Shown here: positions 1 through 64,000 of the stretch, piece by piece
Layout of the letters: each line of letters starts with the position of its first letter
How positions within the stretch are numbered: the stretch's first letter is position 1
IMG/VR virus record: IMGVR_UViG_3300005326_000040
Span: 32,001-96,000 of that record
Source of the DNA: a virus
Taxonomy: Duplodnaviria; Caudoviricetes
DNA length: 64,000 nt
Reading direction: 5' to 3' (one strand)
The notes under the pieces: model-generated
Told to the model about the DNA's origin: nothing
What the model saw: only the letters and a program-made list of their open reading frames with translations
Databases searched by the model: none
Made by a program: the position numbers and the translations under genes

Positions 1-2
1 CA

Positions 3-1289
3 GCGTGGTATATTGATGCGGTAAATGGAAATGATGAGAATGCTGGAATAACTCAATCTAGCCCTTTGAAAACTTTTGCTGAGTGGGCAAGAAGAATAGC
101 AAATGTAGTTAAGACGGCAACGACTGTTAATGTTTTGTCTTCGATTCCTGAGAGCGATCCGTTTCCAAGTTCTCTTTGTTTAGAAAAAAATCTTACAGTT
201 GCAGGAACTTTAATTGAAACATCTTCTGGAACTTTTACAAGTGTTACTCCGCTTTCAACCGCAACGAATGAAGAGATGAAGGTTGCTAAATCTTCAGGAA
301 ATTGGACGACTGATGTTGATAAATTGTTATATGATGTAAATGTTGATGCTTGGGGATTTGTTACTAAAGACGTAGGATCTAATAGCGAAGCTTATGTTAC
401 TCAATTTGCTCCATTAAGTGTTAGTTCTATGGGGAACGCATTAGCTACATTAGCTAACGGCCATGTATATAAACTGTATAACATTCAACACTCTATTTAT
501 ATGGATAAAACGGTGTCGTGGTACGGCTCAGGAGATTTTATATTTGCTGATTTAATAGTTTATGGTGGAGAATATGTTCCAACGTATAAATATACGCGAT
601 TTATGGATTGTTCGTGTTCTGTTAATTTTATACGTTGCGCTTTTGAAAGGTCCGCGCCATCAGTTGGAGTTTTCTTTACTATAACAGATTCAAATATTGG
701 TTTTCATTGCTGTAGAATTGGATCTGTTGAATCGGGCGGAGTAACAGTTCAAACATCAATATGTGGCGGATATATGAATCTAGACGTGGTGTTTTTATCA
801 GGAACCACAGAAGAAAATTCTTCATTAAATGCCTATGGTTTTGGTGGAGGAGTTAGTATTGCGTATGGAGGACTTACAGCAAGATATTCTTCGATGCGTT
901 GGTGGGATATGCCTGTTATAGATTTTTACGGTCCGATATGTATGTTCAATTCACCATATCATGGGTTAGAAATTGGAAACTCTGCTGTGCGAATACAGGG
1001 TGGTTACGGTAATTCAGCAGGCAAATTCATAGGAAAAGATATTGCACAATATGGTTTGTATGTGTGGCGAAGCAGAATTACTGGCGCTTCTGCAACTAAT
1101 TGCTATGTGACAGGCACAACTGGCGACATATTGATTGGTGGGAAAACACAACTTATGCCAGAAATTGATGCCTCGGCTGGAGCAGTTCTTCCGGCAGCAG
1201 CACCTTGTACTACTTGGGCACAATTTGCAGCCGCACCGTTCAGCGGCAAACTAATTGATTATACTAGCGCAACCTATTTTGGTCCATAA
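3..1289 (+). CDS. Tailspike/tail-fibre-like beta-helix protein, 5'-truncated by the window edge
   Basis: Frame is open back to position 3 (AWYIDAVNGNDENAG..PLKTFAEW). It shares N-terminal and C-terminal motifs with the 1337-2863 protein. G/S-rich, beta-helix-like composition. Confidence 0.55.
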   Translation, partial: AWYIDAVNGNDENAGITQSSPLKTFAEWARRIANVVKTATTVNVLSSIPESDPFPSSLCLEKNLTVAGTLIETSSGTFTSVTPLSTATNEEMKVAKSSGNWTTDVDKLLYDVNVDAWGFVTKDVGSNSEAYVTQFAPLSVSSMGNALATLANGHVYKLYNIQHSIYMDKTVSWYGSGDFIFADLIVYGGEYVPTYKYTRFMDCSCSVNFIRCAFERSAPSVGVFFTITDSNIGFHCCRIGSVESGGVTVQTSICGGYMNLDVVFLSGTTEENSSLNAYGFGGGVSIAYGGLTARYSSMRWWDMPVIDFYGPICMFNSPYHGLEIGNSAVRIQGGYGNSAGKFIGKDIAQYGLYVWRSRITGASATNCYVTGTTGDILIGGKTQLMPEIDASAGAVLPAAAPCTTWAQFAAAPFSGKLIDYTSATYFGP

Positions 1290-1336
1290 TCGGTTGATAA
1301 TGGATTAAGTTTTCGAGAGCCTAGCATATAGGTTCA

Positions 1337-2863
1337 TCAAGAAGATATTGCCGGGCCAGCGTAAGCGCCATTCGCGTGGTTGAAGGCTTTGCCGTTGAAA
1401 GGCGCCGCAGCGATCTGCGCGAACGTTGTGCAGGGTGCAAGAGCCGGAAGAACTGCTCCGGCAGACGCTGTAAGGTCGGGCAACAAATTCGCATAGCCGC
1501 CGACTGAAAGCTGCGTCGTCCCGTCAACAGTAATCTGCGCAAAGTTGCTACAGGAAAATTGCGCTCTGGCACCGACAGTCAAGCAAGTGCCTGTGTTGCC
1601 ACTGCCGAAAATTGGCGCGTCTCCTGCGAACCTGCCACCGTCACGGATCCGAATAGGTGAGGAACCGTCAAAGGCTCCCATCGAATTGATAACCTTCGAT
1701 CGGCTATTCACAGACACGTAGCCGCCAACGACAAGGTAGTCCCAAAGAGTCGATTCACCCCCACCATCAAAAACAGCGTAGCCAAGACGCTGTAGACAGC
1801 ACCGAGCAACCAACGATCCGCTGTTGAAGAACCACGACCATGGCTTTGCGGAATCTGCCCCGAAGAAACACATGGCGAAGTAGTAAGGACCAACCGGTTG
1901 CCAGTAGCCAAACTCAACACGGATGAAGACGGCCATTACACTTCCGTCAACGCTTCCCTTGATCGACTTGTACCCACCAGCTTCTTCGAGAAAGCGAAGG
2001 TCCCTGAACACAACGTTGTCGGTAGCATCTGATCTGTTGTCAGAAATGATGCCTATACCGTTATAGGCATAGACGGTCGGAACGTTGTAGACCGTGAATG
2101 TATTCCCGACTGCTGGAATAGGGTACGGAGTTGTGAATGTGATCGTGTTGTCGCCTGTGACGTTCGCAGGCTGCGTGACCAGTGCAACACCACCGCCAAG
2201 GTTCTTCGCAATGCGAACCCAGGCGTTGCACTCGGTAATGTACACACTGCGACCAACGTGTGGTGCCCAGTCGATTGCCGCTGTGATCTGTGCTCCAGTG
2301 TTCGCCGCGTAGTTGGGGGCAGTGTAGTATGTCAGCATGCCAGTAGCGACAGCTGTTCTAGTTCCAAGAATGCGAAGCTTGCCTGCATTTGTCCAGCCAA
2401 CGCGTCGCGGGATCGGGTCGGTTGTAGGAAGCGTGCTGAGTATCTGCACTTCCATCGTGATCCCATCCGCAACTCCGCCCGTTCTTCGGTACCATTCTGC
2501 TAGAGTCTTAAGCGCAGCAGAAGTGGTATTTCCAACATTTTCATCATTACCATTGATAGGATCAATATACCATTCTGTTTGTTTTGACCACACAAAATCT
2601 ATATGAGCTTCTCTAACCCATTGCTTTGTTCTTGACTTAGCTGTAACAACAGTGATGCCGTCCGCTGTTAATGTTGTGTCTGCGATGAGCCTAAAGTTTG
2701 CGCGCAGTGTTTGAACACGAACAACCCAGTCAGCCGGGAAAGCTTTATCATCAATTTCTGCCAAATTAGTTAAATTGGTTGTGGTAAACTCTTTAACAGA
2801 GAGACCAACGCCATAGCTATACTGGGAGTATTTGGAAGTGTATATGCCTTTAGGACGACTCAT
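1337..2863 (-). CDS. Tailspike/tail-fibre-like protein, paralog of 3-1289
   Basis: 508-aa ORF with WYIDPINGNDENVG..LKTLAEW and C-terminal ASAGAVLPALAPCTTFAQIAAAPF, both shared with ORF 3-1289. Confidence 0.55.
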   Translation of the reverse strand: MSRPKGIYTSKYSQYSYGVGLSVKEFTTTNLTNLAEIDDKAFPADWVVRVQTLRANFRLIADTTLTADGITVVTAKSRTKQWVREAHIDFVWSKQTEWYIDPINGNDENVGNTTSAALKTLAEWYRRTGGVADGITMEVQILSTLPTTDPIPRRVGWTNAGKLRILGTRTAVATGMLTYYTAPNYAANTGAQITAAIDWAPHVGRSVYITECNAWVRIAKNLGGGVALVTQPANVTGDNTITFTTPYPIPAVGNTFTVYNVPTVYAYNGIGIISDNRSDATDNVVFRDLRFLEEAGGYKSIKGSVDGSVMAVFIRVEFGYWQPVGPYYFAMCFFGADSAKPWSWFFNSGSLVARCCLQRLGYAVFDGGGESTLWDYLVVGGYVSVNSRSKVINSMGAFDGSSPIRIRDGGRFAGDAPIFGSGNTGTCLTVGARAQFSCSNFAQITVDGTTQLSVGGYANLLPDLTASAGAVLPALAPCTTFAQIAAAPFNGKAFNHANGAYAGPAISS

Positions 2864-2943
2864 AATTTAAATGTAAGTTTATTGCTTTATTAATTTGTCG
2901 GGCTTTCCTTAAGTTCTAATAATCTTGAACCAAGAGGATTAAA

Positions 2944-3207
2944 ATGAAATTACGCGAATTGATTGAACGATTGCAACAAATTCAAGATAAAACCAGCACA
3001 AGAGATTATGATGTTGTTGTTTCAGACAGTCATGTTATGATTGAAGATTACAACTGTGTTGTAGGGAATATTGTTCGTGATTTTGAAATTGAAATTGGAA
3101 TCATCGGAAACTTCGATGAATTTGTGACCACGGCGAATTTTGCTAAAGCTCAATGGGATAGCCTAGAAAATACCGTTTCTTTGACTTTGGTTCCTCGTTC
3201 CAAGTAA
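2944..3207 (+). CDS. Hypothetical protein
   Basis: 87-aa ORF, GAGG RBS, MKLRELIERL start typical of small phage proteins. Confidence 0.7.
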   Translation: MKLRELIERLQQIQDKTSTRDYDVVVSDSHVMIEDYNCVVGNIVRDFEIEIGIIGNFDEFVTTANFAKAQWDSLENTVSLTLVPRSK

Positions 3208-3270
3208 AAGTGGCTGTCTGCTATATATTACTCTTGTTTAGACAAAGTAATATGAAAGGGTAGGAGCCGT

Positions 3271-3774
3271 ATGGTTGATAAAAACGAAAAACATCCGATT
3301 GGTGTTGTTGACGATCTTTCAAAAGATGAATTGAAGTTCCATCAAGAAGTGTTTGTCAAAATTCACGATGCAATTGTAAAGGTCATAAATGACACTTGCA
3401 CAGAGGAACAGCGTGATAACGAAGTGTTTGGTTATCTTTGTGCAGCCGCTATTCTAAGAGTTGCGGCAGAAATTGCTTTGAATTTAAATTATCCAATTCA
3501 GGATTTCGCTGTTCTTAGTGACAGTATGTTTATCTATGAACAAAACATTCGTCTTGCTACGGACAAGGGGTTTCAGCAAAAGCTGCTTGAGAAAATTAGT
3601 GCAAAAGTTGGCGTCAAGATTGACCCCAAGAATGCAAATGAATTATCGGAAGCAATTAATAGTTTGCCTCCAGAAGAGATTTTCAAAGCGTTTATGGAAA
3701 TCAATGGAGATGAGCCGCAAAAAGAATCTATTCCACCAATTAATGTCAAGCCGCCAAAATCTTCATTAAATTAA
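3271..3774 (+). CDS. Hypothetical protein
   Basis: 167-aa ORF, AGGAG RBS. Confidence 0.75.
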   Translation: MVDKNEKHPIGVVDDLSKDELKFHQEVFVKIHDAIVKVINDTCTEEQRDNEVFGYLCAAAILRVAAEIALNLNYPIQDFAVLSDSMFIYEQNIRLATDKGFQQKLLEKISAKVGVKIDPKNANELSEAINSLPPEEIFKAFMEINGDEPQKESIPPINVKPPKSSLN

Positions 3775-3782
3775 GAGCGAAC

Positions 3783-4862
3783 ATGAAAATTGCAATTTAT
3801 TCCATTTCAAAGAATGAAGCTAAGCATGTAAAAAGATTCATGGATTCCGTAAGGGATGCTGACTACGTTTATGTTGGCGACACAGGCAGTACGGATAATA
3901 CTTGTGATTTGTTAGTTGAACAAGGAGCTACTTTACTAGTTGTAGATGTTAATCCATGGCGTTTTGATGTTGCTAGGAATTATGTTTTAGATCGCCTTCC
4001 TCTAGATGTAGATGTTGCCATTGCTTTGGACCTTGATGAAATTATGTGTTTTGATTGGCGAAACATTATCGAAAAAGCATGGGAAGTTAACAATACAACA
4101 AGGCTTATTTATTCGTTTGTTGGAAGCCATAGGGCGGATGGTACGCCAGACCTCGTTTTCTTTTCCAAGAAAATACATTCTAGATTTGGTTATGAATGGA
4201 AATATCCTGTTCACGAAACCCTGTATCCAAAGCATGCTTTTAACGAAATTGTAGTCGGGGCGCCCGATCTTTTTATCGAGCATTTTCCAGACCACAACAA
4301 GCCAAGGGCTTCATATCTTCCATTGCTAGAATTGAGCGTGAAGGAAAATCCCGATAATTTGCAGCATATAATGTATTTGGCGCGCGAGTACTTCTATGCT
4401 AATAGGTTACTTGAGGCTGAAACTTTATTCCATGATTTTATTCGTCGAGAAGGTTGGATTGTAGAACGTGTATTTTGCTATAGAATGTTGGCAAAAATAG
4501 CAAAACTAAAAGGAGATATGGATTTGCATTATTCTATGCTCCTTAAAGCTTGTGCTGAAAAACCAACCGAACGAGAACCTTGGTTTGATTTGTTGGAATA
4601 CTACTATTTGAAAGCCGAGTGGTGGAATGGTATTTTTGCTGCCAAGCAAGGTATGAAGATTGAAGAACGTCCTAGTCACTATCTTACTGATTCAAATGCT
4701 TGGGGCGCACCGTTCTACGACCTTGCGTCATTATGTATGTGGAATTCTGAGCTAATTGAATTCCGCTCTGACGCAATTTGTACCTGTCAAAGAGCATTAG
4801 CATTATGCCCTACAGACCCGCGACTGCAAATGAATTATGAAATGATGAACCGAATTTCATGA
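3783..4862 (+). CDS. Glycosyltransferase family 2 with C-terminal TPR repeats
   Basis: ISKNEAKHV, GDTGSTDNT, LDLDE and YPVHE motifs followed by TPR-like helices (YLAREY..A..LF). Confidence 0.85.
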   Translation: MKIAIYSISKNEAKHVKRFMDSVRDADYVYVGDTGSTDNTCDLLVEQGATLLVVDVNPWRFDVARNYVLDRLPLDVDVAIALDLDEIMCFDWRNIIEKAWEVNNTTRLIYSFVGSHRADGTPDLVFFSKKIHSRFGYEWKYPVHETLYPKHAFNEIVVGAPDLFIEHFPDHNKPRASYLPLLELSVKENPDNLQHIMYLAREYFYANRLLEAETLFHDFIRREGWIVERVFCYRMLAKIAKLKGDMDLHYSMLLKACAEKPTEREPWFDLLEYYYLKAEWWNGIFAAKQGMKIEERPSHYLTDSNAWGAPFYDLASLCMWNSELIEFRSDAICTCQRALALCPTDPRLQMNYEMMNRIS

Positions 4863-6166
4863 AGCCTAAAGACAACCCATATTGCACCTTCACAACATTG
4901 CGCCCTCAAGAGAATGTCGCAGATGCGACAAATGGGCATGTTGCAAAACAAGCAAAAATCATAACTGAAAAGGATCTGTCTCCAGATCAAAAAGAAGTTT
5001 ATGATTTGATGTTGAAGTTTGCAAATACTCCGCAATTAAAGCTATTGACAGTTGGCGGAGTTGCTGGGTCTGGTAAGACCACTGTGTTATCGTTGTTTGC
5101 AAAAACGATTAAACAGAGGGCTTTCTATTGTACGTTCACTGGTAAAGCAGCTTGCGTTCTTCGTAATAAGCTGATGGAGCATGGCGTTGACCCTGAGTAT
5201 TGCGGTACGATTCATAGTCTTATTTACGTTCCAATTGTTGATTGGCGAACAAAGCGCATTTTAGGCTGGAAGAAACGACCAGAACTTGATTGTGATTTGA
5301 TTGTTGTAGATGAAGGTTCAATGGTTGGGCAAAAAATATGGAATGATTTGCGATTTTATAATAAGCCCATCTTAGTGGTCGGCGATCACGCACAGCTTCC
5401 GCCGATTAATTCCTGCATCAATTTGATGGAGAACCCAACGCTAAAGTTGGAGAAAATTCACCGTCAGGCAGAAGGTAATCCTATTCTCAAGCTTTCGGCT
5501 ATGATAAGGAATGGTGAACGATATGAGAATTATGACTTTGGTGATGATAGAGTAAGATTTGTTAGTAAGTATGATTCAAAAGCTTTAGGGCAATTCATCG
5601 AAGAAGCTTATCTTAAGCCGGGCATCACAAGCGCTGAACGTTTAGACTCAGCTGTTCTAACATACTACAATAGTTCTCGGGTTAAATTCAACAAAGGTGT
5701 TAGAGCCGATTTGGGTTATGGTTCTATTCCAGAAGACGGGGATGTTGTTATTTGCTTAAAGAATTGGTATTATGATGATGGTTCTATTTACAACGGAATG
5801 CGCGGCCTAGTAAAAGAATCAGTTAGTAATATATCCGATAATATGTATACTACCAAGATTGATTTTATGTACGATTATATGGGAATCGAAGGCCATATAA
5901 ATTCGCAACAGTTCGATAACCCAAATACTTTTTCTACATTGGAAGATGTTGAATATGCTACAGGAGAACGTTTTCGTTCCTGGGGTGATGTAGGGTTGTT
6001 GTTTGATTATGGGTACGCTCTTACCTGTCATAAGGCTCAAGGCTCACAATTTTCTAATGTGCTAGTATATGTCGAACAAAATAGCAGAATGACAGACTCA
6101 GACTTTAGACGATGGATATATACAGCTACGACTCGCAGTTCAGATAGATTAGTTGTTGCAATTTGA
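4859..6166 (+). CDS. SF1B ATP-dependent DNA helicase (Dda/RecD-like)
   Basis: Walker A GVAGSGKTT, LIVVDEGSMV, VGDHAQLPP, HRQAEGNPI, YGYALTCHKAQGSQF, YTATTR. Confidence 0.92.
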   Translation: MKPKDNPYCTFTTLRPQENVADATNGHVAKQAKIITEKDLSPDQKEVYDLMLKFANTPQLKLLTVGGVAGSGKTTVLSLFAKTIKQRAFYCTFTGKAACVLRNKLMEHGVDPEYCGTIHSLIYVPIVDWRTKRILGWKKRPELDCDLIVVDEGSMVGQKIWNDLRFYNKPILVVGDHAQLPPINSCINLMENPTLKLEKIHRQAEGNPILKLSAMIRNGERYENYDFGDDRVRFVSKYDSKALGQFIEEAYLKPGITSAERLDSAVLTYYNSSRVKFNKGVRADLGYGSIPEDGDVVICLKNWYYDDGSIYNGMRGLVKESVSNISDNMYTTKIDFMYDYMGIEGHINSQQFDNPNTFSTLEDVEYATGERFRSWGDVGLLFDYGYALTCHKAQGSQFSNVLVYVEQNSRMTDSDFRRWIYTATTRSSDRLVVAI

Positions 6167-6175
6167 AAGAACACA

Positions 6176-6487
6176 ATGGAAAACGCTAAACCAAAACTCA
6201 CATATTTTGATGGCTCTAAAACTCATGTAGGCAAACAATTATGTTGTCATTGTAAATTCTTTAGCGGTAAGAACAAGGCTTGGTGGAAGAAAGAGGTTAC
6301 TGGGCATTGTGTTCGGTGCAATGATTGTTATCCACAGGCGTGTTTTTGTATGGGAAGTAACGTTGGTTTAACAGACAACTGTAACCATTGGGTAGAACGC
6401 TCTGATGCCGCATTAATAACCTCAGAAGACACTCTTCCAACAAAGTGTGAGCTAGAGTGGGACGATAAACATAATTGTAAGGTTTGA
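6176..6487 (+). CDS. Cys-rich hypothetical protein
   Basis: 103-aa ORF with several CxxC-like pairs. Confidence 0.65.
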   Translation: MENAKPKLTYFDGSKTHVGKQLCCHCKFFSGKNKAWWKKEVTGHCVRCNDCYPQACFCMGSNVGLTDNCNHWVERSDAALITSEDTLPTKCELEWDDKHNCKV

Positions 6488-6489
6488 TA

Positions 6490-7167
6490 ATGAAAACCAA
6501 AGAGCTAATTAAACTTCTTCAGGAAACGGACCCTGTAGGAGAAACGGAGGTTGTTGTTGGAGCGAGTGACATTTATTTCTTACAGCATGCTCCAATGTAT
6601 TACGACGGCTTACCCATCATTTTAATTAGAGATGATGATAAGAAACCATACTACAATATCGCAGGATTCAAGGTGACTAGCAATGGCAATAAAATCACGA
6701 TTAGGACGGTTGATTTTGAGGATGTTCTTACAAACGACCCTAACTGCACTGTCGAGCTTGCTGACGATCGTGCTGTACGAACTTATAGTAAACAGATTGA
6801 ACATTTGAAAAGACATTTGTTAACAAACTCTGAAACTTTTGTTTCGCTTCAAGCATATTCCTGTAGAGGAAAGGCTTTCTTTGCGGAGGCGGGGAAATGT
6901 TTAGACTTGGATACTAACGGCAATCTAGATTCTAGCTTAGGCTTTACATTTGAAGAAGGCCAAATTTTACGAGTAAGGTGGCCTGATAAAGAAATTTCAG
7001 AACACAAGGTTGTGTTTCAGGAAATGGAAGAAAGAGTATTTGATAATGGACAGTTTTGTACTGTTCAAAATCAAATCCCGCACATCGAACATACTATCAA
7101 TGGGCTTTCATTTCTTTTGCCCATTGATGGCGAGCTTGAAATTTGCTTGGAGGACTTAGCAAAATGA
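6490..7167 (+). CDS. Hypothetical protein
   Basis: About 225-aa ORF coupled to its neighbours. Confidence 0.75.
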   Translation: MKTKELIKLLQETDPVGETEVVVGASDIYFLQHAPMYYDGLPIILIRDDDKKPYYNIAGFKVTSNGNKITIRTVDFEDVLTNDPNCTVELADDRAVRTYSKQIEHLKRHLLTNSETFVSLQAYSCRGKAFFAEAGKCLDLDTNGNLDSSLGFTFEEGQILRVRWPDKEISEHKVVFQEMEERVFDNGQFCTVQNQIPHIEHTINGLSFLLPIDGELEICLEDLAK

Positions 7168-7526
7168 AAATAAATAAAGTAACGTATTCTTATCAGCGCG
7201 GGATGTTAGTGCCTGCTATCCTTCAAACTATTTACAATCTTGTAAACTTTATTATTCCGTTTCTGTTTGGAATGTTTGCAGGATATTACTCAAGGCATGA
7301 TGGGCGATCAATTTTTGAATCAATTATGTGGGTTGGTATATTTACGATAGGTTTTATTGCCTCAGATATTACTATTAACATTTTTCATGAACGCAGCGCG
7401 ATAAAAAAAGAAAAGAAAAAGATTGAGGAAAGCTTGAAAAAGGCTTTAGGCGATGATCTTGATTTGCAGGAAGTATCAGAGGATAAGATGAAGGCTTTGT
7501 CTAGCGAGGAAAAGAAAGAGTCGTAA
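7164..7526 (+). CDS. Hypothetical membrane protein
   Basis: Two hydrophobic segments followed by a charged tail. Confidence 0.65.
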   Translation: MKINKVTYSYQRGMLVPAILQTIYNLVNFIIPFLFGMFAGYYSRHDGRSIFESIMWVGIFTIGFIASDITINIFHERSAIKKEKKKIEESLKKALGDDLDLQEVSEDKMKALSSEEKKES

Positions 7527-7527
7527 G

Positions 7528-8187
7528 TTATCCGTAGATGTCTTCCATGGCTGGGTCATCTTCAAACTCAGTCGTCGCGTCAATTGCAGCATTCTTTTCT
7601 TTCATCGCATCAATGTATGATTGACTTGGGTACATAAACTCAAGCTCAACCATTCCTCTCTTAAGCAAAGCCTCTCTAATAAGATATGTGTTTCGAACGT
7701 CAACGGCTGCGGTGTGCTGGTCTTCTGTTTCGCCTTTGATTCCTAGCTTAACCAACATGTCTTCTAGTCTTGCACCTTTATCAAGCTTTTTATCTTTGAT
7801 ATATTTTCTACTCATAGCGAGAGTGCATTCCCACATCTTAGCGGGAAAGATTTCTCCGACACGTTTCCACATAGCCTCACAGAAACGCTGGTCGAAGGAA
7901 TAGTGATGAGCAATCATAATTCGTTCTTCTGGGCTTACTCCATCTTCGTTCAAGAATCGATTTACCATGGGAACAACTTCTGCAAGATATTTTCCACGAC
8001 TCATTAGTTCCCGTACGGTTTTGTTAGTGATTTCTAATGCTCGTGGCTGACACCATTCTGGATGTTCGATACGTATTTCCCAGATTTTTTGGGTCATATC
8101 CTCCAAACGAAGAATAGAAATCTCAGTTAGTTCTCCTTTTTCTGGAACTAATCCCGTCGTTTCCGTATCTATGAGATATCGTTTCAT
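7528..8187 (-). CDS. DEDDh 3'-5' exonuclease (DnaQ/epsilon-like)
   Basis: ExoI LIDTETTG, ExoII AHHYSFD, ExoIII HTAAVD. Confidence 0.9.
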   Translation of the reverse strand: MKRYLIDTETTGLVPEKGELTEISILRLEDMTQKIWEIRIEHPEWCQPRALEITNKTVRELMSRGKYLAEVVPMVNRFLNEDGVSPEERIMIAHHYSFDQRFCEAMWKRVGEIFPAKMWECTLAMSRKYIKDKKLDKGARLEDMLVKLGIKGETEDQHTAAVDVRNTYLIREALLKRGMVELEFMYPSQSYIDAMKEKNAAIDATTEFEDDPAMEDIYG

Positions 8188-8195
8188 TTTTAGCC

Positions 8196-8507
8196 CTATC
8201 TTTTATCAAACGAGAATACTTTGTTGATCGTTCCCGCAAGATAAACTGCAAGCGAGCGGATACGATCATTGTGGATAATAGGTTTTGATATGAAAGACGG
8301 TAGTACTCGACCTTTTTTAACTGCTTCGACGGCTTCCTTGGGGTCGAAGGCCCATACTCGAAAATGTACAGTAATAGGGGACATTACTTCCATTTTTACA
8401 TCGTAGCAAACTTTTTGTTTAGGTTTTTCTGTCTGGGCCTCTTTTTTCATCTTGGGCTTGCCCAATAGCTTTTCGGCAACTTCCTTCATTATTTTTGTTG
8501 TTGGCAT
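8196..8507 (-). CDS. Hypothetical protein
   Basis: 103-aa ORF, AGGAG RBS. Confidence 0.7.
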   Translation of the reverse strand: MPTTKIMKEVAEKLLGKPKMKKEAQTEKPKQKVCYDVKMEVMSPITVHFRVWAFDPKEAVEAVKKGRVLPSFISKPIIHNDRIRSLAVYLAGTINKVFSFDKR

Positions 8508-8548
8508 ATAGAACTCCTATCGTTAATACAATATATTACACAGCAGCC

Positions 8549-9316
8549 ATGTCAAATGATAACAATCTTGAAAAGATTTTGGGTTTATTGAAAAAAGAAG
8601 CAAAGGAGCAACCTTCTCCTTTGTCTATCGAAAACATTCCCGCAATGGAAAATGTAGGCTCAAGTAAGCCTGTCAAGTCAGAATTATCCATTGAAAATAT
8701 TCCGAAGCCTAACGAAGAAAAAAAGACAGAAGAAAAGATATTATCCACTGACGAAAGACCACAATGGCCCATTCGTGGTGGTTGGTCTTCGTTGGGAGAA
8801 TTTGGGCAAGGTGACGCCCGGCATAGAGAAGGAAAGAGTGAGCAAGAACTAGCAGCAACTGGAGGGCACGCAGGATTAGATATGGAAGCTAATGCAGGAA
8901 CCCCTATTTATCCTATGTTGTCTGGAACAGTTCAGAAGGCTTATACTCCAACCGCTAAATGGAAAAAGAAGGGTGACCCAGAGAAACAAGGTAATATCGT
9001 TGTGATTGATCATGGCAATGGGTTGATTACAAGATACATGCATCTTCAGGAAGTTACAACTTCTCCTGGAGCCAAAGTTACGCAGCAAACCCAAATAGGA
9101 AGCGTTGGTAATTCTGGCAACGCAGTCAACACAAACCCTCATCTTCATTTTGAGGTTCTTGAGAAGGGTTCTCCTAAGAATCCGAGAACAGCAATTTTAG
9201 AGAAACCTGAGCCAAAGTTAAAATCTAAACTGGATAGGAAAGCCAGAATGGTATTGTTTCAGCGATTAGTAAAGCAAGCTGTTGCTGCTGATAAAGTTTG
9301 GGAAGATGAGGACTAG
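8549..9316 (+). CDS. M23 family metallopeptidase (peptidoglycan endopeptidase)
   Basis: HAGLD (HxxxD), GNIVVIDHG, RYMHL, PHLHFEV (HxH). Confidence 0.9.
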   Translation: MSNDNNLEKILGLLKKEAKEQPSPLSIENIPAMENVGSSKPVKSELSIENIPKPNEEKKTEEKILSTDERPQWPIRGGWSSLGEFGQGDARHREGKSEQELAATGGHAGLDMEANAGTPIYPMLSGTVQKAYTPTAKWKKKGDPEKQGNIVVIDHGNGLITRYMHLQEVTTSPGAKVTQQTQIGSVGNSGNAVNTNPHLHFEVLEKGSPKNPRTAILEKPEPKLKSKLDRKARMVLFQRLVKQAVAADKVWEDED

Positions 9317-9522
9317 TCTTCTATTGGGTCATCGTTGCCAACGCCGTTGACAATAATCATTTCATCAAAGTCAGTCAAACCGCAGTAAGAACAATGTTCG
9401 TTGTAGATTTCAAAAAGCCCCAGAGTTTTGCCGCAGTTTGGACATTTGACAAACGCTCTATTTTCTAAGAAGAGCTGAATGACTGTGTGAAAGAGGTCTT
9501 TCCCGTCATGTTCTTCATCCAT
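9313..9522 (-). CDS. Small zinc-ribbon protein
   Basis: CPNC...CSYC motifs. Confidence 0.6.
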   Translation of the reverse strand: MDEEHDGKDLFHTVIQLFLENRAFVKCPNCGKTLGLFEIYNEHCSYCGLTDFDEMIIVNGVGNDDPIED

Positions 9523-9610
9523 GCTTGGATGCCCTTAAATTGCCAATAAATTCATATCGTTTCTGAAAGTCCTCCTTTAAGATATATAATTCCCAACAAA
9601 TAGGTGAACA

Positions 9611-10678
9611 ATGTTTGAGCGTTTTTTTCGTAAGGCCGCACTCGATAAGATTATTTCTAAAGCAGCAGCTTCTCTTTCCGAGATTTTAGAAGAAGAGCTT
9701 GAGAAAGCTAGACTTCATAATCAGACAGCTGGAGAAAGCAACCCTCCTGCCAAAGACAAAGAGATTCCCAATAAGCCCGTGTTTTCTAACAATCAACCCG
9801 TTCATATTGCGCTGAATACGCCTGGAACAAGTGTTACTGTTCCTACGAACCCAATTATTGGTGGAACGACTTATACAGATGAAAAGGGGCAAACAAAGTA
9901 CAAAGGAGGCAAGTACAATGTTATGATTTGGATTCGTCCAGGCAGCCTAAAGAATAGCAAAGGAGATATGCGCCCTGTGTTGACGAATTCCATTGTGGTG
10001 GTTGCGGAGGCTGGTGGGATGGGCGATTCTGAGAACACTAAAGCATATGGTAATGCAGCATTTGTTAATAACGCTCTTGCTAAAATTGATTCTCAGATGA
10101 AAGCTCGCTTTGGTGATGTATCGCTTGGTAAGTATGGTCTTGCGGCATTTTCGGGAGGAGCGGGGGCTGTTCGGCAAATTCTCAATGAAACGAGCAACAA
10201 AAAACCAGATGCAGTTATTGTTCTAGATAGTATTCATAATCTAGGAAAGGAAGTTAATCCGAAGAGTATCGAGCCGTTTGTTCAGTATGCTAAGCTGGCA
10301 GCAGAAAATCCTAATTCAGCCAAATTGTTTCTAGCTTACTCGCGAATTACGCCTTCTCGTAAAACAGACAAAGGTTATGAGAACTACGTGTCATCAAGGC
10401 AGAGCGCCGAGTATATAGCCAATCAGGTTGGTGCCAAGCAAACAAACGTCGATAAAGCTTATGGAAACATCAAGCCTTATGCTGTTCACTCCGTTGGTGG
10501 AGTTACTCTTATTGACGCCTATGACCCGGCTCGGGCAAAAGACCCTACCCGAAAGTGGGATGAAGCTAAGAAAGCTTATGTTAGTCCCCTCAAAGGCACA
10601 CTTCAGGAGCAGCATGTTGAGATAGCCAATGCTGCACCAGATATTGTTAGTGAACTCGCTATAGATTGGAACGCCTAA
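9611..10678 (+). CDS. Alpha/beta-hydrolase-like protein with N-terminal leader
   Basis: LAAFSGGAGAV nucleophile-elbow-like motif, VIVLDSIH, late His (QEQH). Confidence 0.5.
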   Translation: MFERFFRKAALDKIISKAAASLSEILEEELEKARLHNQTAGESNPPAKDKEIPNKPVFSNNQPVHIALNTPGTSVTVPTNPIIGGTTYTDEKGQTKYKGGKYNVMIWIRPGSLKNSKGDMRPVLTNSIVVVAEAGGMGDSENTKAYGNAAFVNNALAKIDSQMKARFGDVSLGKYGLAAFSGGAGAVRQILNETSNKKPDAVIVLDSIHNLGKEVNPKSIEPFVQYAKLAAENPNSAKLFLAYSRITPSRKTDKGYENYVSSRQSAEYIANQVGAKQTNVDKAYGNIKPYAVHSVGGVTLIDAYDPARAKDPTRKWDEAKKAYVSPLKGTLQEQHVEIANAAPDIVSELAIDWNA

Positions 10679-11451
10679 TGATTGTACTTAAAGATGTTGT
10701 TTTGACCTTTGTGAAAGAATGGCTTGAGGGACAGAGATCGCTTCATAAGAAGAATAGTTTTATTGTACCCATAACGAACGGAGTAGACTCTGTTGTTTGT
10801 GCATCTTTGATTGCTGATATGCGGGCAAATCAAAAGATATGTTTTGTGAATTTAGGGTTCAACCAAAAGAACGAAGAAGTTTTTAGAGCTTGGATTGAAA
10901 AAAAATATGGCGTTGATAATTTCGTGTTTTACTATCTTCCGTTAGAAGGACTAAATCATCTACGCGATGTTGGTTTATCTGAGTCTGAAGCCCGTAAATC
11001 TTTGATGTCTTCTTGGTTGGACGCTTTAGCAGGTCAACACCAAGGGTTAGTAGTTTCTCCCACTACTCGAAATGAATATCGAATGGTGAAAAGTATTTCT
11101 CGTGATTATTTTGATGTTTACCCTTTGATTGATTTGCACAGAAGTGAAGTTATAGAGTTGGGAGAGTTCATTGGTTTACCGGTTGAACTATTGAAGTCTG
11201 ATAGTAAGTTTGAAAAGGATTTTGGCGTTACTTTCGCGGAGCTTGAATGGCTTGACAGGGAGAATGAAAACACAGGCATTATTTCTTCTCCAACATTACC
11301 GACTCAATCTCGTTACTGGGGAATGTATGATGGGCGCAGAAAAGAAATTATCAGTAAAGTTTATTCTAAAAACAAGAACAATGCCCACATTGTCCTACCT
11401 GAGAAAAAAATGTGTATGATTCGTTCGGCATTACCTGGAGTTACAAGCTAG
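10678..11451 (+). CDS. NAD+ synthetase (NadE)-like protein with degenerate motifs
   Basis: VPITNGVDSVVCASL resembles SGGxDS. YPLIDLHRSEVIELGEFIGLP and FEKDFGVTFAELE resemble NadE C-terminal motifs. Confidence 0.6.
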   Translation: MIVLKDVVLTFVKEWLEGQRSLHKKNSFIVPITNGVDSVVCASLIADMRANQKICFVNLGFNQKNEEVFRAWIEKKYGVDNFVFYYLPLEGLNHLRDVGLSESEARKSLMSSWLDALAGQHQGLVVSPTTRNEYRMVKSISRDYFDVYPLIDLHRSEVIELGEFIGLPVELLKSDSKFEKDFGVTFAELEWLDRENENTGIISSPTLPTQSRYWGMYDGRRKEIISKVYSKNKNNAHIVLPEKKMCMIRSALPGVTS

Positions 11452-11462
11452 GTTGATATATA

Positions 11463-11683
11463 GTCTTTTGTCGGTGCAAACAAAACCGGCAGGAGACTGA
11501 TTTGAAATGTTCACTGAAAGAAAGAATTATAACACCCGAGGCGCAGGTTCGCGCACCCTGAAGGGGGGTGATATAGTTCAATAAAAAAAGCTTGTCTTGC
11601 TCCCCAGCGAAGCAATCTCAAACACGAATGAGCTTTGATGAGAGATTCTGTGGCAACACATCGCTGGAACGACAGACAACCAT
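11463..11683 (+). ncRNA. Candidate structured ncRNA
   Basis: ORF-free interval between a GATATATA motif and a terminator, with nested stems TTGTCT/AGACAA, CCAGCGA/TCGCTGG, AATCTC/GAGATT and a GCAA tetraloop hairpin. Confidence 0.4.
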
Positions 11684-11715
11684 AAAAAGCCCGGCCGGAA
11701 ACGGTTGGGCTTTTT
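11684..11715. terminator. Intrinsic terminator (bidirectional type)
   Basis: AAAAAGCCCGGCCG-GAAA-CGGTTGGGCTTTTT. Confidence 0.85.
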
Positions 11716-11757
11716 GCTTTCTAGGTTTAGAAGAATTGATATATAGTTGAACCAAGA

Positions 11758-12147
11758 ATGTCTCATTATATCTATGAAGTGACAAGTAAAGAACGTAAGC
11801 AATGGGCTTTCGAAGAAATTAGATGTGCTGCCATAGGTTGGTTCAGTCGTTGTAGTTTTTGGAATGAAGCTTGTAAGGATGTTGAAGGGCGCGGCTTTCA
11901 ACCGGAAACATATGAATATTATTTGGAAATTTACAAGCTTTGTATGCTTTGGGAAATGGATGAACAGATATTTCGTTATATGGATTTTGGAACAGACCGC
12001 ACAGATAACGAAGAAAAAATAGAAATAGGAGCAACAAGGAAAGAAAAAGAAGAAATAGGCATTACTGAACCACCTTCTGTAATTGAATCGCCGTATGATG
12101 GTTCTCAGCTTCGTCGGCGGTACTGGAAAAAGGTTACCGAGATTTAG
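11758..12147 (+). CDS. Hypothetical protein
   Basis: 129-aa ORF downstream of a GATATATA motif. Confidence 0.7.
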   Translation: MSHYIYEVTSKERKQWAFEEIRCAAIGWFSRCSFWNEACKDVEGRGFQPETYEYYLEIYKLCMLWEMDEQIFRYMDFGTDRTDNEEKIEIGATRKEKEEIGITEPPSVIESPYDGSQLRRRYWKKVTEI

Positions 12148-12170
12148 ATGGCATATAATTGAATCAATAT

Positions 12171-12782
12171 ATGGATGCATGTCTTTTTGGTATAACAGGC
12201 GGGATTGCAAGCGGTAAAACAACCGTATGCAAGATGTTGCAGCAAAAAGGTTTACCCATTATTAGTTTGGAAGTTCTTTTATCAAACACTATTCGTCCAG
12301 GTTCCATTTATCATAAGAAGATAATTGATCTATTGGGAGAAGATCTTTTATCTGTAAATGGCACAATTGATTTGCTAAAATTAAGTTTGCGTATGTGTGA
12401 GGCTGGTTGGATAGCTGAAAATGTTAATGATATTCTTGAGGATGGCATCGACGACAGCATAAAGAAAATTCAATTGATTTTAGCTAATACTAAAACTAGT
12501 ATTGCTGGGATTGAAGGAAAAGAAATTTTAGGCTCAAGGATATCTGCTTATATGAAAAAGGTCGTGCTCGTTACCTGTCCTGATAAAATCAGAATTGAAA
12601 GGTTGGTTGAACGAAGCAGCATGAGTCGTGTAACAGCTATAAAAGCCGTCACAAATGATTCATACTTAAATGCTTTTAGGTTTGCAGATTTTTCAATCAA
12701 CAATTCGGCGGGCATCGATGAGCTTTCGAATAATGTAGAGTGTATGTTAGAAAAACTTCTAAACAGTCTTAAACTGGTTTGA
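12171..12782 (+). CDS. coaE: Dephospho-CoA kinase (CoaE)-like protein
   Basis: GITGGIASGKTTV P-loop, LLGEDLLSVNGTID, VVLVTCPDKIRIERLVERS, ADFSINNS. Confidence 0.75.
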   Translation: MDACLFGITGGIASGKTTVCKMLQQKGLPIISLEVLLSNTIRPGSIYHKKIIDLLGEDLLSVNGTIDLLKLSLRMCEAGWIAENVNDILEDGIDDSIKKIQLILANTKTSIAGIEGKEILGSRISAYMKKVVLVTCPDKIRIERLVERSSMSRVTAIKAVTNDSYLNAFRFADFSINNSAGIDELSNNVECMLEKLLNSLKLV

Positions 12783-12848
12783 GAAACGATATATAAACCG
12801 ATAACAACCAACTAGGCGTTAACATTCAGAAAAAAGGTAAGAACAAAA

Positions 12849-13127
12849 ATGGTACGAAAAGCTGTTAGAACGGATATCAAGGAATTGGTTTTTAGTCGTC
12901 TGGATGCAATCCTGGCAAAGCCCAGGACCAGCGCACATTCACCTCTAGCCTTGGTTGAGGTTGTGTACGCTCTTCTGTTCTGCGTATATGAAGACCGCAG
13001 ATACGAGCGTTATATGAACGAAGAGTATCCGGGCGCCAAGGCTTGGTATTTTGATGAGAGTCTTGACTTCCAGATTGTGACAACGCGGCTACAGAAGTTG
13101 GTAACCAGATTAGCTGAAGAAGACTAA
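12849..13127 (+). CDS. Hypothetical protein
   Basis: 92-aa ORF. Confidence 0.65.
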   Translation: MVRKAVRTDIKELVFSRLDAILAKPRTSAHSPLALVEVVYALLFCVYEDRRYERYMNEEYPGAKAWYFDESLDFQIVTTRLQKLVTRLAEED

Positions 13128-13145
13128 AAAGTATTTAAGGTAATT

Positions 13146-13688
13146 ATGCCGGAAAAAAAGAAAAAAGCTGCTTCAACATCGAAGATAAAGAATTGGGAAA
13201 TTAAATTTCCGGTTCCGTTGGTTCTTGATTCTACAATCAGTGACGAATCACTTATTGCTGAGTTAGCGGCTGTGGAAACTGAAACTGAAATTAACAACGT
13301 TTTCAATAACGCAATTGAATTAGCCAAAGACGGTCACGTTGTTACTTGTTCGAAGCCTCGGCTTTTCAAACTCATTGAAGCCGCGCTCGAAGAAGCCGTT
13401 AATGAACCTGGGCTTCTCATCGAAATTCAAGAATGGGAAGATATGTTTCTTATTCTTGTAAAGGATGAGAAAGAGAATGTCATTGGCAGAGGTCAAATTA
13501 CTGAGGTTGGTCAAAAAGTTGACCCCGAAGTTTTCAAGAAAAAGTTTACACAAAATCTTGTTGATTTCAAAAAACGGTTTGATTTTGGTCAACAAAGAAT
13601 GACTAATTTGACATATAAGCTAAAGACGCTCCGAAATGGTATGTTTAATAACATGGCCAGCAAAGGAACACCAGAAATTGTAAATTAA
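13146..13688 (+). CDS. Hypothetical protein
   Basis: 180-aa ORF. Confidence 0.75.
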   Translation: MPEKKKKAASTSKIKNWEIKFPVPLVLDSTISDESLIAELAAVETETEINNVFNNAIELAKDGHVVTCSKPRLFKLIEAALEEAVNEPGLLIEIQEWEDMFLILVKDEKENVIGRGQITEVGQKVDPEVFKKKFTQNLVDFKKRFDFGQQRMTNLTYKLKTLRNGMFNNMASKGTPEIVN

Positions 13689-13694
13689 GGACGA

Positions 13695-14150
13695 ATGTCA
13701 TTAGATAAAGAGCTTGCCTCAGATTTTCCTACAGCTGAAGATGATACTTTCAAGGCGGCGTTAGACTCCGTATCTTCAGTCACTTCTGCTATTCTCCAAA
13801 AAAATAATGATTCGTCGCCTGTGGACGATTTCGACGATTGTGACCAAGCACAAATCACTGATTTGTTTTGCAAATGTCTAGCCGATTACCGACGTGTAAT
13901 CAAGGCGTGCATTCGTGACGGCATTGAAGTCGAAAATGATACCCAGGAAATCAAGGAAGAATATGTTACATCCTCCAGTTTTCAAAAAAGGCTAGAAATT
14001 ATTGCGAGTATTCAGGAACAAATCATTTCCATGGCGGAAGCTTGTGATAATCCCCCTCGCGGAGTTGTTAGCAAATATTCAGAAGATCTTGTGTCCCGCA
14101 TTGAAAATGGAATCATTATTGATGATGGATTTGAAGTGTACGACGAATAG
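13695..14150 (+). CDS. Acidic hypothetical protein
   Basis: 151-aa ORF. Confidence 0.75.
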   Translation: MSLDKELASDFPTAEDDTFKAALDSVSSVTSAILQKNNDSSPVDDFDDCDQAQITDLFCKCLADYRRVIKACIRDGIEVENDTQEIKEEYVTSSSFQKRLEIIASIQEQIISMAEACDNPPRGVVSKYSEDLVSRIENGIIIDDGFEVYDE

Positions 14151-14221
14151 TGTACACAAGCTAATAATCCAGCATTCCATTAGAATTTTCGCAACCTAAT
14201 ACAGTTAAACACAAAGGCTAT

Positions 14222-17200
14222 ATGGAATTCAACAAATCGGTTGAAAATATTCTTACCGTCGCTCGTTCATACTCAACCCTAGTAAAAATTGCTTCCGAAC
14301 AAAGTCGGCAGGTTTTTAGTGTTGTTGATTCTATTTTGGATATTCCATATGACGCAGCTGCCAGGATTCATTCTAGACTTAGTTCCTTCGCACAATATGG
14401 CGGCGGGAATCGTTTGTATGGTATTTTGGATACGGTCCCTCCTACAGGCGCAGAGCTTCTTCCTATGGAAGACCAGCCTTTCACGGTTATAGATTCTTTC
14501 GCTAAGAAACATCCAATTACACATGAAGAGGGTGATGACCGCTTCAAGCTAGTGCTATATGACGATGGGATTCAATATCCTATGGTTTTGGTTAGTTCCA
14601 GTGAAGGAACCGAGATTCGATATCTTGACACTTCGTTCTTTGATCTTGAAGACTTTTATGAGAAAACAAAGAAGAAAGCAGAAGAAGATTTACCAGCAGC
14701 AATAGCCCAAATCAATAGGGAGCGAAAAGAAAGAAATGAAGATCCTGATAGGCCGAAGAATCAGCCTCCAGAGATGCCTATTACTACAGATGAAGAAAAA
14801 CAAGAAGTATTCGATGAAGTACATGCCGCTTTAATTTCGGACAAAGTTGTTGGAAACATGTCTTCAGATTTTGATGCGCCCAATGGTTCGCTTGGACAAG
14901 TGAGCGCAGAGGCTGTCGGCAAACTTCGTGCCGTCATGCCTGAAGGCGAATCAAATGTTACCAAGATTGATTATGCTAGATATTTTAAGTATCCAGAAGA
15001 CGCTAACGTTTTCGCTCAGATTATGGCTATCAAAGACGTAACGAAGCGTCTTGCTGAGGCGGAACAATTCCTACAGAAAGTAGGAATGGTGGAAACAGAA
15101 GAAGAATTGACACTTGCTCCAGCTTGGAAGTTTGTAGAGCTTTACAACATCATCAATCCAAATTCTCCGTATTATTGGTTGGAGCGCGCTCGGTCATATG
15201 CAGAACGCGCAACAAAAGTTTGCACCCTTTACAATAAGATTTATACGTCTCTTATAGTCAATCCGCTTCGTGTTAAATTGGTTGACGCACAAAAAGTGGA
15301 CGGCAAAATTGTAAGCGCAAATGTTCTTATTAGCGACGAAAAACTTGCTTTAATCGAACGCGCTTTGCCCTCAGCTGAGGAAGACCTTGAAACCAAGATG
15401 TTTACGTATGTTCCAGATACGGAGCATAGCTATACATCTACTGTTGAATCCCCAATTCTTGCCAAAGAAGTTCGTAAGCTGAAGTCTTCTATTTACTTTA
15501 CAAAAGCTATGTTAAGTGAAGTTCACTCTGAAAAACCAGATAAATATGCTATTGCAAAGGTTGAAGGCGGCTGGAAGATTAATTCTGATATGACTCAATA
15601 TATTGAGCACATTTTCACCTATGCAGACGTAGATTTTAATTTGACGTTTGAAGCAATTGTAAAGGATCAAGGAGATTCTTTTTGGAAGATGTTTGATGAG
15701 TATGTAACAACATATGAATCTCTTATGAACGACGCTATTGCTGATGGCGTTAAGGTAAACGTCACAAATCGTGATAAGCTTTACACCAAACGCGGCCACG
15801 AACAATTAGATAAAGAAAAAGCCGCTTATGATCAGTTTGGCCGCCTGCTACAAAAGCAACATATAGTAAGAAGAGATGATAAAGCTTGGGATTTTCCATC
15901 AAATGATGAAGTTAATCCTGAAATTGTTTTGGATAGCAATGAAATCCAAAGTGAAATTGAGCCTGCACAAACTAGTCAAAAAGTAAAGCTTCTTTCCAGA
16001 GCGCTTTTAGAAAAGATTTTTATTGGGTTTGGCGACTCTGATGAATCTCGAAAAAGCTTGGAGGATATTGGGGAAGCCATTGATAACGCAAAGGTTTTTT
16101 CTTCTGACGTTAGTATGGATATAACGGTTGGAAAGCTTAACGTTGTTACCAAGAACATGCACAAGATTCTTCGGGAATATTCTGTCAATCGTTTGCGTGA
16201 AATTTTTATTGACCCAGAAGCTAACAAAGATGAAGTTGAGCGAATCAGTGCTATTACCGAATCTGGCAAAGATATGGCTGGTTTCTTCCTAGGGAAAGAC
16301 ACAGTCAAAAACGTTCTTGCGCTTGAAAGCAAAGTTGATTCTCTGGAAAATAAAAAGCAAGAGATTGAAACATATGACCCGGAAGCTCAGCAGCAGGAAA
16401 ATCAAGAAAAACTTGTAAAGGTTCAAGGGGAAATAGCTAAGTTAGACGCTGAGCTTGAGGCTGACAGTAAAGCTCATATGCTGTCTAATGAAGAAAAGAT
16501 GGCGATTAAAAAGAGGACTCAGTATTTGAAGAGCGTGGTGAAAAAACTAAACTCTGCACCAAGTCTTCCTACAATAAAGGATGTTGAAAATCAGCTTGTT
16601 TCTGCCCAGAAGAAGCTGGATGATTATTTGAGCGCTGTTGAAGCAGAGATTCCAAGTAAAATTGCAACGCATGTTTACTTCCAATTGAAAGAAAAGGTAA
16701 TGGAGTTGGGTTACCTTACTACATGGAGTGATACTGTTCGGCGTGAAACTAGACAGAAGATTGTTGAGGCTATTTCTGAGATTTTTGCAAAACAACCGGA
16801 GCTAGCAAAACAAATCGTTAGAGAATGTTTGGACAACAAAACTCACGGATATAAGTTCAGCGAAGCTAAGGTTAATAAGTTTTTCATTGAGCCGCTGAAA
16901 GCAAAATATCCAAACTTGAAGAAAGCTTGGAGCGGACAAATCAGCGAAGAAGACCAAGAACTGTATCGTCAGAACCAAGAGGTTTTAGGTAAGATTATAT
17001 TCATGACTGATGTTTCTGGACAAGAAGATACTGATGACACAGATGATCTTGGTAACGCTTTGTCTCCTGCCCAGCTTACAGAAGAAATGACGCAAGAATT
17101 GGTTGCAAATACAGCCCAAAATCTTCATGCGTTCGATTCTATTCTCATCAATTACATTAGATATTTCGCTAAGGGCCAGAAATATAATCAAGCCATTACA

Positions 17201-20200
17201 ACGCTTCATAACTCTAAAGCAAACTTCCGTAACCCACAAGAGTTTTTGGAGCAATATGAAGCTATAACTGAAAACTTCGTTATTTATGTAGCCAGCGCCA
17301 TTGAAAGAAACTTACGGCAGTCTACTGAGTTCAATGAGCGAATCAAGGAACAGTCGCCAAGAATTTGGGCTTACATGTATCCTGATAAGCAGGCGCAAGA
17401 AGAAGAGCCAGAACTTCCAGACGAGATGAAGGAAATGTATCTTGTCGAAAAAGAAAACAATCAAAAGAAAGTCTGGTCTTATATTCGAACCCGAATTGAA
17501 GAGCTTGTAGCTATCTACAATCAAACACTTGAAGGCTACGATGATGAAGATTTTACTTCTGCTAATCCAGCAAGAGATTTGGTTAAAAGGCTTTCAGTAC
17601 TAAAAGTCAGGCCAAAAGCTATTCGTAGTATCGTATCCAAGCTTCGTAATAACCAGCGTTTACCAGAGTCTAAGGTTATCGATGTAATTTCAGAAGCGCT
17701 GTCTTCTCAAAATGCTCAACCTGAAGTTGAAAGTAATTTAGAGCTTTCTCGAAACATTTTCACCGCCATGGTGGAAACTAGGTCTATGCTTGCGGACAGT
17801 AGCGGCAGGTATAGCTTAACAATTACGGATAACGATATCATCAATCCTGATGCACCAGCAAATTTCGCAGCAGATAAGGTTCTAAAAGGAACAGGCACAA
17901 CAGAAGGTATGTTGCTTAATATCCTTGAGCCAATTACAGCTGTTGACCCAGAGTTACTAAAACGCACTGTTCATACAATAGGTCGCGCTAGAACTATCAG
18001 CCGACCAATGGATAATACTCAGGAAAAACTTATCAACTCTATCATCGAGGAATTTGTCAAGTTTGATAAGCAGCTGTCAAATTATAGAAGCGCGGCTATC
18101 TATAAGCTTTACAAAGAACGAGAGGACGTAGAAGCACAAAAAGGACAGCATGTCTTTACCCCTGAAGAGATAAAGGGGGAAGTGTTGAAGATGATAGCAG
18201 ACAATGGTTCAACTTCTATTCTGTCTTCGCTTTTGCCGAATGCTGGAAGCAACTCTTTGAAAGATATTATGGCAGCGTATGCTGGAGAAAGATTGGATTT
18301 AATTAGCCGATTTGAAGAGCATGCTAACTTCATGTTCTCTAAGAGGAAGCGTGAGATTAAAGACGAAGAAGGAAACGTTGTTTCAGTAGAAGACGTTGAG
18401 CCTACTTTCCCTCTTACAGATAGATTTGCATTGGTGCCTACAGAAGGTATCATCGATAAGATTTATCAAGTAATCCCTGATAAAGAAGGGTTAATTGAAA
18501 ACGGCATGACGGATATTCAAATTAAGAAGATGATCAAGCGTAAACTTGAACTCCTTAACTTGAGTAACCGGTTGATTGAGCGAGATGAATCTGGGAAGTA
18601 TAAGGATACTGAGTATACCACTCCTCCCAAATATTCCAATCCTGGGCTTAAAGACCCACAGTATTTCGAGCATATTTCTAGACCATATATGATTAAGCAG
18701 AAAGAAAATATGGCTAGATTGGATACCTTGTTTGCTAGCGAAGAAAAGATTAACTGCTCAATGATGGTAAATATCTTTTACCATTTGGAAGCTAAATACA
18801 TTTGCCCAATGGGCAGGAAGCTAGCTGACAACAACGCAAACGACGAAGCTGTAGTAAACGCTGCAAATAAATTGTTTGCGCATCCGTCAGTTCGTGTGTA
18901 CCAAAAATCAATTGGCGAAAGTGCGTTACAAGCGTATATCGTCAAGAGACTTGAGGCAATTAGAAATGGCGAAAGTCATTCAACCGAATTTGTTGTTAAT
19001 AACATTACGTTGGTTGACGCCGTTGTTGATTCTTCAATTCGCTTGGTAGCAAGCATTCGTGAAAACGAAAAACAAAAGCGCGCACAAAAGGGAACGCAAG
19101 ATTTCGCAGAATATGAAGCTAATGCGCGTGAGGTTGCTGATACTTCTTTTGATGACCATGACATTGATAGGGCAGAAGACGCCTTGAATGAACAGCAAAG
19201 CATCATTGAGCAGAATCAGAGAATCATGGATCAGCCCGTGGACCCAGCAGCCATAAAGGATATGGTTGTATACCTGATTAGCTCTCGCACAAATCAGAGT
19301 TTGAATTTTGCAGCCAGAAGTTTTCTTGAAGAAAAGAAGCTGCAAGATAAGGTGGAGTCTGCTAAGATTTTCAAGACTCTACCAATTGTATTCGACAATA
19401 AGGTTTCTTATATTGATGTTGAAGCTCCTCCTGACCCAACCAAACCAGACGCCAAGAAAAGGATAATTAAGGAACCAGTATATGATAGCCCTCTATATGG
19501 AACGAAGGGTAGTCCAATCGTTATTAGATTGGCTGTCAAGCAGCTTGTTGTTGGGGGCGAAGATAAAGGTACACCTAAGGGCGTTCCCCTAGAGTATTTG
19601 AACTACTTCAACAACGCAAGCAATGCTAACGTCAATTCTTGGCAGGATATTCAATCGCAACAAGAAGAAAAACCAAATGACGTTCAACAAGGGTTGCTTG
19701 AAAAATATAATCCCAAAGGAATTCAACGGCTAAAGCAGCTTTCTAATATGATTGGCCGACAAATCTGGGGAACATTAAATCGTAACGATTACTTCTATGT
19801 TCGGTTAGTTCCATTTGAATATGGAGGCAAAGTGCCTAGCCTAGAAGGACCAGACGTGCAGGATTTAGAGCAGTCTGCTCCTGATGATATCGTATTGTAT
19901 ATGAAGGCTTACGTTCAAGATGCTCTTTCAGCTTTTACCAGAAATGGTAAGGTTTATATGGATGCGGTTCTTACTGGAACGCAGCTAGCACAAGTGAAAG
20001 CTGCTTTCAAGAAAGCGGCATCGATGGAGACAATGTTCTTATCCACCGAACGAAAGAGACGCATGTTGATGGAAGTTCAACAGGAAGCTGGTCAAAAGCT
20101 AGTGCAGGAAGAAAACGAAAAGGCTGCGCTCAAAGAAGAAGACGAGAAGCTTCTACAGCAGGCACAAGAGCAATTCATTGGCTGGTATCATATGGAATTG

Positions 20201-20959
20201 GCTAAGGTTTCTTCCAAAGCCTACGCCGAATATGTTAAGCTCCAAAAACGGCTTAGAGAAGAAAGAGAAGTTAATCCAAATACTCCGGTAAATCCAATTC
20301 TTGGTAAAGAGTTCAATGTTGTTGATTATGTTGACTTGAAGGGCATAAAAGAACCAAAACAATACGACTTGATTCCAGCTGAATTGAAGCAGTCTTTGAA
20401 AGCAAAAGTTGAGCGAGAAGTATCTTTGGAGCAACTCAGAAAGAATTCTGAGAAGGCGAAAGAAGCCGAAGAGACTTATATCCAGACCATTCAAAAATTG
20501 CTTCGTCGTTTCCCGAGGACTCGCATGGGATTGGATAAACTACTTAGTGCCCCTCCATTTGGAGTTGCTCCGAAGTTTGAAATTATTCCAGCTGATAGGC
20601 GGCGCGTCATTGAGACAGAGCTTCGAGGTAAAGAAATTGCTGAACGTGAAGAAGCGCTAAAGCAAGTGAAGGCACCAAAGAAGAAGAACCTAGACCTATT
20701 GGAAAAGGATGTTATACCTATGACTGGTGAACAAGCCGCGCCAATACAAGAACAGGGTGAAAATATTGACCCAGAACAACTTGTAACTAATATCGAAGAA
20801 AAGGCCGACGCACATGATGAAGATATTAGCTCTGAGCTTAGTGGTGCGGCAGACGTAGAAACACAAGAACAATCTGCTCCGGTATCTTCTGAGAAGCCAA
20901 AGACCCCTAAATCTAGGGCCAAGGCTACCAATAAACCAAAGAGCAAAGCTAAGAAGTAA
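14222..20959 (+). CDS. Giant acidic coiled-coil protein (2245 aa), probable virion internal/ejection protein
   Basis: Uninterrupted ORF, E/K-rich helical composition, N-terminal leader ending LVKIAS, Lys-rich C-terminus. No enzyme motif recognised, so function is inferred. Confidence 0.85.
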   Translation: MEFNKSVENILTVARSYSTLVKIASEQSRQVFSVVDSILDIPYDAAARIHSRLSSFAQYGGGNRLYGILDTVPPTGAELLPMEDQPFTVIDSFAKKHPITHEEGDDRFKLVLYDDGIQYPMVLVSSSEGTEIRYLDTSFFDLEDFYEKTKKKAEEDLPAAIAQINRERKERNEDPDRPKNQPPEMPITTDEEKQEVFDEVHAALISDKVVGNMSSDFDAPNGSLGQVSAEAVGKLRAVMPEGESNVTKIDYARYFKYPEDANVFAQIMAIKDVTKRLAEAEQFLQKVGMVETEEELTLAPAWKFVELYNIINPNSPYYWLERARSYAERATKVCTLYNKIYTSLIVNPLRVKLVDAQKVDGKIVSANVLISDEKLALIERALPSAEEDLETKMFTYVPDTEHSYTSTVESPILAKEVRKLKSSIYFTKAMLSEVHSEKPDKYAIAKVEGGWKINSDMTQYIEHIFTYADVDFNLTFEAIVKDQGDSFWKMFDEYVTTYESLMNDAIADGVKVNVTNRDKLYTKRGHEQLDKEKAAYDQFGRLLQKQHIVRRDDKAWDFPSNDEVNPEIVLDSNEIQSEIEPAQTSQKVKLLSRALLEKIFIGFGDSDESRKSLEDIGEAIDNAKVFSSDVSMDITVGKLNVVTKNMHKILREYSVNRLREIFIDPEANKDEVERISAITESGKDMAGFFLGKDTVKNVLALESKVDSLENKKQEIETYDPEAQQQENQEKLVKVQGEIAKLDAELEADSKAHMLSNEEKMAIKKRTQYLKSVVKKLNSAPSLPTIKDVENQLVSAQKKLDDYLSAVEAEIPSKIATHVYFQLKEKVMELGYLTTWSDTVRRETRQKIVEAISEIFAKQPELAKQIVRECLDNKTHGYKFSEAKVNKFFIEPLKAKYPNLKKAWSGQISEEDQELYRQNQEVLGKIIFMTDVSGQEDTDDTDDLGNALSPAQLTEEMTQELVANTAQNLHAFDSILINYIRYFAKGQKYNQAITTLHNSKANFRNPQEFLEQYEAITENFVIYVASAIERNLRQSTEFNERIKEQSPRIWAYMYPDKQAQEEEPELPDEMKEMYLVEKENNQKKVWSYIRTRIEELVAIYNQTLEGYDDEDFTSANPARDLVKRLSVLKVRPKAIRSIVSKLRNNQRLPESKVIDVISEALSSQNAQPEVESNLELSRNIFTAMVETRSMLADSSGRYSLTITDNDIINPDAPANFAADKVLKGTGTTEGMLLNILEPITAVDPELLKRTVHTIGRARTISRPMDNTQEKLINSIIEEFVKFDKQLSNYRSAAIYKLYKEREDVEAQKGQHVFTPEEIKGEVLKMIADNGSTSILSSLLPNAGSNSLKDIMAAYAGERLDLISRFEEHANFMFSKRKREIKDEEGNVVSVEDVEPTFPLTDRFALVPTEGIIDKIYQVIPDKEGLIENGMTDIQIKKMIKRKLELLNLSNRLIERDESGKYKDTEYTTPPKYSNPGLKDPQYFEHISRPYMIKQKENMARLDTLFASEEKINCSMMVNIFYHLEAKYICPMGRKLADNNANDEAVVNAANKLFAHPSVRVYQKSIGESALQAYIVKRLEAIRNGESHSTEFVVNNITLVDAVVDSSIRLVASIRENEKQKRAQKGTQDFAEYEANAREVADTSFDDHDIDRAEDALNEQQSIIEQNQRIMDQPVDPAAIKDMVVYLISSRTNQSLNFAARSFLEEKKLQDKVESAKIFKTLPIVFDNKVSYIDVEAPPDPTKPDAKKRIIKEPVYDSPLYGTKGSPIVIRLAVKQLVVGGEDKGTPKGVPLEYLNYFNNASNANVNSWQDIQSQQEEKPNDVQQGLLEKYNPKGIQRLKQLSNMIGRQIWGTLNRNDYFYVRLVPFEYGGKVPSLEGPDVQDLEQSAPDDIVLYMKAYVQDALSAFTRNGKVYMDAVLTGTQLAQVKAAFKKAASMETMFLSTERKRRMLMEVQQEAGQKLVQEENEKAALKEEDEKLLQQAQEQFIGWYHMELAKVSSKAYAEYVKLQKRLREEREVNPNTPVNPILGKEFNVVDYVDLKGIKEPKQYDLIPAELKQSLKAKVEREVSLEQLRKNSEKAKEAEETYIQTIQKLLRRFPRTRMGLDKLLSAPPFGVAPKFEIIPADRRRVIETELRGKEIAEREEALKQVKAPKKKNLDLLEKDVIPMTGEQAAPIQEQGENIDPEQLVTNIEEKADAHDEDISSELSGAADVETQEQSAPVSSEKPKTPKSRAKATNKPKSKAKK

Positions 20960-20980
20960 CAGAAGCAGAATACAAGAAAC

Positions 20981-21010
20981 AAAAACGCCACCCTAATAAG
21001 GTGGCGTTTT
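20981..21010. terminator. Bidirectional intrinsic terminator between convergent genes
   Basis: AAAAACGCCACC-CTAATAA-GGTGGCGTTTT. Confidence 0.9.
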
Positions 21011-21034
21011 CTTTTGTTTGTTTCTATGTTTGTC

Positions 21035-23230
21035 TTACTTTTTGATAATATCCATTGCCGCAGCAAACGAAGCCTGACTATCATCTAATGGTTGATTTCC
21101 GAAATATTGAACCTCTTCACCCTGAAGAAGAAACTCTTTAGCTGTTTCAGGCCACTTTTCTGTTACGGGCCACAGGTCTTCATATGCGGTAAGCATTAGC
21201 GCCGTAGCAATAACGTTTTCTAAATCAGCAGCTTTACGAGGAACGGTAATGTTCCCTGAAGCCTTATCTAATCGGAAGATGCCGAACCAATAAAAGTCTG
21301 TTGGACCAATAGCCTCGACTGTTTCTTTATCTTCTGCAATAAGCGCGTTTTTGAATTTAGGATTTTCTTCAAATCTCTTGTATGCTACTTGATCGATAAT
21401 GTGAACAGTCACAACCATTATATCTAAAGAGTTTGGGTCTAAGAGAACAGTTACGGTATTGGTGTCAATTGGTTTGTCCGTCGCTGGTTCACCAAAAGAA
21501 ATGCCGGTATTTCTTGCTGCGGCGAGTTCATACTGAATTCTCTTTATATCTTCTTGCGTATAGCCTGTGTCAGCTTCTTCTTTTTCAAGAATTGATTTCA
21601 ATGATTGCCTGTCTGCATCAGTCATACAGGCTGAATCCATGTTTGGCACAAAGTACTTGTAGTCTGTTTGGTTGACTATATCGCTATTGGCGATTTTGGT
21701 TCGGATAAATAGGTTGTTGTATTTCTTTAGCGCATCAAAATACAGATAATAAAGTGACTTCCATTCGGCAGATCCCTTTGCTAGAATACGGTTTTTCGAA
21801 GCGATAACATCCATGATTGCTTCGGCTTTTACTTTAGGCTCCAGTTCTAACCACATAGTATACAATTCATTTTGAGCAACACCGTTTTGAACTTCTTCGT
21901 TCATCATTTCTTGAATTGATTGTTTTGTTGTGTCGGTGTTCTTTGCGTTTCTGAAATAGTTGATAATAGTTGTTGCATATTCTCTACTGTTGCTGATGAT
22001 GTTGAGCACGTCTTCTGGTGTCGCAACAAGAGCAGGTACAACTTTGATTCCTTCTGCGCTTTCACCGCTTTCTTTCGCAACAGCAACTTCTCTGGAGTAA
22101 GATTTGTACGCGTTGTAATATATCCAAACTATTTTGGTAATAACTCGCTGAATGAAAAGGGCGAGAATAAGCTCATAATGCTTCTTTAGTTTTGGTATTT
22201 CGCTTTTTGCAATTTTAGGATCTATATCTAGAATGTTATAAATAGCGTAAATATGGCTCATTAGGGTTTTTTCATAACCATAAACTTTGCCATCTTGATT
22301 TCTAGGAACAACTACCAAGCGTTCATCATCATACTCGTCATACGCTCCACTATCAAGTTCTGTCATCAAGTCCATAAATCGGTCTGGATCTTGGTGCTGT
22401 GTTGCAGATGTGAAGTTATTAAGAAGTAGACTTTGGATTTGTCTAAGTCTTTCTGTGGCAGGAGTGTCCTTTACATATTGCATTGCTTGGTCGGCAAGTT
22501 CTTTAAGAGCAGGAACTCCTTTTGTTCCACGTTCTTCTCGAATTAGTTGATAGATTGTACTAAAGTTATCATCGAAAAGCTTCCTGCTATTGTTAGAAGT
22601 GCCTTTGAATTTATTATGTTTTTCAGCAATTTCTCGCCTTCGAATTAGTTCGTCTTGATCTTGTCGTGTAAGAACCTTGTTAGGTGAACCGCCACCATGC
22701 TCTCGAATTATATTGTCTGCAAGAGGCCGGGAAGCAGCCATAAATGTTGGTCCGTTTCGATATTTGCCGCCGCCCATGCCGCCAAGAATTTCACGAGCCA
22801 TTGTTAGAACACGTTCTTTTTGTTCTTCGCTAAGCTGTTCTCCAACTGTATCTCCGGCTCTGTTCTCGGGAATAAACTTGCTTGTATCTGTCGCTGCTTG
22901 TTCAGGAACGTTTGTTTCTGGTGGAACTATAGGCGGAGGAGCATTGCGACTAATCTCAGGCTTTTTGTTTTTCTTTTGCTTGATTGGAACGTCCAAAGTA
23001 ATGTCTGGTTCTGTGATGCCAGGAATAGATGGAGGCTGATTTGGGTCTATGTCTGTTACTCCTGGTATACTAGGCGCTTGCTCTGAGCTTTCACCATCAG
23101 TTACTCCAGGAATACTAGGAGCTTCTTCTTTTTGATCAGCTTGTTTGTGCATTAAATCTAAGTTTGTTGACGCATCTACGCTTAAGCTGTCAAGAAACTT
23201 TACTGCGATAGCAAATTTGTCATCCTTCAT
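21035..23230 (-). CDS. Large hypothetical protein with APSIPG repeats, probable virion protein
   Basis: 731-aa ORF, Pro-rich repeats near the N-terminus, KQAD leader motif. Confidence 0.8.
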   Translation of the reverse strand: MKDDKFAIAVKFLDSLSVDASTNLDLMHKQADQKEEAPSIPGVTDGESSEQAPSIPGVTDIDPNQPPSIPGITEPDITLDVPIKQKKNKKPEISRNAPPPIVPPETNVPEQAATDTSKFIPENRAGDTVGEQLSEEQKERVLTMAREILGGMGGGKYRNGPTFMAASRPLADNIIREHGGGSPNKVLTRQDQDELIRRREIAEKHNKFKGTSNNSRKLFDDNFSTIYQLIREERGTKGVPALKELADQAMQYVKDTPATERLRQIQSLLLNNFTSATQHQDPDRFMDLMTELDSGAYDEYDDERLVVVPRNQDGKVYGYEKTLMSHIYAIYNILDIDPKIAKSEIPKLKKHYELILALFIQRVITKIVWIYYNAYKSYSREVAVAKESGESAEGIKVVPALVATPEDVLNIISNSREYATTIINYFRNAKNTDTTKQSIQEMMNEEVQNGVAQNELYTMWLELEPKVKAEAIMDVIASKNRILAKGSAEWKSLYYLYFDALKKYNNLFIRTKIANSDIVNQTDYKYFVPNMDSACMTDADRQSLKSILEKEEADTGYTQEDIKRIQYELAAARNTGISFGEPATDKPIDTNTVTVLLDPNSLDIMVVTVHIIDQVAYKRFEENPKFKNALIAEDKETVEAIGPTDFYWFGIFRLDKASGNITVPRKAADLENVIATALMLTAYEDLWPVTEKWPETAKEFLLQGEEVQYFGNQPLDDSQASFAAAMDIIKK

Positions 23231-23250
23231 TATCTTTGCTCCGGGTTGCT

Positions 23251-25689
23251 TTATTTTGAATCCTGGGTCGATTTCTTCAAACGTTCTGCGATTAAGGCTT
23301 TTCGTCGAATAAGAGCTTTTTCTCTAAGGTCTTTTAGTATACTCTTTTGTGCTAAATTGAAACCTTCGATAATGGCATCACTGGCATCAGCCCCTACAAG
23401 ATATTCATCGCGGATATGTTCTATGGTTTGATGAAGAATATCGTCTTTTTCATCCTCATCCATATCATCTTCATATAACATGGCAGCAATAGAAGTTGTG
23501 AATTCTTTTATTTCTTCTGCTACATCTTGAACTATCTTACCTTCGATAACATTGCCTTTTTCATCGGTTCCAAGGGTTCCGTCATGAATGCCTTTTTCTA
23601 ATGCTTCAAAGAACCCAGGAACATCGATTGTTCTTTGAACTCGTCGTTTCTTTGCCTCGGGAGTTGTTTCCGGAATGGGAGGAGCAGCCTTTGGTTTATC
23701 AGAGACCTCAGGTTGCTTTATAGGCTCATCCGTTGGCGTCTTTGGAATAGGAGGAGCTTCTGTTTCAGTACTTGGAATAGGTGGTGCCTTTGTGTCCGTA
23801 TCTGGAATAGGCGGAGCAGTTTGTTCCGATGTGTCCGGAATAGGAGGAGCATCCTTATCAGGTTTTGGTTCTCTTACCTTCTTGGGCTCTGTGCTGTCAG
23901 TCTTTTTGCTTGGTTTTTTAGTACTTAAAATATTAACCATAGAGAATAGATTTTCTATGTTCTCAAAACCAAATTTCTTTTTCCAAATTTCTTTTTGGTT
24001 GTCGTCTGTTAAAGCATTGTACTGGTTTACTAGCTCTTTGCATTTGGCTAGAATTTTTACGAATTTATTTTCGCCGACCAAATCTCCGCTTCTCCTAAGA
24101 GTTCGTTTGAAGCTTTTAATTTCAGCCTCATTGTAATCATGATACTTCTTAGTGATAAATTCAAAAATTTCAGCGTCTTTAATATCAGATTGCATATTGC
24201 TGTTAGCAACAATAACAATAACAGCAGTTACATATCTGCCAAGAAAAACATTATACCACGACCCTTTAGTAACTTCAGAATAGCCAAATAGTTCTGCTGA
24301 TCTTTCATAGAGTTTAGAGCAACTTTCAATAGAAGCCATGAAAGGCTCTATAAGTTCCATAAGTCCGCTTGTGGTCTGCGCTCGATCTTTGTAGTTTATT
24401 TTTGTTCCGTCAGGAAGCGAAATATTTTGCTGTAGTAAGGCAGCTAAGAACTCTTTTATTTCATCTTTAGATTTGTTGTACCAAACAACAAATGTTTCAA
24501 ATGCGTCTTTTTTAGAAAGACCAAGCTCTAGTTCTCCTGTTAATGAAACGATTAGTTCGTCGAATTCATGTATGTCTATTCTAATTTTTTCTGGTTCAAT
24601 TTGGCGTATGTTGCCGTCAGAGTTCTTAGAAGTTAATTTGACGATTTTGTTCATAAAAGCAACGGCGAGATCAGCTTTATACACGTCAGGAGTAATAGTT
24701 GGATTCTGTTTTCCTACTTCGCTTACAATTTCTCCTTGTTCATTAATTGCGCTTATATTTCCATCTAGAATAACTTTGAGTTTATTGTACAGAGCCAGTA
24801 ATGTTCGGCCCTGATGAATATTCTTTTCAGCTGCAAGTGTGCCGTTATGAAGCCTTGTAATAATTGTCCTGAGAAAATCGTCTTCTTTTGGCTCCATTTT
24901 GTCTGATGGATTATTTTTGCTTGGTTCTGTTACTTTCTTAGGTCTCTTGGCGCTTGCTCTGTTTAATTGTTTCCATGCCGATTGAAGAATTTTAGCAGCT
25001 TCAATTACATCCTTAGCGTTTTCAACATCAGCAATATATGTCTTGTGTTCGTCAACAAATCGTGATATGTCATTTAAACTCTCATCAGATGTTACGTTGC
25101 TTATTCCTTTATTAGTTCTTCCGCGCTGATTTAGCTCGCTGCTAAAAAAGTTAGCTAGAATCTGAATAAAATCTGTTATGTCTTTCTTGCTAATGTTGGA
25201 CTGTCCAATTTGATTTCGAAGTTTAAAGTTTGCTTTTTGGAAATCTGATGCCTTTGGCGCTTCCTCTCGCGGAACACCCATTGGTTTCTTTTCTGCGGGC
25301 TCAGCTTTCGGCTTGGTTGATTTGTCTTTTTCAGGAGGAAGCGGACTTGTCATGCCTGGAATATCAGGAGCTTTTTCCGGTTCTTTATCTTCAACCTTTT
25401 CTTCAGTCTGTGTTTCAGGAACAGGCGGAGCAGCTTCAGGACTCTGAGTTTGTTCAGAGGTTTCGGGAATAGGCGGAGCTACTGTCTCTGCCACAGGTTG
25501 TTCTGAAGTGGGTTCTGCCACTGGCGCAGTATCAACAGTATCTCCCGTTAGAGTGTATTTATTTTTGTTCTTATTTCTTAGTCCACCAAGCGCATAGATG
25601 CTTTCATCAATTTTATTAACAGCTTGAAGCGCGCTCGCTTGGGAAAGTCTGATGATATTGTCATAGAAGGTTTTTTGTAGCTTCTTCAT
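23251..25689 (-). CDS. Large hypothetical protein with APPIP repeats, probable virion protein
   Basis: Likely start MKKLQKTF at 25689 with AGGCGG RBS. Two APPIP-repeat tracts. Confidence 0.8.
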   Translation of the reverse strand: MKKLQKTFYDNIIRLSQASALQAVNKIDESIYALGGLRNKNKNKYTLTGDTVDTAPVAEPTSEQPVAETVAPPIPETSEQTQSPEAAPPVPETQTEEKVEDKEPEKAPDIPGMTSPLPPEKDKSTKPKAEPAEKKPMGVPREEAPKASDFQKANFKLRNQIGQSNISKKDITDFIQILANFFSSELNQRGRTNKGISNVTSDESLNDISRFVDEHKTYIADVENAKDVIEAAKILQSAWKQLNRASAKRPKKVTEPSKNNPSDKMEPKEDDFLRTIITRLHNGTLAAEKNIHQGRTLLALYNKLKVILDGNISAINEQGEIVSEVGKQNPTITPDVYKADLAVAFMNKIVKLTSKNSDGNIRQIEPEKIRIDIHEFDELIVSLTGELELGLSKKDAFETFVVWYNKSKDEIKEFLAALLQQNISLPDGTKINYKDRAQTTSGLMELIEPFMASIESCSKLYERSAELFGYSEVTKGSWYNVFLGRYVTAVIVIVANSNMQSDIKDAEIFEFITKKYHDYNEAEIKSFKRTLRRSGDLVGENKFVKILAKCKELVNQYNALTDDNQKEIWKKKFGFENIENLFSMVNILSTKKPSKKTDSTEPKKVREPKPDKDAPPIPDTSEQTAPPIPDTDTKAPPIPSTETEAPPIPKTPTDEPIKQPEVSDKPKAAPPIPETTPEAKKRRVQRTIDVPGFFEALEKGIHDGTLGTDEKGNVIEGKIVQDVAEEIKEFTTSIAAMLYEDDMDEDEKDDILHQTIEHIRDEYLVGADASDAIIEGFNLAQKSILKDLREKALIRRKALIAERLKKSTQDSK

Positions 25690-25708
25690 GTTATAACCGC
25701 CTAAAGTC

Positions 25709-28030
25709 CTATTTCGCTGAGTTCCGGAGTAGTTGTAGAGCCTGTTTGTATGCCAACTTATTGAGCGCATGTTTGACAGCGCTTGCAGTTTTTTCTGTGT
25801 TTTGTTCTTCCTGCTTCGGCATAACGTCATCAATCAGCTGATTGTATTTTTGTTTCAATTGTACAGGGTCAGCACCCATTTTATCCGCTTCAATAAGTTC
25901 TTCGAGAACAAGCTCTCTGTGATCCCTCAATATTGTTTTGTAATTAAGCTCTTCTTTGTTTTTTGTTTCTGATCTGAGCGCGCTAACAACTTTGTTTATA
26001 GCAGTGTTCAATCTGAAAATTCCATTGCTTTCATATGTAATATCTGCAATCTGTTTTACATCGTCAACGGAATCTAGCTTGGAAACTGTTACTTCACCGT
26101 TTTCATTTTCTACAATTGTTGCTATAACAAGTGAGCCGTTAATAAATGCTGTTGGGCCGCTCTGTTCACGTATAGTCATTTCTACAGTGCCGCCTGTTGG
26201 ATTTAGCTTGGTTATGGTTACAAAACGCTTGGTTGCTTTTGCAGCTTTTTCTTTGTCCTTTATAGGAACGTCTTCTTGCCAAGTCCAAAAGTGAGAATTT
26301 ATTTGCGCGCCTTTGGCTTTTGTTTCTTGATAAACTTGTTTTGCTATTTCCTCAAGCTTCGGACCTTGTTTCAAAGCCATGTCAACCTTGATGTCTTTGA
26401 TGAGGGCACTGTCCTTACTAAGAACTTCATCCGTGACAAAACGCTTGTCAGGAACAACAGTCTTTTCTTTCTTAGCTTTTTCTTCGCTGAATTTCTGCCT
26501 TGCTTTCCATTCTTTCACTAGCTGCCCTCGAATTTGGCCTTCATGTTCGTCAATATATTTTCTCAATTCTGTTTCAATGGCGCCAAGAACCTTGAACATA
26601 TTAGGCCGATACAAAGGTGACTCTCTAACAGCAAGGTCAGATTTTGGTAAGTGTTTTAGATCGGTTGGTAAGAATCTGTTGAGCACTCGTTTGGATTCTT
26701 CTTCTAGAACTTCTTGCATACGTTCAGAAAATTTGGATGGCGCAGGTAAGGCATGCTCTTCAATTACAATATCGCGAATCGAAATGCCGTCATTTGCATT
26801 GTCATAGTCGAGCAGAATTTCTCTGGCTCGGCGTTCAATATTTTTGTCGTTTCTTGCCAAGGGCAGTTTCTCAAGCATGTTTGAGAATTTCTTCTCTTGT
26901 ACCTCTGGCGAAACATCTCCTCGACCCCATAGGTTCATAGTCTCATAATCAGGTTCGATAATCATTGATTTGACCCAGCTGAGATATGTGTCTTGATTCG
27001 GCACCTGAAAATCAACTCTTGTTCGCTTGAACTTAGCTGTTCGAAAGAAATACATAACAGCAGTGCGTGCTATATCTGGAAGAATAGACTCATAAAATTG
27101 ATTGGCAATTTCCCGATAGGCAGCTACCCATCCTTTTTTGACAGCAAAATGTTGGCGTCCTTGATCGTCTATCTCATAAATAGTGATATCATCGTTATCT
27201 AGTACTTCGAATTGCGCGCGAGTAACAGTTTCATTATATTGTCTTTGTCTTCTTCTCTCTTGCTGCTCTTGTCTTATATCCAAGATGTTATCATCATAAT
27301 CAGTTATAGCTTCGTTGAGGTTTTCATCTGTCTCATAGTTTCTTGGCGGATAATTTAACGTTGTCTTTGTCTTTGTGCGCGGCTGATTATCATACAAAAA
27401 GTCAAGCACTTGTTCTGCAAGAGCAAAATCTTGTTTTGTATTAAATTCTTTTGAAATCTGAGGCAGTAAGGCTTTAATTTCTTCAACAATGTCTTCTGAT
27501 AAATTTCTACACAATTCAACAGTATTTTCTGAGTCGAAACCATATAGTTGGTAAATGATATTGGAAACTTCTAGCATCCAACTATCAGCTTCTGCGCCCT
27601 CTGGTGAGACTTCGGGCTCTGCCAACTCTTGTGGCTCTTCTGCTGCTGGTTCCTCTACTGTTGGCTGAGAACTCATTGCTTTGTTGAAATTGGCAACAGC
27701 ATCAACGGCATCGCTGCTCATCTTTTTGTTGTACAATTCCTCATCAATCAAGCCTTCTTCTAATTCTTTATTTAGTTTGTTGATAACTTTTTCCAGTTGA
27801 ATTCTTAACGCTTCGGGCTTGTCCTTGGTTTTAGCAACAAAATAAGCTCTTAAATTTTCTGGGAGAACATCATACATTAGACTGTGGATTTCTTCCCAGT
27901 TCCAACGCATTTCTTGTTTTGATATTTCTACTTCTTCAGTAGCGTTTTTAATAAATACGGAACTTGCCTCTTTGTTCATGCCATACTTCGAAAGAACTCG
28001 AATCACAGAAGCTGAATGATAATTACGCAT
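25709..28030 (-). CDS. Large acidic hypothetical protein, probable virion protein
   Basis: Likely start MRNYHS at 28030 with AAGGA RBS. KEAS/KNAT motifs at the N-terminus and KTAS/KLAY/KQAL at the C-terminus. Confidence 0.8.
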   Translation of the reverse strand: MRNYHSASVIRVLSKYGMNKEASSVFIKNATEEVEISKQEMRWNWEEIHSLMYDVLPENLRAYFVAKTKDKPEALRIQLEKVINKLNKELEEGLIDEELYNKKMSSDAVDAVANFNKAMSSQPTVEEPAAEEPQELAEPEVSPEGAEADSWMLEVSNIIYQLYGFDSENTVELCRNLSEDIVEEIKALLPQISKEFNTKQDFALAEQVLDFLYDNQPRTKTKTTLNYPPRNYETDENLNEAITDYDDNILDIRQEQQERRRQRQYNETVTRAQFEVLDNDDITIYEIDDQGRQHFAVKKGWVAAYREIANQFYESILPDIARTAVMYFFRTAKFKRTRVDFQVPNQDTYLSWVKSMIIEPDYETMNLWGRGDVSPEVQEKKFSNMLEKLPLARNDKNIERRAREILLDYDNANDGISIRDIVIEEHALPAPSKFSERMQEVLEEESKRVLNRFLPTDLKHLPKSDLAVRESPLYRPNMFKVLGAIETELRKYIDEHEGQIRGQLVKEWKARQKFSEEKAKKEKTVVPDKRFVTDEVLSKDSALIKDIKVDMALKQGPKLEEIAKQVYQETKAKGAQINSHFWTWQEDVPIKDKEKAAKATKRFVTITKLNPTGGTVEMTIREQSGPTAFINGSLVIATIVENENGEVTVSKLDSVDDVKQIADITYESNGIFRLNTAINKVVSALRSETKNKEELNYKTILRDHRELVLEELIEADKMGADPVQLKQKYNQLIDDVMPKQEEQNTEKTASAVKHALNKLAYKQALQLLRNSAK

Positions 28031-28146
28031 GTTTTCCTTCAAACTATTCGGTACAAACATATATCAAAGTATTATCAGCCTAACAAGTCTTTTGCTGGCT
28101 GAAATGCTATTGTGAAAATTATAAGTAAGAACTGGCCGGAAATTGG

Positions 28147-28380
28147 TTATTCGTCGTCTGTCTCAGTCTCAGTAATTGTTTTTTCAATTACTGTGGCTTC
28201 GATAGTTCCAGTTCTTAGTGGAACCTTGGCAACCTCAATAACACAATTGGAAAATGCGTCACTTGCCCCGATGGACCATGTAACCTTTTGAACAAGACCA
28301 ATCACGTTGCCTTCACTGTCGTATATCTTTGTGCCGATACTTGTTCCGTCGCTGTTTATATACAATCGTGTTTTTTCCAT
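28147..28380 (-). CDS. Hypothetical protein
   Basis: About 77-aa ORF, AGGAG RBS. Confidence 0.7.
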   Translation of the reverse strand: MEKTRLYINSDGTSIGTKIYDSEGNVIGLVQKVTWSIGASDAFSNCVIEVAKVPLRTGTIEATVIEKTITETETDDE

Positions 28381-28388
28381 TTTAACTC

Positions 28389-29159
28389 CTACCACGCTCT
28401 GAAATTGCGAGTATTAACATACGCGCGGCTGTGCTCTTTAAACCAAGTAGAATCATTCATTTGATGCCATAATACAGAAGGATTCATAATTAAGAATTTA
28501 TAATCAAGCTTGTTACATACTCTTTCCATAAGCAAATCTGGCGGACAATGCTTTCGTTGTATAGCGTTCATCCCAATTATAGCTTTATAAAAATGTTTTG
28601 AAATCTGGCTCGCAGATTCTGCTCGCATTATATGTCCTTGAGCGCCTAACACTTGCCCAGGTTGCACTTCATGCAATGAGAAGTTTTCAATCGCAACGCC
28701 TACGGGACGAGTATAGTAATCCCAATATTGAGGAAAAAATATATCGTGAAGACTAAGTACAATAGGCTTATTTATTGTAGATTCTGCCGCGCAGAGTAGA
28801 TTAATGGATTTTTTTAACCAGTTTCTGGTAAAAAGAACATCATCCTCTAACTCAACAACAATCTCACTTCGTGCCGATGCCCACTCCAATGTGCGCGCTA
28901 TATTATTAACGCCGGTATATTTTACTTTGTCGATTTCGTCATAAATGGCAAGCTCATCTTCGGTGCGAACAGTTAACCCAACCTCAGGTAAAACATTAGC
29001 CTCAAAACCATCAGAAAAAACCCTTATATCACTAGGATTTACTAGACTGTCAGCCGCAATACAGGCTTTTAATGTAATGGGAAGAGGGTCAGGAACCCTT
29101 GGATATGTAATAATTCCAATTGAAATTTTACAGTTGCATGATTGGTCAAAGGTAGCCAT
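28389..29159 (-). CDS. GT-A fold glycosyltransferase-like protein
   Basis: IGIITYPR, VFSDG, VELEDDVLF (DxD-like), QGHIM, NPSVLWH. Confidence 0.65.
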   Translation of the reverse strand: MATFDQSCNCKISIGIITYPRVPDPLPITLKACIAADSLVNPSDIRVFSDGFEANVLPEVGLTVRTEDELAIYDEIDKVKYTGVNNIARTLEWASARSEIVVELEDDVLFTRNWLKKSINLLCAAESTINKPIVLSLHDIFFPQYWDYYTRPVGVAIENFSLHEVQPGQVLGAQGHIMRAESASQISKHFYKAIIGMNAIQRKHCPPDLLMERVCNKLDYKFLIMNPSVLWHQMNDSTWFKEHSRAYVNTRNFRAW

Positions 29160-29166
29160 AGAAGAT

Positions 29167-29607
29167 TTAACCCTTTAAGAGTTCAGCTACCAAAGCTTCT
29201 ACATCACTTAGCTTCACGATAAGCGCATCAGCTTTGATTGCTTTCAAAATCATTCCCTTACTTTTCCCCTCATTGCTCCCAGGCCCAATCTCAAAACCCT
29301 TCTCAAGAACATAAGCTCGAAGCTCTTCTTGTGTAAGAGGCTTTGGAAGATACTTTTCTAGCAGCAATGATTCTTTTTCTAGTCTTTCCATTTCCTTCGC
29401 CCGAGCAGAATCATCCTTAATAGCGTCAATAGAAGTAGAAATTCCACTAATTAACTTTTTGATAATAGCAAGCTTATCCGCCTCTGAAGATTTTTCCGTA
29501 CAACGAAGCTGAATCTCTCCTAAAGCTAGCCTCAAAATATCTTTGGCTAGTTCGTCTTTTTGCTTCATTGATACTAAAATGTCATTTCGTAGGTCTTGCT
29601 CTAACAT
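29167..29607 (-). CDS. yqeY: GatB/YqeY domain protein
   Basis: LRNDILVSMKQKDELAKDILRLALGEI...E..LLEKYLPKPLTQEEL pattern. Confidence 0.8.
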   Translation of the reverse strand: MLEQDLRNDILVSMKQKDELAKDILRLALGEIQLRCTEKSSEADKLAIIKKLISGISTSIDAIKDDSARAKEMERLEKESLLLEKYLPKPLTQEELRAYVLEKGFEIGPGSNEGKSKGMILKAIKADALIVKLSDVEALVAELLKG

Positions 29608-29622
29608 AATAGCCTTCTTTCT

Positions 29623-29865
29623 TTAATCGTCCGTATCGGATGTGCTAGAATCTACCCTGTTGGTCATTCGTAATATACCCCAGATTCTACCCGCCAATTC
29701 TCTACTAACAGTATTTTTTGCAATGTCTCCAAGGTGCAAAATTACTTTTTCAAAACCATATTCCTTCGTTAACTGGAAAAGCTGGTCATATAGATTTCCA
29801 ATTGTTACGAAATTGGGACGAGGAACATTGGTTCTGTTCCTATTGCTTTTACCTTTGGCAAACAT
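29623..29865 (-). CDS. Hypothetical protein
   Basis: Likely start MFAKGK at 29865 with AGAGGA RBS. Confidence 0.6.
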   Translation of the reverse strand: MFAKGKSNRNRTNVPRPNFVTIGNLYDQLFQLTKEYGFEKVILHLGDIAKNTVSRELAGRIWGILRMTNRVDSSTSDTDD

Positions 29866-30044
29866 CTTTCCTCTAAATTGTTTTGGATTTTCTAATTCTA
29901 GATGGACATTTGAACCACAGAAGATGGTTCCAACGTATCTTGATAGAATATATATCCGTTGTTGCCTAGAAATATTGCTGAAAAAATATATCAAAGACAC
30001 GCCATACTATTAGGAACGTTTTTTCTTTAGAAGGTTACATTCAC

Positions 30045-30983
30045 ATGAATATCAAGCAAATTGAAGAATCTATCTCTTTATTTTTGAAAATGGCCGACGA
30101 CCAAAGTTTTTATATGTCGCCATTTCAAGCAGAAGAAATTGTTGAGAGACGACTCAATAAAACAGCAGATTTTTGGCAAGAGAAAGCTCAACAACTGGGT
30201 ATGGAAGCTCCTCCAGAAGGAGTTGTTCTAGAGAGCGGTGGTTCAAGCTCTACATCTAGTGATGTCGTGTTGGATGACGGAGCAGATGAAGTACTAGATG
30301 AAGATACATCTGGCGAGATAGTGGGAGATGAAACAGACGAAACAGACGAAACGGATGGAACAGACGAGTTAGATGTTTTACCCACAACTGACGACGTTGA
30401 AGAGACTGATCTTGACAGCGCCAGTGATGACCTCGATGTTGAACCAGATGCTGACACTGACCTTGATTCAATTGATACGGTTTCTAGCGCGGCATATAAC
30501 GATGCTATCAAGAAAATGGCAACCATAAATAAAGCTGCATTGCTTGATGATTCCATTAGTGATGACGACGATTTGGCCAATCAAGCTCTCGACGGTTTGT
30601 TTGACAGTGAAGACAGTAAAAACAGCGAGGATAACCCTCCAATTGAAACATTTGGCTTGGAAACAGATGATGATTCAGACCTAGATGGATTTGATTCAGA
30701 AAATGATGACTCAGACCTAACCGGGCTAAATCTCGATGAAACAGGTGATGACCTTCTTGATGAAACTGGCGATGACCTTTCTGGTTTAGATACAGTTTCC
30801 CCTCATATAGATGAGTCTGAACTCGATGATATGCTGAGCAGCGAGTTAGATAGTGATATCTCAGATGAAGACAACGAAGACGGCGGAATAGATTTGACAG
30901 ACATCTTAGGCCCAGACCAAAGCGAAGATGACACAGCCATTGAAGGCGTTGAAGATTTTGAAAACTTTGAAGATGAAAAATAA
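30045..30983 (+). CDS. Extremely acidic (D/E-rich) low-complexity protein
   Basis: 312 aa dominated by D/E/T/L repeats, with N-terminal leader FLKMADD. Confidence 0.8.
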   Translation: MNIKQIEESISLFLKMADDQSFYMSPFQAEEIVERRLNKTADFWQEKAQQLGMEAPPEGVVLESGGSSSTSSDVVLDDGADEVLDEDTSGEIVGDETDETDETDGTDELDVLPTTDDVEETDLDSASDDLDVEPDADTDLDSIDTVSSAAYNDAIKKMATINKAALLDDSISDDDDLANQALDGLFDSEDSKNSEDNPPIETFGLETDDDSDLDGFDSENDDSDLTGLNLDETGDDLLDETGDDLSGLDTVSPHIDESELDDMLSSELDSDISDEDNEDGGIDLTDILGPDQSEDDTAIEGVEDFENFEDEK

Positions 30984-31004
30984 CATAATCTAAAGAAAAT
31001 AAAA

Positions 31005-31036
31005 GAAAACGGCTGGTAAAAAATACCAGCCGTTTC
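31005..31036. terminator. Bidirectional intrinsic terminator between convergent genes
   Basis: AAACGGCTGGTA-AAAAA-TACCAGCCGTTT. Confidence 0.88.
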
Positions 31037-31056
31037 TAATTTAAGCAACTATTAAG

Positions 31057-31845
31057 TTATAGATTGTACTTGTCGTAATGCTTGGCTATCTCTGTCGCTA
31101 CACCAGAAACTATACCCGTATATGTCTTAATGTTCTCGGTGTAATATCTTTTCTCTCCAAGCGCTTGCGAATATCCTTGAATGTTTCCTGCAATTGCTTG
31201 ATCAATTGCTCCCTTGTGCTTACTGAACAGAAAACTATACCAATCACCTAGCCCTTGCGCTAAAGAACTATATGACCTCCAAAACCAATCTTTGTTTATG
31301 TAACGCTCTCCAGTTTTTAAGTCTCTTTGTGGGTCATCCATGATAAATACTGAACCGTCCCAATATGTGTTCTTTGACCCAACAGCATGATAGTTGCCTA
31401 CATTGTAGTTAAAGCAACCTGCAAAGCCTGTTTCAGCTTTGATTTGTGAAGTTAATGCTACTAAAAGGTTTTTCTTTTCCTCGGGGCTTATACCGGGATG
31501 CTTCTGTATTACAATCTGATTCAAACCACGTAAGACATCTTGTTCGTTCAATCCCGTCTTTTGCTTTGGAACGATTCTATAACCTTTTTTAGTCGCAGCT
31601 TCTAAGATAGCTTTTTCTCTAGCTTCCCCTTCCAAACCATTAAATCTATCACGATAGTTCTTCTTGGGCTTTTCTTTCTTTTCGCCGGAGGGAGTTTCTT
31701 TTTTTGTTTCCCCCAAAAGCTCGCCAACCCAACCGGAAAAACTATCTGCATTTAAATTCTTATCATCTAAAGCTAGTTTGGATAAGCCATAGTACGCCTT
31801 TGCCCACTTGCTCAAAAGCTCGATATCTTTTTTGCTAGAATTCAT
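31057..31845 (-). CDS. Glucosaminidase/FlgJ-like (GH73-type) peptidoglycan hydrolase
   Basis: SQIKAETG (catalytic E), NYNVGN, RSYSSLAQGLGDWYSFL, QAL..YYTE. Confidence 0.65.
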   Translation of the reverse strand: MNSSKKDIELLSKWAKAYYGLSKLALDDKNLNADSFSGWVGELLGETKKETPSGEKKEKPKKNYRDRFNGLEGEAREKAILEAATKKGYRIVPKQKTGLNEQDVLRGLNQIVIQKHPGISPEEKKNLLVALTSQIKAETGFAGCFNYNVGNYHAVGSKNTYWDGSVFIMDDPQRDLKTGERYINKDWFWRSYSSLAQGLGDWYSFLFSKHKGAIDQAIAGNIQGYSQALGEKRYYTENIKTYTGIVSGVATEIAKHYDKYNL

Positions 31846-31912
31846 CTCAAGAATATGTCCTATTATTGCTGGTGAGATAAGAATGTGTGAGTTCCTAGAT
31901 CTCTATGATCTG

Positions 31913-32776
31913 TCAGATCCCAGTTTTCCTAATTCCTTTGTAGCTGGAACTCACAGTGCGGAGATTGTAAACGCAGCCAGCAGAACATCCCTTACATTCG
32001 TAGGACCAAAGACTTCCCCAACCATCCCCAGAACGATAAATCATAATATGTCCGCTGCTTCCATTGTTGTATACTAAAGCGTCGCCCTCTAGCATAGAAC
32101 CCCTGGAAACAGTCTTCCATAAAGAACTGGTACCATTGAAACTGCTCGTGCTGTAGGGATGTTCATCGTCCGTCAACTCAGAATTATATGACGGAACTTC
32201 CCAAGCCTTCGCTACCATTCCAGAACAGTCCGCTCCATAACTTCCACTATGAGAACAACTAGGGCAGGAGCCGCTACAATAGCCCTTGGTTGAATTGTTT
32301 GGACCTTCCCCTCGCCATCGTCCATGTCCCCACCAATAAGAAAAGCCTACGGCCGATTGCGCCCGACTAACAATACGTTTGCGCAATTCGTTACCATCAT
32401 TGCTCAATTCGTTCCCGTCGTTGCTCAAATTGTAAACCTTCAAATAACTTCCATGAACCCAACCAACCGTCCCAGCTTGCTTTACTTGATAAAAAGAACT
32501 CGTTGGCGAGCCTGATTTCACAGCAACTACTGTCGTCCCTTCCGCTAATACCTTTAGAATCCCATAAGATGTAGAAGGGCCTTTTCGAAAATTAACATTT
32601 GCCGTCGTTATCAGCGTCGTACCAGATTCTATGTAGCTCGATAACCCCTCGCCGCTAATGTCAATGTCATCAGGCACACCATAAATTTCTGCCGATTCTA
32701 CCGCCGGGGCAGCTAAAGAACAACCAAATGTTATGGAGGAGAAAACAACCAGAAAGAATTGAAAAAGCTTGTACAT
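31913..32776 (-). CDS. Lipoprotein with SH3b and NlpC/P60 (C40) domains
   Basis: Lipobox-like ITFGC, SH3b VNFRKGPSTSYGIL..GWVHGSYL, ADCSGMV catalytic Cys, GHIMIY. Confidence 0.85.
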   Translation of the reverse strand: MYKLFQFFLVVFSSITFGCSLAAPAVESAEIYGVPDDIDISGEGLSSYIESGTTLITTANVNFRKGPSTSYGILKVLAEGTTVVAVKSGSPTSSFYQVKQAGTVGWVHGSYLKVYNLSNDGNELSNDGNELRKRIVSRAQSAVGFSYWWGHGRWRGEGPNNSTKGYCSGSCPSCSHSGSYGADCSGMVAKAWEVPSYNSELTDDEHPYSTSSFNGTSSLWKTVSRGSMLEGDALVYNNGSSGHIMIYRSGDGWGSLWSYECKGCSAGCVYNLRTVSSSYKGIRKTGI

Positions 32777-32806
32777 ACATTAACTGTATGCAACGACTAT
32801 GCCATC

Positions 32807-33145
32807 TTATATTTTGAATAAACATGGATAAATTAATCTATAGATAGCTCGGTCAAGCTTGAAATATACTTTATCAACCCTGGCGTAAACATGAAATCCA
32901 AACGCAACTTCTTCGCTTAGCCCCGGCATATATCCGCTGAGAATGACAAAATCACTATCGATTTTACCTCGCAGCTTCATCATGTATTCTTTCAATACAT
33001 CCCCTACAAATATTCGCATTTCAGATTGAGCTTGAGAATCACGAGCCGAACGAAAAACAAATTTTTGTTGGGCTTGATATTTCAAGTCATAACTAATAAC
33101 TCTTACTGTGTCTTCTGGAGATGCCCCCATAATAGATTTTTTCAT
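32807..33145 (-). CDS. Hypothetical protein (IYPC paralog 3)
   Basis: Likely start overlaps the upstream TGA (ATGA). Ends RLIYPCLFKI. Confidence 0.65.
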   Translation of the reverse strand: MKKSIMGASPEDTVRVISYDLKYQAQQKFVFRSARDSQAQSEMRIFVGDVLKEYMMKLRGKIDSDFVILSGYMPGLSEEVAFGFHVYARVDKVYFKLDRAIYRLIYPCLFKI

Positions 33146-33561
33146 GGCTGAAACGTCGCGTATAAGTTTCTGGTGTACAGTTTTGAATATATCTCTTTCC
33201 AAAAACACGGATAAATTGTTTTGGCTATTGCTTCGCAAATATTATACTTGCGTTCATCTATAACAATATACGCAGTTTCAAACCAGTTTTCTTCTAACTT
33301 AATAACAACCTTAAATGAACAATCCACTTGACCGCGAAGCATTACCATAAACTTTTGTAGCTTATGCTCTATAAACCCCTCTATACGAATTGCGCTGCTT
33401 TCGCCTTCTATTCTCTTTCCAACAAAACCTTTTTGTAAATCCATAAAAACATCTACATAAAGAAGCCGAACTACCTCGTCCGGTCGTTTCCCCTCAAGAG
33501 TTTTTAATAGATTTCTGTATTTCGCGCTATACAGAGAATCTTCTATTATTTGTACTGGCAT
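33142..33561 (-). CDS. Hypothetical protein (IYPC paralog 2)
   Basis: Contains AIAKTIYPCFWK. Confidence 0.65.
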   Translation of the reverse strand: MPVQIIEDSLYSAKYRNLLKTLEGKRPDEVVRLLYVDVFMDLQKGFVGKRIEGESSAIRIEGFIEHKLQKFMVMLRGQVDCSFKVVIKLEENWFETAYIVIDERKYNICEAIAKTIYPCFWKEIYSKLYTRNLYATFQP

Positions 33562-33944
33562 GGGTAAATTAACCTTCCAATAGCTTCTTCAAAACTCACG
33601 CATAAATGAGAATCAATAGTCAAATCAATAGTAATGGTTGGTGAATTTATTTGTGAGAAATGTGCTTCTCTTACCTTTACTTCATAAGGTATAGTTGAAC
33701 AACCCCGTAAACCAAGAGCAAATTCCTCAAATGTATGTCTGATTGCATTTGTAACATTGGCAATTATATTACCGGCTTTACAATTTTCCCAACTTTTCCA
33801 ATCCCTTCCACAATTGCGCAAATAATATTGCAAACAGCCAACAATAAATTCCGTAAGCTCTTTGATTACTTGCTTGGGATTATTGTACTTGATTCTTTCA
33901 AGCATTAAATGCAGCGCTTTGTCTTCAATAATATCAGGATCCAT
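33546..33944 (-). CDS. Hypothetical protein (IYPC paralog 1)
   Basis: Ends AIGRLIYPCQYK. GAGGA RBS. Confidence 0.65.
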   Translation of the reverse strand: MDPDIIEDKALHLMLERIKYNNPKQVIKELTEFIVGCLQYYLRNCGRDWKSWENCKAGNIIANVTNAIRHTFEEFALGLRGCSTIPYEVKVREAHFSQINSPTITIDLTIDSHLCVSFEEAIGRLIYPCQYK

Positions 33945-33955
33945 AACTAACGTCC

Positions 33956-34375
33956 TCAATCATAGCAGTTGGAGTCGTCGTATCCAGTATTCTCCGCCCA
34001 CCACGCTTGATACGCTGCGTCATCTTCAACGTCAGGCATAGTTCCACTAGAAACGCTGGTAGCGCTCGTCGCCTTCTGCAATTCTTCAACAGACGTTTCG
34101 TCCAAATACTTCACGCCATACTCAATAAAATCTCTCGCTTCTTCGGAGGTATCAAAGAAGTCAAAAGAATATGCCTTGCTATGGGTAATGTCCGCTCGAA
34201 ATCTTCCCTTACATTCGCTGCAATTACATTTGAAAACGGTGCCCAAAGGAGATCTCAAACAATCGCCAGACTCAATATATTGCCATACCATAAGCCCTTT
34301 ACGATTGATCATCGTCCATTCATATTCCATAACGGATTCTTTATTCTCTGTATTTTCTGTAGACATCATCAACAC
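33956..34375 (-). CDS. Hypothetical protein
   Basis: 139-aa ORF. Confidence 0.65.
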   Translation of the reverse strand: MLMMSTENTENKESVMEYEWTMINRKGLMVWQYIESGDCLRSPLGTVFKCNCSECKGRFRADITHSKAYSFDFFDTSEEARDFIEYGVKYLDETSVEELQKATSATSVSSGTMPDVEDDAAYQAWWAENTGYDDSNCYD

Positions 34376-34691
34376 TTTCTTGCCGGGCTTTGATATATCT
34401 TTCCGTTAGAATAACTCTTTTTATAAACTCATCATTCGAAAGCTCTTCCGTGTCATGATGGTAAAGATAATGGTTGAACACAAATGAAGTCGTTACTTCC
34501 CCATATGTTCCAAATTCTCTAATGCGTAAAGGCTCTCCGCAAACATCACAACGAATATACCTTCTTCGCCATCGCCCATTTCCTCTTACCAAGAACCTTC
34601 GCCATTGCCTCCGTAGCTTTCCCCATAATGTCCTTGGCCTGTACAAAGATTTTTCTTTCTCAGGCGGGCTACGATATGGATGATTTACCAT
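34341..34691 (-). CDS. Hypothetical protein, PYRSPP/CxxC family
   Basis: Paralog of 34685-35002. Confidence 0.7.
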   Translation of the reverse strand: MVNHPYRSPPEKEKSLYRPRTLWGKLRRQWRRFLVRGNGRWRRRYIRCDVCGEPLRIREFGTYGEVTTSFVFNHYLYHHDTEELSNDEFIKRVILTERYIKARQESVDDVYRKYRE

Positions 34692-35002
34692 GGTCCATTA
34701 TCGTTTGTATAACATTTAAACATCTCTTCAACCAACATCTTTGTCGTTGCATGCCCAGGATGCTCTTTTTGATAATGTTTTAAATATCTATCCCATAATA
34801 TGGGGTCAAAACAATAATATGGCATTCGCACATTGGCTTCGCCACAAATTTCACATCGTTCAAATCTCTTCTTCCAAGTCCCACGTTTCCAAACCAGAAA
34901 CTTTCTCCGGATAGAGCGAAGTTTACCTATCCAAGTTCTGGGCCGATAAACTTTTTTCTCTTCTTCCGGCGGGCTGCGATATGGACCAAGAGAATTCATC
35001 AC
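34685..35002 (-). CDS. Hypothetical protein, PYRSPP/CxxC family
   Basis: Paralog of 34341-34691. Confidence 0.7.
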   Translation of the reverse strand: MMNSLGPYRSPPEEEKKVYRPRTWIGKLRSIRRKFLVWKRGTWKKRFERCEICGEANVRMPYYCFDPILWDRYLKHYQKEHPGHATTKMLVEEMFKCYTNDNGPW

Positions 35003-35316
35003 TCTACAAAGTGATAGTTTGATAAACCATTATAAGATCCTACTTGCTTAGCTGTTTCGTTTCTTTCTTCAGAAAACTCCGAAAGCCAAACCGACCGATG
35101 ATTCGTACAATTGTCTATACTCTCAAGAAAGAATATCTTGTCGTTTTTGTAAATTACCTTATATTGCTCAAAAGCATAATACGTAAACTTTCCTTTTGAA
35201 TACCCAATACTATAATCAAACCTCATCCCAACTTCAATATTGTCCCATGGAATGTGCCGTAAACTCTGCCTGCCATACCTGCGAGCTTCGTATTCTTTTT
35301 CAGTAATCTCTTTCAT
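34999..35316 (-). CDS. Hypothetical protein
   Basis: 105 aa, similar to 36290-36628 (IxWxN..VGMxF). Confidence 0.7.
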   Translation of the reverse strand: MKEITEKEYEARRYGRQSLRHIPWDNIEVGMRFDYSIGYSKGKFTYYAFEQYKVIYKNDKIFFLESIDNCTNHRSVWLSEFSEERNETAKQVGSYNGLSNYHFVE

Positions 35317-35325
35317 TTTTCTTCC

Positions 35326-36093
35326 CTACGGAGCATTCACATCGAAGTAGTTAATATCACAAGACAATTCTTTGAGCCCGGCGGTAGCAAGAGTTGCTAA
35401 AGTTTTTCCTAAATCATCTTCAATTTCAAAAAACTGAGAGCTATCTCCTGTCCTATCCCAAAACTTAATGCTTTGATTCACATGCCCATAATGATCAAAA
35501 CTTTGAGTGAGTGTCGTTTGCTGGTTGAAATTCCTACAGTAATACAAATGCCGGCTCGCTCCAACATTACCAGTCGTTACAATTCCTGCCCACTTCTCCG
35601 TTACTGATGCTAAGTCTGTTCTAGAAAGCGCCATCCATCCAGCATTTCGAATCAAACCTGTGCTGATGTTCCCTATGTTCCAACCGTCTGTCAAAAGATA
35701 AAAACTGGGGCTGACAGAAATTATGGGGCAAATGATGTTCGATAAACCTTTACCGTGTCTATCCGCTGCCCATTCTCGCTTCAAACAATTATATAGACAT
35801 TCAAGTTCTACCCCGCCATTTATCGGAATATTGCTTGCTACACCATTGTTCAAAGCATAACGATGTAAATGAATTAGCTTTCTTCCCACATCAATATATA
35901 CTTCCCCGTCCCCATAACTAGCTCCATCGCTTAACTTTGTTGGGTCTTTCAATATATTCAATGAGCCGCCGCTCTTACTTTGAAATGCTCCAGGCGGCAT
36001 AAAACCCTTAATCTTAGCAGAAGTAAACCCATTCAAAGGCTTTCTAGTAATCCCTTCATGCTCTTCCCCACCATCAAACGCATCAAATTTCAT
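35326..36093 (-). CDS. Hypothetical protein
   Basis: 255-aa ORF. Confidence 0.75.
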   Translation of the reverse strand: MKFDAFDGGEEHEGITRKPLNGFTSAKIKGFMPPGAFQSKSGGSLNILKDPTKLSDGASYGDGEVYIDVGRKLIHLHRYALNNGVASNIPINGGVELECLYNCLKREWAADRHGKGLSNIICPIISVSPSFYLLTDGWNIGNISTGLIRNAGWMALSRTDLASVTEKWAGIVTTGNVGASRHLYYCRNFNQQTTLTQSFDHYGHVNQSIKFWDRTGDSSQFFEIEDDLGKTLATLATAGLKELSCDINYFDVNAP

Positions 36094-36293
36094 CGCCGCG
36101 CTCCAAGAATTATAAGATCCTTCTCGCTAACAGCAAATAATACACAACTCCTGTCCCCTTCTTTTGTCGGCTTCGTCGCACATACTACCACTCCAGCGCT
36201 CTGCCCCTCTCCACAAAATTGAAAATATCCCTTCCTCCCAGCATGATATGGATGATTATCTACCACTTCCACCGCTTGATTCTTCTTCATCAC
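36090..36293 (-). CDS. Hypothetical protein
   Basis: 67-aa ORF with ATGA coupling. Confidence 0.65.
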   Translation of the reverse strand: MMKKNQAVEVVDNHPYHAGRKGYFQFCGEGQSAGVVVCATKPTKEGDRSCVLFAVSEKDLIILGARR

Positions 36294-36628
36294 TTTTCCC
36301 CATCGCGGACCAAATACAAATCGCGCATCAAATACGATGAATATAATACGCCGCTCTCAAAATCCCGCCGACCAACTACATAAGGTGACCCATCCTCCCT
36401 CTCCAATACCATATACCTGTCCGTCTTGTATACCACCGCCCTTATGGTCCGACCATATCTCCGCTCCTCTTGCGGTATCTTCTTGTATTCATAATTCTTG
36501 TTATACCCCAAACAAAATGAACAAAACTTCATCCCAACAACAAAATTCTCCCACTTTATCTCCACCGCTCGCTTCAATCCGTAAGTTTCATTCTTAAATT
36601 CTTCCCACGTATATGCCTTCTTTTCCAT
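36290..36628 (-). CDS. Hypothetical protein
   Basis: Likely start MEKKAY with GGAGG RBS. Paralog of 34999-35316. Confidence 0.65.
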   Translation of the reverse strand: MEKKAYTWEEFKNETYGLKRAVEIKWENFVVGMKFCSFCLGYNKNYEYKKIPQEERRYGRTIRAVVYKTDRYMVLEREDGSPYVVGRRDFESGVLYSSYLMRDLYLVRDGEK

Positions 36629-36684
36629 CCTCTCGCCTCCAACCTGTATCCTACACCCTCCCCCTTCCCTTGTCAACCAAACCC

Positions 36685-37098
36685 TCAATTCGCAGGCTCT
36701 CGCTCAGGTATCTTCTTCTTTTCCTTCTCCTTAGGCTCCGTCCGTAACGTCCCATATGCTACAAATCCACCACCACATCTATGCCCATTATACTCCACCA
36801 ATGATTCATATCGCGGCACTAATATCAGCCCAAGTGTCCCTATCTTCCTCTTCTTCAATTGCTCCTCTATCTTCCCACGTATATACCCAGATATCGTCTC
36901 CTCTCCCCTTTTCTCATGATCCTTACACTCTACCTCTATCACAAAACTATGCACCGCACCTAATCCATCCCCTCCCGTTACATAACTCTTGTTCCCCAAT
37001 AACGGCCCTACCTTATACCCAACCCCCATCACCGCTAACTTTACCGCATCACTTATCCCAGCCGTCAATGTCACGATATACAACTGCCATTTACACAT
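36685..37098 (-). CDS. Hypothetical protein, first gene of the leftward unit
   Basis: 137-aa ORF, GGAGG RBS. Confidence 0.65.
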   Translation of the reverse strand: MCKWQLYIVTLTAGISDAVKLAVMGVGYKVGPLLGNKSYVTGGDGLGAVHSFVIEVECKDHEKRGEETISGYIRGKIEEQLKKRKIGTLGLILVPRYESLVEYNGHRCGGGFVAYGTLRTEPKEKEKKKIPEREPAN

Positions 37099-37414
37099 CG
37101 CTTCCTCCTACTCCCCACCCTACACTACCAAATCCCCTATGTCAATCTACGGCCAATTTCCCTTTTTTAAACTCCGGAGCAAAGCCAGCAAAATAAATCT
37201 TCCCAAAAAAACACTTAATAACTTAACTTAAACTTAAACCTTAACCCCAAATTTTATTTATACCATTTCCTATATACACCCAAACCCCAATAAAATTTAA
37301 ATCCACCCCCTTCCCCTTCTCTTTATACACCCTATACCATATACACTATACACTCTCTCTTAGAGAATACTCTCTTAGATAATATACACACACATACTAT
37401 CGCCGTACCGGCCC

Positions 37415-37613
37415 CTGGTTAATTACTTGGGTTTACCACTGGTGCCCTCTGGTCAATTACTGGAGTTTGAAGATATTTATACCTGGAGTCGTCTGGTTAA
37501 TCACTGGAGTTTACTGCTAGTGCCTTCTGGTCAATTACTGGAGTTTGAAGATATTTATACCTGGAGTTTGGAGTTATTTATACCTGGAGTCGTCTGGTTA
37601 ATTACTGGAGTTT
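37415..37613. repeat. Iteron-like direct repeat cluster
   Basis: CTGGTYAATYACTKGRGTTT at 37415, 37449, 37493, 37527 and 37594, plus three ATTTATACCTGGAGT copies. Partly organised as a 78-bp tandem unit. Confidence 0.9.
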
Positions 37614-37813
37614 GCTGGTCTGTAATTTCTGGATATTATGGATTACAGTGACACTGTTACTTTTCGTAAAAACTTATGCTACAACGTTAAAAATTACCCC
37701 AAATATACATCAATAATAACAATGACTTACGAAGGTGTTAGTTTTTAGATGTTTTGATTTGGTTTAAAGTGGTGGAGAGTGGGGATAAATGGGTTGTGAT
37801 ATCCTTTTGACGT

Positions 37814-37853
37814 GGGCCGGGCGCCGGGGCCGCCAGGGGGCCTAGGGGGTGGG
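37814..37853 (+). other. Putative G-quadruplex-forming sequence
   Basis: Six G-tracts (GGG, GGG, GGGG, GGGGG, GGGGG, GGG) with 1-6-nt loops within 40 nt. Confidence 0.6.
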
Positions 37854-37916
37854 CCTAGTGTCACGTCACGCGCTGTGATGCCATCTAGTGTGATGCAACG
37901 TCGTATAGTGTAACGT

Positions 37917-38017
37917 AGCGCAGTGACCATATATTGCACTATATCGTCACTCGGTCTGCGGTGTCGTGTAGCGTAGCGTAGGCCAGCGCAGTGACCATAT
38001 ATTGCACTATATGGTCA
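37917..38017. promoter_or_regulatory. Two directly repeated palindromes (operator-like)
   Basis: TGACCATATA-TTGCAC-TATAT(C/G)GTCA at 37924 and 37992, 68 bp apart. Confidence 0.7.
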
Positions 38018-38059
38018 AACCGCCTAACCCTGCCGTTACCTTTTGCGCGACGCTTCCCA

Positions 38060-38068
38060 TGGTATCAT
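38060..38068 (+). promoter_or_regulatory. Extended -10 promoter for the rightward early region
   Basis: TGnTATCAT upstream of a structured leader. Confidence 0.5.
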
Positions 38069-38353
38069 TAAAGTATAAGGTAATGGTTCGGGGGATAATC
38101 CCCTTCCGAAACCTTATGGTTCCCCGATGTTTCCCCTAACGTTATCCAGGGGTTACTAGTGGGTTCTCCGGGCGTTCTAGAGCGCTGGCAATAAACCAGT
38201 AAGGAACCGATCTGCCCCTAGTTAGGGGTTATTAGGGTTCCGAGAACAACCTAACGGCGCAAAGCCTGGGGAATCTAACGGTAACCTTTGGGCAATCAAA
38301 GGGAAACCAAAAGCCTGACCCAGCAGGATAACTGGGATTCCACGGAGTTTACA

Positions 38354-39055
38354 ATGTCGTTCGCCAAGTCGTTCGCCGCTCGCGTTCTCTCCGCTGCTTC
38401 CGCTCAGCAGACCGCTCCGGCTCCGCAGGTTGCTCCGGTTGCCCAGGCCGCTCCGGCAATTCCGGGAACCGCTGCTCCGGTCATCCCTGGAATGGCGCCT
38501 TCGGTTCCGGTGGCGCCCCAGGCCACCGTCACGCTGGAAGCCATCAGGGCGGTCGTTGCGTCGGCTTACCCGACGCTCAACGCCGGACAGCACGACGCCA
38601 TCACCACCAACATCGCTCGGCTGACCGGGTTGCCGGTCACCGGGGCTCCGCCGAAGAACCTCGGCGGCTACGCCGCCGCAGCGGCGTTCGTCCTCAAGTC
38701 CATCCCTGGCGGGCTGGAGTTGCTCCAGGCCCAGGAGAAGAAGGGGTTGGGAAAGCGCGTGACCGACTTCCACACGGGCGTCACCGTCTGGAAGCAGGCT
38801 GATGTGCTTCGCCACGATGCTGAGACTGGGCTGGTCGTGCAGGGAAAGGAAGGGAACGCCTATCGGTCGGTGACCTTCACCGATGGCAGGGACAAGTCTG
38901 GGCAAACGCTGCGCAAGGCTCTCGTGAGTGCCCTGGCTCCCAAGGGAGCCGTCGAGACGTTGTTGGCGGCTCTGTGCCTCGCCCGGTCGTTTGGCATCAC
39001 CGATGAGATGATCCAGGAACTCGTCACCCGCAGCGCCGCCATCATGTCCAAGTAG
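38354..39055 (+). CDS. Hypothetical protein, first rightward gene (A/P-rich N-terminal linker)
   Basis: GGAG RBS then MSFAKSF. High-GC codon usage. Confidence 0.8.
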   Translation: MSFAKSFAARVLSAASAQQTAPAPQVAPVAQAAPAIPGTAAPVIPGMAPSVPVAPQATVTLEAIRAVVASAYPTLNAGQHDAITTNIARLTGLPVTGAPPKNLGGYAAAAAFVLKSIPGGLELLQAQEKKGLGKRVTDFHTGVTVWKQADVLRHDAETGLVVQGKEGNAYRSVTFTDGRDKSGQTLRKALVSALAPKGAVETLLAALCLARSFGITDEMIQELVTRSAAIMSK

Positions 39056-39080
39056 TTCCCTTCTACGTACCCACCTATTC

Positions 39081-39136
39081 GCCCCTGGTACTGACCCTCA
39101 AAGGGTTGGTGCCAGGGGCACCCTTTTACCCGTTAA
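39081..39136 (+). repeat. Intergenic hairpin repeat H0
   Basis: GCCCCTGGTACTGACCCT-CAA-AGGGTTGGTGCCAGGGGC, followed by ...GTTAA. Confidence 0.75.
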
Positions 39137-39255
39137 AGCCCCTGTAGTTCAAGGGGTTTTAACCACTACCCCTGCGGGGGATTGGAGGGACGACTCAAGG
39201 TGAGTCATGCTCCCTCATTGGGATTCAATAGGGTGTAAACCCGCAGGAGATTACC

Positions 39256-39903
39256 ATGAATAGTTCGATTACCCGCAAGGCTTTCATCGCGATGCTCAAT
39301 ACGTTCGTTCGTCAGATGGAAGGCGTCATTGACGCCTGGAACGCCATTGAACGGATGAACCATATCTGCGCCGACGTTGAGGCGCAGATCTTCAGCAACA
39401 ATAGTGACCGCTACCACGACGGTAGCGTGACCACAACTGATTACAACATCCTTCTGCGAGGGCAGAAGGTGGGGTACGTTCGGGTGCGGGAAACTCACGA
39501 ATATCGGGAGGAAAGGGAGGTCTTTGTCTCCTTCACCGAGCTTTCCCCTCGCGAATGGCGGGAGCGGAAGGCTTCACAGCGGGCTGCGGCCCGCCGTCAT
39601 CAGGAGGCGTACGACGCCTCCCGTGAAGTCGTCGCTGCCGCCCTGGCGGCGGGGCAGTCCGTCCGTGTCCAAGATGGACAGAAAGGGGGGGTTTTCGTGA
39701 TTGGCGACCACAGGGTCGCCGCTGTGCGGCTTCTCACCTCGGCGTATTTCGGTTTCTCTGAGGAAGAGGCGAATCGTCGCCTCGGGGAGGCTTGGTACAA
39801 GGGTAGTGACAGTTGGGGGGGATTCACATTCACCCTCAACCCCGAGTTGGCACATCGCCAGTTCGGTCGTCCTACCAGCATCGAATGGGAGATGACGGCC
39901 TGA
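39256..39903 (+). CDS. Hypothetical protein
   Basis: 215 aa, AGGAG RBS. Confidence 0.8.
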   Translation: MNSSITRKAFIAMLNTFVRQMEGVIDAWNAIERMNHICADVEAQIFSNNSDRYHDGSVTTTDYNILLRGQKVGYVRVRETHEYREEREVFVSFTELSPREWRERKASQRAAARRHQEAYDASREVVAAALAAGQSVRVQDGQKGGVFVIGDHRVAAVRLLTSAYFGFSEEEANRRLGEAWYKGSDSWGGFTFTLNPELAHRQFGRPTSIEWEMTA

Positions 39904-39919
39904 GGGCCTCTTTCCCAGT

Positions 39920-39980
39920 CGCCGATGTTTGCCCCTTTCTCAGCCTTCGGCTGGGGGAGGGGCGTTCTTTCGGCGGTTAA
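39920..39980 (+). repeat. Intergenic hairpin repeat H1
   Basis: CGCCGA-TGTTT-GCCCC-stem/loop-GGGGC-GTTCT-TTCGGCG-GTTAA, with G.U pairs in the upper stem. Confidence 0.92.
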
Positions 39981-40097
39981 AAGCAACCGCCTCTGAGGGG
40001 CGGTATACAAGTACCCTGACGTGAACGAAGGCTTTCCCTACCTTTGGTGAATACCCTATGGGGTAAAGGGGAGACGGTAACATTATCCCACCGACAA

Positions 40098-40173
40098 GCG
40101 GATATGTAGCACAATGTGGAACCTAATGAGTTATTGGCATTAGGGATGGGTTCGATTCCCATATGTGCTGCCG
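40098..40173 (+). ncRNA. Degenerate tRNA-like element
   Basis: T arm ATGGG-TTCGATT-CCCAT, 7-bp stem CCTAATG/CATTAGG with a 9-nt loop, imperfect acceptor stem and D arm. Confidence 0.55.
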
Positions 40174-40257
40174 AGTGAAGATAATTCTTTCATTCGATTG
40201 TGGAGCATTCACAAGTAACAGGGTGTGAGTGGATTGAATCTCCAATCCAACTCTAAC

Positions 40258-40363
40258 TGGGTTTAGCTCAAGGGTAGAGCAACTTATGTTTCAAGGTCCT
40301 TCCTAACCAGCGGGACACCGAAACATAGGGATATATCGAGTTCAAGTCTCGATAGCCCAGCCA
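40258..40363 (+). ncRNA. tRNA-like RNA with greatly extended anticodon arm
   Basis: D arm GCTC-AAGGGTA-GAGC, 10-bp stem CTTATGTTTC/GAAACATAGG enclosing a GTCC/GGAC hairpin, T arm ATCGAG-TTCAAGT-CTCGAT, 3' AGCCCA-G-CCA. Confidence 0.75.
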
Positions 40364-40479
40364 AGTTAGTTGTCCTTTTCCTCTTCGGGGGATTAGCCCA
40401 TAGGGACGTGGGCACACCAGCCGTTATGTGGACGGTTGGAATGATTGTTGGGGTAATCCCCGTTGAAGGAGAATGAATC

Positions 40480-40755
40480 ATGGCACGTCGTAATGCTGCT
40501 CGTCGGGCTCGCAATTCAAAGAGGTCTGCCCTCGTGACTGCCGCTATTCAGATGGCTTGCAATGCGGGCTCCGGGCTTCAACTCTTCGTCGGAGCCTCCG
40601 TCGAGGAGTGTGAGCATGATTACGCGAAGAGCCTCGGTGCGGAAGCTGCAAGGCTCCGCTCGGGGCTCTTGGGATACGGGCTCAATATGGCGGCATTCCG
40701 CCATGAACCGCCCGTCGTTCAAGACTACGTGAGGAACTACATCCTCCTCGCATAG
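40480..40755 (+). CDS. Hypothetical protein
   Basis: 91 aa, AAGGAG RBS, stop directly before H2. Confidence 0.75.
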   Translation: MARRNAARRARNSKRSALVTAAIQMACNAGSGLQLFVGASVEECEHDYAKSLGAEAARLRSGLLGYGLNMAAFRHEPPVVQDYVRNYILLA

Positions 40756-40760
40756 TTTTG

Positions 40761-40823
40761 CCGCCGACGTTTGCCCCTGTATCGGCCTTCGGGCCGGTAT
40801 GGGGGCGTTCTTTCGGCGGTTAA
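40761..40823 (+). repeat. Intergenic hairpin repeat H2
   Basis: Consensus arms with a cUUCGg tetraloop. Confidence 0.92.
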
Positions 40824-40867
40824 CAAGCTCCAGTGGGGTAACCAGTCCCCCATGAAAGGATATTACC

Positions 40868-41086
40868 ATGTACAAGTCCAATTCATTCGGCTCTCTCGGC
40901 GCGTCCCTTGGCGTGGCGAAGGTGCGGGAGCTTTCCCGCGCACTTCATGTCGCCGACTCCCGCCGTGAGGCGGCGAATGTGCAGAAGCTCATCGAGGCGA
41001 AAGCCTCTGAGATGCGTCGTTCGCTGAAGAATCCCGAGAGCTATGCTCTCGTGATCAATGCCCTCAAGAAGGAGGGCAAGCTGTAG
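40868..41086 (+). CDS. Hypothetical protein
   Basis: 72 aa, AAAGGA RBS. Confidence 0.75.
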   Translation: MYKSNSFGSLGASLGVAKVRELSRALHVADSRREAANVQKLIEAKASEMRRSLKNPESYALVINALKKEGKL

Positions 41087-41095
41087 AGCGGGATT

Positions 41096-41158
41096 CCGCC
41101 GATGTTTGCCCCTGCTTTGGCCTTCGGGCCATTGTGGGGGCGTTCTTTCGGCGGTTAA
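41096..41158 (+). repeat. Intergenic hairpin repeat H3
   Basis: Consensus arms, UUCG loop, abuts the AGGAGG RBS. Confidence 0.92.
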
Positions 41159-41170
41159 AGGAGGCGCAAT

Positions 41171-41458
41171 ATGAGTGCGCTCGAACGCAAGAAGGCCGCG
41201 AAGCTGGAAGCGCGGCGAAAGAAGTGTATTCTCTACGAGACAGCCAAGAAGGTTGTCTATAGCGCTGGCACTAAACAGGTGTCAGCAATGGTAAGCCGTC
41301 CGATGGCTTGCCCTCACTCGGACTTCACATACGACTTGTGGGAAGTCGTTGTTTTCAACAGCGACAATTCCACCTGTCGTGCCAGTTGCTATCTTCCAAA
41401 GGAGGAGGCTCTTGCTCTTGCTCGTAATTGGGCAATTGAGTTTGGAGCCATTCTTTGA
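41171..41458 (+). CDS. Hypothetical protein
   Basis: 95 aa. Confidence 0.75.
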   Translation: MSALERKKAAKLEARRKKCILYETAKKVVYSAGTKQVSAMVSRPMACPHSDFTYDLWEVVVFNSDNSTCRASCYLPKEEALALARNWAIEFGAIL

Positions 41459-41461
41459 TAC

Positions 41462-41524
41462 CCGCCGATGTTCGCCCCTTTCTCAGCCATTCTGGCTGGG
41501 GGAGGGGCCTTCTATCGGCGGTTA
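41462..41524 (+). repeat. Intergenic hairpin repeat H4
   Basis: Consensus arms. Upper stem nearly identical to H1. Confidence 0.92.
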
Positions 41525-41528
41525 AGAA

Positions 41529-41666
41529 TGCCAGATATCGTCCCCACTTCCTTTTCCCGCAAGGATTAGGGGGTCAAGTTGAAGAAGGACAAACCGGGAT
41601 GAACAATCCTGGAGGGACGGAGAGCTTTCGAGTTCTCAGGTGGTTCAATTCCATCATCTGGCACCA
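41529..41666 (+). ncRNA. Expanded tRNA-like RNA (138 nt)
   Basis: Acceptor GCCAGAT/ATCTGGC-A-CCA, T arm GGTGG-TTCAATT-CCATC, variable-arm hairpin GAGAGCT-TTCG-AGTTCTC, GTCCC/GGGAC long-range stem. Confidence 0.75.
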
Positions 41667-41762
41667 AAGCAAGTGTGTATCTTTAGGAGTTTGGGATTGT
41701 TTTTGCTCCGGAGTTCGGGAGCAAAGCATAATCATTCTCCTAAAGAACACAAAGGAGGAGAG

Positions 41763-41999
41763 ATGCTGACGAAAACGAATGCAAGAAGGTTGGTGGAGAT
41801 TGTTGCGCAGATAAAAGACTTGTCTGCCAAGAACGGCATGATCGATCAACGCCACGAAGATGTGGCGAAGATTCTGGGGACGTATAAGGAGGATGAATAT
41901 CCTTCTGAAGAAGACCCCGAGTGGCGCAAGAACAACGACGAGATTGGCAATCTCTACAACGAGCTTCTGTCCATCATCAACACAAGTCTCCCCCTGTAG
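41763..41999 (+). CDS. Hypothetical protein
   Basis: 78 aa, AGGAGG RBS. Confidence 0.75.
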   Translation: MLTKTNARRLVEIVAQIKDLSAKNGMIDQRHEDVAKILGTYKEDEYPSEEDPEWRKNNDEIGNLYNELLSIINTSLPL

Positions 42000-42005
42000 A
42001 GACTT

Positions 42006-42067
42006 CCGCCGATTACCCGCCCCTTTTCAGCCTTCGGGCTGAGGAGGGGCGCCCTTTCGGCGGTTAA
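42006..42067 (+). repeat. Intergenic hairpin repeat H5
   Basis: Consensus arms, UUCG loop. Confidence 0.92.
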
Positions 42068-42109
42068 AAGCTACACCCTATCCCAAGTATGTTCTCGTTC
42101 TCTCCATTA

Positions 42110-42118
42110 TGGTATGGT
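42110..42118 (+). promoter_or_regulatory. Second extended -10 promoter-like element
   Basis: TGnTATGGT followed by a leader similar to the one at 38060. Confidence 0.45.
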
Positions 42119-42343
42119 TTTCAGTAGGGGGTAAAACATAAACCCCTTCTGGAAACTCTACCTCAACAATTCCCGATGTTTCTTTGTGTAGGGTTGTTGC
42201 CTACACGAGAGATAAAAGGATAGTTGATAGTATGACCCCCACCAAAGGGTCATTTATTAATGGGTAGAGGGTGAGAACAAACCTGGAGTGGAATTATCGA
42301 ATCGCCTGATAGGCGGCCTGGGGGCGGAACAACAACTCGGAGA

Positions 42344-42886
42344 ATGATCATGAAGACGACTTCCAAGATGAACGCGCTTCTGAATGCGGCCTGTGACCAT
42401 GCGAAGGCGCGTGGTCGTTTCCCCATGTACTTGGACCCGGTTAGGTTCGAGTTTGACGGGGACAGTGACTGTTACTTCGCCGCAAGAGCGAGGGACTTCA
42501 CGTTCTCCAAAGGGGCCGCAGCGATCATTGGTGCCGACATGATCGTCACCATGTTCGCGGGGGAGGAGCAGTGGGGAATGTTCTTCTCTACTCGTGAGTT
42601 GCTTGACCCCGAAACGCTCAAGTGGCTCAAGGATTCCGACCACTTGTTGGAAGACGAGTGGAAAGCAGCGGAGTCCTTGGCGAAGAAGGCCGAGCAACTC
42701 GCCTCTCAGGCGCGAGTTTCGGCCTTGAAGGCTCGTGAAGCGAGCCTCAGTGCCAACGACTTCCAGGTGGTCATGGTGGAGATTGAGCGAAAGCCCATCT
42801 TCGCCGCGCTGCCTGAGACAGTGGAAGTTCATCCCGTCTTCAGTCAGATCAACCGAGAGGTTGATTTCGATTGCAACTGGGATTGA
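42344..42886 (+). CDS. Hypothetical protein
   Basis: 180 aa, GGAG RBS. Confidence 0.8.
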   Translation: MIMKTTSKMNALLNAACDHAKARGRFPMYLDPVRFEFDGDSDCYFAARARDFTFSKGAAAIIGADMIVTMFAGEEQWGMFFSTRELLDPETLKWLKDSDHLLEDEWKAAESLAKKAEQLASQARVSALKAREASLSANDFQVVMVEIERKPIFAALPETVEVHPVFSQINREVDFDCNWD

Positions 42887-42896
42887 ACCTGTTTCT

Positions 42897-42961
42897 CCGC
42901 CGATTGTTTGCCCCTGCTTTCGCCTTTCGAGGCGATTGAGGGGCATTCTTTCGGCGGTTAA
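42897..42961 (+). repeat. Intergenic hairpin repeat H6
   Basis: Consensus arms, UUCG loop. Confidence 0.92.
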
Positions 42962-42983
42962 CAAGCAACCACTGGAGGCTGCT

Positions 42984-43232
42984 ATGAAGAAGCTGTGGTT
43001 TTGGGTGCATAGTGCGCCCACGGGGTTCGTCAAGGATGCTGATCGTCATGTTGTTGTGATGGCGATTGCTACCGAGGACGAGATTTATGGCCCTGGTATC
43101 GGTCTCGACAACTGGCACGAGACTGGTATCGAGGGCACTCTTGATGGTTGCCTCGCGACCCTCAAGAAGAATCATCCATGCGTCAACATGGAGACAATCC
43201 TCGGCGGCTGTTTGGGTTACGCCGTCGAATAA
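42984..43232 (+). CDS. Hypothetical protein
   Basis: 82 aa, GGAGG RBS. Confidence 0.75.
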   Translation: MKKLWFWVHSAPTGFVKDADRHVVVMAIATEDEIYGPGIGLDNWHETGIEGTLDGCLATLKKNHPCVNMETILGGCLGYAVE

Positions 43233-43540
43233 TAGTGGCTGATAAGTTGCTATCAAGAAAGGGCAGGAACGTATAGGAGTAACAATCCTAGTTCGAGTCT
43301 CCCCATAGGAAAGATAGGGCAAAGCCCACGTTGGACAATCTTTCCGCAGGTTTAGGCGAGCCAACCTATGGATGACTATAAACGGTTATAAGGCTCAGGG
43401 TCCAATGTTACTAGGTTAGGAAGGAGACCCAATGTAACGATAGCGGGTCTGGAGACAACTGAATAGCCCACCCTTCGGCAAGGTGGGCAATCTTAAGGGT
43501 ATGACTATTATGGTTGTATCCTTAAGATTGCCCAATTAGC
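43233..43540 (+). ncRNA. Candidate ~300-nt multi-stem ncRNA
   Basis: ORF-free on the + strand. Stems CCATAGG/CCTATGG, GGAAAGAT/ATCTTTCC, AGTAACA/TGTTACT, AGACCC/GGGTCT, and a 22-bp terminal hairpin. Confidence 0.55.
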
Positions 43541-43568
43541 CCCAACATATACCTGAGAGGAAAGAGTC

Positions 43569-43925
43569 ATGATCAAGGTGTGTTTCAACGAAGTGCCTGC
43601 CAATGTGGCGCAGTTCGTGGCGAAGAACATCCAGTCGGCGCAAATCGTGCGAGCGGCACGACCGGCGCCGATTGCGGCAGGAATGAAGCATTCGCCCAAT
43701 GTCATTGGAGGACGCCGTTACGGCAAGTACTCCAGGGGCGATAAGAACCGTAACCTCCGTAAGTCGGTGACGACCTATGGAGGACACACCTTCAAAGAGT
43801 TGATGGTGTTGATGGGCAACTCCGTGCCGATCAGCCAACTTCTCGCCATGAAGGAGACGAGGGAGTATTACGTCGGTGTTCGTCACGAATCGTGGAAGAA
43901 GTTCCGCGACCATCAGTGGAGGTAG
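43569..43925 (+). CDS. Hypothetical basic protein
   Basis: 118 aa, GAGG RBS. Confidence 0.75.
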   Translation: MIKVCFNEVPANVAQFVAKNIQSAQIVRAARPAPIAAGMKHSPNVIGGRRYGKYSRGDKNRNLRKSVTTYGGHTFKELMVLMGNSVPISQLLAMKETREYYVGVRHESWKKFRDHQWR

Positions 43926-43929
43926 TTCG

Positions 43930-44106
43930 ATGGAAAGGTATCAGTGGGAAGCCTTGGCGGAGACGTTGTTGATGCTCTCTCGTGCTCAGACCATGAGCGG
44001 TTTGAATTACGAACGGGTTCGACAGTTCGTCCGTGGAGAGAGGCCGCTGTCGCGGCGAATTCGCCGGTCGATCAACATCCTCTCCAGAACCGTATTCGAT
44101 AAGTAG
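43930..44106 (+). CDS. Hypothetical protein (possible small DNA-binding)
   Basis: 58 aa, Arg-rich, stop directly before H7. Confidence 0.6.
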   Translation: MERYQWEALAETLLMLSRAQTMSGLNYERVRQFVRGERPLSRRIRRSINILSRTVFDK

Positions 44107-44167
44107 TTCTGTTCGCCCCTGCTTTGGCCCTTCGGGGCCATTGTGGGGGCGATTCATTGGCAGTTAA
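44107..44167 (+). repeat. Intergenic hairpin repeat H7
   Basis: Upper stem nearly identical to H3. Lower stem diverged, TTAA retained. Confidence 0.85.
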
Positions 44168-44178
44168 GGAGAGGTCCA

Positions 44179-44346
44179 ATGGAGAAGCTTCTTCAAGTGA
44201 TGAGGTCGAGGAAGTGCTCCTATACGGAGTACATTGAATTGAGGCTCGCCGTATTGGCCGACATCGGCAAGGGCGGCGACGAACTGGTAGCAAAAATCTT
44301 TCGGGGGTTGGGGATTCCGATTCCTGTGGACCCTCGTTACAACTAG
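44179..44346 (+). CDS. Hypothetical protein
   Basis: 55 aa, AGGAG RBS. Confidence 0.65.
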   Translation: MEKLLQVMRSRKCSYTEYIELRLAVLADIGKGGDELVAKIFRGLGIPIPVDPRYN

Positions 44347-44378
44347 GGTTCCTTCTCGCCGAAAGAAAGGAACACGTC

Positions 44379-44678
44379 ATGCTCTTTGAAGTGCGACCGC
44401 CGAATTCAATGAAGAACGTCATGGTGACGTTTGAATCGAGTACTCGGCGGGAAACAGCTGCCGCAAATGCTGCTGTTGAATCAGTTCTCAAAGATGAGGA
44501 CTTGCAGCCTTTTCATCAGATGGGCTGTGACCCTTTCTACGGGAACGACGCTCCCGGCATTCATGGTTGGGAAATCTGGGTTGACGGGGAGAACATTGCG
44601 CGGGTGGCGGCGCTTCTTCCAAAGATCCAGACCATCTACGAGAAGGAGTATATCCTTCGGGACTGGATGGAGGATTGA
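44379..44678 (+). CDS. Hypothetical protein
   Basis: 99 aa, AAAGGA RBS. Confidence 0.7.
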   Translation: MLFEVRPPNSMKNVMVTFESSTRRETAAANAAVESVLKDEDLQPFHQMGCDPFYGNDAPGIHGWEIWVDGENIARVAALLPKIQTIYEKEYILRDWMED

Positions 44679-44681
44679 ATT

Positions 44682-44710
44682 GGCAGGTTCGATTCCTATC
44701 CGTTCGGCCA
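44682..44710 (+). other. Isolated tRNA 3' half
   Basis: GCAGG-TTCGATT-CCTAT-CCGTTCG-G-CCA directly after a stop codon and before an RBS. No matching 5' half seen. Confidence 0.65.
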
Positions 44711-44726
44711 AGGAAGGAGATGAATC

Positions 44727-45038
44727 ATGAAGGTTCGTATGATGATTCTGGTTGATGGACAGTATCGTTGGGTCGATAGCAAATTCAAAAGCAGCTTGGA
44801 AGCTGCTCAGGAGGTGAGTATTCCCTATATCGCTGGTGCATCTCGTGGTGAGGAGGGGTGCATCGAAGTCACTGGCAACAAGGTGACTTTCGTCGGCTAT
44901 CCCGTCAACGTTCTTATCAGTGAGGATGAGAACCCGATCACCATGGTCATGTCTGTGAGGGAGCAGAACATGGTCAAGGAGTCGTATCCTTGCACGCCCG
45001 AAGAAGTCAACGAGATGAGGGCCGCCAACAAGGAATAA
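44727..45038 (+). CDS. Hypothetical protein, paralog of 54215-54526
   Basis: Shared WVDS and GEEGCIEV motifs. Confidence 0.8.
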   Translation: MKVRMMILVDGQYRWVDSKFKSSLEAAQEVSIPYIAGASRGEEGCIEVTGNKVTFVGYPVNVLISEDENPITMVMSVREQNMVKESYPCTPEEVNEMRAANKE

Positions 45039-45042
45039 CCGT

Positions 45043-45204
45043 ATGGAGCAATACGTTCACGACTTCGGCATCATCTGGCAAGTGATGTGTAAGACCTACA
45101 TTGCCCACATTCTTTTTGTGTGGGTGATGGTGGTGTTCACAGTTGAGAAGTGGCAGGAGTATCAGGAGGCCAGGGTGATGGTTCTCCGAAAGCTCCATAA
45201 GTAA
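45043..45204 (+). CDS. Small membrane protein
   Basis: 53-aa ORF read by eye (MEQYVHDFGIIWQ...), one hydrophobic segment. Confidence 0.5.
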   Translation: MEQYVHDFGIIWQVMCKTYIAHILFVWVMVVFTVEKWQEYQEARVMVLRKLHK

Positions 45205-45217
45205 GGGAGAAGAGAGA

Positions 45218-45520
45218 ATGAAGAAGGTTGTGTTCGCATTCATCCTCGCCGCTATCGTTAGTGGTTGTGCCAAACCGGAGCCGAAGGTTCCTGTTGTTTC
45301 CCAGCAGCCCCAAGTGGCGCGGGTCATCTATACCGAGAAGGATTCTCCTCTCGACTATACAATCCGCGCCGAACAGGCTGTGATCGAAGGGGGTAGGACG
45401 GCGAAGCAGGCTGCCAGTCAGGCATATGATTGGGCAGCAAAGGAAGCGGAGGAGTTGGCCGACAAGGCGCGACGCGCCAAGAAGGCGGCCAAGGAAAAGA
45501 TTCACGAGATGACGGAGTGA
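45218..45520 (+). CDS. Lipoprotein
   Basis: MKKVVFAFILAAIVSGC lipobox. Confidence 0.8.
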   Translation: MKKVVFAFILAAIVSGCAKPEPKVPVVSQQPQVARVIYTEKDSPLDYTIRAEQAVIEGGRTAKQAASQAYDWAAKEAEELADKARRAKKAAKEKIHEMTE

Positions 45521-45536
45521 CGTAGTGACGTAGTGG

Positions 45537-45597
45537 ATGGTGTTCGCCCGTTATTCGGCTATAGAGCCGGGTGACGGGCGATGCTGTTTTCTTTTAA
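45537..45597 (+). repeat. Intergenic hairpin repeat H8 (subfamily B)
   Basis: About 23-bp stem with an ATAG loop and many G.U pairs. 61/62 nt identical to H10. Confidence 0.9.
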
Positions 45598-45624
45598 CGA
45601 GAGCCTTTCCCAAGGAGAAGTAAG

Positions 45625-45801
45625 ATGAGCAAGAACGAACTGATCGCGTTGGGGCTGGAAGCGCATGAAGTCGATTACATCGCCGAAGCGGTCGCCAAGA
45701 ATGGCGAAGTACTCGGCGACATCGTGCATGTGGACTTCTGCGTCAGCCCCAGGAGCGTTGGCGTGGAAACGGTGAATGAGGCGTACGACCTGGGACTGTG
45801 A
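45625..45801 (+). CDS. Hypothetical protein
   Basis: 58-aa ORF read by eye (MSKNELIALG...), AAGGAG RBS. Confidence 0.7.
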   Translation: MSKNELIALGLEAHEVDYIAEAVAKNGEVLGDIVHVDFCVSPRSVGVETVNEAYDLGL

Positions 45802-46067
45802 GGTTCGTCATGGGGTTAAATGAAGTCATCAATGGGCTGAAGCAGGGCAAGTCCTTCGAAAGGGCAGGGACGAGCACTGGTGGTGGGAAATATGTGGAAA
45901 AACTGATTGCTGTGAGTGCAATCTACTTCAAGCATCAGATCGTTGGCGCCATGAGTGGTCATGGTTGGGGAGGGTCGAGCCAGTTGGAGATCAATATCCT
46001 CAACAACGGTCGCTGGGACGAAGATGGATGGAAGGAGATTGCACCAGCCAGAGGTGAACAGTCATAA
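45798..46067 (+). CDS. Hypothetical protein
   Basis: 89 aa. Confidence 0.65.
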   Translation: MRFVMGLNEVINGLKQGKSFERAGTSTGGGKYVEKLIAVSAIYFKHQIVGAMSGHGWGGSSQLEINILNNGRWDEDGWKEIAPARGEQS

Positions 46068-46379
46068 GTGGAGCAAACGATGACAACGATTATCGTTAAC
46101 ATATCGGATGACCTTTCCCTTGCAGATCGTGCCTACACGGTGGACGATTTGCAATTCTTGCTGAGTGATGCCTTGCGGTCTCACGGGATTGGCTGTCACC
46201 TTACGGTGCTCCCAACCGAGACAGACGAGCAACGGATCATTCAGATCATCCAAGAAAGCAAAAGTGTTTTGCACGCCATCAAAAGCGTACGAAGCACTTT
46301 TGGGTTTGATCTGCTCACCTCCAAGAGAATCGTGGAAGACCTTATCGCCAAAGGTACAACTGTGGGCGGGAAGTTGTAG
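46068..46379 (+). CDS. Hypothetical protein with L7/L12 C-terminal-like motif
   Basis: AIKSVRSTFGFDLLTSKRIVE resembles the phage L7/L12-CTD-like pattern (AIKxxRxxTGxxLxEAKxxVE). Confidence 0.55.
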   Translation: MEQTMTTIIVNISDDLSLADRAYTVDDLQFLLSDALRSHGIGCHLTVLPTETDEQRIIQIIQESKSVLHAIKSVRSTFGFDLLTSKRIVEDLIAKGTTVGGKL

Positions 46380-46391
46380 AGGGAGGACACC

Positions 46392-46784
46392 ATGCCAGCA
46401 GTGAGTCGTAAAGAAATCGATCATGAGCGTGAAGTTGACGCTCAACTCAAAACGGACCTTTGTAACCTTGCATGGTACGGGTCCGACAATCCTGAGGTTG
46501 TCAAACGAGCGGAGGCCAAGGAACGTGAGTGGAGCGAGAAGCACTATCGCTCTTTCATGGACGACCAGTTGGAGAGTCTTCGTTGTACTCTGCACAAAGA
46601 GATGATGGAAGACTTGTTGGATGACGATTTGGAAGCCTGTCAAGACAGGAGGGCAACTTCCAGGGACATCAGCGATGACCCTTACGACGCTCTGGACTTC
46701 CACGAGCCTTCGCCGTATGTCGAACAGGAGCCGGACTACGAGTCGGCGGCCGAAGAGTTCGCAGATTACGACGAGTACGATTGA
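46392..46784 (+). CDS. Acidic hypothetical protein
   Basis: 130 aa, GGAGG RBS. Confidence 0.75.
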   Translation: MPAVSRKEIDHEREVDAQLKTDLCNLAWYGSDNPEVVKRAEAKEREWSEKHYRSFMDDQLESLRCTLHKEMMEDLLDDDLEACQDRRATSRDISDDPYDALDFHEPSPYVEQEPDYESAAEEFADYDEYD

Positions 46785-46795
46785 AGGGAGGAGAT

Positions 46796-47233
46796 ATGAT
46801 TCACATCTATACAAGCACTGTGGTTCCTCTCGCCACGGTGGAGAATCACGTCGGCTATATGGCTGACCTTAATCTGCTTGAAGACTACAGGTTGGTTCAT
46901 CTCGATCACACTGCTCCGCACAACTTTCAGGCGGAAGAAGCGGAGAAGGTGATTGAGAAGCACAAGGCCAAGCCGCGCTTCATCTACGCGGTTGCTTGTG
47001 TGATGGAACCGGCGATTCTCCGGATTCTTCGGAGGGTCAGGGAGGGCAAGCTTTCCCACGAAGATGTCAAGGTTTTCGTTCTCTCATACGACGCCAACGA
47101 AAAGGAGGAAGTTTGCGAGTGTCGAGTGGATGGCGATGGGGACTTCATTGACTCCTGGCCTGATGGGTTTTTCGAGGCATGTTCCAAAGAGTTGTTTGCG
47201 GAAGGGGATACTGATGGCACCACGAACGCCTGA
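46796..47233 (+). CDS. Hypothetical protein
   Basis: About 145 aa, GGAGG RBS. VDGDGDFIDSWPDGFFE resembles DUF3696-like tails. Confidence 0.7.
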   Translation: MIHIYTSTVVPLATVENHVGYMADLNLLEDYRLVHLDHTAPHNFQAEEAEKVIEKHKAKPRFIYAVACVMEPAILRILRRVREGKLSHEDVKVFVLSYDANEKEEVCECRVDGDGDFIDSWPDGFFEACSKELFAEGDTDGTTNA

Positions 47234-47855
47234 GAGCAATCGTAGGCCGCCGACGATTAGTGACAAGCAGTTGGTCAATCGTCGCATCCGAGTGGTCTAT
47301 CGGCGCCGCAGCATTGACTCCTATCACAACATCATCTATCACGATGATATCGAATGTGAGGGGGTTCTTCGGCTCAATCCTTCGGGATATGGGTTGACGG
47401 TGTTGACGGATGACGGTCGGTCGGTTGGGTACTTCCGCGCCGACTGTCCACTCCAACGCGACGAACCGATGCCCAGTGATTTCTCCCACATGAAGGGATA
47501 CGATGGGCACGCTGATTTGAGCTATGAGTTGACGCCGGTATCCGACGAAGTGATTCCGGTGGCGACACCGGAGAACGTCGGGGAACCGGCGAAGTCTCCG
47601 GTGATGTATTACCGAAGTGAGGCTCAAGGCGTTCTCAGGAACGACCTGAACAACACAGTCGTTGGTACGATGGAATCGTATCGAGTATGGGTCGTCACCC
47701 AGAATCAGTGGCTGGAGGTCACTGAAACAATTATGAAGATGTTGTATGGGTCGGAGAGTAATCTTCGGCGCTGGCATCCTCAGGGTGAAAAGGTTTCAAC
47801 GTTCTACGATCACTTCGAAAGGAACTTCCCTGGGGTATCCCTGGGACTTGCGTGA
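47214..47855 (+). CDS. Hypothetical protein
   Basis: About 213 aa, stop just before H9. Confidence 0.7.
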   Translation: MAPRTPESNRRPPTISDKQLVNRRIRVVYRRRSIDSYHNIIYHDDIECEGVLRLNPSGYGLTVLTDDGRSVGYFRADCPLQRDEPMPSDFSHMKGYDGHADLSYELTPVSDEVIPVATPENVGEPAKSPVMYYRSEAQGVLRNDLNNTVVGTMESYRVWVVTQNQWLEVTETIMKMLYGSESNLRRWHPQGEKVSTFYDHFERNFPGVSLGLA

Positions 47856-47863
47856 GGGGTTGG

Positions 47864-47914
47864 TCGCCCGGTATCGTTCTTGGAACGGTATCGGGCGATG
47901 CTGTTTTTATTTAA
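47864..47914 (+). repeat. Intergenic hairpin repeat H9 (subfamily B)
   Basis: TCGCCCGGTATCGTTC-TTG-GAACGGTATCGGGCGA then TGCTGTTTTTATTTAA. Confidence 0.85.
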
Positions 47915-47933
47915 CGATACCAGGAGGATTACC

Positions 47934-48200
47934 ATGTGCATGTCGATTGACGACAAGGTTCCCTTCAAGTGGACGCCGCACGAGCAGGCTTCCCACGTTA
48001 TCATTGGATACTGTGCCAAGTGTGGAAGTGGCGGTATCATGATGACGGCGAAGAACGAACTGGAAGCCTACAGGATGAGGAAGTGGTATCGAGCCCACGG
48101 TTATCCGAAGGCTCGAATCGAACTGGACAATGAGGAGACCTCCAAGCAGGTTTCGGATGAGTTGACGGACCTCATCTGTTGGGAAGACTCTCACGTCTGA
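47934..48200 (+). CDS. Hypothetical protein
   Basis: 88 aa, AGGAGG RBS. Confidence 0.7.
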   Translation: MCMSIDDKVPFKWTPHEQASHVIIGYCAKCGSGGIMMTAKNELEAYRMRKWYRAHGYPKARIELDNEETSKQVSDELTDLICWEDSHV

Positions 48201-48245
48201 GTCGGGATAACGCCGCAAAGAAATCCTTTTCAAAGGGAGAGAGTT

Positions 48246-48779
48246 ATGAACCAGAGCAACATGATTGCCATGGCTACGAGCCCTTCATCGTTCGACATGT
48301 TCAAGTTGACGGAGATTCTCGTCAACTGCGGAGGGACGATCTTCGGTGGGTTCGTGAGGGACATGGTGGCTGGGCAGTTGGACTTCGTGAGCGACATCGA
48401 CGTGAGTATGCGTCAGGAGTTCAAGCTCCAGTATCTCATGGCAAGGCTTATCAAAGAATACCAGCAAGTGCTGGTGTCGGCCTTGCCTGTGAAGAATTAC
48501 GGGAGAGGGAACCCCGACGGGTTCCGGTTGACTGTGGACGGTATTGATGTTGATATCGTTTGCGAGGCCGATCGAGGAATCCTTGACCTCGACGTGAATG
48601 GGCTCCTGTGGGACAATAATGGGTTGAGGTTGGATATCAGCCGATATCGTGTCAACGGGGACACCTTCGTTCAGTTGGTTCAACGGATTCAGCAGAAGCA
48701 GTTCCGTCGAATCGACGTTCCGCTGTGGCGGGAGAGGAAGGTGGCGAAGCTGAAGTCGATGGGGTGGACGGAAGTGTGA
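48246..48779 (+). CDS. Minimal nucleotidyltransferase (CCA-adding/poly(A) polymerase head-like)
   Basis: IFGGFVRD...SDIDV signature, third acidic strand IDVDIV, DLDVNGL (DFxINAL-like). No body or tail domain. Confidence 0.75.
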   Translation: MNQSNMIAMATSPSSFDMFKLTEILVNCGGTIFGGFVRDMVAGQLDFVSDIDVSMRQEFKLQYLMARLIKEYQQVLVSALPVKNYGRGNPDGFRLTVDGIDVDIVCEADRGILDLDVNGLLWDNNGLRLDISRYRVNGDTFVQLVQRIQQKQFRRIDVPLWRERKVAKLKSMGWTEV

Positions 48780-48787
48780 GGGTAGGG

Positions 48788-48848
48788 ATGGTGTTCGCCC
48801 GTTATTCGGCTATAGAGCCGAGTGACGGGCGATGCTGTTTTCTTTTAA
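48788..48848 (+). repeat. Intergenic hairpin repeat H10 (subfamily B)
   Basis: Copy of H8 with one U.G to U-A compatible change. Confidence 0.9.
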
Positions 48849-48876
48849 TGAGGGCGTCATTGAAAGGACAAGAAGA

Positions 48877-49476
48877 ATGATCAAGACAATCAACAGCAAC
48901 ATCGTCAAGTGCTTCGACAGCTTCTGCGTTGGGACCAAGATCAAGAATGTCGAAGCGTTCTTGAGGCTGTTGGAAGCAGCCATCGAGAGTTTCGATTGGT
49001 CGTCCTGTAAGGCACCAGGGCAAGCCAAGATTCCGATGTCCACCGAAGCGTGTCAGCACGTTTACTCGGGGATTGGTTTGAAGACAGAGAACCCCAACGA
49101 TTACGTGATTCGTCAGTGGCGTGGTTCGGTAGCGATGTATCTCAAGAGGGAGCACGCCATTGCTTGTGATTCAGTGAAGGTCATTGTGTATACGAAGCAG
49201 GCGTATCTCGATGACCCGGATTGCAAGGGGAATCCTGAGAAGGGAATTATCGGGGACGAAGAGGAATACAATCGGGTAAGTCAGTCCGATTGTACACACG
49301 TTCTGATAGCGGTTCAGGCGGACGCTGGTCCGGAGAGTCCAGTTGCACCGGGGCGGTTCGTAGCGAACCTAGCCGGTGCGAACAATGAGTACGAGGCCAA
49401 AACCGCCGAGCAGCTTCAACAATTGGCGAGAGAGATTCGCGACTACTATGCGACGTATATGGTGGTTGCGGACTGA
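48877..49476 (+). CDS. Hypothetical protein
   Basis: 199 aa, AAAGGA RBS. Confidence 0.8.
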   Translation: MIKTINSNIVKCFDSFCVGTKIKNVEAFLRLLEAAIESFDWSSCKAPGQAKIPMSTEACQHVYSGIGLKTENPNDYVIRQWRGSVAMYLKREHAIACDSVKVIVYTKQAYLDDPDCKGNPEKGIIGDEEEYNRVSQSDCTHVLIAVQADAGPESPVAPGRFVANLAGANNEYEAKTAEQLQQLAREIRDYYATYMVVAD

Positions 49477-49552
49477 CAAGTAACTTCTCGTTGGTTGTTT
49501 GAAGGGTAATTACCGGGAGATAATGTAATGAAGATTGGAATCTGAGCAGTAA

Positions 49553-49640
49553 GGCCCGCTGGTGGAAATGGTGAGACACACAGGATTTAAAATCCTGCGG
49601 CCGAAAGGTCATAAGGGTTCGACTCCCTTGCGGGCTACCA
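49553..49640 (+). tRNA. trnL: tRNA-Leu (anticodon TAA)
   Basis: GGCCCGC/GCGGGCT acceptor, CAGGA-TTTAAAA-TCCTG anticodon arm, long variable arm, AAGGG-TTCGACT-CCCTT T arm, A73 and encoded CCA. Confidence 0.95.
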
Positions 49641-49660
49641 ATGGTTTGAAGGAGGTTTTT

Positions 49661-50017
49661 ATGGGGCGAAAGAAGAAGACGAAGGCTGATTACGAGGAGC
49701 TACCGTTTAGACTGGGTAATTCTAGACGCCTTCAAGTAGATGGAGTAGTAAAGAAGATGGCGCCTGGAAGATTGGACGAATGGAGGTGGGACCAATATGG
49801 TCGGTCGATAAAGGGGTTGGAATATTTTAACTTGCTTCATCAGGTTTGGGGTAGGATTGAAAGAATAACTCCAGTCCTTCACGTAGTCTACATATTCAAA
49901 GATGAAGTTACGTGGGGACGGCGAGAGTGTTGGGTAAAGCTGAAGAATGGTAAGATGGTAGAGTGGTCGAAGAAGGCGATAAGCTGGAAAGAATATCGCG
50001 AGACGCAGTATCGGTAG
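49661..50017 (+). CDS. Hypothetical protein
   Basis: 118 aa, GGAGG RBS. Confidence 0.7.
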   Translation: MGRKKKTKADYEELPFRLGNSRRLQVDGVVKKMAPGRLDEWRWDQYGRSIKGLEYFNLLHQVWGRIERITPVLHVVYIFKDEVTWGRRECWVKLKNGKMVEWSKKAISWKEYRETQYR

Positions 50018-50025
50018 TGATTGAT

Positions 50026-50105
50026 GGGGCGATAAGGTATATGGGGATATCTATTAGAATGTAATAGATATCTTTTAGAAGGTTCAAATCCTTCTAGGCC
50101 CGCCA
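50026..50105 (+). ncRNA. tRNA-like element with an 11-bp perfect stem in place of the anticodon arm
   Basis: GATATCTATTA-GAATG-TAATAGATATC, T arm (TA)GAAGG-TTCAAAT-CCTTC(TA), 3' GGCCC-G-CCA, weak D arm. Confidence 0.65.
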
Positions 50106-50134
50106 ACGAATTGGGATTTGAAAGGAACGATGAG

Positions 50135-50476
50135 ATGCCGGTTCACAAGTGGAGTGAAATCAAGAATAAAATGGCGCCAGAACGTCAGGAGAGACTTCGC
50201 GCCGAAACTGACAAGCTGCTCACTGAGATTGAGAACAAGGTAACGGTGTGCAGTTTGCGTGAACTGCGTGAGATGGTTGGCAAGACTCAAGCTGAGGTTG
50301 GCAGCAGTCTTGGAATGACTCAATCTCAAGTCTCCAAGCTCGAACGGCGCAAGGACCATCTTCTTTCAACGATTCGGCGTTATGTTGAAGCGTTGGGAGG
50401 CGAGCTTCAAGTGAGTGTGATTATTGAGGGGAAAAGAATAACGTTGGTTGGAGGACAAAAGCTTCATCGAGAGTGA
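50135..50476 (+). CDS. XRE-family HTH protein, HigA-like antitoxin
   Basis: LRELREMVGKTQAEVGSSLGMTQSQVSKLERRKDHLLSTIRRYVEALGGELQV. Confidence 0.88.
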   Translation: MPVHKWSEIKNKMAPERQERLRAETDKLLTEIENKVTVCSLRELREMVGKTQAEVGSSLGMTQSQVSKLERRKDHLLSTIRRYVEALGGELQVSVIIEGKRITLVGGQKLHRE

Positions 50477-50497
50477 AGCTTTGAAAGGAAAGCTGAG

Positions 50498-50932
50498 ATG
50501 CCGGTACAGATTACATACAAGGCGGCGCAGATTCTCGCTGAAGCAGAAAAGGTGAATCTGGAAGACGCGATTCAACTCAACCAATATGGGGCGTTGTTTC
50601 GATGTCAGGAGGGAACGGAGGTAGGCAGGACTCTTGGGGAGGAGGGGCCGAAGTATTACATATGGGGGTCTAAGCCAAGGATTCCTCAGGGGCCGGGAGG
50701 GGTTGAGGGGGACGTTCAGGAGACGCTCAAGCGGCTGAAGGAAACCATCATTGGTTTGGTTCAAGTTGCCGTACCAGCATTGATGAAGCTGGCTGTAGCA
50801 AAGGATAGGGTTACGCTTCTCGACGCAATTGGTTTTGATCAAGATGAAAAAGCCAAGGCTGTGAAGGCTAGATTGGAAAAGGAGATTCAAGACCTTCAGA
50901 CTGAAGTGACGGCTTTGTTGTACAGCATGTAG
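50498..50932 (+). CDS. Hypothetical protein
   Basis: 144 aa. Confidence 0.75.
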   Translation: MPVQITYKAAQILAEAEKVNLEDAIQLNQYGALFRCQEGTEVGRTLGEEGPKYYIWGSKPRIPQGPGGVEGDVQETLKRLKETIIGLVQVAVPALMKLAVAKDRVTLLDAIGFDQDEKAKAVKARLEKEIQDLQTEVTALLYSM

Positions 50933-50940
50933 GAGGAGAG

Positions 50941-51237
50941 ATGAGAAAAATCTTCTTGCTCCTCTTTGATACTGGGGATTACGAAGACCGTGAATCAGTC
51001 CCAGTCAAAGCCTTTGTGGATGAAACAAAGGTTCAGGCTTTGAGGGACAGCCTCAATAATAAGTTGGCTGAAAAGAACCTGTATCTTCAAGGAGATGAGG
51101 ATAACGCCGTCATTTTCAGCGGAACCAACGCAATGGCTCTTGAAAAGGAGCTTAAGGACATTTACAGCATTGATGTAAGAATCTACAGCACAGGAGGATA
51201 CTTCAGCGTAACTCATATACAGTTGGACGAAAGTTAG
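50941..51237 (+). CDS. Hypothetical protein
   Basis: 98 aa, AGGAGG RBS. Confidence 0.75.
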   Translation: MRKIFLLLFDTGDYEDRESVPVKAFVDETKVQALRDSLNNKLAEKNLYLQGDEDNAVIFSGTNAMALEKELKDIYSIDVRIYSTGGYFSVTHIQLDES

Positions 51238-51300
51238 GATAGCGGCTAGGATAACATTCCGGATCAACAACGATTTCCAGTATTGAAAGGCAGGATTACC

Positions 51301-51567
51301 ATGGCATTTACATTCGGAACTCTCGCTTCCAAGTTGGCTCCCTCGGCTGAAACCAAGAAGCTTTCGGCGACGCAGCAGCGGAAGATGATTGCTGCTGAGA
51401 TTGGGGAGAAGGTGAAGGGTGCTGGGAATCCTCAGCTGATGTTGGAGATTGTGGTTCGGCACATCAATAACCTTCATCGTCGAGACCTTGGGTACGTAGA
51501 CATGAAGAACCCGGCCCATATGGAAAGGGTGGCGGACTTCGTGGCGGCGTGTTTGAGGGTGAAGTAA
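51301..51567 (+). CDS. Hypothetical protein
   Basis: 88 aa. Confidence 0.7.
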   Translation: MAFTFGTLASKLAPSAETKKLSATQQRKMIAAEIGEKVKGAGNPQLMLEIVVRHINNLHRRDLGYVDMKNPAHMERVADFVAACLRVK

Positions 51568-51758
51568 TGAAAGTCATTCAGATTTCGGAACAACAACTGG
51601 ACTTGTTGTTCGAGACGGCGCTAGCCACCATCACGAATCACATCCTTCGGGGGAAGGAAAGGACAGCAGACTTTACTGGACAGAACGAACTTGATTCTGC
51701 TCAGCGTAACATTCACTATCACATGACAATGTTGAAGGAAGCTGTGAAGACTGGATAA
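51567..51758 (+). CDS. Hypothetical protein
   Basis: 63 aa, TAATG coupling. Confidence 0.65.
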   Translation: MKVIQISEQQLDLLFETALATITNHILRGKERTADFTGQNELDSAQRNIHYHMTMLKEAVKTG

Positions 51759-51770
51759 TCTCACCGAGCG

Positions 51771-51847
51771 AGGTAGAGTAAATGGGAACACAAGGCCCGA
51801 CCAATCATTCGATTGGGGTGAAGGTTCGAATCCTTCTCTATCTTCTA
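51771..51847 (+). ncRNA. Anticodon-less tRNA-like RNA (ATTC tetraloop)
   Basis: Acceptor AGGTAGA/TCTATCT, hairpin CCAATC-ATTC-GATTGG, T arm GAAGG-TTCGAAT-CCTTC, 3' T-CTA, degenerate D arm. Confidence 0.75.
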
Positions 51848-51863
51848 ATGAAAGGGGTTTGAA

Positions 51864-52160
51864 ATGCTAGTTGTAACGACACAATCGGGGCGATACATAG
51901 TGTTTGATGTCACTGAGTATCGACCTGGGATTCCTGTTCCACCAATCTATAACTTCTTCGCGGAGGGAGGAAAGAAACCTTTCTTCTATGAACCGCTTGA
52001 TTGGTTTCTTCGCGGTGAGAGGCCGTATCCGCCGCCATACAGCGCCTATCCGATGATGTTTTCCGAAGGATATGCGACGCAGGACGAGGCGCTGAGAGCG
52101 GCGGAAAAAACGGAAGCAATGAGAGATAGTTTGAGAGCAAAACTCTCTAGAAGGGAGTAA
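51864..52160 (+). CDS. Hypothetical protein, paralog of 53958-54218
   Basis: Shared SGRxxxFD, FFxPxDW and GYAxxxEALxAAE motifs. Confidence 0.75.
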   Translation: MLVVTTQSGRYIVFDVTEYRPGIPVPPIYNFFAEGGKKPFFYEPLDWFLRGERPYPPPYSAYPMMFSEGYATQDEALRAAEKTEAMRDSLRAKLSRRE

Positions 52161-52164
52161 GGTT

Positions 52165-52911
52165 ATGGCAAAGTACGAACCATACAGTCATGTTGTTTTC
52201 TTCCAGCGCAACGGCGATTCTGTGGAAACGTTGGCAGCTGGGTCCATCGACCCCGAAACCAACGAAATCAAAGACTTCACGATTACATACTTTGAAGATG
52301 GGAAACCGTTTCCCGCTACGAAGTATGAAGTCATCTTGGCGAAGGAATACTTCGTCGATGGTTTCCACGGAATGATGGCGCAGTTGGAGGAAGAGGATAA
52401 GCTCAGTTACGTATTGAGCTTTGCGACGGGGAGATATGAAGAACGGGAAACGAGCCCGGTTCTTGTAGTTTTTGGAAAGAAGTGCGCGTACAAACTGGTG
52501 ACCGATCTCAACAACAAGTTGGTAGAGGCTCGTCTGCACGAGGAAGAGGGGGACTTTAGGTATAGCGAAAAAGGTGCGGATGACTTCGCTGCGGCGGTCG
52601 AAAAGGAATACGGAATCACCATCACGTTCGCAAGCAATTATGGTGGTGCTTTCGATGTTACCTTGGTCCCGACGACGCTCAACATGCAAGGCCGAATTGA
52701 ACGAGCCAAGGCAGAAGCGCTGAGGGATGCGGCGGCTCTCGTGTTTGTTTGTAAGGATCGTTCTCCTGTTGAGTTGCGAGAGAAGATTATCGAGTTGATT
52801 CCGCCGTCACAATTGGACAAATGTTCCAAGTGTCATGGCAAGAGGGGCGGCGTACCCGGCAACGAAAACGTTGAAGATAGTGGGCTGCTTGTTTGCGACT
52901 ATTGCTCATAG
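52165..52911 (+). CDS. Hypothetical protein with C-terminal Zn-binding motif
   Basis: 248 aa, ends CSKC..GGVPGNEN....VCDYC. Confidence 0.8.
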   Translation: MAKYEPYSHVVFFQRNGDSVETLAAGSIDPETNEIKDFTITYFEDGKPFPATKYEVILAKEYFVDGFHGMMAQLEEEDKLSYVLSFATGRYEERETSPVLVVFGKKCAYKLVTDLNNKLVEARLHEEEGDFRYSEKGADDFAAAVEKEYGITITFASNYGGAFDVTLVPTTLNMQGRIERAKAEALRDAAALVFVCKDRSPVELREKIIELIPPSQLDKCSKCHGKRGGVPGNENVEDSGLLVCDYCS

Positions 52912-52924
52912 AAAGAGTGAAGCC

Positions 52925-53254
52925 ATGAATTCAAAGAATCAAGTGTCATCACCTTCTCGCACATACGTTGCGGTATGTAACAAGCCGAACTTCGACGGGC
53001 ACTACTTCAGGAAGTTCGATCTTCCAGAGAGCGTGCTCAATGGAATGCAATTGAATGATGGAACCTATATGGAAGGTTCTCATTCGTTCATTCTTCGCAA
53101 CAATACGGAGGATGCGTCTTGGTACTTCTTGAGCTTCCTCAATCGTGTTGCTTGCATTGATTGCGTCATCACTTGGGAGGATTATAACTCCCTGGAGAAC
53201 CAGGACGAACTCAACGCGAAGATAGAGGAAGAGTGGGCGAAGACGGGCAGTTGA
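52925..53254 (+). CDS. Hypothetical protein
   Basis: 109 aa. Confidence 0.7.
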   Translation: MNSKNQVSSPSRTYVAVCNKPNFDGHYFRKFDLPESVLNGMQLNDGTYMEGSHSFILRNNTEDASWYFLSFLNRVACIDCVITWEDYNSLENQDELNAKIEEEWAKTGS

Positions 53255-53265
53255 AGGGAGAAGTG

Positions 53266-53547
53266 ATGGGCAGACAAGTTCACACCATGCACCTTATCAA
53301 TTCCCTGGAAGAGTTGTTGTCTTGGGCGGGAGTTGATAAGTGGGAAACAGAAGAAGAGCGAGTCAAACATCGGAGGTTCTGGACGATTCGTTGGAACAGA
53401 CACGCTGAGAAACATGGGAATGTTCCCATGAAGATGAAGTGTGACGTATGCTCTGGAAAGGAGCGCAAGAACGATATCAAACACGGGAGGTTCAAGCCTT
53501 CTCAGCCGGATAAGGCATTGAGGAAAGAAAGAAAGGGAGAAGAGTAA
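53266..53547 (+). CDS. Hypothetical basic protein
   Basis: 93 aa. Confidence 0.65.
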   Translation: MGRQVHTMHLINSLEELLSWAGVDKWETEEERVKHRRFWTIRWNRHAEKHGNVPMKMKCDVCSGKERKNDIKHGRFKPSQPDKALRKERKGEE

Positions 53548-53738
53548 TGCCGCTAACAATCAACGATATGATTGCTCTGCTTGTGCGGATGAAGTCAGAG
53601 TCTCCGAAGGGAGGGAACACTGAGGTCTGTGTTCTTTTGCCTCACGAAGGGTACAAAGGGGTTACGGATGTGATGGCAGACAGGGACAATAATGGGGTTC
53701 CTGTGGTGCTTTTGATTGTTGGCGGGGAGTTGAGATAG
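53547..53738 (+). CDS. Hypothetical protein
   Basis: 63 aa, TAATG coupling. Confidence 0.65.
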   Translation: MPLTINDMIALLVRMKSESPKGGNTEVCVLLPHEGYKGVTDVMADRDNNGVPVVLLIVGGELR

Positions 53739-53739
53739 T

Positions 53740-53940
53740 ATGGGAAAGGATTCAAAAGAGTTCACTGTCGTCTATGACGATGTGGTTTTGCGTGACGATG
53801 AGACCATTGAGATTCACGCAAAACCTGGGACGGGATTGGTGTGCGGCGCTGCCAACGATTGCACAAGATTGAAAGGGCACAAAGGAAAACACGCTAATCT
53901 TTACAACGGGAGAAGGTGGGGAGGATATATTAGTTACTAA
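53740..53940 (+). CDS. Hypothetical protein
   Basis: 66 aa, Cys/His motif C...C...GHxGxH. Confidence 0.65.
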   Translation: MGKDSKEFTVVYDDVVLRDDETIEIHAKPGTGLVCGAANDCTRLKGHKGKHANLYNGRRWGGYISY

Positions 53941-53957
53941 GGAGCGTAGGAATTAAA

Positions 53958-54218
53958 ATGAAAACCAAGAGCGGTCGGCATGTCATTTTCGACGCAACTT
54001 CCCCCGAGTTCTTGAAGGGGCAGTTGTTGTCCAAAGACTTTGTGGATGCGGCTCCGAATGGGGAGCCGTGGTTCTTCCAACCTGCTGATTGGAACGAGGA
54101 AAACTTCTGGGGAGGATTGTACAGCAGGAAGTCTCCTTTCGCTTATTCTCCTGGGTATGCTTCTGCGGAAGAAGCATTGGAGGCGGCTGAGGGTTGGGAG
54201 AGCAGGAGAAAATCATGA
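53958..54218 (+). CDS. Hypothetical protein, paralog of 51864-52160
   Basis: Shared motifs with 51864-52160. Confidence 0.75.
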   Translation: MKTKSGRHVIFDATSPEFLKGQLLSKDFVDAAPNGEPWFFQPADWNEENFWGGLYSRKSPFAYSPGYASAEEALEAAEGWESRRKS

Positions 54219-54526
54219 GCAACGGTCGAGCGATGGTTTTGATTGATGGAGTTCACAAGTGGGTGGACTCTGACTTCCTGCGCTTGATTGAGGGGCAGGA
54301 CAGTCGCGTAGAGTATCTAGGGGGAACGAAGAGTGGGGAGGAGGGATGCATCGAAGTGATTGGGGAGAATGTGTACTTCAGCGCATTCCCCGACAACGAT
54401 AGCGGACAGACCAACCTTCAGGCTTTCATCAAGCCTCTCTCGGAAAAGGAGAAGGCGTTGGTGGAAGCTGGGGTTGAGTGTTCGCCCAAAGAGGTTCAGG
54501 AACTAAGGAGCTACTGGGTACTATGA
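54215..54526 (+). CDS. Hypothetical protein, paralog of 44727-45038
   Basis: WVDS and GEEGCIEV motifs. Confidence 0.8.
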   Translation: MSNGRAMVLIDGVHKWVDSDFLRLIEGQDSRVEYLGGTKSGEEGCIEVIGENVYFSAFPDNDSGQTNLQAFIKPLSEKEKALVEAGVECSPKEVQELRSYWVL

Positions 54527-55011
54527 GTCCATATGCAGGCTGTCAAGGGCAAAGCATAGGAAGAGTGCTTCACTTTCTCTACCATTACTGTGGACTTCTC
54601 GTTGCTGAATATGCAGAAATCGGAGACCGTGAAGTAAAGTATAATGGCAAGAAGATCGCCTTCTTTTACTTCAGGGGAGACGTTCCGATATTCGAGTTCG
54701 TCAACCCAGATTACAATGAAGTACAGTCGTTCAAGCGAGACGAGGCGATTCGAGATGGGGCGCCTCGGATTCCTGAAGGCACGAGAGAGGCTGTAAAGGA
54801 AGCGATTCTGGCATTCTGTAAGATTGGGGATGCCAACTATCTGGAATATCCAACCAGCCACGTTGCTGCAAGAAGCATCTCCAAGGCAGCAAGTGTTCTT
54901 GAGACGTGGTTCGACGGAAACCTCAGGAACATGCCGAAAGAAGACTATCTCCGCGCAATCGAACTCGGGGTGAAAGCCATGAGGGAGATTGAGTCAATCA
55001 GACCCAAATAG
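54523..55011 (+). CDS. Hypothetical protein
   Basis: 162 aa, ATGA coupling. Confidence 0.75.
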   Translation: MSPYAGCQGQSIGRVLHFLYHYCGLLVAEYAEIGDREVKYNGKKIAFFYFRGDVPIFEFVNPDYNEVQSFKRDEAIRDGAPRIPEGTREAVKEAILAFCKIGDANYLEYPTSHVAARSISKAASVLETWFDGNLRNMPKEDYLRAIELGVKAMREIESIRPK

Positions 55012-55023
55012 GAGGGTAGCAGA

Positions 55024-55326
55024 ATGAAGTTGAACACAACGAAGAAGTATTGGTTCAAGGATCCCAAGACGAAGGAGGTAGATGTGCCATTGGCAGAATT
55101 GATTGTGCAGTTGACGGACAAGATTCTGCCATTCACGTCGGAGTTGACGATCAACAACTTCTCGGCGGAAACGGCAGAAATCAGGTTGACTCAGGTCAAC
55201 GGGTTCTTCTGCAAGAGAACCTTCACCATCACCGGGACACCCGAGGAAATCAAGCTCCTCGGGGAAACGATTCAGGTGTATACGCGGCGGCATCCCCTTC
55301 TCAAGAAGGAGGGGCGGCGGCGATGA
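55024..55326 (+). CDS. Hypothetical protein
   Basis: 100 aa, GGAGG RBS. Confidence 0.75.
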   Translation: MKLNTTKKYWFKDPKTKEVDVPLAELIVQLTDKILPFTSELTINNFSAETAEIRLTQVNGFFCKRTFTITGTPEEIKLLGETIQVYTRRHPLLKKEGRRR

Positions 55327-55469
55327 GTCGAAAGATTCTTTCCAGTGACCTTTACTGGCCGCCCAGTAATCTTCACTGGTACGGCGGCTACTACTATCGG
55401 TGAATAAAAACATGAGCCAAAGAATCGAGAACGGTCCAAACATAAGCTAGGTGAACGGGGAATACTGGA

Positions 55470-55823
55470 ATGGTTCTAGCCCCGCTTCACCGCTTATACA
55501 GAGGACCATTGGAAAAGAACAAGAAGCGTGGAAACCGCCGCTCTCAGAGTGAAACCATCGTAGCCCGCCGCCATCACAGTCACAAGAGGGACAATGATAG
55601 AATTGTTCAGAACTGCTGGGGCGGTAGGGAACAGTATCTTGCGAAAATCGTGATTCCTCCCAGAGGAGAATGTTCACCGAACATCTACCGAAAGTGGAAT
55701 GGTACTTGTGATTGTTGTCATTGTAAGTGGAATCAAGTATGGGATCACGAGGAAGTAAAGCGCGAGAGAGCGGCAGGAAAGGAAGAAGTTCTGAAAGGGC
55801 TTCTTGAATACATGGGCAATTAG
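55470..55823 (+). CDS. Hypothetical basic, Cys-containing protein
   Basis: 117 aa, start uncertain. Confidence 0.55.
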   Translation: MVLAPLHRLYRGPLEKNKKRGNRRSQSETIVARRHHSHKRDNDRIVQNCWGGREQYLAKIVIPPRGECSPNIYRKWNGTCDCCHCKWNQVWDHEEVKRERAAGKEEVLKGLLEYMGN

Positions 55824-55932
55824 TAAACCGCAGGAGGCGCCATGAGAATTCTGACGAAGATGTAGCGATTAGGCTTAGTTAGTTCCTGCTCTTTAGGCTC
55901 ACCGAATCACTGCTAGAAAAAGTCAATACAAA

Positions 55933-56006
55933 TGGCAAGTAGCTCAATTGGATAGAGCGTCAGCGTTCGCTGAAGGTTATAGGTTCAAATCCTATCTTGC
56001 CTACTA
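55933..56006 (+). ncRNA. Anticodon-less tRNA-like RNA (GTTC tetraloop)
   Basis: GGCAAG/CTTGCC acceptor, TA, GCTC-AATTGGATA-GAGC, TCAGC-GTTC-GCTGA, AGGTT, ATAGG-TTCAAAT-CCTAT, A-CTA. Confidence 0.9.
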
Positions 56007-56101
56007 GGAAAGGAGGAAGCAATGTACAGAATTGAATTTATCTAGGTGGATGAATCTTTTGGGTGGTCCTTGGGTTCACTCCACCGGAAGCAGGAAAAAC
56101 C

Positions 56102-56374
56102 ATGCGATACGGACTGCATATCGAGTTGAGCGATACGGTAATCGAGCAGACTGAAACCCACACGAGATGTTCTTCCTGGCACAATATCCACAAGAACTGC
56201 AAGAGTCTGGAGGAAGCAGACGAGATTTGCTACAAGATTCTCTCTACGTTCTCTAAGGGTTTCGGAAGGGATGAGTATGTGTCATTCAACCAAGAAAGGA
56301 GAAGCTTCTATACCTTCCGAGAAGGTGGCTCGATTGTTGGTGTAGCCAACTGCCGTGTTACGACCCTGAATTGA
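56102..56374 (+). CDS. Hypothetical protein
   Basis: 90 aa. Confidence 0.65.
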   Translation: MRYGLHIELSDTVIEQTETHTRCSSWHNIHKNCKSLEEADEICYKILSTFSKGFGRDEYVSFNQERRSFYTFREGGSIVGVANCRVTTLN

Positions 56375-56387
56375 AAACCCGCCCAAA

Positions 56388-56457
56388 AGATAAGTAGCTC
56401 AATGGTAGAGCGCCAGCATTCGCTGGGGTGCAGGTTCGAGCCCTGCCTTATCTTCTA
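56388..56457 (+). ncRNA. Anticodon-less tRNA-like RNA (ATTC tetraloop)
   Basis: AGATAAG/CTTATCT acceptor, TA, GCTC-AATGGTA-GAGC, CCAGC-ATTC-GCTGG, GGT, GCAGG-TTCGAGC-CCTGC, T-CTA. Confidence 0.9.
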
Positions 56458-56464
56458 AGGAGGA

Positions 56465-56926
56465 ATGGTCATGAGTATATCTCTCAGGTTTAGTCAGGTG
56501 GTTTTGTTTGCCAATCAGATTGGAATAGACCCAAAGCAACGAATCCAAAGCCTCGCAATTGAAAGCGGGCTGTTGGCGGGTACTCTATTCAAAACGTTGG
56601 ATGGTGCCTATCTTACATACAGGTATTACCCTGAGACCAAGAGTACAGAATGGTTCTTAGTGACGAAAGGTATGAATGTTGATCAGGTGAAGAAGAACCT
56701 GAGAAAGCTGGAAGCAGATCGGCTTGAAATCCTGATGGAGCACGCTCGTCAAGTTGATTCTGATTGGATCAACCTTAACGCCATTCGAGATAACAGGCGC
56801 AAGATGTGTTCCGCTCCATTCAAAATCGAAGTACAAGAACATGAACACGAGGTGTTTTTGGAGAAACGAGCAGGAGAAATTAACGCCGAGATTGCGGAGC
56901 TATTGCACTGTTTGATCGAGGGGTGA
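56465..56926 (+). CDS. Hypothetical protein
   Basis: 153 aa, AGGAGG RBS directly after the tRNA-like element. Confidence 0.75.
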   Translation: MVMSISLRFSQVVLFANQIGIDPKQRIQSLAIESGLLAGTLFKTLDGAYLTYRYYPETKSTEWFLVTKGMNVDQVKKNLRKLEADRLEILMEHARQVDSDWINLNAIRDNRRKMCSAPFKIEVQEHEHEVFLEKRAGEINAEIAELLHCLIEG

Positions 56927-56931
56927 GAGCC

Positions 56932-57213
56932 ATGGGAAAGAAAGCCGAATTCGTTTTTGTCAACATCTTCAACACATATCAAGAGTACGGAGGGCCGGAA
57001 GAAGGGGGATGGTATTACACAGTGGGGCACTGTATCAAGAGTGTTCGGTGCATCAAAGGTGGGCCTGGGCATAAGGCCACGCTCGATTGGGCGAAGAAGA
57101 CGTACGACAACAACAAGCGACTGTCGCGTTATGATTCGTCCAATCGCTACATGATCAAGATTCAGAATCATCGCGGGATTGATTTCCCGCAGCGTACTCC
57201 TCACTACGAGTAA
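56932..57213 (+). CDS. Hypothetical protein
   Basis: 93 aa, contains YGGPEEGGWYY, a motif seen in small phage proteins. Confidence 0.8.
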   Translation: MGKKAEFVFVNIFNTYQEYGGPEEGGWYYTVGHCIKSVRCIKGGPGHKATLDWAKKTYDNNKRLSRYDSSNRYMIKIQNHRGIDFPQRTPHYE

Positions 57214-57219
57214 AGTATC

Positions 57220-57465
57220 ATGAAGAAAATGTATCGTTTGGTTCAGGTTACCTTCGACATGAAGGAGATTGACACCAAGACGGCAGTTCATCGAAAGGAG
57301 TTGGTGGTATTCGAGACTGACGACCAGAAGACTGGGCCAGAAAAGATGCGGGATTTCATTGCGTTGTTGCCTCCTCCTATCTTGTATCTGGGGCGTGATA
57401 ACAACGTCTACCCGCAGTTCCTAGTCGAATACTTCACAATTTCATCAGCGCACACTGAGAGGTAA
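57220..57465 (+). CDS. Hypothetical protein
   Basis: 81 aa. Confidence 0.7.
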   Translation: MKKMYRLVQVTFDMKEIDTKTAVHRKELVVFETDDQKTGPEKMRDFIALLPPPILYLGRDNNVYPQFLVEYFTISSAHTER

Positions 57466-57471
57466 TCATTC

Positions 57472-57789
57472 ATGATTGACCTTGGGCCAGAAATACCGAG
57501 CGATGAGTTGGTTGATAACTCAGCCGACATTGAAACAATAGTCGAACCAACGCACATGCTGATGGAGATTAGCAATCTGACTACAACCAAGGGAAGAACT
57601 CTTGGGATGTTGTTGGAGATTGATATCTTCACCGGCTTGAAGCGAATGATGCCGTTCAGTGGCTCGCCGTCTAAAAGGGATGGCGTCACTGGATTTGAGT
57701 TACAGCTTCTTGGGAAGATTGCAAGGGAGATGTTTCCCAAGATGAAGATGCTGATGTTTGTTGAATTGATGAAACTTCCGACAGATTAG
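57472..57789 (+). CDS. Hypothetical protein
   Basis: 105 aa. Confidence 0.65.
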   Translation: MIDLGPEIPSDELVDNSADIETIVEPTHMLMEISNLTTTKGRTLGMLLEIDIFTGLKRMMPFSGSPSKRDGVTGFELQLLGKIAREMFPKMKMLMFVELMKLPTD

Positions 57790-57797
57790 AGGAAATC

Positions 57798-57962
57798 ATG
57801 AAGAATATGCTTCATTACATCTGGTGCTTGTTGATGTCGGTTGGATATCAATTCTTCGTTTGGTATCAATGGATTGCGAGTTATCCAGCCAGAAGGCGCG
57901 AGCGTCTTTGGTTTGATAGGAAGAAGGTCCTTCCTAAGGAGATTTACAATGTTCATGGTTGA
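57798..57962 (+). CDS. Small membrane protein
   Basis: 54-aa ORF read by eye, hydrophobic N-terminal half, GAGG RBS. Confidence 0.5.
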   Translation: MKNMLHYIWCLLMSVGYQFFVWYQWIASYPARRRERLWFDRKKVLPKEIYNVHG

Positions 57963-58167
57963 CGTGCATTACAAGCCCGTTGGCATTCATGCTCCCAAGA
58001 TTGAGCGAAAGGAGTTTGAGAAGATTGAAGGGGCGATTCGATATCAGGAATCGTTTTGGGATCAACCTGGGGTTGCTCGGGTTGTGATTCTTCTCAAGAC
58101 GGCTGACAGACTGTTTGTGTTGGTTCCTGGGAACCTTTTCGAGAAGGTTCTTCCGATGCTGATGTAG
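57949..58167 (+). CDS. Hypothetical protein
   Basis: 72 aa, AAGGAG RBS. Confidence 0.65.
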   Translation: MFMVDVHYKPVGIHAPKIERKEFEKIEGAIRYQESFWDQPGVARVVILLKTADRLFVLVPGNLFEKVLPMLM

Positions 58168-58185
58168 GAGGTATGAAATGAATCC

Positions 58186-58572
58186 TTGGCGAGACACGGT
58201 GTTGGTTTGTTCTTGTCCGCCAGAAAGAAAGAAGGTGCAAAAGAAGGGCTTGCCTTCTGGCCCGAAAGCGAATCGACTCTGGAAGGGGCGGCGCGGAAGA
58301 TAGGGGAAATTATGGCAACGAGAATGCGGGTTGCAGCGTTCAGGCTAGCCGTGAAGCAAATCAAGGCGATTTTGCCTTTGCTTTCGGAAAAAGAAGTTCA
58401 AGCAATCTCGAAAGAGCTTAGCGATGAAGCTCATGGGGAGAACCAGTTCATCAGGGTTTCCAAGTCGAGGGTTATTCATCGGCTTTCTCCGGTAGAGATG
58501 GCTGACCATTACGTCATTCAGCTGTGTCTGGAGACGGAAAAGAAACTCGAACCTGAGAAGAAGAAGCGCTAG
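58186..58572 (+). CDS. Hypothetical protein
   Basis: 128 aa, start uncertain. Confidence 0.65.
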   Translation: MARHGVGLFLSARKKEGAKEGLAFWPESESTLEGAARKIGEIMATRMRVAAFRLAVKQIKAILPLLSEKEVQAISKELSDEAHGENQFIRVSKSRVIHRLSPVEMADHYVIQLCLETEKKLEPEKKKR

Positions 58573-58610
58573 GTCTGGGCAACTGACTCTAAGGTAGGTA
58601 GGAAAACATC

Positions 58611-58973
58611 ATGGCAAACAATACCGAAATCGTCATCATTCGTCGTCGTCCGGTCATCAACGCTGGCGTTCCTACGGAGCGAACGGTAGCGAACAAGACG
58701 ACATTCGTGTCATATACGGAGCGAAACGAAGAAGCTCCGGTTCGTCGCAATCCGCCGGAGAAGAAGCAGGAGTTGCCGATTCTCGATGAGCGAGAGATGT
58801 CTCTCTCGGCGGCAACGTTTCTTCGGCACTTGATTGAGGATGACGGCGGGTACGCGACGATCATCACAGAGTTCAACGCTGGAAAGAAGGAGTATACAAT
58901 CCGGCTTCATCGGGTTGGGAAGACGTACAAGAGCTTGAGTACGGCAGTGCTCAAGGGAATGACCACGCTGTAA
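58611..58973 (+). CDS. Hypothetical protein
   Basis: 120 aa. Confidence 0.7.
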   Translation: MANNTEIVIIRRRPVINAGVPTERTVANKTTFVSYTERNEEAPVRRNPPEKKQELPILDEREMSLSAATFLRHLIEDDGGYATIITEFNAGKKEYTIRLHRVGKTYKSLSTAVLKGMTTL

Positions 58974-59037
58974 GGTTGAATTGGGAGCACAAGGGAGGTG
59001 ACTACCCTTGTGCTTTACGATAGATTGGAAACATACA

Positions 59038-59808
59038 ATGGAAGCTAACGTTTCAACGCAAGCTGGTATTGAGCAGTTCTTCTCGGGGTACAAAGAAGCA
59101 CAACAGCTACTTGAAGCTTATGAAAGGAAGCTACTTGATCGTGACAGAAAGGAGATGCAATCGGGGCAGCTTCGGGGTGAATGTTTGTTGGAAAGGCTTC
59201 ATTGGTTGAAGGAACCAACACATTACATTCACAAGATTTTCAATGTGCTTCGCAGTAGCGACCCTGAAGTGAACGCAAGAAAGTCCAGCAGTGTATATTT
59301 GTATGAGCCATCGAATGTTTCATGGCTCATTGAGATGGTTCGGCGGCTTCGATTGACGAAGAAGGATGTTTTCTACGATTTGGGGTCGGGCCGTGGCGTA
59401 ACCATCAACCTCATGGGTTTGCTTACCAAAGCTCAATTCAAGGGAGTTGAGTTGATGCCTGAGTATGCTCGTGATTCCGAAAGAATTACGAAGGAGATGA
59501 AAATCAAGAACGTTACTACCATTCAAAGTAACGTTGTTGATGTGGACTTTTCGGATGGAACGGTTTTCTATACGTTCAATCCTTTTGGGAGCGCAACAAT
59601 CCGAAGGGTAGTGAAAAACATTCAGAAAATTGCAGAAAAGAGAGCGGTTCGGGTTGTGGCTGTCTGCAACAGCGAAGAGTTTGAGCCTTATCCATGGCTT
59701 CGGCGTTGGAGTTTGTATGAAGGCTGGACCAACGGAGCAGAATACGACCGATATCGCTCCGATTACAATCGCGTGCATATTTTCGAGAGCACGCTGCACG
59801 GAGAATGA
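59038..59808 (+). CDS. Class I SAM-dependent methyltransferase (DOT1-like)
   Basis: YEPS..., DVFYDLGSGRG motif I, FKGVELMP, SNVVDVDFSDGTVFYTFNPF. Confidence 0.88.
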   Translation: MEANVSTQAGIEQFFSGYKEAQQLLEAYERKLLDRDRKEMQSGQLRGECLLERLHWLKEPTHYIHKIFNVLRSSDPEVNARKSSSVYLYEPSNVSWLIEMVRRLRLTKKDVFYDLGSGRGVTINLMGLLTKAQFKGVELMPEYARDSERITKEMKIKNVTTIQSNVVDVDFSDGTVFYTFNPFGSATIRRVVKNIQKIAEKRAVRVVAVCNSEEFEPYPWLRRWSLYEGWTNGAEYDRYRSDYNRVHIFESTLHGE

Positions 59809-59809
59809 C

Positions 59810-60040
59810 ATGGCAAAGAAGCTTTATATCTTTTCGAACGAATGGGACCAGAAAATTGCACTCATTGAATCAGATTTGGAGCTTGATGTAGTGAGGGATA
59901 TGGTTGCTGAATCCAACAAGACGAAAACAGTGCCAGCCGATTTGTTGGGAGTAGCTGACGGTCCGGAATGGATTGAAGGTTCTGCGCCAACTACAACATT
60001 GGAAGAATATCTTGAATATGATTTGAAGTTCAGGAGATAG
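59810..60040 (+). CDS. Hypothetical protein
   Basis: 76 aa. Confidence 0.65.
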   Translation: MAKKLYIFSNEWDQKIALIESDLELDVVRDMVAESNKTKTVPADLLGVADGPEWIEGSAPTTTLEEYLEYDLKFRR

Positions 60041-60047
60041 GCCCAAC

Positions 60048-60149
60048 GTCCGTTCCCGTGATTATACGGGGCCGGACATAAGCAAACGAGCTAGGAAGCT
60101 AGTAAGACCTGAAAACGGTTTGAATCGTTTGCTTATGTCTGTCTATAAT
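60048..60149 (+). promoter_or_regulatory. Inverted-repeat / branched structure overlapping a sigma70-like promoter
   Basis: Perfect 15-bp inverted repeat at 60075-60089 and 60125-60139. TTGAAT-N18-TATAAT (60120-60149). Confidence 0.6.
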
Positions 60150-60162
60150 CAAGCATCATATT

Positions 60163-60507
60163 ATGGACATCTTAAAATTAGCGCAGGAATTTGAGCGCTT
60201 GGCTTCTTGGGATATCAAAGAGATAAAGTCTATAGAGGACCGGCCGTCAAAAGATGGCAAGCATAGCGTTGAAACTCATTTGATGAAACAGTATGGGTTT
60301 ACTCGCTTTCAGGCAACGGTGCTTCTAAAATCGTTGTTTGACCCTCGCAAGCTGCGTCGGTTTGAAGATAAGGGCGGGTATCAATTGGTTGGGTTTGGTG
60401 AGCTAAAGACGCCCAGTGGTAAGATAGTTTCTTTAGACCTTTTGAAATCCACTGTTACGGCCCACAGTAACGAGGTTACTTCTTCTTCCGTTCAACCCAA
60501 CGAGTAG
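60163..60507 (+). CDS. Hypothetical protein with K/R-x-A leader
   Basis: MDILKLAQEFERLASW. Confidence 0.7.
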   Translation: MDILKLAQEFERLASWDIKEIKSIEDRPSKDGKHSVETHLMKQYGFTRFQATVLLKSLFDPRKLRRFEDKGGYQLVGFGELKTPSGKIVSLDLLKSTVTAHSNEVTSSSVQPNE

Positions 60508-60928
60508 TGAAGTTTATAAAGGTGAGGCGTTCGTCTTCATCTTTATACTCATCATTATCTTCGTTGATGCTCCAAATAATACGAATAACGACGGCTGGGG
60601 TTGTGAGATTGTTCCGACCCGTGAAGCTGTTTTCTGATTTGAACTTAGGCAATATATCGACATAGCTTTTTCCGGCGTCAATGTATTGTTTTACTCTAAA
60701 CATCAAGGCATCGTCTTCGACATGCTGATGGAGGTTATTGGAAATAAAGAGTTTGAGCGCGTGAAAGATGTTGTTTGGATGGTCGGGCGGAAGGGAATCA
60801 TCCTCGACATTGAATGTTTCTGGGTTTGTTTTGTAGCGCTCAATGGTCTTGAAGATATAATCGGAGCCTGTTTGTGGTTTATCTTTAGAGGCTCTGACGA
60901 AGAAGGAAGATAGTTTCAACAAGTCCAT
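60476..60928 (-). CDS. Hypothetical protein with similar leader, convergent and overlapping
   Basis: MDLLKLSSFFVRASKD. Only substantial minus-strand gene in 38-64 kb. Confidence 0.7.
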   Translation of the reverse strand: MDLLKLSSFFVRASKDKPQTGSDYIFKTIERYKTNPETFNVEDDSLPPDHPNNIFHALKLFISNNLHQHVEDDALMFRVKQYIDAGKSYVDILPKFKSENSFTGRNNLTTPAVVIRIIWSINEDNDEYKDEDERLTFINFTTRWVERKKK

Positions 60929-60962
60929 ATAGATATGTGGGCTAAATAGTAGGAGGAAACAG

Positions 60963-61271
60963 ATGAACAGATTGAAGGGTTGGGCGGTTACATTGCGTTT
61001 GTTTGCTATCGCTATGTTGCTTATTAGTTGTTCAGAAAGTGAGCTTCAACGGTACAGCAAATCCGACGCACAGTCTGATGGGCTTGAGGTTATCCTTATG
61101 TACAACAGCGCTCGATTCTATGTGCGCGATGAATACAAAAACTGTTTCATTGTGTGGAAACTCCAAGCGGGCGGTTCTGCTGGCGGCAAAACGGTGGCTA
61201 TGGCTACGGTCCCTTGTGATTCAATAAAGGAAAACAATGCCAAAGATTCCGATTCGCGAAGCGTTGATTGA
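60963..61271 (+). CDS. Lipoprotein
   Basis: Signal peptide ending MLLISC. Confidence 0.7.
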   Translation: MNRLKGWAVTLRLFAIAMLLISCSESELQRYSKSDAQSDGLEVILMYNSARFYVRDEYKNCFIVWKLQAGGSAGGKTVAMATVPCDSIKENNAKDSDSRSVD

Positions 61272-61476
61272 GCAAGAGGAAGTGGCTGGAATTGACGAAG
61301 ATGTATTCAATCTGATTCGTTACGGAACGGACGATAAGGAAAAAGTAAAAGAATACGTAACAGCAGAAATTGCGTATCTGCATGAACTTGAGAGGGAGGC
61401 GGATGACGAATTTGATCTTGTAGAAGATGACGGATTCCTTTTCCCAAAGTTCAGAGGGCCAAATGAAGGTTCCTAG
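61237..61476 (+). CDS. Acidic hypothetical protein
   Basis: 79 aa, AAGGA RBS. Confidence 0.65.
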   Translation: MPKIPIREALIEQEEVAGIDEDVFNLIRYGTDDKEKVKEYVTAEIAYLHELEREADDEFDLVEDDGFLFPKFRGPNEGS

Positions 61477-61906
61477 TTCAGCGATTAAGATATCTCAACT
61501 AAAAAGCGCTGAGTTCGCCATTGAGCTTCCTGGAACAACGACATTGTTGTTCTTGTTTACTGGCTTAGGGGAATCTGAACCAGCAACAAGGGGTTTGAGA
61601 TTCGAGAACTATAAGTGGTTTGGCGCTGGGTTTTTCATTGGTGAACACGCCAATGAAAATGCAGACTTGAGCGGCATGACCGATATGCCGTTTGCTGACA
61701 AGGTTTATTCTAAGAACCTATGGAAAGACAACATGACTCACGCCGATATTGAGATGGTGTATGAGTACATGTTGAAAAGGTCTGAAAAGAAAGTGGTTGC
61801 GCAGACCGGAGGAATATGTTCTGCGCCTAGTTGTGGGGTGTATGATGAGTTTGCTTCACCATCACGTAATCATGGTGGACAGATTCGTTGCTATAAGCAC
61901 TGGTGA
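61463..61906 (+). CDS. Hypothetical protein with C-terminal Cys motif
   Basis: 147 aa, CSAPSC...CYKH. Confidence 0.7.
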   Translation: MKVPSSAIKISQLKSAEFAIELPGTTTLLFLFTGLGESEPATRGLRFENYKWFGAGFFIGEHANENADLSGMTDMPFADKVYSKNLWKDNMTHADIEMVYEYMLKRSEKKVVAQTGGICSAPSCGVYDEFASPSRNHGGQIRCYKHW

Positions 61907-62229
61907 AAACAATGATGAGAAAGATTTGTTTTGTTTGCCCGGCATGTAAGAAGGAAGCAGAGATTGAAGAGATTCTTGTTCAAGCGCGAGTAGTTAGCGT
62001 GCTGACAGGACTTGAAAAAGGAAAGTTGTTTCAGTATAAAGTAGACCCATTGGTCGAAGAAGGGGAAGTGCTGAAATATCAATGCTATTCTTGTGGTGAA
62101 TCGTTGAAGAACAAGAAGGGCAAAGATATTACGGATATGGAAGAGCTTTACAAACACCTGAGGAAACATGGATTTTTGGAAGGCGTTCGTATCAAGCAAA
62201 AGCAGCGAAAAACTTCCGGGGAAGGTTAA
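61903..62229 (+). CDS. Zinc-ribbon protein
   Basis: CPAC and CYSC pairs. Confidence 0.7.
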   Translation: MKTMMRKICFVCPACKKEAEIEEILVQARVVSVLTGLEKGKLFQYKVDPLVEEGEVLKYQCYSCGESLKNKKGKDITDMEELYKHLRKHGFLEGVRIKQKQRKTSGEG

Positions 62230-62626
62230 TCCCGAGCTAATTACGAAGGAGTTTTTTCCAGAATACGTTGATAACACCTGGGCAATTAATTGTGGACGAT
62301 GTATGGCTTGGGCGTACATCGCTTATTTGTTGTACGATGACGTGACGCTTTTGAGTACAGATTATCACGCCTTTGTACAGCAGGAAGGGAAGTTTTACGA
62401 TTCAGAAAGCGGTAAAGGAAAAAGAAACTGGGAGCATTTGAACTGCATTATGATGTGGTGGGAGGAAGAAAACAACGAACTATTTGTAGATGACGTTCGA
62501 GACTTCAAGAATCGTTGGGCGGGATGTTTTACTGGATGGGAAGAATGCGAGAAGAAGGTAGAAGAATATCTCAAGAAGCGTAAGGCTACTATCGTCAACG
62601 ACAGTCTACTGGCACAGGAGATGTAA
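62168..62626 (+). CDS. Hypothetical protein
   Basis: 152 aa, INCGRCMAWA motif. Confidence 0.7.
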   Translation: MDFWKAFVSSKSSEKLPGKVNPELITKEFFPEYVDNTWAINCGRCMAWAYIAYLLYDDVTLLSTDYHAFVQQEGKFYDSESGKGKRNWEHLNCIMMWWEEENNELFVDDVRDFKNRWAGCFTGWEECEKKVEEYLKKRKATIVNDSLLAQEM

Positions 62627-62627
62627 C

Positions 62628-62855
62628 ATGAGAGTATTTACTGACAATCAGCGCATCGTGGACCTCAAGCACTTCCAGTACTCTTCGAAGAATTATCGGC
62701 TGCTTCTGGAACTTCAGCAAGCTGCGCCGAATGCTCCGCTGGAGATTGAAAGCACAGGAGTGGCGAAGAAATTCGTTACTGCCTGTGAAATCAATCTGGA
62801 AAATCATCAGACTGTTCTGATGTTGAATGGTCACAACTCCAGCATCAGCAAGTGA
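62628..62855 (+). CDS. Hypothetical protein
   Basis: 75 aa, AGGAG RBS. Confidence 0.65.
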   Translation: MRVFTDNQRIVDLKHFQYSSKNYRLLLELQQAAPNAPLEIESTGVAKKFVTACEINLENHQTVLMLNGHNSSISK

Positions 62856-62861
62856 GCAAGA

Positions 62862-63089
62862 ATGTTTCGCAATAGAGTTTTCGGATACATCGCTGTTGGT
62901 GTGCATAAGGTTGCTGACGCAGCATACATTGCCGCCATGATTGGAGACGGCGTTTATTCTTGGGCGGAGGAGGCTGTTCGTACGGTTTTTCACAAGAAGG
63001 AAGATAGCTTTCCGATTGATTGCGCTGAGGAGTTTGAGATGGTTCCGATCAAGACTCTTCCTCGGCCTGGGATGCAAAGGCGACGTTAG
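62862..63089 (+). CDS. Hypothetical protein
   Basis: 75 aa. Confidence 0.6.
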   Translation: MFRNRVFGYIAVGVHKVADAAYIAAMIGDGVYSWAEEAVRTVFHKKEDSFPIDCAEEFEMVPIKTLPRPGMQRRR

Positions 63090-63175
63090 ATGAATGCTCT
63101 GCTGGTTTTTGTTGCCCTTTATTGGGCAGCATTCTTTGTCAAGTGTGTCCGTTCGATTATGAATGGAGGAGAGAC

Positions 63176-63481
63176 ATGAAGTCAAAGCTCACGATGGTTG
63201 TCAACGGGCAGGCACATGAAGTAAGTGTTCCTGACGTAGGGATTTCGATTTACAATCCTACGGAAGAGATGACGGCTTTGATGCTCAAGATTTTGGGCGC
63301 CGAAGGAAACGATGTTTCGTTGGGCTGGGAGTATCCTCCTGGCTGTTGTCAAGTGAAGGAAATCAATGAAGAGAAGTACGAAACGGAATCGAAGATTTAC
63401 GTGATTCCGCTTCGCAACAACGAAGATGTTGGAGTTCATGTTCCTGTGAGGTTGATTCAATCTCATGACTACACGAAATAA
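63176..63481 (+). CDS. Hypothetical protein
   Basis: 101 aa, GGAGG RBS. Confidence 0.7.
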   Translation: MKSKLTMVVNGQAHEVSVPDVGISIYNPTEEMTALMLKILGAEGNDVSLGWEYPPGCCQVKEINEEKYETESKIYVIPLRNNEDVGVHVPVRLIQSHDYTK

Positions 63482-63500
63482 AAGTCCGAGAGATTGATTT

Positions 63501-63914
63501 ATGTGGGACTTTGTCGTTGGTTTTGTAGTAATAGCTTTGTTTATGACGGTTCCGTTTTTGTCGGATTTTGTGTTTCGCCAATGGAAGAATAAAGAGCAGT
63601 CAAATAATTCCATTACTTCTCCAGCGCCACCACCAAAGATTGATCACATTCAGATTCAGAAGCGATTGCCCCCTGCACCAAAACAGTCGCCTTATCGTGA
63701 ACCTGAACCGCAAGACGTAGCGGCTTTGGTGGCGCATTTAGCGGAGCTAACCGAAGAAAATGGTAAGCTGCGTGAACGGTGCAAGAAACTAGAACAGGAG
63801 AAACAAGCTTCTTCAAAGAGTCTTATCAGTATTGATATTGCAGCGGAGGTTGAATATGGCGATTTGCCCGCTTCTTCAGACAGCACCATCAAAAGAGAAC
63901 ATCGCCGCACTTGA
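63501..63914 (+). CDS. Membrane-anchored coiled-coil protein
   Basis: N-terminal transmembrane helix, SPYREP motif, coiled coil. Confidence 0.7.
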   Translation: MWDFVVGFVVIALFMTVPFLSDFVFRQWKNKEQSNNSITSPAPPPKIDHIQIQKRLPPAPKQSPYREPEPQDVAALVAHLAELTEENGKLRERCKKLEQEKQASSKSLISIDIAAEVEYGDLPASSDSTIKREHRRT

Positions 63915-64000
63915 AAAGGAGATTGAATTGTTTGCGGCGGACAAACAGATTCGTCCTGAGGTTGTAAAGCAGCTTCGGGAAATGCGCAAGAAGCTCAGTG

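Follow-up and report, generated by a model that had tools for sequence, protein, structure and literature searches.

Giant phages carry many tRNA-shaped genes that are missed by standard tools and that are unable to decode, and one such locus raises the question of what an RNA of this shape is for when its anticodon cannot be reached. The stretch of DNA analysed here (the window, 64,000 nucleotides) corresponds to bases 32001-96000 in the IMG/VR record of an uncultured phage, which has 338,055 bp and a completeness of about 97%. At positions 40258-40363 it holds a clean case of such a gene, i.e., a complete tRNA body with a precise insert of 30 nt that hides the anticodon. If the RNA is a mimic or a cutting signal, it would be further evidence that phages reuse the tRNA shape for transcript organisation or for host tRNA-binding factors, while an RNA that is spliced would be the first example from the bacterial world of protein-dependent tRNA splicing. 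For both ideas the locus provides a short and well-defined substrate in a phage with RNA ligases, a CCA-adding enzyme, and a Ro60-like protein.

A preliminary description based on the letters of the sequence had reported a normal D arm and T loop, a 6-bp acceptor stem and a 6-bp T stem that together retain a stack of 12 bp, an encoded CCA, and an anticodon arm in which a 10-bp stem is followed by a second GTCC/GGAC stem with a large loop. All of these elements are present in the sequence and in the predicted fold (Table 1). The cloverleaf has a minimum free energy (MFE) of -37.4 kcal/mol (z -4.04, with 1 of 200 shuffles equally good), and the anticodon arm in isolation reaches -17.3 kcal/mol (z -4.39, with none of 200 shuffles equally good). 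The opposite strand folds more weakly (z -2.73) and is without the tRNA signature nucleotides.

As in an elongator tRNA, there is a four-arm cloverleaf with U8, A14, G18G19, U54-U55-C56, and A58, joined by a variable loop of 5 nt. The core, however, departs from the elongator standard of a 7-bp acceptor stem, a 5-bp T stem, and a single nucleotide 26. The acceptor stem could be extended by an optional seventh pair of C40257 with G40360, and the 6+6 stack has an alternative drawing, used by ARAGORN, as a 7-bp acceptor stem with a U.U mismatch and a T stem of 5 bp. Between D stem and anticodon stem lie two unpaired A (40281-40282) rather than the usual one nucleotide, a detail absent from the preliminary description. 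The 19 ordinary tRNAs of this phage, most of which lie in four clusters, show standard geometry at the points where the candidate departs from it.

The most conspicuous departure concerns the anticodon arm. Its 10-bp helix is formed by CUUAUGUUUC (40283-40292) with GAAACAUAGG (40320-40329) and is topped by a symmetric 3x3 internal loop, AAG/ACC, and an inner hairpin (40296-40316) with a GUCC(U)/(G)GGAC stem of 4-5 bp and a loop of 11-13 nt. The anticodon-like UUC (40290-40292) is buried within the helix, and U33, U34-U35-C36, and the adjoining bases all lie inside its continuous 10 bp, so that bases 32-36 are paired and the 7-nt loop with a free anticodon is absent. As made, the RNA cannot read codons, because the insert pairs with bases 32-36 and locks the anticodon in a helix. 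The earlier suspicion that this doubled anticodon arm would be unfit for decoding unless spliced or trimmed is thus borne out by the fold.

Table 1. Features of the tRNA-shaped RNA gene, its surroundings, and related genes of the phage (window positions unless marked as genome positions).
Feature	Position	Strand	Description
tRNA-shaped RNA gene, whole	40258..40363	+	106 nt, terminates in encoded GCCA (sequence and fold)
Acceptor stem, 5' strand UGGGUU	40258..40263	+	pairs with AGCCCA 40354-40359; 6 bp, one G-U
U8 and A9	40264-40265	+	precede D arm
D arm GCUC-AAGGGUA-GAGC	40266..40280	+	carries A14, G18G19
Extended anticodon arm	40283..40329	+	47 nt; 10-bp helix, internal loop, inner hairpin
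Insert relative to canonical tRNA-Glu(UUC)	40294..40323	+	30 nt, after position 37/38
T arm AUCGAG/CUCGAU	40335..40353	+	6 bp, loop UUCAAGU; U54 U55 C56 A58 present
Acceptor 3' strand AGCCCA, discriminator G 40360, encoded CCA 40361-40363	40354..40363	+	
D-armless tRNA-shaped element	40106..40172	+	86 nt upstream of candidate; Rfam tRNA 15.7 bits, E 8.7 (weak)
Third tRNA-shaped RNA, unannotated	41530..41666	+	137 nt; found by acceptor and T-arm scan
Conserved intergenic hairpin of ~57 nt, five copies	39920-39976, 40763-40819, 41098-41154, 41462-41521, 42901-42957	+	each directly after a small ORF
Sealed-anticodon tRNA look-alikes	window 50026, 55933, 56388; genome 99075, 110581, 112577		5-8-bp anticodon stems, 3-5-nt loops
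Two PF09414 ligases and PolyA_pol/CCA-adding-type nucleotidyltransferase	genome 198623-199408 (L132:1390-2175), 151250-152302 (L133:1021-2073), 296282-296665 (L197)		
TROVE/Ro60-like protein	genome 248248-249858 (L195:2248-3858)	+	536 aa; Pfam 42.6 bits

The behaviour of tRNA-finding tools indicates where this arm comes from. Default ARAGORN makes no call on the intact gene, and the Rfam tRNA model RF00005 matches it neither at the gathering score (29 bits) nor at E values up to 10. In its relaxed mode with introns allowed, ARAGORN reports a tRNA-Glu(UUC) with a 30-nt intron at position 37/38, a call that is weak by itself because this mode produces ca. 1.4 false intron calls per shuffled 64-kb window. 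The insert can be placed in two ways that differ by one base, with removal of 40294-40323 leaving the loop GUUUCAC and removal of 40295-40324 leaving GUUUCAA (junction sequence ...CUUAUGUUUCA(A/C)AUAGGGAUAU...). With either block of 30 nt taken out, the anticodon loop returns to its canonical 7 nt, U33, UUC, and A37 included, and ARAGORN at its default setting recognises a tRNA-Glu(ttc) of 76 nt; on 1.92 Mb of shuffled sequence this setting made 0 calls. Since the insert-free form passes default ARAGORN while the shuffles yield nothing, we conclude that the gene derives from a tRNA-Glu gene and that its extra material is a discrete block behind A37. With its final 5 nt the insert is exactly complementary to bases 32-36, which for a random insert is expected by chance in ca. 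1 of 1000 cases, and a search of the phage genome for paralogues of the insert found none. Two other classes of RNA were considered and rejected. A group I intron would require a ribozyme core of ca. 200 nt or more compared to the 30 nt of the insert, and no Rfam intron family matched; an ARAGORN search for tmRNA across the whole genome found none, and the RNA is only 106 nt long with a full D arm.

An insert that seals the anticodon could simply mean that the gene is dead, i.e., a tRNA-Glu gene that lost its function through a template-switch mutation or the insertion of a small palindrome and now awaits deletion. Such a history would be compatible with an RNA that cannot decode as transcribed, with its several departures from standard tRNA geometry, with its location in a 576-nt non-coding block next to another defective-looking tRNA shape, and with the fact that no homologue shows conservation. 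However, all five helices are intact with G-U pairs at most, the core nucleotides and the CCA end have all been kept, the inner hairpin folds as well, and a chance insertion would rarely match bases 32-36 so exactly; moreover, phage genomes rarely retain junk. Because every stem is intact, the tRNA core nucleotides are present, and the fold statistics are strong, decay is unlikely, and we consider the dead gene an improbable explanation of this locus.

A different possibility is a working, interrupted tRNA-Glu(UUC) from which phage or host proteins excise a 30-nt intron, with the exons perhaps being joined by an Rnl2-family ligase. In this case the gene would provide the only tRNA-Glu of the phage, given that ARAGORN found no other among its tRNA genes across the whole genome; GAA is the most used codon of this virus (50.1 per 1000), and the genome encodes two PF09414 (Rnl2-family) RNA ligases, one of them with an N-terminal PHA02142 OB-fold domain. 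The insert resembles the protein-spliced introns of archaea and eukaryotes in its position at 37/38, from which its removal restores the 7-nt loop, in its size of 30 nt, and in its pairing with the anticodon, and the clean default ARAGORN call on the insert-free form fits an intron equally. Unlike in these introns, no bulge-helix-bulge can be drawn and there is no bulged 3' splice site: the 3' strand GAAAC-AUAGG forms a continuous helix with the symmetric AAG/ACC loop as its sole interruption, and the 3' cut that would restore a 7-nt loop would fall inside this helix. A second insert-bearing tRNA candidate, Asn(GUU), lies within a tRNA cluster of the same genome and lends some weight to the idea of excision. 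However, its insert emerges at the top of the helix, and cutting at the equivalent place here would leave a sealed 10-bp stem and no anticodon loop.

The machinery and the tRNA body speak against excision as well. Neither a PF01974 splicing endonuclease, for which the search controls gave signal, nor RtcB nor GluRS was found in the phage genome. In JGI metagenome contigs, a pattern accepting the spliced or the unspliced form had no match, hence no rejoined form appeared there. In addition, the acceptor/T geometry is odd, position 26 has an extra base, G32 is unusual, and the D arm is without U11-A24 and U13-G22, two identity features of E. coli tRNA-Glu. The gene also lies among clearly non-decoding tRNA shapes, and, to our knowledge, protein-dependent tRNA splicing has never been demonstrated in bacteria or bacterial viruses. 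We therefore regard the interrupted but functional tRNA-Glu as doubtful. Its most specific version, a true tRNA intron of a bacterial virus in which a nuclease would cut both strands of the helix and an Rnl2-family ligase would reseal the loop, with the anticodon perhaps hidden from host anticodon nucleases until maturation, appears unlikely to us.

A precedent for an intron of this kind is the set of "enigmatic" tRNA introns of Lak megaphages, which recur identically across genomes and whose excision points are fixed by intron-less alleles (Devoto et al. 2019, PMC6784885). Like these, the gene studied here is a tRNA gene of a giant phage that bacterial-mode finders miss and that has a short insert in the anticodon loop, too small for self-splicing (PMC6784885). 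Unlike in the Lak phages, there is only one gene, no allele or relative has been found, the insert is helical with the anticodon, and the tRNA core is non-standard.

The surroundings of the gene may point to another use of the tRNA shape. The RNA sits in the 576-nt gap between two small ORFs on the + strand, within an array of small ORFs on this strand and outside all four tRNA clusters. Two reverse-strand ORFs overlap the non-coding block, for which no Pfam families were found and of which only the one at 40284-40514 overlaps the RNA itself. Immediately upstream of the RNA we saw no convincing sigma-70 promoter, as would fit a gene that is co-transcribed with its neighbours and then cut out. 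The small ORFs of the array are separated by a conserved hairpin of the form CCGCCGA-UGUUU-GCCCC...GCC-UUCG-GGC...GGGGC-GUUCUU-UCGGCGG, then UUAA, in which an internal loop separates the outer stem CCGCCGA/UCGGCGG from a G+C-rich inner stem and whose core motif would be expected 0 times by chance. These repeats have the look of intergenic terminators or of processing sites of the RNase III type, and in shape they resemble the RNase III processing sites between the early genes of phage T7.

Two further odd tRNA shapes are found within 1.4 kb of the candidate. In the smaller one, upstream, an acceptor stem is combined with a hairpin of 7 bp that has a loop of 9 nt and with the T arm AUGGG-UUCGAUU-CCCAU, and the end reads GCCG rather than CCA (fold z -2.66, with none of 200 shuffles equally good). 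The larger one combines a 7-bp acceptor stem GCCAGAU/AUCUGGC, A73, an encoded CCA, and a T arm with a three-hairpin domain that replaces the D and anticodon arms and with a 7-bp UUCG hairpin at the position of the variable arm. It folds strongly (MFE -57.2 kcal/mol, z -3.99), is missed by ARAGORN, and has no significant match in Rfam. Beyond these two, the phage encodes look-alikes with sealed anticodons that share with the candidate the genome, mostly the same gene array, full tRNA bodies, and non-decoding arms, with loops that often read NUUC. The difference is that their loops have shrunk, whereas the loop of the candidate has gained 30 nt, the excision of which could in principle restore it.

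Taken together, we tentatively favour the reading that 40258-40363 is an intact gene whose product, a non-decoding RNA of tRNA shape, goes back to tRNA-Glu(UUC) and is cut from a multi-gene transcript by tRNA-processing enzymes. As part of this scenario, the RNA would be co-transcribed with its neighbours in a same-strand multi-gene RNA. The 12-bp acceptor/T stack, the D/T elbow, the discriminator, and the encoded CCA would then direct host RNase P to cut at 40257/40258, and trimming from the 3' side would stop at the CCA. Cutting would release a stable RNA of 106 nt and separate the flanking messages. With no free anticodon the product would not read codons, and a GluRS that requires the anticodon should not charge it; once released, the RNA may also serve to mimic a tRNA or to present its long arm to a protein.

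We prefer this non-decoding tRNA-shaped RNA because the anticodon is sealed and no bulge marks the would-be 3' splice site, because the 97%-complete genome has no splicing endonuclease or RtcB, and because the core geometry is off the elongator standard, unlike that of the ordinary tRNAs of the phage. The other non-decoding tRNA shapes in the same genome, the location in an array of ORFs separated by hairpins and outside the tRNA clusters, and a CCA-adding-type enzyme of the phage that would be available for processing favour it further. Against it we count the exact restoration of the loop, the lack of another tRNA-Glu, the top rank of the GAA codon, and the two Rnl2-family ligases. The first of these does not separate the readings, since the loop would return upon removal of whatever had been inserted into a tRNA-Glu gene. 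It also counts against this reading that a pure processing signal needs neither a full D arm nor a 47-nt anticodon arm and that no homologue was found to support selection on the arm.

The length of this arm allows for yet another use, in which the tRNA body serves as a scaffold for an active long arm, for instance a mimic of a host CRISPR repeat or a ligand of the Ro60-like protein. The arm has the length and the termini of a CRISPR repeat: a 37-nt stretch, GUUUCA...GGGAC-ACCGAAAC, with 8 nt 3' of the hairpin, is reminiscent of a repeat with its 8-nt handle. However, the GUUUC/GAAAC termini are already accounted for by the pairing with the tRNA-Glu loop, and a pattern of this repeat with 19 fixed bases found 31 sites among 185,579 species genomes, all of them single-copy and none in a CRISPR array. 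The phage does encode a TROVE/Ro60-like protein, and bacterial Y RNAs join a long helix with a tRNA-like module (PMC4201824). Genes of YrlA-type Y RNAs are found no more than 4 kb from rsr, and the motif GNCGAAN0-1G is present in them (Chen et al. 2014, PMC4201824). The candidate is like YrlA in combining a tRNA-like module with a long helix in a genome with a Ro60 orthologue (PMC4201824), but in YrlA it is the long helix that is made by the RNA ends, with a closed acceptor stem, and this topology is reversed in the candidate RNA. We rejected its assignment as a YrlA-type Y RNA because of this reversal, the missing motif, and a distance of 177 kb from the TROVE gene; a search with the Y RNA families of Rfam gave no match to the RNA either. 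As a whole, a scaffold for an active arm seems highly improbable to us.

A possible Y RNA locus, and a better Y RNA candidate than the RNA at 40258-40363, lies ca. 190 nt upstream of the Ro60-like gene itself. There, a promoter-like TTGACA-N17-TATATA is found together with the T-arm-like GUGGUUCGAAUCCAC (L195:2045-2059), which is flanked by two similar units of ca. 80 nt. An Rfam search of this upstream region had no match, and its MFE folds are weak and unconvincing. The Ro60-like gene, the two ligases, and the CCA-adding-type enzyme together probably form an RNA repair or quality-control kit.

Relatives of the RNA were sought in several ways. We scanned IMG/VR with patterns of the anticodon arm, of the T arm plus acceptor stem, of the D arm and the T loop separated by a long gap, and with designs of a tRNA-Glu with insert, and these scans returned nothing but chance matches or unrelated long tRNA-like genes. 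Use of the repeated intergenic hairpin as a tag for related phages gave 13 matches, all unrelated, and BLAST against 50,697 cultured-phage records produced nothing useful. Protein-based searches for the locus revealed no relative, and the neighbouring 215-aa protein matched only itself among 5.8 billion proteins. A class-level pattern had 57 matches in metagenomes, most of which ARAGORN reads as tRNA-Lys or tRNA(UUA) genes with introns. We rejected these as relatives: the few that we inspected look archaeal-type with ordinary bulge-helix-bulge introns, and the archaeal-type tRNA-Lys genes have the expected bulges, unlike the candidate RNA. The phage is present in samples SRR5248219, JGI 3300030493, and JGI 3300029959. 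Four further contigs of it, which stem from three other samples, match the 576-nt block without a single difference and thus offer no variation for a covariation analysis. Among the unrelated sequences, contig IMGVR_UViG_3300012208_000007 has a tRNA-like gene of ca. 100 nt (L121:3762-3871, + strand) with a long AU-rich variable arm and an anticodon loop CCCUAAA that includes a possible CUA amber-reading anticodon without U33.

Placed among known systems, the RNA at 40258-40363 joins the tRNA look-alikes and the insert-bearing tRNA genes of phages as a singleton whose function we infer. Comparable phage-encoded stable RNAs are species 1 and 2 of phage T4, also called RNA C and RNA D. In the fold of RNA C, an acceptor-like stem and a true T arm are joined by a long extra arm, and both RNAs mature together with tRNAs. 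Unlike the candidate, they lie inside a tRNA operon and are without a normal D arm, and we saw no sequence similarity; the candidate, in turn, has kept a complete cloverleaf and an anticodon-like triplet. Outside of phages, plant mitochondrial t-elements and mascRNA use the tRNA shape solely for the recruitment of RNase P and of enzymes for 3' processing, while engineered tRNA scaffolds stabilise a passenger hairpin placed in the anticodon arm. None of these three comes from a phage, and the processing of the candidate RNA is a prediction.

Across the phage genome, the sequences that follow the discriminator are of two kinds, either an encoded CCA (often CCAA) or a recurring CUA-R-G (ACTAGG, TCTAAG, GCTAGG). 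Both kinds are common to ordinary tRNAs and to the sealed-anticodon look-alikes, which suggests a common processing signal. Outside of the window, the genome also carries a canonical-looking tRNA with the anticodon UUA (28046-28121, + strand) that would read UAA, and despite this tRNA, TAA is the commonest stop codon, ending 160 of 339 long ORFs compared to 90 for TGA and 89 for TAG.

Follow-up and report, generated by a model that had tools for sequence, protein, structure and literature searches.

The DNA analysed here, a stretch of 64,000 nt that we call the window, comprises bases 32001-96000 of the IMG/VR record IMGVR_UViG_3300005326_000040, a phage genome of 338,055 bp with an estimated completeness of 97% in CheckV. 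The only sequencing run found to contain DNA of this phage is a groundwater metagenome, which is probably its source, and the material consists of a single sequence from a single metagenome. A close relative of the phage was not found among GenBank phages, and the closest relative of its large terminase (76% identity) lies on a 256-kb NCBI contig (CACUWD010000001.1). Because this GpA-type terminase has many relatives among metagenomic contigs of 250-500 kb, the phage can be assigned, as judged from its terminase sequence, to a large clade of such huge phages.

At ~73.5 kb of the genome, a dense array of small ORFan genes, all read rightward from the same strand, contains a gap of 304 nt that is occupied by a tRNA-like RNA (window 41530-41666, plus strand). 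The gene upstream of the RNA encodes 95 residues and ends with a stop codon at 41456-41458. Located 4 nt past this stop is a hairpin with the arms CCGCCGA...UCGGCGG, then UUAA (41462-41525, plus strand), and four nucleotides ending in U separate it from the RNA. This hairpin belongs to an intergenic repeat family with conserved, near-identical flanks (CCGCCGAUGUU...UCGGCGGUUAA), which recurs behind neighbouring genes at 39920, 40761, 41096 and 42006; other members of the family are flagged as terminator-like. On the other side, a leader hairpin read from the sequence (CUUUAGGAG...CUCCUAAAG, 41681-41745, plus strand) begins 14 nt past the RNA, followed by a ribosome-binding site (AAAGGAGGAG, 41751-41760) and the ATG (41763) of a 78-aa gene, which places the 3' end of the RNA 96 nt before the next start codon. 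No sigma-70-like promoter was found directly upstream of the RNA, which is probably co-transcribed with the early genes of this rightward array.

The predicted RNA of 137 nt joins the top half of a tRNA to an inserted domain and terminates in ACCA. Its boundaries, which are based on the minimum free energy (MFE) fold and on the signature statistics given below, differ slightly from the original prediction, in which a 138-nt element was placed at 41529-41666: the 3' end is unchanged, but the 5' end shifts to G41530, so that U41529 becomes position -1 and a G occupies position +1. The acceptor stem is formed by GCCAGAU (41530-41536) and AUCUGGC (41656-41662) in 7 bp, all of them Watson-Crick (pair probability 0.87-1.0) and with C3-G70 as the third pair, and it is followed by A73 (41663) and an encoded CCA (41664-41666). 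A 2-nt linker (AU) leads from the acceptor into a closing stem of 6 bp, in which CGUCCC (41539-41544) is paired with GGGACG (41614-41619) at a probability of 0.98-1.0. This stem takes the position of an anticodon stem or a D stem and encloses a 69-nt core with three hairpins. Hairpin A (41546-41574) contains an internal loop, has CGCAA as its end loop and pairs a pyrimidine-rich strand with one rich in GGA/G (0.82-0.97). Hairpin B (41578-41590) has a GAAGAAG loop on a weak stem of 3 bp (0.63), and the segment may instead be a purine-rich single strand, while hairpin C (41594-41612) pairs CCGGGAU with AUCCUGG across a GAACA loop (0.98-1.0). A 7-bp hairpin with one G.U pair and a UUCG cap (41620-41637) abuts the closing stem with 0 nt between them, and 1 nt separates it from the T arm GGUGG/UUCAAUU/CCAUC (41639-41655), which likewise contains one G.U pair (0.99-1.0). 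All of these elements lie on the plus strand.

All the features named in the original prediction can be recognised in this architecture. The 7-bp acceptor with A73 and encoded CCA is present both in the sequence and in the MFE fold, the T arm is canonical as described, and the D/anticodon region is indeed replaced by a segment that is closed by GTCCC/GGGAC and contains CCGGGAT/ATCCTGG, with the closing stem now extending to 6 bp. The inserted domain, located at the site of the D and anticodon arms, amounts to 81 nt with three hairpins, and the fold and the encoded CCA support the description of the RNA as a CCA-bearing tRNA mimic carrying an extra RNA domain.

When folded without constraints in ViennaRNA, the 137-nt RNA has an MFE of -57.2 kcal/mol, and the corresponding structure equals the one described above. 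Dinucleotide shuffles of the RNA yielded -40.9 ± 4.1 kcal/mol (z = -3.99), and none of 200 folded as well. Pair probabilities range from 0.82 to 1.0 for each helix, the exception being the small middle hairpin B, and the helices persist in folds that include 40-120 nt of flanking genome sequence. The fold was assessed on a single sequence, no homologue having been found in the searches given below. A scan of the whole genome for a signature composed of a T arm, a 7-bp acceptor within 35-260 nt, a discriminator (any base) and CCA returned five sites in the real 338-kb sequence, namely tRNA-Thr, tRNA-Leu, tRNA-His, one 71-nt mimic and the 137-nt RNA. The number expected from 100 composition-preserving shuffles is 0.06 per genome, and 0.01 if the acceptor is all-Watson-Crick. 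The RNA element is real and not a product of chance.

The central linkers of 2/0/1/0 nt define a four-way junction, the arms of which can be named in two ways. According to one labelling, the D arm is absent, the anticodon arm is expanded and the variable arm is long. The junction can equally be read as an acceptor, an enlarged D-like stem, a tetraloop-capped anticodon-like arm and a T arm, and this second labelling matches the sibling mimics discussed below, since their anticodon loops are tetraloops. The UUCG-capped 7-bp hairpin of the original prediction is therefore present, whereas its designation as a variable arm is one of the two options.

Several features of a canonical tRNA are found in the RNA, including the 7-bp acceptor, the 5-bp T stem, a T loop that conforms to UUCRANY, the discriminator and the CCA. 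However, it has neither a D arm nor a 7-nt anticodon loop, ARAGORN does not call it as a tRNA, and the Rfam/Infernal search suggested with the original prediction returned no family match in Rfam 15 at gathering thresholds, RF00005 included. A permissive Rfam scan of 41300-41900 gave tRNA-Sec as its best match, with 18 bits against a cut-off of 47 bits (E = 0.79) and with the 3' half aligned. We therefore rejected a decoding tRNA. Removal of an intron does not restore a normal tRNA either, an outcome that the original prediction had named among those that would undo it. When ARAGORN was run on every internal deletion of 25-74 nt that leaves 68-96 nt, only three equivalent and marginal calls were obtained, all for a tRNA-Ser(GGA) produced by deleting bases 10-60, and the model has two mismatches in its 5-bp anticodon stem as well as a D stem of 3 bp. 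The default intron mode of ARAGORN made no call on the RNA, and with introns of up to 120 nt and a lowered threshold the program gave one spurious call of 181 nt that extends beyond the element. As the deletions yield no credible tRNA, an intron-bearing tRNA was also rejected.

The RNA shares with tmRNA a tRNA-like acceptor and T arm, a non-tRNA domain between them and a CCA end. It lacks, however, the G3.U70 pair, a pseudoknot-rich body and a convincing tag frame, and its 137 nt are far too few for a class of RNAs that measure ~260-400 nt. No tmRNA was detected by ARAGORN -m, even at a lowered threshold, nor was there a tmRNA match in Rfam. These results, together with C3-G70 at the decisive pair, bear out the earlier view that the element is not a tmRNA alanine domain, and tmRNA was rejected. 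YrlA-type Y RNAs resemble the RNA in that they are non-decoding and combine a tRNA-like T arm with an acceptor-like helix, but they are also characterized by a D arm, a GNCGAA(N)G strand, ends in a Ro-binding stem and adjacency to the Ro gene (PMC4201824), none of which applies to the RNA. The Rfam Y RNA and YrlA models do not match it at gathering thresholds or at E-values up to 10, the GNCGAA(N)G Ro60-binding strand is absent from the 137 nt, and the TROVE ORF of the phage is located at genome position 248.7-249.2 kb, ~175 kb away from the RNA at 73.5 kb. On these grounds, and for want of a D arm, a YrlA-type Y RNA was rejected as well.

Searches for relatives of the RNA covered several collections. 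A blastn search with 7.5 kb around the RNA found no homologue in GenBank phages, and none was found in IMG/VR with an exact 28-mer, the hairpin-family pattern or the core pattern, or in 185,579 prokaryote genomes with a 26-mer of the core. An acceptor-anchored gapped pattern returned 46 matches in JGI metagenomes and IMG/VR, with no homologue among them. Most of these matches, the surroundings of which differ from those of the RNA, look chance-like, and several are repeated occurrences of almost the same stretch. One match (L092) is a tRNA-Thr with a fortuitous copy of its own 5' strand upstream. A covariance model of the RNA (R1) identified only the RNA itself in its own genome, and in 18 terminase-related viral records it gave one match of 15 bits over 90 nt, which is not a homologue. 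Two related phages of ~350 kb were scanned whole with a detector of the tRNA top half. The long, CCA-ended matches obtained there (that at 322639 inspected by eye, the others less fully) contain ordinary-looking tRNAs, the 3' strand of which also pairs with a fortuitous upstream strand. When two protein collections (5.8 billion and 1.8 billion entries) were searched, the neighbouring ORFs of 95, 78, 215, 180 and 254 aa returned only self-matches, the sole exception being a marginal match over 20 residues obtained with the 180-aa ORF (E = 3.7e-5). They matched no PHROG family, and the subset compared with Pfam matched no family there. Since the flanking genes are ORFans, synteny cannot be used for finding relatives. 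A short-word blastn search of the RNA against the whole phage, in which an antisense target was sought, gave matches at chance level, the best of them 15/16.

About ten other non-decoding tRNA look-alikes are present in the same genome. A CCA-ended sibling of 106 nt lies 1.2 kb upstream, at 40258-40363, and features a canonical D arm and an extended anticodon arm of 10 bp. In five further siblings (51771, 55933, 56388, 67075 and 80577), NUUC tetraloops replace the anticodon loops, and some of these tetraloop siblings are followed within a few bases by a ribosome-binding site. An element of 145 nt whose variable arm is branched lies beyond the window, between tRNA-Tyr and tRNA-Ile (genome position 231136-231280). 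Motifs resembling T arms number 32 on the plus strand versus 6 on the minus strand, with a cluster at 72-88 kb of the genome. A single phage thus carries a graded series that extends from minimal anticodon-less mimics to the 137-nt four-way-junction form with its CCA and branched insert. The same phage combines these mimics with RNA-repair genes, encoding a TROVE/Ro60-like protein, two Rnl2-type RNA ligases and a protein of the PolyA_pol/tRNA-nucleotidyltransferase family (at ~296.3 kb of the genome); RtcB, Pth and an RF-1-domain protein are all absent from its genome.

Among known systems, the closest counterpart in architecture is species 1 RNA of phage T4 (rnaC). When folded, its 139 nt form a canonical T arm and two long hairpins, and its ends pair weakly (z = -4.6). 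Both RNAs are phage-encoded, of similar length (139 versus 137 nt) and equipped with a T arm, and both carry long hairpins instead of a decoding arm and have no anticodon; the likeness is one of architecture only, as homology between them is undetected (R1 scores rnaC at 7 bits, below the real tRNAs of T4). Besides the weak pairing of its ends, rnaC differs in having no encoded CCA and in its location within a tRNA cluster, whereas the RNA described here is found between protein genes. The fold of T4 species 2 RNA (rnaD) is unconvincing (z = -0.8). Both are annotated in the T4 record as "small, stable RNA", and to our knowledge their role is still unexplained. Compared with ordinary tRNAs, the RNA has the 7-bp acceptor, T arm, A73 and CCA of tRNA-Thr and of the class II tRNAs (Leu/Ser/Tyr), and an extra 7-bp arm as in the latter, but an 81-nt branched domain in place of a D arm and a 7-nt anticodon loop.

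A graft of the same architecture is known from the laboratory. In the tRNA scaffold reportedly engineered by Ponchon and Dardel in 2007, an RNA is grafted at the anticodon-stem position and is said to be processed and stabilised by cell enzymes. That design retains the D arm, whereas the RNA would be a putative natural counterpart without one. A further group, which together with the YrlA-type Y RNAs offers the nearest analogies in terms of function, comprises the plant-mitochondrial t-elements (PMC1920247), mitochondrial tRNA punctuation and the phage RNAs C4 and M3 (PMC11143913), in all of which a tRNA shape is found between coding regions and, as in the present case, could direct processing by RNase P or at the 3' end. 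They are small or partial tRNAs, however, whereas the RNA, for which processing is predicted, has an encoded CCA as well as a large and highly structured extra domain. As an orphan tRNA-like RNA gene of unusual design, it is best placed among the tRNA-like stable RNAs of phages, which are poorly understood.

The resemblance to tRNA extends to the acceptor end, for which the original prediction had invoked identity elements of tRNA-Leu. This argument is weak, given that the D arm is missing and that the acceptor, with G1-C72, C2-G71 and A73, is at least as similar to that of tRNA-Thr. The tRNA-Thr found with the gapped pattern is an ordinary metagenomic tRNA-Thr(UGU) that has the identical acceptor stem, A73 and CCA, and R1 scored tRNA-Thr of T4 highest (21 bits), followed by tRNA-Leu (18), tRNA-Ser (17) and rnaC. 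Escherichia coli LeuRS recognises A73 plus tertiary elements of the D-loop and T-loop, and most synthetases with A73 tRNAs require the anticodon and the D arm. A class-II 2b synthetase (Ser/Thr/Pro/His/Gly-type) is absent from the phage genome. Aminoacylation of the RNA is unsupported.

Considering the structure, its departure from randomness, the absence of a decoding loop and the context, we tentatively favour a model in which RNase P and the 3'-trimming enzymes of the host release a stable RNA ending in CCA, with the tRNA half acting as a scaffold for the insert and the early transcript being cut in the same process. The sibling mimics, the nucleotidyltransferase-family gene of the phage and the likeness to rnaC speak for this model as well, whereas the negative homologue searches and a 104-codon frame that spans the gap count against it. 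As read from sequence and fold, the RNA has the features of a substrate for RNase P and 3'-end maturation, with acceptor and T stem (7 + 5 bp) stacked without a linker, U at -1 and G at +1, and ACCA. Bacterial RNase P depends on RCCA for cleavage of some substrates (PMC12710915), and it also cuts operon mRNAs and the phage non-tRNA substrates M3 RNA and C4 antisense RNA (PMC11143913). In E. coli, RNase E cuts 1-3 nt past an encoded CCA, and exonucleolytic trimming follows (PMC2190699). The acceptor/T-arm minihelix, the U-1/G+1 context and the encoded ACCA may accordingly be read as a substrate of host tRNA maturation. The RNase P cut would fall between 41529 and 41530, an endonuclease would act just past the CCA, and exonuclease trimming would stop at 41666; the phage enzyme of the tRNA-nucleotidyltransferase family could repair the CCA end. 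Excision of a ~137-nt RNA is suggested because the RNA retains exactly the tRNA half recognised by end-processing enzymes, and such scaffolded excision by tRNA enzymes is plausible.

The released, stable RNA would use its tRNA half as a chassis for processing and stability, and the 81-nt domain with three hairpins would be its working part. The early transcript would be severed between the 95-aa and 78-aa genes, and a protective hairpin would remain on either side of the gap, at the 3' end of the upstream mRNA and at the 5' end of the downstream one. Since the siblings indicate that ~70 nt suffice for a tRNA-shaped element, the well-folded 81-nt domain is more likely a passenger with a function of its own than baggage. 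We infer that the RNA is transcribed, processed by RNase P and at its 3' end, and stable, and that its insert serves a function instead of being merely tolerated, although siblings of ~70 nt would suffice for the mere cutting of a transcript, which makes the function of the insert something that we purely infer. Should its excision and stability be borne out, the RNA would provide a natural precedent for the engineered tRNA scaffold and a tractable case for the role of non-decoding mimics, be it punctuation, decoys or partners of repair proteins. A more specific version of the model is rather improbable as it stands. In this version, the phage grafts an effector domain of 81 nt onto the D-arm-less top half to have it excised, capped and protected by the RNase P, 3' trimming and CCA repair of the host, and the domain then binds a specific protein (for instance the Ro60-like protein or an RNA-repair or translation factor) or rides on a chargeable CCA end; if true, the RNA would have to be seen not as a tRNA but as a re-wired relative of tmRNA and Y RNAs.

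The main competing explanation is that the element merely marks a cut site in the early polycistronic transcript, the excised RNA being functionless and the insert tolerated baggage. Its location between two same-strand genes, with a 3' hairpin before and a 5' leader hairpin after it, would suit such a role, as would the sibling mimics directly before ribosome-binding sites, and plant-mitochondrial t-elements offer a precedent (PMC1920247). Cutting, however, needs neither an encoded CCA nor an insert of 81 nt that is paired with near certainty, and the next start codon is 96 nt away instead of a few, so that we regard pure punctuation as unlikely, though it is the most serious of the rivals. 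Less probable still, and on a par with each other, are a charged mimic and a decayed tRNA. In line with the original prediction, a host synthetase that recognises the acceptor stem, discriminator or long extra arm might charge the RNA, which would then deliver its amino acid, or titrate the synthetase or EF-Tu, outside decoding; the intact acceptor helix with A73 and encoded CCA, the G1-C72/C2-G71/A73 combination of an ordinary tRNA-Thr and the 7-bp extra arm typical of class II tRNAs are in line with this, but the anticodon, the D arm and G3.U70 are all missing, and the phage supplies no class-II 2b synthetase. Alternatively, the element could be the non-functional relic of a class II tRNA gene whose D/anticodon region was overwritten by an insertion. 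That it is a single copy for which relatives were not found fits such a history, as do the many odd tRNA-like genes of the phage, possibly at various stages of decay. Decay should nevertheless erode helices and not create a clean four-way junction, and here the acceptor is Watson-Crick in 7/7 pairs, T arm and CCA are intact and the replaced region is unusually well folded (z = -4).

A partnership with the phage Ro60/TROVE protein, in which the insert would bind the protein, the tRNA half would recruit other factors and the RNA would end at the acceptor stem, has a smaller chance again. The phage does encode a TROVE-domain ORF together with two RNA ligases, no recognisable Y RNA or T-arm motif was found within ~5-7 kb of the TROVE gene, and bacterial and phage Y RNAs have tRNA-like domains, with one such RNA known to be an RNase P substrate that acquires a CCA (PMC4201824). 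YrlA genes, however, adjoin those of their Ro proteins instead of lying ~175 kb away, and the RNA differs in topology in addition to lacking an Rfam Y RNA/YrlA match, GNCGAA(N)G and a D arm. Two last proposals strike us as very improbable. One holds that the gap is protein-coding and the fold incidental: a frame of 104 codons (41455-41769) is open through the whole 304-nt gap, which by a rough estimate would happen with a chance of ~2% in one or more of the three frames of this strand, and GGAG precedes its TTG start by 7 nt. Yet of ten local ORFs this frame scores lowest for in-frame codon usage (-0.089), its GC1/2/3 profile is flat (0.52/0.46/0.53), its first 24 codons coincide with the repeat-family hairpin, whose other copies are intergenic, and the fold statistics would be left unexplained. 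The other, just as improbable, returns to decoding, either by a tRNA that splicing restores or by an opening of the UUCG hairpin into an 8-nt loop (C-U-UUCG-A-G) that reads quadruplets. The marginal tRNA-Ser(GGA) seen after deletion of bases 10-60 would be a trace of the former, but its mismatched anticodon stem and 3-bp D stem speak against it, as does the size of the insert, whose 81 nt are far below the >200 nt of group I introns. The quadruplet loop can formally be written as Y32-U33-NNNN-R37; C32-G38 and U33-A37, however, are paired with a probability of 0.85-1.0, and the arm is only 1 nt away from the T stem.

Six GGA/CsrA-like motifs also occur in the 137 nt of the RNA, and one strand (CACUUCCUUU) resembles an anti-Shine-Dalgarno sequence; both observations lie within what composition and pairing lead one to expect.

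The 137-nt tRNA-like RNA is accompanied by other elements of expanded tRNA-like shape. A second such RNA, 106 nt long and CCA-ended, lies 1.2 kb upstream of it at window positions 40258-40363, in a stretch of some 575 nt free of genes. Its D and T arms are canonical, and its 10-bp anticodon stem extends into a short second stem and a large loop. At genome positions 231136-231280, outside the window, a tRNA-like element of 145 nt lies between tRNA-Tyr and tRNA-Ile; alongside acceptor, D and T arms it carries a 5-nt ‘anticodon’ loop and a variable arm that is branched and roughly 70 nt long. A related phage of 361 kb has a hairpin-filled stretch of 203 nt (G010:C1:298059-298261, minus strand; -58 kcal/mol) bounded by a 7-bp closing helix that adjoins a canonical T arm, with no encoded CCA. 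This stretch may represent a further RNA of the expanded tRNA-like kind, or else its closure may be fortuitous.

Five further genes are tRNA-shaped, with normal acceptor and T arms and, in most of them, a D arm as well, and carry a 4-nt NUUC loop in place of the anticodon loop. Three lie in the window (51771-51847, 55933-56003 and 56388-56454) and two beyond its end, at genome positions 99075-99145 and 112577-112647 (window-coordinate starts 67075 and 80577). The Rfam tRNA threshold is reached by two of the five, and a ribosome-binding site starts a few bases 3′ of some of them. Across the whole genome, the plus strand has 32 T-arm-like motifs, defined as a 5-bp stem with a UUCRANN loop, and the minus strand has 6; about ten motifs that have no tRNA call cluster at genome 72-88 kb.

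The acceptor-anchored pattern search returned an ordinary tRNA-Thr(UGU) on a 2.4-kb metagenome contig (L092:1037-1159, minus strand), which matches the 137-nt RNA exactly in acceptor stem, A73 and CCA. The first nine bases of this tRNA occur a second time 48 nt before its 5′ end.

A 104-codon frame with a TTG start (window 41455-41769, plus strand) is open through the entire non-coding gap, hairpin and 137-nt RNA included; its codon usage and GC by position look non-coding. Long intergenic hairpins form a family in the surrounding rightward gene array (window 39920-39975, 40761-40823, 41096-41158, 41462-41525 and 42006-42068); their flanks, CCGCCGAUGUU...UCGGCGGUUAA, are conserved and their upper stems vary. 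Every copy is preceded by a stop codon and some are flagged as terminator-like; a search of IMG/VR with the family pattern returned no match.

Elsewhere in the genome, ARAGORN called a suppressor-type tRNA with anticodon UUA, reading UAA (28046-28121, outside the window), as well as tRNA-Ile(UAU) and one tRNA-Asn(AUU). Since long ORFs can be read normally with code 11, reassignment of a stop codon, if there is any, would be partial. A set of genes of RNA-repair type also lies outside the window: a TROVE/Ro60-like ORF (248764-249177), two PF09414 RNA ligases (151730-152269 and 198734-199303) and a PolyA_pol/tRNA-nucleotidyltransferase-family ORF (296282-296665). A 14-kb region surrounding the TROVE gene contains no Rfam Y RNA, and plus-strand T-arm motifs are absent within about 5 kb of the gene; one minus-strand motif lies at 254282.

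Follow-up and report, generated by a model that had tools for sequence, protein, structure and literature searches.

A 24-bp intercistronic hairpin as a possible RNA processing or stability site in a long noncoding spacer of a jumbo phage early gene array

The window analysed here is 64,000 nt long and corresponds to bases 32001-96000 of a 338,055-bp IMG/VR virus record, which is estimated to be about 97% complete. Positions refer to the window unless they are given as genome positions. The spacer under study lies in a plus-strand array of very small genes (50-180 aa), none of which matched a Pfam family, and copies of a repeated hairpin separate the array genes in most intergenic gaps. The GC content of the 39-47 kb gene array is 0.53-0.58 and the genome mean is 0.416. 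On a larger scale, positions ~28000-68000 (60-100 kb of the genome) have a GC content of 0.47, compared to 0.39-0.43 elsewhere in the genome. The orphan early array stands apart in its base composition. The features of the locus are as follows.

42897-42969, plus strand: copy of the repeated hairpin family at the upstream boundary of a three-gene unit (69.2 bits with covariance model R2)
42984-43232, plus strand: P0003, upstream orphan gene of 82 aa, identified by its translation and by a gene call on three metagenome contigs
43232-43253, plus strand: small 9-bp hairpin that overlaps the second stop codon and has three G.U pairs and a loop of GAUA; its 8-bp core is weak (-6.1 kcal/mol)
43233-43568, plus strand: untranslated spacer of 336 nt with stops in all frames, a negative coding score and lower GC
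43261-43304, plus strand: irregular hairpin with a 7-nt GUAACAA loop and the T-loop-like sequence GUUCGAGUC in its 3' strand (z -1.45, not significant)
43297-43456, plus strand: nested domain with an outer GUCUCC/GGAGAC helix, a three-way junction (43303-71) and a hairpin (43425-50); the stems exist, but the fold does not surpass that of shuffled sequences
43466-43488, plus strand: 7-bp G+C-rich hairpin with cUUCGg in the loop (-12.2 kcal/mol)
43484-43534, plus strand: long hairpin of 24 uninterrupted pairs, including four G.U pairs, with a 3-nt loop (-34.7 kcal/mol)
43556-43565, plus strand: Shine-Dalgarno region of P0001, AGAGGAAAGA, mostly unpaired in every folded context
43569-43925, plus strand: P0001, downstream orphan gene encoding a basic protein of 118 aa, with its own ribosome-binding site and AUG
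44104-44175, plus strand: copy of the hairpin family at the downstream boundary of the unit (R2, 56.2 bits)

P0003 ends with TAA followed directly by TAG, and the P0003 and P0001 ORFs share one frame, 336 nt apart. The unit consisting of P0003, the spacer, P0001 and a 58-aa ORF is bracketed by the family hairpins at 42897 and 44104. A search of 5.8 billion proteins identified no homologue of P0003, and Pfam yielded no match. No homologue of P0001 was found by a word-indexed search of 5.8 billion proteins or by a full HMMER search of 1.84 billion representatives, and this protein also lacked a Pfam match. Relatives of the two proteins were not found in viral contigs, and an ESM Atlas search with both yielded nothing informative.

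An earlier note on this DNA proposed a structured RNA in the spacer and named an ORF as the competing explanation for the region. Stop codons interrupt all six frames, there was no coding signal and no protein family match, and no ORF accounts for the region, so this competing explanation is not borne out. Each plus-strand frame contains 6-9 stop codons of at least two kinds, such that no single stop reassignment opens a frame, while the minus-strand frames contain 4-7 stop codons. Reassignment was considered after ARAGORN called a tRNA whose UUA anticodon would decode UAA stops, at genome positions 28046-28121 in a tRNA cluster just before the window; it was rejected as it opens no plus-strand frame of the spacer. 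The window genes read normally with code 11 despite this tRNA call. A log-odds score for codon usage, trained on 19 genes of the neighbourhood, was negative in all three plus-strand frames of the spacer and positive in the frame of both flanking genes. The GC content of the spacer is 0.46-0.50, compared to 0.53-0.58 in the flanking genes, and its six-frame translation identified no paralogue in the phage's own genome by tblastn. From these data we conclude that 43233-43568 is truly noncoding; ORFs otherwise cover about 92% of the genome.

The long hairpin lies 34 nt upstream of the P0001 start codon and is clearly the sole thermodynamically significant feature of the spacer. Folding windows that included it gave z scores of -4.6 to -6.8 on the plus strand, and it drives the z score of -4.0 obtained for the whole spacer. 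The minus-strand fold was worse (z -2.4, centroid -33 kcal/mol), and the four G.U pairs become A-C mismatches on that strand. The arms include a perfect 15-nt inverted repeat; by our own arithmetic, the chance that the nine central positions would all pair is about 1e-4.

Uninterrupted hairpins were then counted throughout the 338-kb genome. Those with at least 20 pairs occur at four loci on the plus strand and at none on the minus strand (~0.2 per shuffled strand), and those with at least 16 pairs at 13 plus-strand loci and at none on the minus strand (~0.3 in shuffled sequence). All four hairpins of at least 20 bp are intergenic, lie between plus-strand genes and contain 4-7 G.U pairs each. 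The three additional members of this group, which lie beyond the end of the window and contain 21-26 bp, are the following.

Genome 99009-99064, plus strand: long hairpin
Genome 139405-139456, plus strand: long hairpin
Genome 147042-147087, plus strand: long hairpin

The distance from the preceding stop codon to the start of the hairpin is 14-20 nt at these three loci, as opposed to 251 nt for the long hairpin of the spacer. A tRNA-like T-arm is present just after the hairpin at 99009-99064. As the long hairpins are strand-biased, intergenic and G.U-bearing, we conclude that the spacer hairpin is an RNA-level element of sense transcripts rather than a DNA palindrome.

The long hairpin is not an intrinsic (Rho-independent) terminator; no U-run follows 43534 (the bases are AUUAGCCCC), and a terminator scan of the spacer identified none. 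With 24 uninterrupted pairs on the transcribed strand, it falls within the length range of RNase III substrates (double-stranded RNA of at least ~20 bp, largely without interruptions). We also noted that positions 43494-43515, which span the 5' arm, the loop and the start of the 3' arm, are identical at 21 of 22 nt to genome positions 273938-273959 (blastn-short E 0.001). The match is in the sense orientation within a Rad50/SbcC-like gene, and ARAGORN places a doubtful 'tRNA-Asn (att)' on this coding segment. The match could reflect chance, a trace of recombination or an antisense target of the 3' arm.

A covariance model (R2; 71 positions, 23 pairs) was built from seven copies of the repeated intergenic hairpin and identified 11 copies between 39076 and 48856, all on the plus strand and scoring 16-89 bits. 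The upper stems of the copies clearly vary. The family occupies nearly every gap of the early array except the spacer gap, and R2 found nothing overlapping 43466-43534 at E values up to 10, including the 7-bp hairpin, which was rejected as a mini member of the family. The spacer hairpins nevertheless resemble the family in strand, in array and in lying between a stop codon and the ribosome-binding site that follows, and the apical CUUCGG-type loops of the family resemble the loop of the 7-bp hairpin. They differ in that the family copies begin within ~25 nt of the stop codon, whereas the 7-bp hairpin begins 233 nt after it. As hairpins are present in the neighbouring gaps of the array, hairpin punctuation of the transcript is the rule in this region.

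We tentatively favour the interpretation that 43233-43568 is an intercistronic spacer in which the 24-bp hairpin acts as a T7-like processing site of the RNase III type or as a stability site, although our confidence in it falls short of even. The spacer would be an unusually long untranslated stretch within a plus-strand polycistronic early transcript, assuming that the array is transcribed as a single unit, and the 24-bp hairpin would be its sole functional element, serving as a double-stranded-RNA processing signal, a stability signal, or both. An RNase III domain was not found in the phage, so the cutting enzyme would most likely be the RNase III of the host. Cleavage would separate a P0003 message with a tail of ~230 nt from the P0001 cistron. 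Removal of the 3' arm would free residues 43484-88, which would allow the 7-bp cUUCGg hairpin to close fully and to cap the new 3' end. The calculated energetics of the short and long hairpins fit such a before- and after-cleavage pair, which we consider a more sensible reading of the two alternative pairings than a switch. The 5' 230 nt would then be a spacer or 3' UTR that lacks a defined fold.

About two helical turns, as in the 21-26 bp of the long hairpins, is the size class that bacterial RNase III needs. In phage T7, many RNase III sites contain an internal loop, with cleavage confined to one strand, and retained hairpins cap the 3' ends of T7 early mRNAs. Like the T7 early mRNA sites (R0.3, R0.5, R1, R1.1 and R1.3), the spacer hairpin is intercistronic, comprises about two helical turns, lies on the sense strand of an early array a few tens of nucleotides before the next cistron, and lacks a U-tract; in both cases, the upstream RNA would retain a hairpin at its 3' end. 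RNase III cuts the early RNA of T7 at five sites, one of which, R1.1, is cut at a single bond (PMC4858673). The spacer stem differs from these sites in being uninterrupted and in being preceded by 230 nt of unexplained noncoding RNA. Small RNAs processed from 3' UTRs or intergenic regions offer a second comparison. The spacer resembles them as a noncoding segment located right after a stop codon with a stable hairpin at its 3' end, but it has no seed region or target, and its sole long match elsewhere (21/22 nt) is in the sense orientation.

A perfect long hairpin of this kind could just as well bind a protein, or stabilise the RNA without ever being cut. Two observations argue against the processing or stability site more generally. 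Its distance of 251 nt from the stop codon, as opposed to 14-20 nt for the other long hairpins, leaves the extra 230 nt unexplained, and complements of 6-8 bp are about twice as frequent in the spacer as expected (P 0.01-0.03), which hints at something further in the 5' part.

The earlier note had listed a set of stems in the spacer. When perfect complements were re-listed, all of these stems were recovered on the plus strand.

43278-84/43406-12, plus strand: perfect complement
43297-302 (GTCTCC), plus strand: perfect complement of GGAGAC at either 43423-28 or 43451-56
43303-09/43365-71, plus strand: perfect complement
43308-15/43338-45, plus strand: perfect complement
43317-27, plus strand: GGGC-AAA-GCCC, perfect complement
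43348-52/43363-67, plus strand: perfect complement
43425-30/43445-50, plus strand: perfect complement
43466-72/43482-88, plus strand: perfect complement

The stems are real, but the proposal that they form a single folded RNA of ~300 nt was not supported, as folding of the 5' 250 nt did not surpass that of shuffled sequences (z about -1, whether or not a pseudoknot layer was included). For 43233-43483, which excludes the long hairpin, the minimum free energy gave z = -0.97, and a two-layer fold that allowed pseudoknots gave z values of about -0.8 to -1.0. No 80- or 140-nt window without the long hairpin went beyond z -2.75, and the minimum-free-energy structure of the spacer accounts for 0.0006 of the ensemble. 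The three G.U pairs of the small 5' hairpin, like those of the long one, become A-C mismatches on the opposite strand. Perfect Watson-Crick complements of at least 6 bp were in excess, with 9 in 43260-43465 compared to 3.3 +/- 1.8 expected (P about 0.01) and 10 in 43233-43483 compared to 5.1 expected (P = 0.03), in a region that was not chosen blind but had already been picked for its stems. The 29-nt segment 43400-28 complements five upstream segments piecewise. This excess is a suggestive but weak hint of more structure than in a plain spacer.

Comparative sequence was sought in several collections. Three further contigs from other samples, which were found as contigs encoding P0001, are 99.96-100% identical to the window over 1.9-6 kb, and the spacer is identical in four assemblies from different samples. 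Only identical copies of the spacer were obtained, and no diverged homologue was found in any of the collections searched. BLAST searches with the spacer and with the surrounding 6 kb found no match among 50,697 phage records. A covariance model of the nested domain at 43297-43456 (R1) matched only itself in the phage's own genome, and blastn-short and six-frame tblastn searches of this genome also identified no spacer paralogue. Exact and gapped pattern scans of viral contigs, metagenome contigs and 185,579 species genomes returned only chance matches, which lay in coding DNA or at tRNA ends. The nearest relatives, identified via a Dda-like helicase, have a best identity of 44-52%; neither BLAST nor R1 found anything in 47 distantly related phage records. 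A search of sequencing runs for the spacer gave a single match, a DNA run from a groundwater metagenome, possibly of the source sample, and no RNA run was listed.

These results bear on the possibility that the spacer encodes a lineage-specific structured noncoding RNA of ~230-300 nt that acts in trans, e.g. as a decoy or scaffold. Such an RNA would be released by cleavage at the flanking hairpin or transcribed from its own promoter, and might contain a pseudoknot in which 43278-84/43406-12 crosses 43297-302/43423-28 or 43451-56. The presence of 336 noncoding nucleotides in such a densely coding genome, the enrichment of perfect complements (9 versus 3.3) with a segment complementing five others, the recovery of the same sequence from four assemblies of different samples, and the presence in this phage of a Ro60-like gene beside a T-arm-bearing noncoding stretch are consistent with it. 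However, the fold energy of the 5' 250 nt is that of shuffles even with a pseudoknot layer, the predicted structure is a minute fraction of its ensemble, and no convincing plus-strand promoter was identified. Moreover, Rfam, BLAST, pattern and covariance-model searches identified neither a family nor a paralogue or homologue, and the four identical copies carry no information on selection. We consider this explanation unlikely.

A functionless spacer, left behind by gene loss, recombination or insertion in an orphan array that evolves fast, is likewise a minority possibility. The long hairpin would in this case have arisen by local inverted duplication, and the perfect 15-nt inverted repeat in its arms is compatible with such an origin. 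All of the array genes are orphans without a Pfam family, the GC content of the spacer falls below that of the GC-rich array (0.53-0.58) but above the genome mean (0.416), and the 5' part contains no structural signal. Three findings are at odds with this explanation. There is no residual coding signal or paralogue of a decayed gene; the nine central pairs of the hairpin are kept via G.U pairing on the plus strand only, which points to RNA-level selection given the low chance of such pairing (~1e-4); and long hairpins occur exclusively on the plus strand genome-wide.

A more elaborate model is also conceivable, in which the 5' 230-250 nt constitute a new lineage-restricted RNA with a pseudoknot organised around the 43400-28 hub. 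This RNA would be cut at the 24-bp hairpin, capped by the cUUCGg hairpin and act in trans while the phage takes over its host, e.g. as a decoy that binds an RNA-binding host factor of defence or processing. Anticodon-less tRNA look-alikes and a Ro60-like protein are already present in this phage. We regard this model as quite doubtful.

The earlier note also described the 3' end as a choice between two mutually exclusive hairpins in a switch-like layout. The two hairpins do overlap, but share only the five bases 43484-88, and the long one contains 24 pairs rather than 22. When the 7-bp hairpin was forced, a 19-bp long hairpin remained and stacked directly on it, and the fold energy was -35.0 kcal/mol, as opposed to -39.3 kcal/mol when folding was unconstrained. 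Accessibility of the ribosome-binding site was computed with 50 nt of coding sequence included; the unpaired probability of the Shine-Dalgarno sequence and AUG was ~0.7 for RNAs starting at 43233, 43297, 43460, 43511 or 43535. The switch-like layout was therefore not borne out: a hairpin of at least 19 bp is present in both states, there is no U-tract, and the downstream ribosome-binding site is equally open. As there is no terminator and the ribosome-binding site is unchanged, the alternative pairing controls nothing obvious. A riboswitch-type expression platform was rejected, since the alternative pairings alter neither a terminator nor ribosome-binding-site accessibility.

It is thus improbable that the spacer is a cis-regulatory leader of P0001, whether through a riboswitch-like choice between the 7-bp and 24-bp hairpins or through pairing of an anti-Shine-Dalgarno sequence, AUCUUUCC. 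In the latter variant, AUCUUUCC (43338-45) would pair either with GGAAAGAU (43308-15), a mimic located upstream, or with GGAAAGAG (43558-65), the real site. This layout of mimic, anti-Shine-Dalgarno and real site does exist in the sequence, the spacer folded alone pairs 43334-45 with 43559-68, and the 3' hairpins overlap by 5 nt. Nevertheless, once coding sequence is added the ribosome-binding site is ~70% unpaired for every 5' end, the full leader included, and neither hairpin state makes a terminator or occludes the site. A known aptamer was not detected with Rfam, and AUCUUUCC is the complement of the phage's common ribosome-binding motif, such that an 11-mer containing it has 27 near-matches in the genome. 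With riboswitch and T-box leaders the spacer shares two overlapping hairpins just before a gene and a long, structured-looking leader. It differs in lacking a U-tract, sequestration of the ribosome-binding site and a recognisable aptamer or T-box sequence, and in that the overlap involves only 5 nt of the 24-bp stem.

The earlier note matched the spacer to no known riboswitch or ribozyme, and the Rfam check, now run, bears this out, as no family was found at either threshold, among riboswitches, ribozymes, group I/II introns, RNase P, tmRNA, Y RNA, T-box and large phage-associated RNAs alike. A scan of the whole window with Rfam 15 at gathering thresholds found only three tRNAs, all elsewhere, and a permissive scan of 43100-43700 (601 nt, E up to 10) gave five matches of 16-22 bits, compared to thresholds of 45-93. 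All five fall on the long hairpin, so we consider them hairpin artefacts. A tRNA, tmRNA or permuted tRNA was rejected, as ARAGORN at default settings found nothing in the spacer and only two pairs flank the T-loop-like GUUCGAGUC. Relaxed settings, with introns and permuted tmRNA allowed, gave nothing credible either; at a 70-80% threshold the program called a 'permuted tmRNA', which is not credible because it runs off the sequence and into the upstream ORF. A relic of a tRNA 3' end or attP-like site was also rejected; the 19-mer spanning GUUCGAGUC ends no bacterial tRNA gene in 185,579 species genomes. No Intron_gpI match was obtained at E up to 10, the stems were not threadable by eye onto the P3-P9 order of a group I intron, and P0003 ends in a double stop while P0001 has its own ribosome-binding site and AUG. 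A hammerhead-like CUGAUAA...GAAA (43239-60) was rejected, since visual inspection indicated that the essential G8 is replaced, and Rfam gave no match to it.

Genome positions 247850-249858, outside the window, comprise a gene for a 536-aa protein in which Pfam identifies a TROVE (Ro60/Rsr) domain (42.6 bits) and, just upstream of this gene, a 398-nt noncoding gap with three repeated units, the middle one of which contains a perfect T-arm (GTGG-TTCGAAT-CCAC). This gap is a candidate YrlA-like Y RNA next to rsr; an Rfam scan yielded nothing there. Kinship of the spacer with this stretch as a Y RNA was rejected, as the alignment was not significant (P = 0.29).

It is accordingly very improbable that the spacer is a known catalytic or tRNA-related RNA in disguise (group I intron, self-cleaving ribozyme, permuted tRNA or tmRNA, YrlA-type Y RNA or T-box): the shared frame of the flanking ORFs 336 nt apart, the T-loop-like GUUCGAGUC at 43291-99 with a D-loop-like GUUGGA at 43330-35, and the Ro60-like protein are the points in its favour, but the flanking ORFs have their own stops and start, group I threading failed, GUUCGAGUC is partly paired with only two flanking pairs and no proper T-stem, its 19-mer is absent from tRNA gene ends, the Rfam matches are hairpin artefacts, the low-threshold ARAGORN call is not credible, and the local alignment to the T-arm stretch beside the Ro60-like gene was not significant.

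A real but ordinary hairpin ends an unexplained, apparently unstructured spacer. An intercistronic hairpin is by itself ordinary, and the 230 nt that lack an explanation would gain importance only if a discrete, conserved RNA were to emerge from relatives or from expression data. If the 24-bp hairpin is a processing site, it would add to the evidence that this uncultured jumbo phage punctuates its polycistronic early transcript with diverse RNA signals (the repeated hairpins, the long perfect ones and tRNA-like elements), and the early region would be a useful model for RNA maturation in giant phages.

What the first reader, a model, noticed from the sequence alone, without database searches (positions are those of the whole stretch)
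51771..56457. Family of anticodon-less tRNAs with an RUUC tetraloop in place of the anticodon loop
Seen in sequence: 55933-56006 and 56388-56457 have textbook acceptor, D (GCTC..GAGC) and T arms, but the anticodon arm is YCAGC-RTTC-GCTGR, a 5-bp stem closed by a 4-nt loop. 51771-51847 carries the same ATTC loop. Stems differ between copies yet stay paired: T-A vs C-G at the arm base; T stems ATAGG/CCTAT, GCAGG/CCTGC and GAAGG/CCTTC; three different acceptor stems. All three end N-CTA rather than CCA and sit just 5' of an RBS. Established: a 7-nt loop is required for decoding, while RNase P, RNase Z, CCA enzyme and EF-Tu read the acceptor/T (elbow) half. Inference: these are selected, non-decoding tRNA mimics. 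They could be mRNA-processing punctuation, decoys for tRNA-targeting defences (acceptor-end toxins such as MenT/AbiEii NTases or toxSAS/CapRel), or sinks for synthetases and EF-Tu.
Basis: partly seen in the sequence, partly recalled or inferred. Interest (0 to 1): 0.93.

Follow-up and report, generated by a model that had tools for sequence, protein, structure and literature searches.

The report
Anticodon-less tRNA look-alikes in jumbo phage
A 338-kb uncultured groundwater phage carries six genes for RNAs shaped like tRNAs whose decoding loop is shrunk to 3-4 bases, so they cannot read codons yet are clearly kept by selection, most likely as cut-here signals or tRNA decoys.

Summary
B (55933-56006) and C (56388-56457) pass Rfam's tRNA threshold, at 57 and 53 bits, but have a 5-bp anticodon stem closed by a 4-nt loop. 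A (51771-51847) has the same C(AUUC)G cap and good acceptor and T arms. It has no D stem and is sub-threshold for Rfam (19 bits).

The family has six members. Three more lie downstream of the window in the same 338-kb phage genome, with loops UUUC, AAG and AUUC. A model built from three copies finds the other three at E 1e-13 to 8e-8. 97% of stem cells pair, and 17 of 21 pairs show compensatory changes. The closing C-G pair is invariant.

N-CTA ends and a position about 20 nt before a start codon are shared by the phage's genuine tRNAs.

No relatives of the phage and no RNA data exist, so function is inferred. My preferred reading is tRNA-shaped processing modules inside polycistronic transcripts that release non-decoding tRNA bodies. 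A trans-acting decoy role is the main rival.

Similar short-loop tRNA look-alikes occur in many other phage contigs. This scan has noted the class before on other DNA. I found no paper describing it.

The parts
51771..51847 (+). Element A: tRNA-like RNA without a D stem. Acceptor 51771-77 / 51837-43 (G3:U70), discriminator T 51844, CTA 51845-47.
   Evidence: R1 35.5 bits, E 8e-8. Rfam tRNA 19.2 bits, below the gathering score. Sequence read.
51801..51816 (+). A, capped anticodon arm: CCAATC-ATTC-GATTGG (6 bp + 4 nt).
   Evidence: Sequence; R1 alignment.
51820..51836 (+). A, T arm: GAAGG-TTCGAAT-CCTTC.
55933..56006 (+). Element B: full cloverleaf with a U1.U72 mismatch, discriminator A 56003, CTA 56004-06.
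   Evidence: Rfam RF00005 57.0 bits. ARAGORN 'tRNA-???'. R1 91.4 bits. Cloverleaf is the minimum-energy fold.
55960..55973 (+). B, capped anticodon arm: TCAGC-GTTC-GCTGA (5 bp + 4 nt).
56388..56457 (+). Element C: full cloverleaf, 3-nt variable region, discriminator T 56454, CTA 56455-57. It lies 13 nt after the upstream stop, and the AGGAGG RBS follows directly.
   Evidence: Rfam RF00005 52.9 bits. R1 89 bits. Cloverleaf is the minimum-energy fold. Context.
56413..56426 (+). C, capped anticodon arm: CCAGC-ATTC-GCTGG (5 bp + 4 nt).
51864..55326 (+). Run of about 11 tightly abutting or overlapping + strand ORFs between A and B. No Pfam family was found in those tested. This is the stretch the elements would punctuate.
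   Evidence: ORF list; stop/start overlaps read; Pfam negative; no excess of promoter- or terminator-like sites.

Best explanation
The elements are a family of six selected, non-decoding tRNA-shaped RNA genes. Three are in the window. Three lie downstream at genome 99075, 110581 and 112577. All sit between co-directional small genes of a jumbo phage.

Proposed mechanism (inferred):
1. They are transcribed as part of long polycistronic RNAs.
2. Their intact acceptor/T-arm/elbow half is recognised by the host's tRNA end-processing enzymes. RNase P cuts at +1. An RNase Z-type cut follows the discriminator, which is permitted because the trailer is CUA rather than CCA.
3. The operon RNA is thereby split into mRNAs whose new 5' ends lie 10-24 nt before the next start codon.
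4. A tRNA body of about 70 nt is released. The host, or the phage's own PolyA_pol-family (CCA-adding-type) nucleotidyltransferase, can then add CCA.
5. The anticodon loop has been replaced by a closed 3-4-nt cap. The released RNA therefore cannot decode, cannot miscode, and offers no target to anticodon nucleases.

Shown: the structure, its covariation, the loop truncation, the intergenic co-oriented placement, and the presence of the NTase gene. Inferred: transcription, cleavage, CCA addition and the benefit.
For: - Structure and selection.
- All six lie solitary between ORFs on the + strand. A, C, E and F lie 12-19 nt after the upstream stop and 10-24 nt before the next start. D overlaps its upstream stop.
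- Genuine singleton tRNAs (Gln, Thr, Leu) have the same 19-23-nt spacing to the next start, so tRNA-shaped spacers are a general design of this genome.
- Most of the phage's genuine tRNAs sit in clusters at 27.6-28.1, 162.3-164 and 231-236.6 kb. None of the six mimics does.
- There is no excess of sigma-70 promoter or terminator matches in 49-58 kb. ORFs between A and B abut or overlap. Co-transcription is therefore likely.
- The same region holds other tRNA-like elements with intact acceptor and T arms but anticodon arms of arbitrary length. Examples are a 13-bp hairpin at 50027-50105 and a 10-bp stem with a 27-nt insert at 40257-40363. This indicates that only the top half is constrained.
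- The phage encodes a PolyA_pol-family (CCA-adding-type) NTase.
- Precedent: plant mitochondrial t-elements are tRNA-like structures cut by RNase P and RNase Z that define mRNA ends (PMC3790967).
Against: - There are no RNA data, so neither transcription nor cleavage is shown.
- Punctuation does not explain why UUC is conserved in 5 of 6 loops. It also does not explain why the D arm and elbow nucleotides are kept so canonical in B, C and D.
- In other phages, 34 of 93 comparable short-loop elements lie within 300 nt of another tRNA, in arrays where punctuation is superfluous. This argues that the RNA product itself matters.
- Most gene junctions in the region lack such elements.
- The host, and hence its RNase Z or RNase E pathway, is unknown.
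Confidence: 0.45

Rival explanations
1. Trans-acting decoys or sponges. The released CCA-tailed tRNA bodies accumulate. They titrate factors that read the acceptor end or elbow of tRNAs, such as defence toxins that modify or cleave the 3' end (MenT/AbiEii nucleotidyltransferases, CapRel-type pyrophosphokinases, GNAT acetyltransferases) or tRNA-binding nucleases. They stay invisible to the ribosome and to anticodon nucleases.
For: - The full L-shape, not just a minihelix, is conserved in five of six: U8, A14, G18G19 and the T-loop, with paired D and anticodon stems.
- Six different acceptor stems and three discriminators would mimic several tRNA species.
- Comparable short-loop elements in other phages often sit inside tRNA arrays, where a cis role is unnecessary.
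- The phage invests in tRNA-end care, with a PolyA_pol-family (CCA-adding-type) NTase and PTH2.
- The loop UUC is conserved beyond what drift predicts.
Against: - No defence target is identified and no expression level is known.
- The elements are dispersed between ORFs rather than placed with the tRNA clusters or behind a strong promoter.
- PTH2 is not enriched in phage records that carry short-loop elements: 1 of 50 against 3 of 50 controls.
Confidence: 0.25
2. Uncleaved structural insulators. The compact tRNA fold stays in the mRNA and blocks 3'-5' or 5'-3' exonucleases, or uncouples translation between cistrons. It would act like REP or intercistronic stabiliser hairpins.
For: Tight intercistronic placement. 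Stable folds with z-scores of -1.8 to -3.8.
Against: A simple hairpin would do the same job. Conservation of tRNA-specific tertiary nucleotides and a 7-bp acceptor with a free discriminator points to recognition by tRNA enzymes.
Confidence: 0.1
3. Loop-specific ribonucleoprotein. The C(NUUC)G cap on a tRNA scaffold is the binding site for a phage or host protein, and the tRNA body serves as a stable, processable scaffold.
For: UUC is invariant in the five 4-nt loops and the C-G closing pair is invariant in all six, although the stems have diverged. Loops in other phages' short-loop elements are unrelated, so the motif is specific to this phage.
Against: D has an AAG triloop. No partner protein is identifiable, since the neighbouring ORFs have no Pfam family. 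Stem length varies from 5 to 7 bp.
Confidence: 0.08
4. Decaying tRNA pseudogenes without function.
For: Phage genomes hold many off-size tRNA genes. A has lost its D stem. A, E and F fall below Rfam's tRNA threshold.
Against: Six copies share the same kind of lesion, a loop cut to 3-4 nt and closed by C-G. Meanwhile 97% of stem cells stay paired, and 17 of 21 pairs show double-sided changes at only 60-74% overall identity. Neutral decay would break stems as often as loops.
Confidence: 0.07
5. Amino-acid carriers for a non-ribosomal or tmRNA-like use. They would be charged through acceptor-stem identity alone, for example by AlaRS via G3:U70.
For: A and F carry G3:U70 with G2:C71, and F also has A73.
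Against: The other four lack G3:U70. Discriminators differ (U, A, U, A, G, A). ARAGORN finds no tmRNA and there is no mRNA-like domain. No transferase gene is seen nearby.
Confidence: 0.05

Closest known systems
Canonical bacterial/phage tRNA (Rfam RF00005)
   Same: 7-bp acceptor, D arm with A14/G18G19, 5-bp T stem with a TTCRANN loop, a discriminator, and a 5-bp anticodon stem. B, C and D score 53-57 bits.
   Different: The anticodon loop is 3-4 nt instead of 7, with no U33, anticodon or R37, so decoding is impossible. A lacks a D stem, and A, E and F are below threshold.
Plant mitochondrial t-elements / mitochondrial tRNA punctuation (PMC3790967)
   Same: tRNA-like folds embedded in polycistronic RNA next to coding regions. 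They are recognised through the acceptor/T half by RNase P and RNase Z, and they define mRNA ends.
   Different: Different domain of life and no homology. Cleavage is not shown here. The phage elements keep a far more complete cloverleaf.
mascRNA / MEN-beta tRNA-like small RNAs of vertebrates (own knowledge)
   Same: Non-decoding tRNA-like RNA cut from a longer transcript by RNase P and RNase Z and given CCA; the anticodon loop is not conserved.
   Different: Eukaryotic nuclear lncRNA context, a single copy per locus, and no relation in sequence.
Engineered 'tRNA scaffold' RNAs (Ponchon and Dardel; own knowledge)
   Same: A tRNA body whose anticodon arm is replaced by another closed helix is still processed and accumulates stably in bacteria. 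This shows that the design works.
   Different: It is artificial. Here the design is natural and multi-copy.
Phage tRNAs that evade tRNA-targeting defences (T5 tRNA-Lys vs PARIS, tRNA-Tyr vs retron/PtuAB; own knowledge, and named in earlier scan note e1-4091282)
   Same: Phage-encoded, altered in the anticodon loop, and plausibly shaped by anticodon nucleases.
   Different: Those tRNAs still decode. These have no anticodon at all.
tmRNA tRNA-like domain and YrlA Y RNA
   Same: tRNA mimicry without an anticodon. The tmRNA domain lacks a D stem and uses G3:U70, as A does.
   Different: There is no mRNA-like domain or tag (ARAGORN) and no Ro-binding helix. The ends are at the acceptor rather than the anticodon side. 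The phage's TROVE gene is about 135 kb away.

Membership tests
tRNA (RF00005) | Score at or above Rfam's gathering threshold (29 bits) | tested here: inconclusive
   B scores 57.0, C 52.9 and D 54.5 bits, which pass. A scores 19.2 bits. E's best match is tRNA-Sec at 25.2 bits. F has no match. These three fail.
tRNA (RF00005) | Cloverleaf with four paired arms | tested here: met
   Met for B, C, D, E and F. A has no D stem. 97.1% of stem cells pair.
tRNA (RF00005) | 7-nt anticodon loop with U33, a 3-nt anticodon and purine 37 | tested here: not met
   The loops are AUUC (three times), GUUC, UUUC and AAG. Opening pairs turns a 4-nt loop into 6 or 8 nt, never 7. Only D could open to 7 nt, and then it has C33 and a 3-bp stem.
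tRNA (RF00005) | Aminoacylation and ribosomal decoding | not testable with these tools
   This needs biochemistry.
t-elements / tRNA punctuation | tRNA-like fold inside a polycistronic transcript, directly flanked by coding regions on the same strand | tested here: met
   Gaps of -2 to 19 nt to the upstream stop for five of six. Gaps of 10-24 nt to the next start for four of six. No promoter or terminator excess. Co-transcription itself is inferred.
t-elements / tRNA punctuation | Mapped RNA ends coincide with the element's borders; cleavage by RNase P and RNase Z | not testable with these tools
   Only one DNA run (groundwater metagenome) holds the sequence, and there is no RNA run.
tmRNA | tRNA-like domain with G3:U70 plus an mRNA-like domain encoding a tag | tested here: not met
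   ARAGORN finds no tmRNA in the window. G3:U70 occurs only in A and F. The elements are 67-74 nt with no insert.
YrlA / Y RNA | Ro60-binding helix, ends on the anticodon side, gene beside rsr | tested here: not met
   No Rfam Y-RNA or YrlA match. The TROVE gene lies at genome 248.7 kb, about 135 kb from the nearest member.
Defence-evading phage tRNAs | Retains a functional anticodon loop and decoding while resisting cleavage | tested here: not met
   There is no anticodon loop.

The most novel reading that the evidence does not exclude
A jumbo phage deploys a multi-copy family of capped-anticodon tRNA bodies as RNA-based counter-defence. They would be abundant, CCA-tailed and translation-inert decoys. 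They would soak up host immune effectors or nucleases that attack the acceptor end or elbow of tRNAs. The conserved C(NUUC)G cap would make them uncleavable by anticodon nucleases. The same principle would operate in the many other phages that carry short-loop tRNA look-alikes.
Probability: 0.2. Interest if true: 0.9.

Novelty: new variant of a known kind. Interest (0 to 1): 0.7.

Why it matters
Phage tRNA genes are usually read as codon-usage aids or, more recently, as replacements for tRNAs cut by host defences. Here six tRNA-shaped genes in one genome cannot decode, yet selection keeps them. Look-alikes occur in many other phage contigs and bacterial genomes. This points to a use of the tRNA fold in phages that does not involve decoding.

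If the elements are processing signals, a bacterial virus would use mitochondrion-style tRNA punctuation. If they are decoys, they would be a new RNA-based anti-defence principle.

There is also a practical point. Annotation pipelines either miss these genes (C, A, E and F are not called by ARAGORN) or mislabel them (D is called tRNA-Leu). Phage tRNA censuses and codon-adaptation analyses are therefore contaminated.

Tried and rejected
1. Orthologues in related phages: none could be found.
   - blastn of 49.4-57 kb against 50,697 phage records gave one hit, an ordinary tRNA-Arg.
   - Protein-seeded scans of IMG/VR with the 153-aa and 860-aa ORFs found nothing.
   - The 153-aa ORF has only itself among 5.8 billion proteins.
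   - The 860-aa ORF is absent from five other jumbo-phage records.
   - A glycosyltransferase finds only relatives below 40% identity in diverse jumbo phages.

2. Exact pattern for the B/C anticodon arm in IMG/VR: one chance hit inside a coding region.

3. Pattern for D arm + C-NTTC-G cap + T arm.
   - IMG/VR: 0 hits.
   - 185,579 prokaryote genomes: 0 hits.
   - Metagenome contigs: 7 hits. L131 has a clean CCTCC-GTTC-GGAGG cap. A marine trio, L125/L129/L130, has a compensatory T-stem change.
   - These are unrelated lineages, so the NUUC cap is essentially private to this phage.

4. PTH2 link suggested by an earlier scan note. This phage does encode PTH2, but 14 kb from the nearest element. 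PTH2 occurs in 1 of 50 phage records with short-loop elements against 3 of 50 controls. There is no enrichment and the test has low power.

5. RtcB: absent.

6. RNA evidence: one DNA run only.

7. Common origin: the six are no closer to each other (60-73% identity) than to the phage's genuine tRNAs. Descent from one ancestral mimic and six independent truncations cannot be told apart.

8. Neighbouring proteins: 20 ORFs around the elements gave Pfam families for only two, an HTH protein and a DOT1-like methyltransferase.

9. Literature: four full-text searches found no description of anticodon-less phage tRNA genes.

Full report
**Setting**

The window is positions 32001-96000 of a 338,055-bp IMG/VR virus record that CheckV estimates as 97% complete. 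The only public run holding the stretch is a groundwater metagenome, as DNA. The phage is very isolated. Most large ORFs have no Pfam or PHROG family, and no close relative was found by DNA or protein.

**The observation**

Rfam's tRNA model matches B (55933-56003, 57.0 bits) and C (56388-56454, 52.9 bits). The only other match in the window is a normal tRNA-Leu(UAA) at 49553-49640. In both alignments the seven loop positions of the model are replaced by four bases. ARAGORN reports B as 'tRNA-???' and misses C.

Read directly, both have:
- a 7-bp acceptor stem (B with a U1.U72 mismatch);
- U8 and a GCTC/GAGC D stem, with A14 and G18G19 in the loop;
- a 5-bp T stem with a TTCRANN loop, and a discriminator;
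- an anticodon arm of exactly 14 nt: TCAGC-GTTC-GCTGA in B and CCAGC-ATTC-GCTGG in C.

A (51771-51847) shares the ATTC cap on a 6-bp stem. It has a good acceptor (AGGTAGA/TCTATCT, with G3:U70) and a good T arm. It has no D stem, scores only 19.2 bits with Rfam, and does not fold to a clean cloverleaf at minimum energy. A is a real but degenerate member.

**The family is larger**

A scan of the whole genome for T arm plus acceptor, followed by a covariance model built from B, C and D (R1), finds six members.

| Element | Position | R1 score | Note |
|---|---|---|---|
| B | window 55933 | 91 bits | training copy |
| C | window 56388 | 89 bits | training copy |
| D | genome 110581 | 89 bits | training copy; loop AAG |
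| F | genome 112577 | 55.3 bits, E 1e-13 | TTCCC-ATTC-GGGAA; G3:U70, A73 |
| E | genome 99075 | 39.8 bits, E 5e-9 | 7-bp stem, TTTC loop, ends G-CCA |
| A | window 51771 | 35.5 bits, E 8e-8 | no D stem |

An earlier first-stage note on the same genome had listed the same six. I checked each one here.

On the model-guided alignment, which also holds a seventh weak match at 50027-50105:
- 97.1% of stem cells form standard pairs, against 73% in column shuffles and 39-49% with slid partners;
- 17 of 21 pairs show changes on both sides (0 of 500 shuffles reach this);
- the pair closing the anticodon stem is C-G in all six.

The loops are AUUC three times, GUUC, UUUC and AAG.

The six are only 60-73% identical to each other, no closer than to the phage's genuine tRNAs. 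The covariation could therefore be inherited from six different tRNA ancestors, or it could have arisen after a single truncation. Under either history, six copies share the same lesion and an invariant closing pair while their stems are intact. That is not neutral decay.

**What is not special**

ARAGORN finds 19 tRNA-type genes in the genome. They include a UAA-suppressor-type tRNA; an intron-bearing one appears only in the Rfam scan.
- Five genuine tRNAs are also followed by CTA after the discriminator: Gln-UUG, Lys, Arg-CCU, Met and Arg-ACG.
- In a control sample of 133 normal-length phage tRNAs from IMG/VR, CTA is the third commonest trailer.
- Genuine singleton tRNAs (Gln, Thr, Leu) lie 19-23 nt upstream of the next start codon, like the mimics.

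The N-CTA end and RBS adjacency therefore describe how this phage packs tRNA-shaped genes in general. They do not set the mimics apart.

**Context**

All six are solitary, on the + strand, between small ORFs.
- A, C, E and F sit 12-19 nt after the upstream stop and 10-24 nt before the next start.
- D overlaps its upstream stop.
- B lies in a 280-nt spacer with mini-ORFs.

Between A and B lie about 11 ORFs with abutting or overlapping stops and starts. Promoter-like and terminator-like matches are not above shuffle expectation in 49-58 kb. By contrast, most genuine tRNAs sit in three clusters elsewhere.

The same 72-113-kb region also holds tRNA-like elements with intact acceptor and T arms and CCA, but with anticodon arms of arbitrary size:
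- 50027-50105, a 13-bp hairpin;
- 40257-40363, a 10-bp stem enclosing 27 nt;
- 41530-41663, no D arm and a roughly 100-nt insert.

Across all these elements the constant part is the acceptor/T/elbow half. The anticodon end is closed but free in length.

Elsewhere the phage encodes a PolyA_pol-family (CCA-adding-type) nucleotidyltransferase, a PTH2 peptidyl-tRNA hydrolase and a TROVE/Ro60 protein. It has no RtcB.

**Beyond this phage**

I scanned IMG/VR for GTAGCTCA..GAGC, then 20-24 nt (normal is 26-27), then GGTTCRA.
- 93 of 120 hits have an intact acceptor and T stem, most with a 4-6-bp stem and a 3-5-nt loop.
- Several families recur across contigs with the same acceptor stem but different short anticodon arms. 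Examples are GGTGATG...CATCACT-T-CTA and GCAGACG...CGTCTGC-A-CCA.
- 34 of 93 lie within 300 nt of another tRNA.

The same pattern also saturates in prokaryote genomes.

The specific C-NTTC-G cap with this D arm is absent from IMG/VR and from 185,579 prokaryote genomes. It is rare in metagenome contigs.

This scan's earlier follow-ups on other genomes describe the same class of anticodon-less phage tRNA mimics. Four full-text literature searches found no paper on it.

**Mechanism**

Established knowledge:
- RNase P, RNase Z, the CCA enzyme and EF-Tu read the acceptor/T half of a tRNA.
- An encoded CCA inhibits RNase Z.
- tRNA bodies with a replaced anticodon arm are processed and stable in bacteria.
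- Plant mitochondrial t-elements are tRNA-like signals cut by RNase P and RNase Z that define mRNA ends (PMC3790967).

Combining this with the placement data, my preferred reading (0.45) is that the elements are excised from polycistronic RNA. Excision would split the message just upstream of the next ribosome-binding site and release a non-decoding tRNA body that can receive CCA. The capped loop would prevent miscoding and remove the target of anticodon nucleases.

The main rival (0.25) is that the released RNA is the point, as a decoy for factors that attack or bind the tRNA acceptor end. Three things favour it: the fully canonical elbow, the conserved loop UUC, and the array-embedded look-alikes in other phages.

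The minor rivals are an uncleaved stabiliser, a loop-specific RNP, a pseudogene, and an alanine-type carrier (G3:U70 in A and F only).

None of these can be settled without RNA ends or biochemistry.

**Verdict**

The core inference, selected and non-decoding, is supported. The specific functions are open. Two of the cited hallmarks are generic to this genome.

The thing is a new variant of a known kind, non-decoding tRNA-like RNAs. It appears to be undescribed for phages, and it has been noted repeatedly by this scan on other DNA.

Noticed in passing
window 50027-50105 (+): tRNA-like element with acceptor GGGC../..GCCC, T arm GAAGG-TTCAAAT-CCTTC and an encoded G-CCA. A perfect 13-bp hairpin with a 5-nt loop stands where the anticodon arm should be. 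R1 scores it 16.4 bits. An HTH-domain ORF (50111-50476) follows.
   Followed up: partly
window 40257-40363 and 41530-41663 (+): Two larger tRNA-like RNAs ending in CCA. The first has canonical acceptor, D and T arms and a 10-bp 'anticodon' stem enclosing 27 nt. The second has an acceptor and T arm, no D arm, and a multibranched insert of about 100 nt.
   Followed up: partly
genome 28046-28120; 27815-27943; 231136-231277 (outside the window): Three odd tRNA genes: a tRNA with anticodon UUA (would read the UAA stop), a tRNA with a 57-nt insertion in the anticodon loop, and a 142-nt class-II-like tRNA-shaped RNA ending A-CTA.
   Followed up: no
window 55843-55866 and 56023-56046 (+): Seven-codon mini-ORFs (MRILTKM*, MYRIEFI*), each with its own Shine-Dalgarno sequence, flank element B. 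Both end in TAG and run into hairpins. The strong RBS after B serves only the second mini-ORF.
   Followed up: no
genome 127090-127494; 296282-296665; 248764-249177: The phage encodes PTH2 (100 bits), a PolyA_pol-family (CCA-adding-type) nucleotidyltransferase (55 bits) and a TROVE/Ro60 protein. It has no RtcB.
   Followed up: partly
L017, L022, L033, L042, L054, L057, L082, L095, L099, L107, L119 (IMG/VR): A recurrent phage tRNA-like family has an invariant acceptor GCAGACG/CGTCTGC and ends in A-CCA or G-CCA. Its anticodon arms are short and differ between members (CCCC-CGAAGT-GGGG, CCAC-GTAGA-GTGG, or no stem). It often lies next to tRNA-Gly(UCC).
   Followed up: no
L028, L110, L026, L061, L113, L097, L006 (IMG/VR): Temperate-type phages with ERF/SSB or Rad52-like recombination modules carry one or two tRNA look-alikes with T-rich 3-4-nt loops (CATGT-TTT-ACATG and similar). 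These sit in an ORF-poor early region. Acceptor stems covary between contigs.
   Followed up: partly
window 59008-59808 (+): ORF with a DOT1-like / class I methyltransferase domain (PF08123, E 9e-9) a few genes downstream of C.
   Followed up: no
genome-wide: The trailer after the discriminator is CTA, mostly CTAA or CTAG, in 5 genuine tRNAs and 5 of 6 mimics. This may mark RNase Z-type 3' processing, or it may place a stop codon right after each tRNA-shaped gene.
   Followed up: partly
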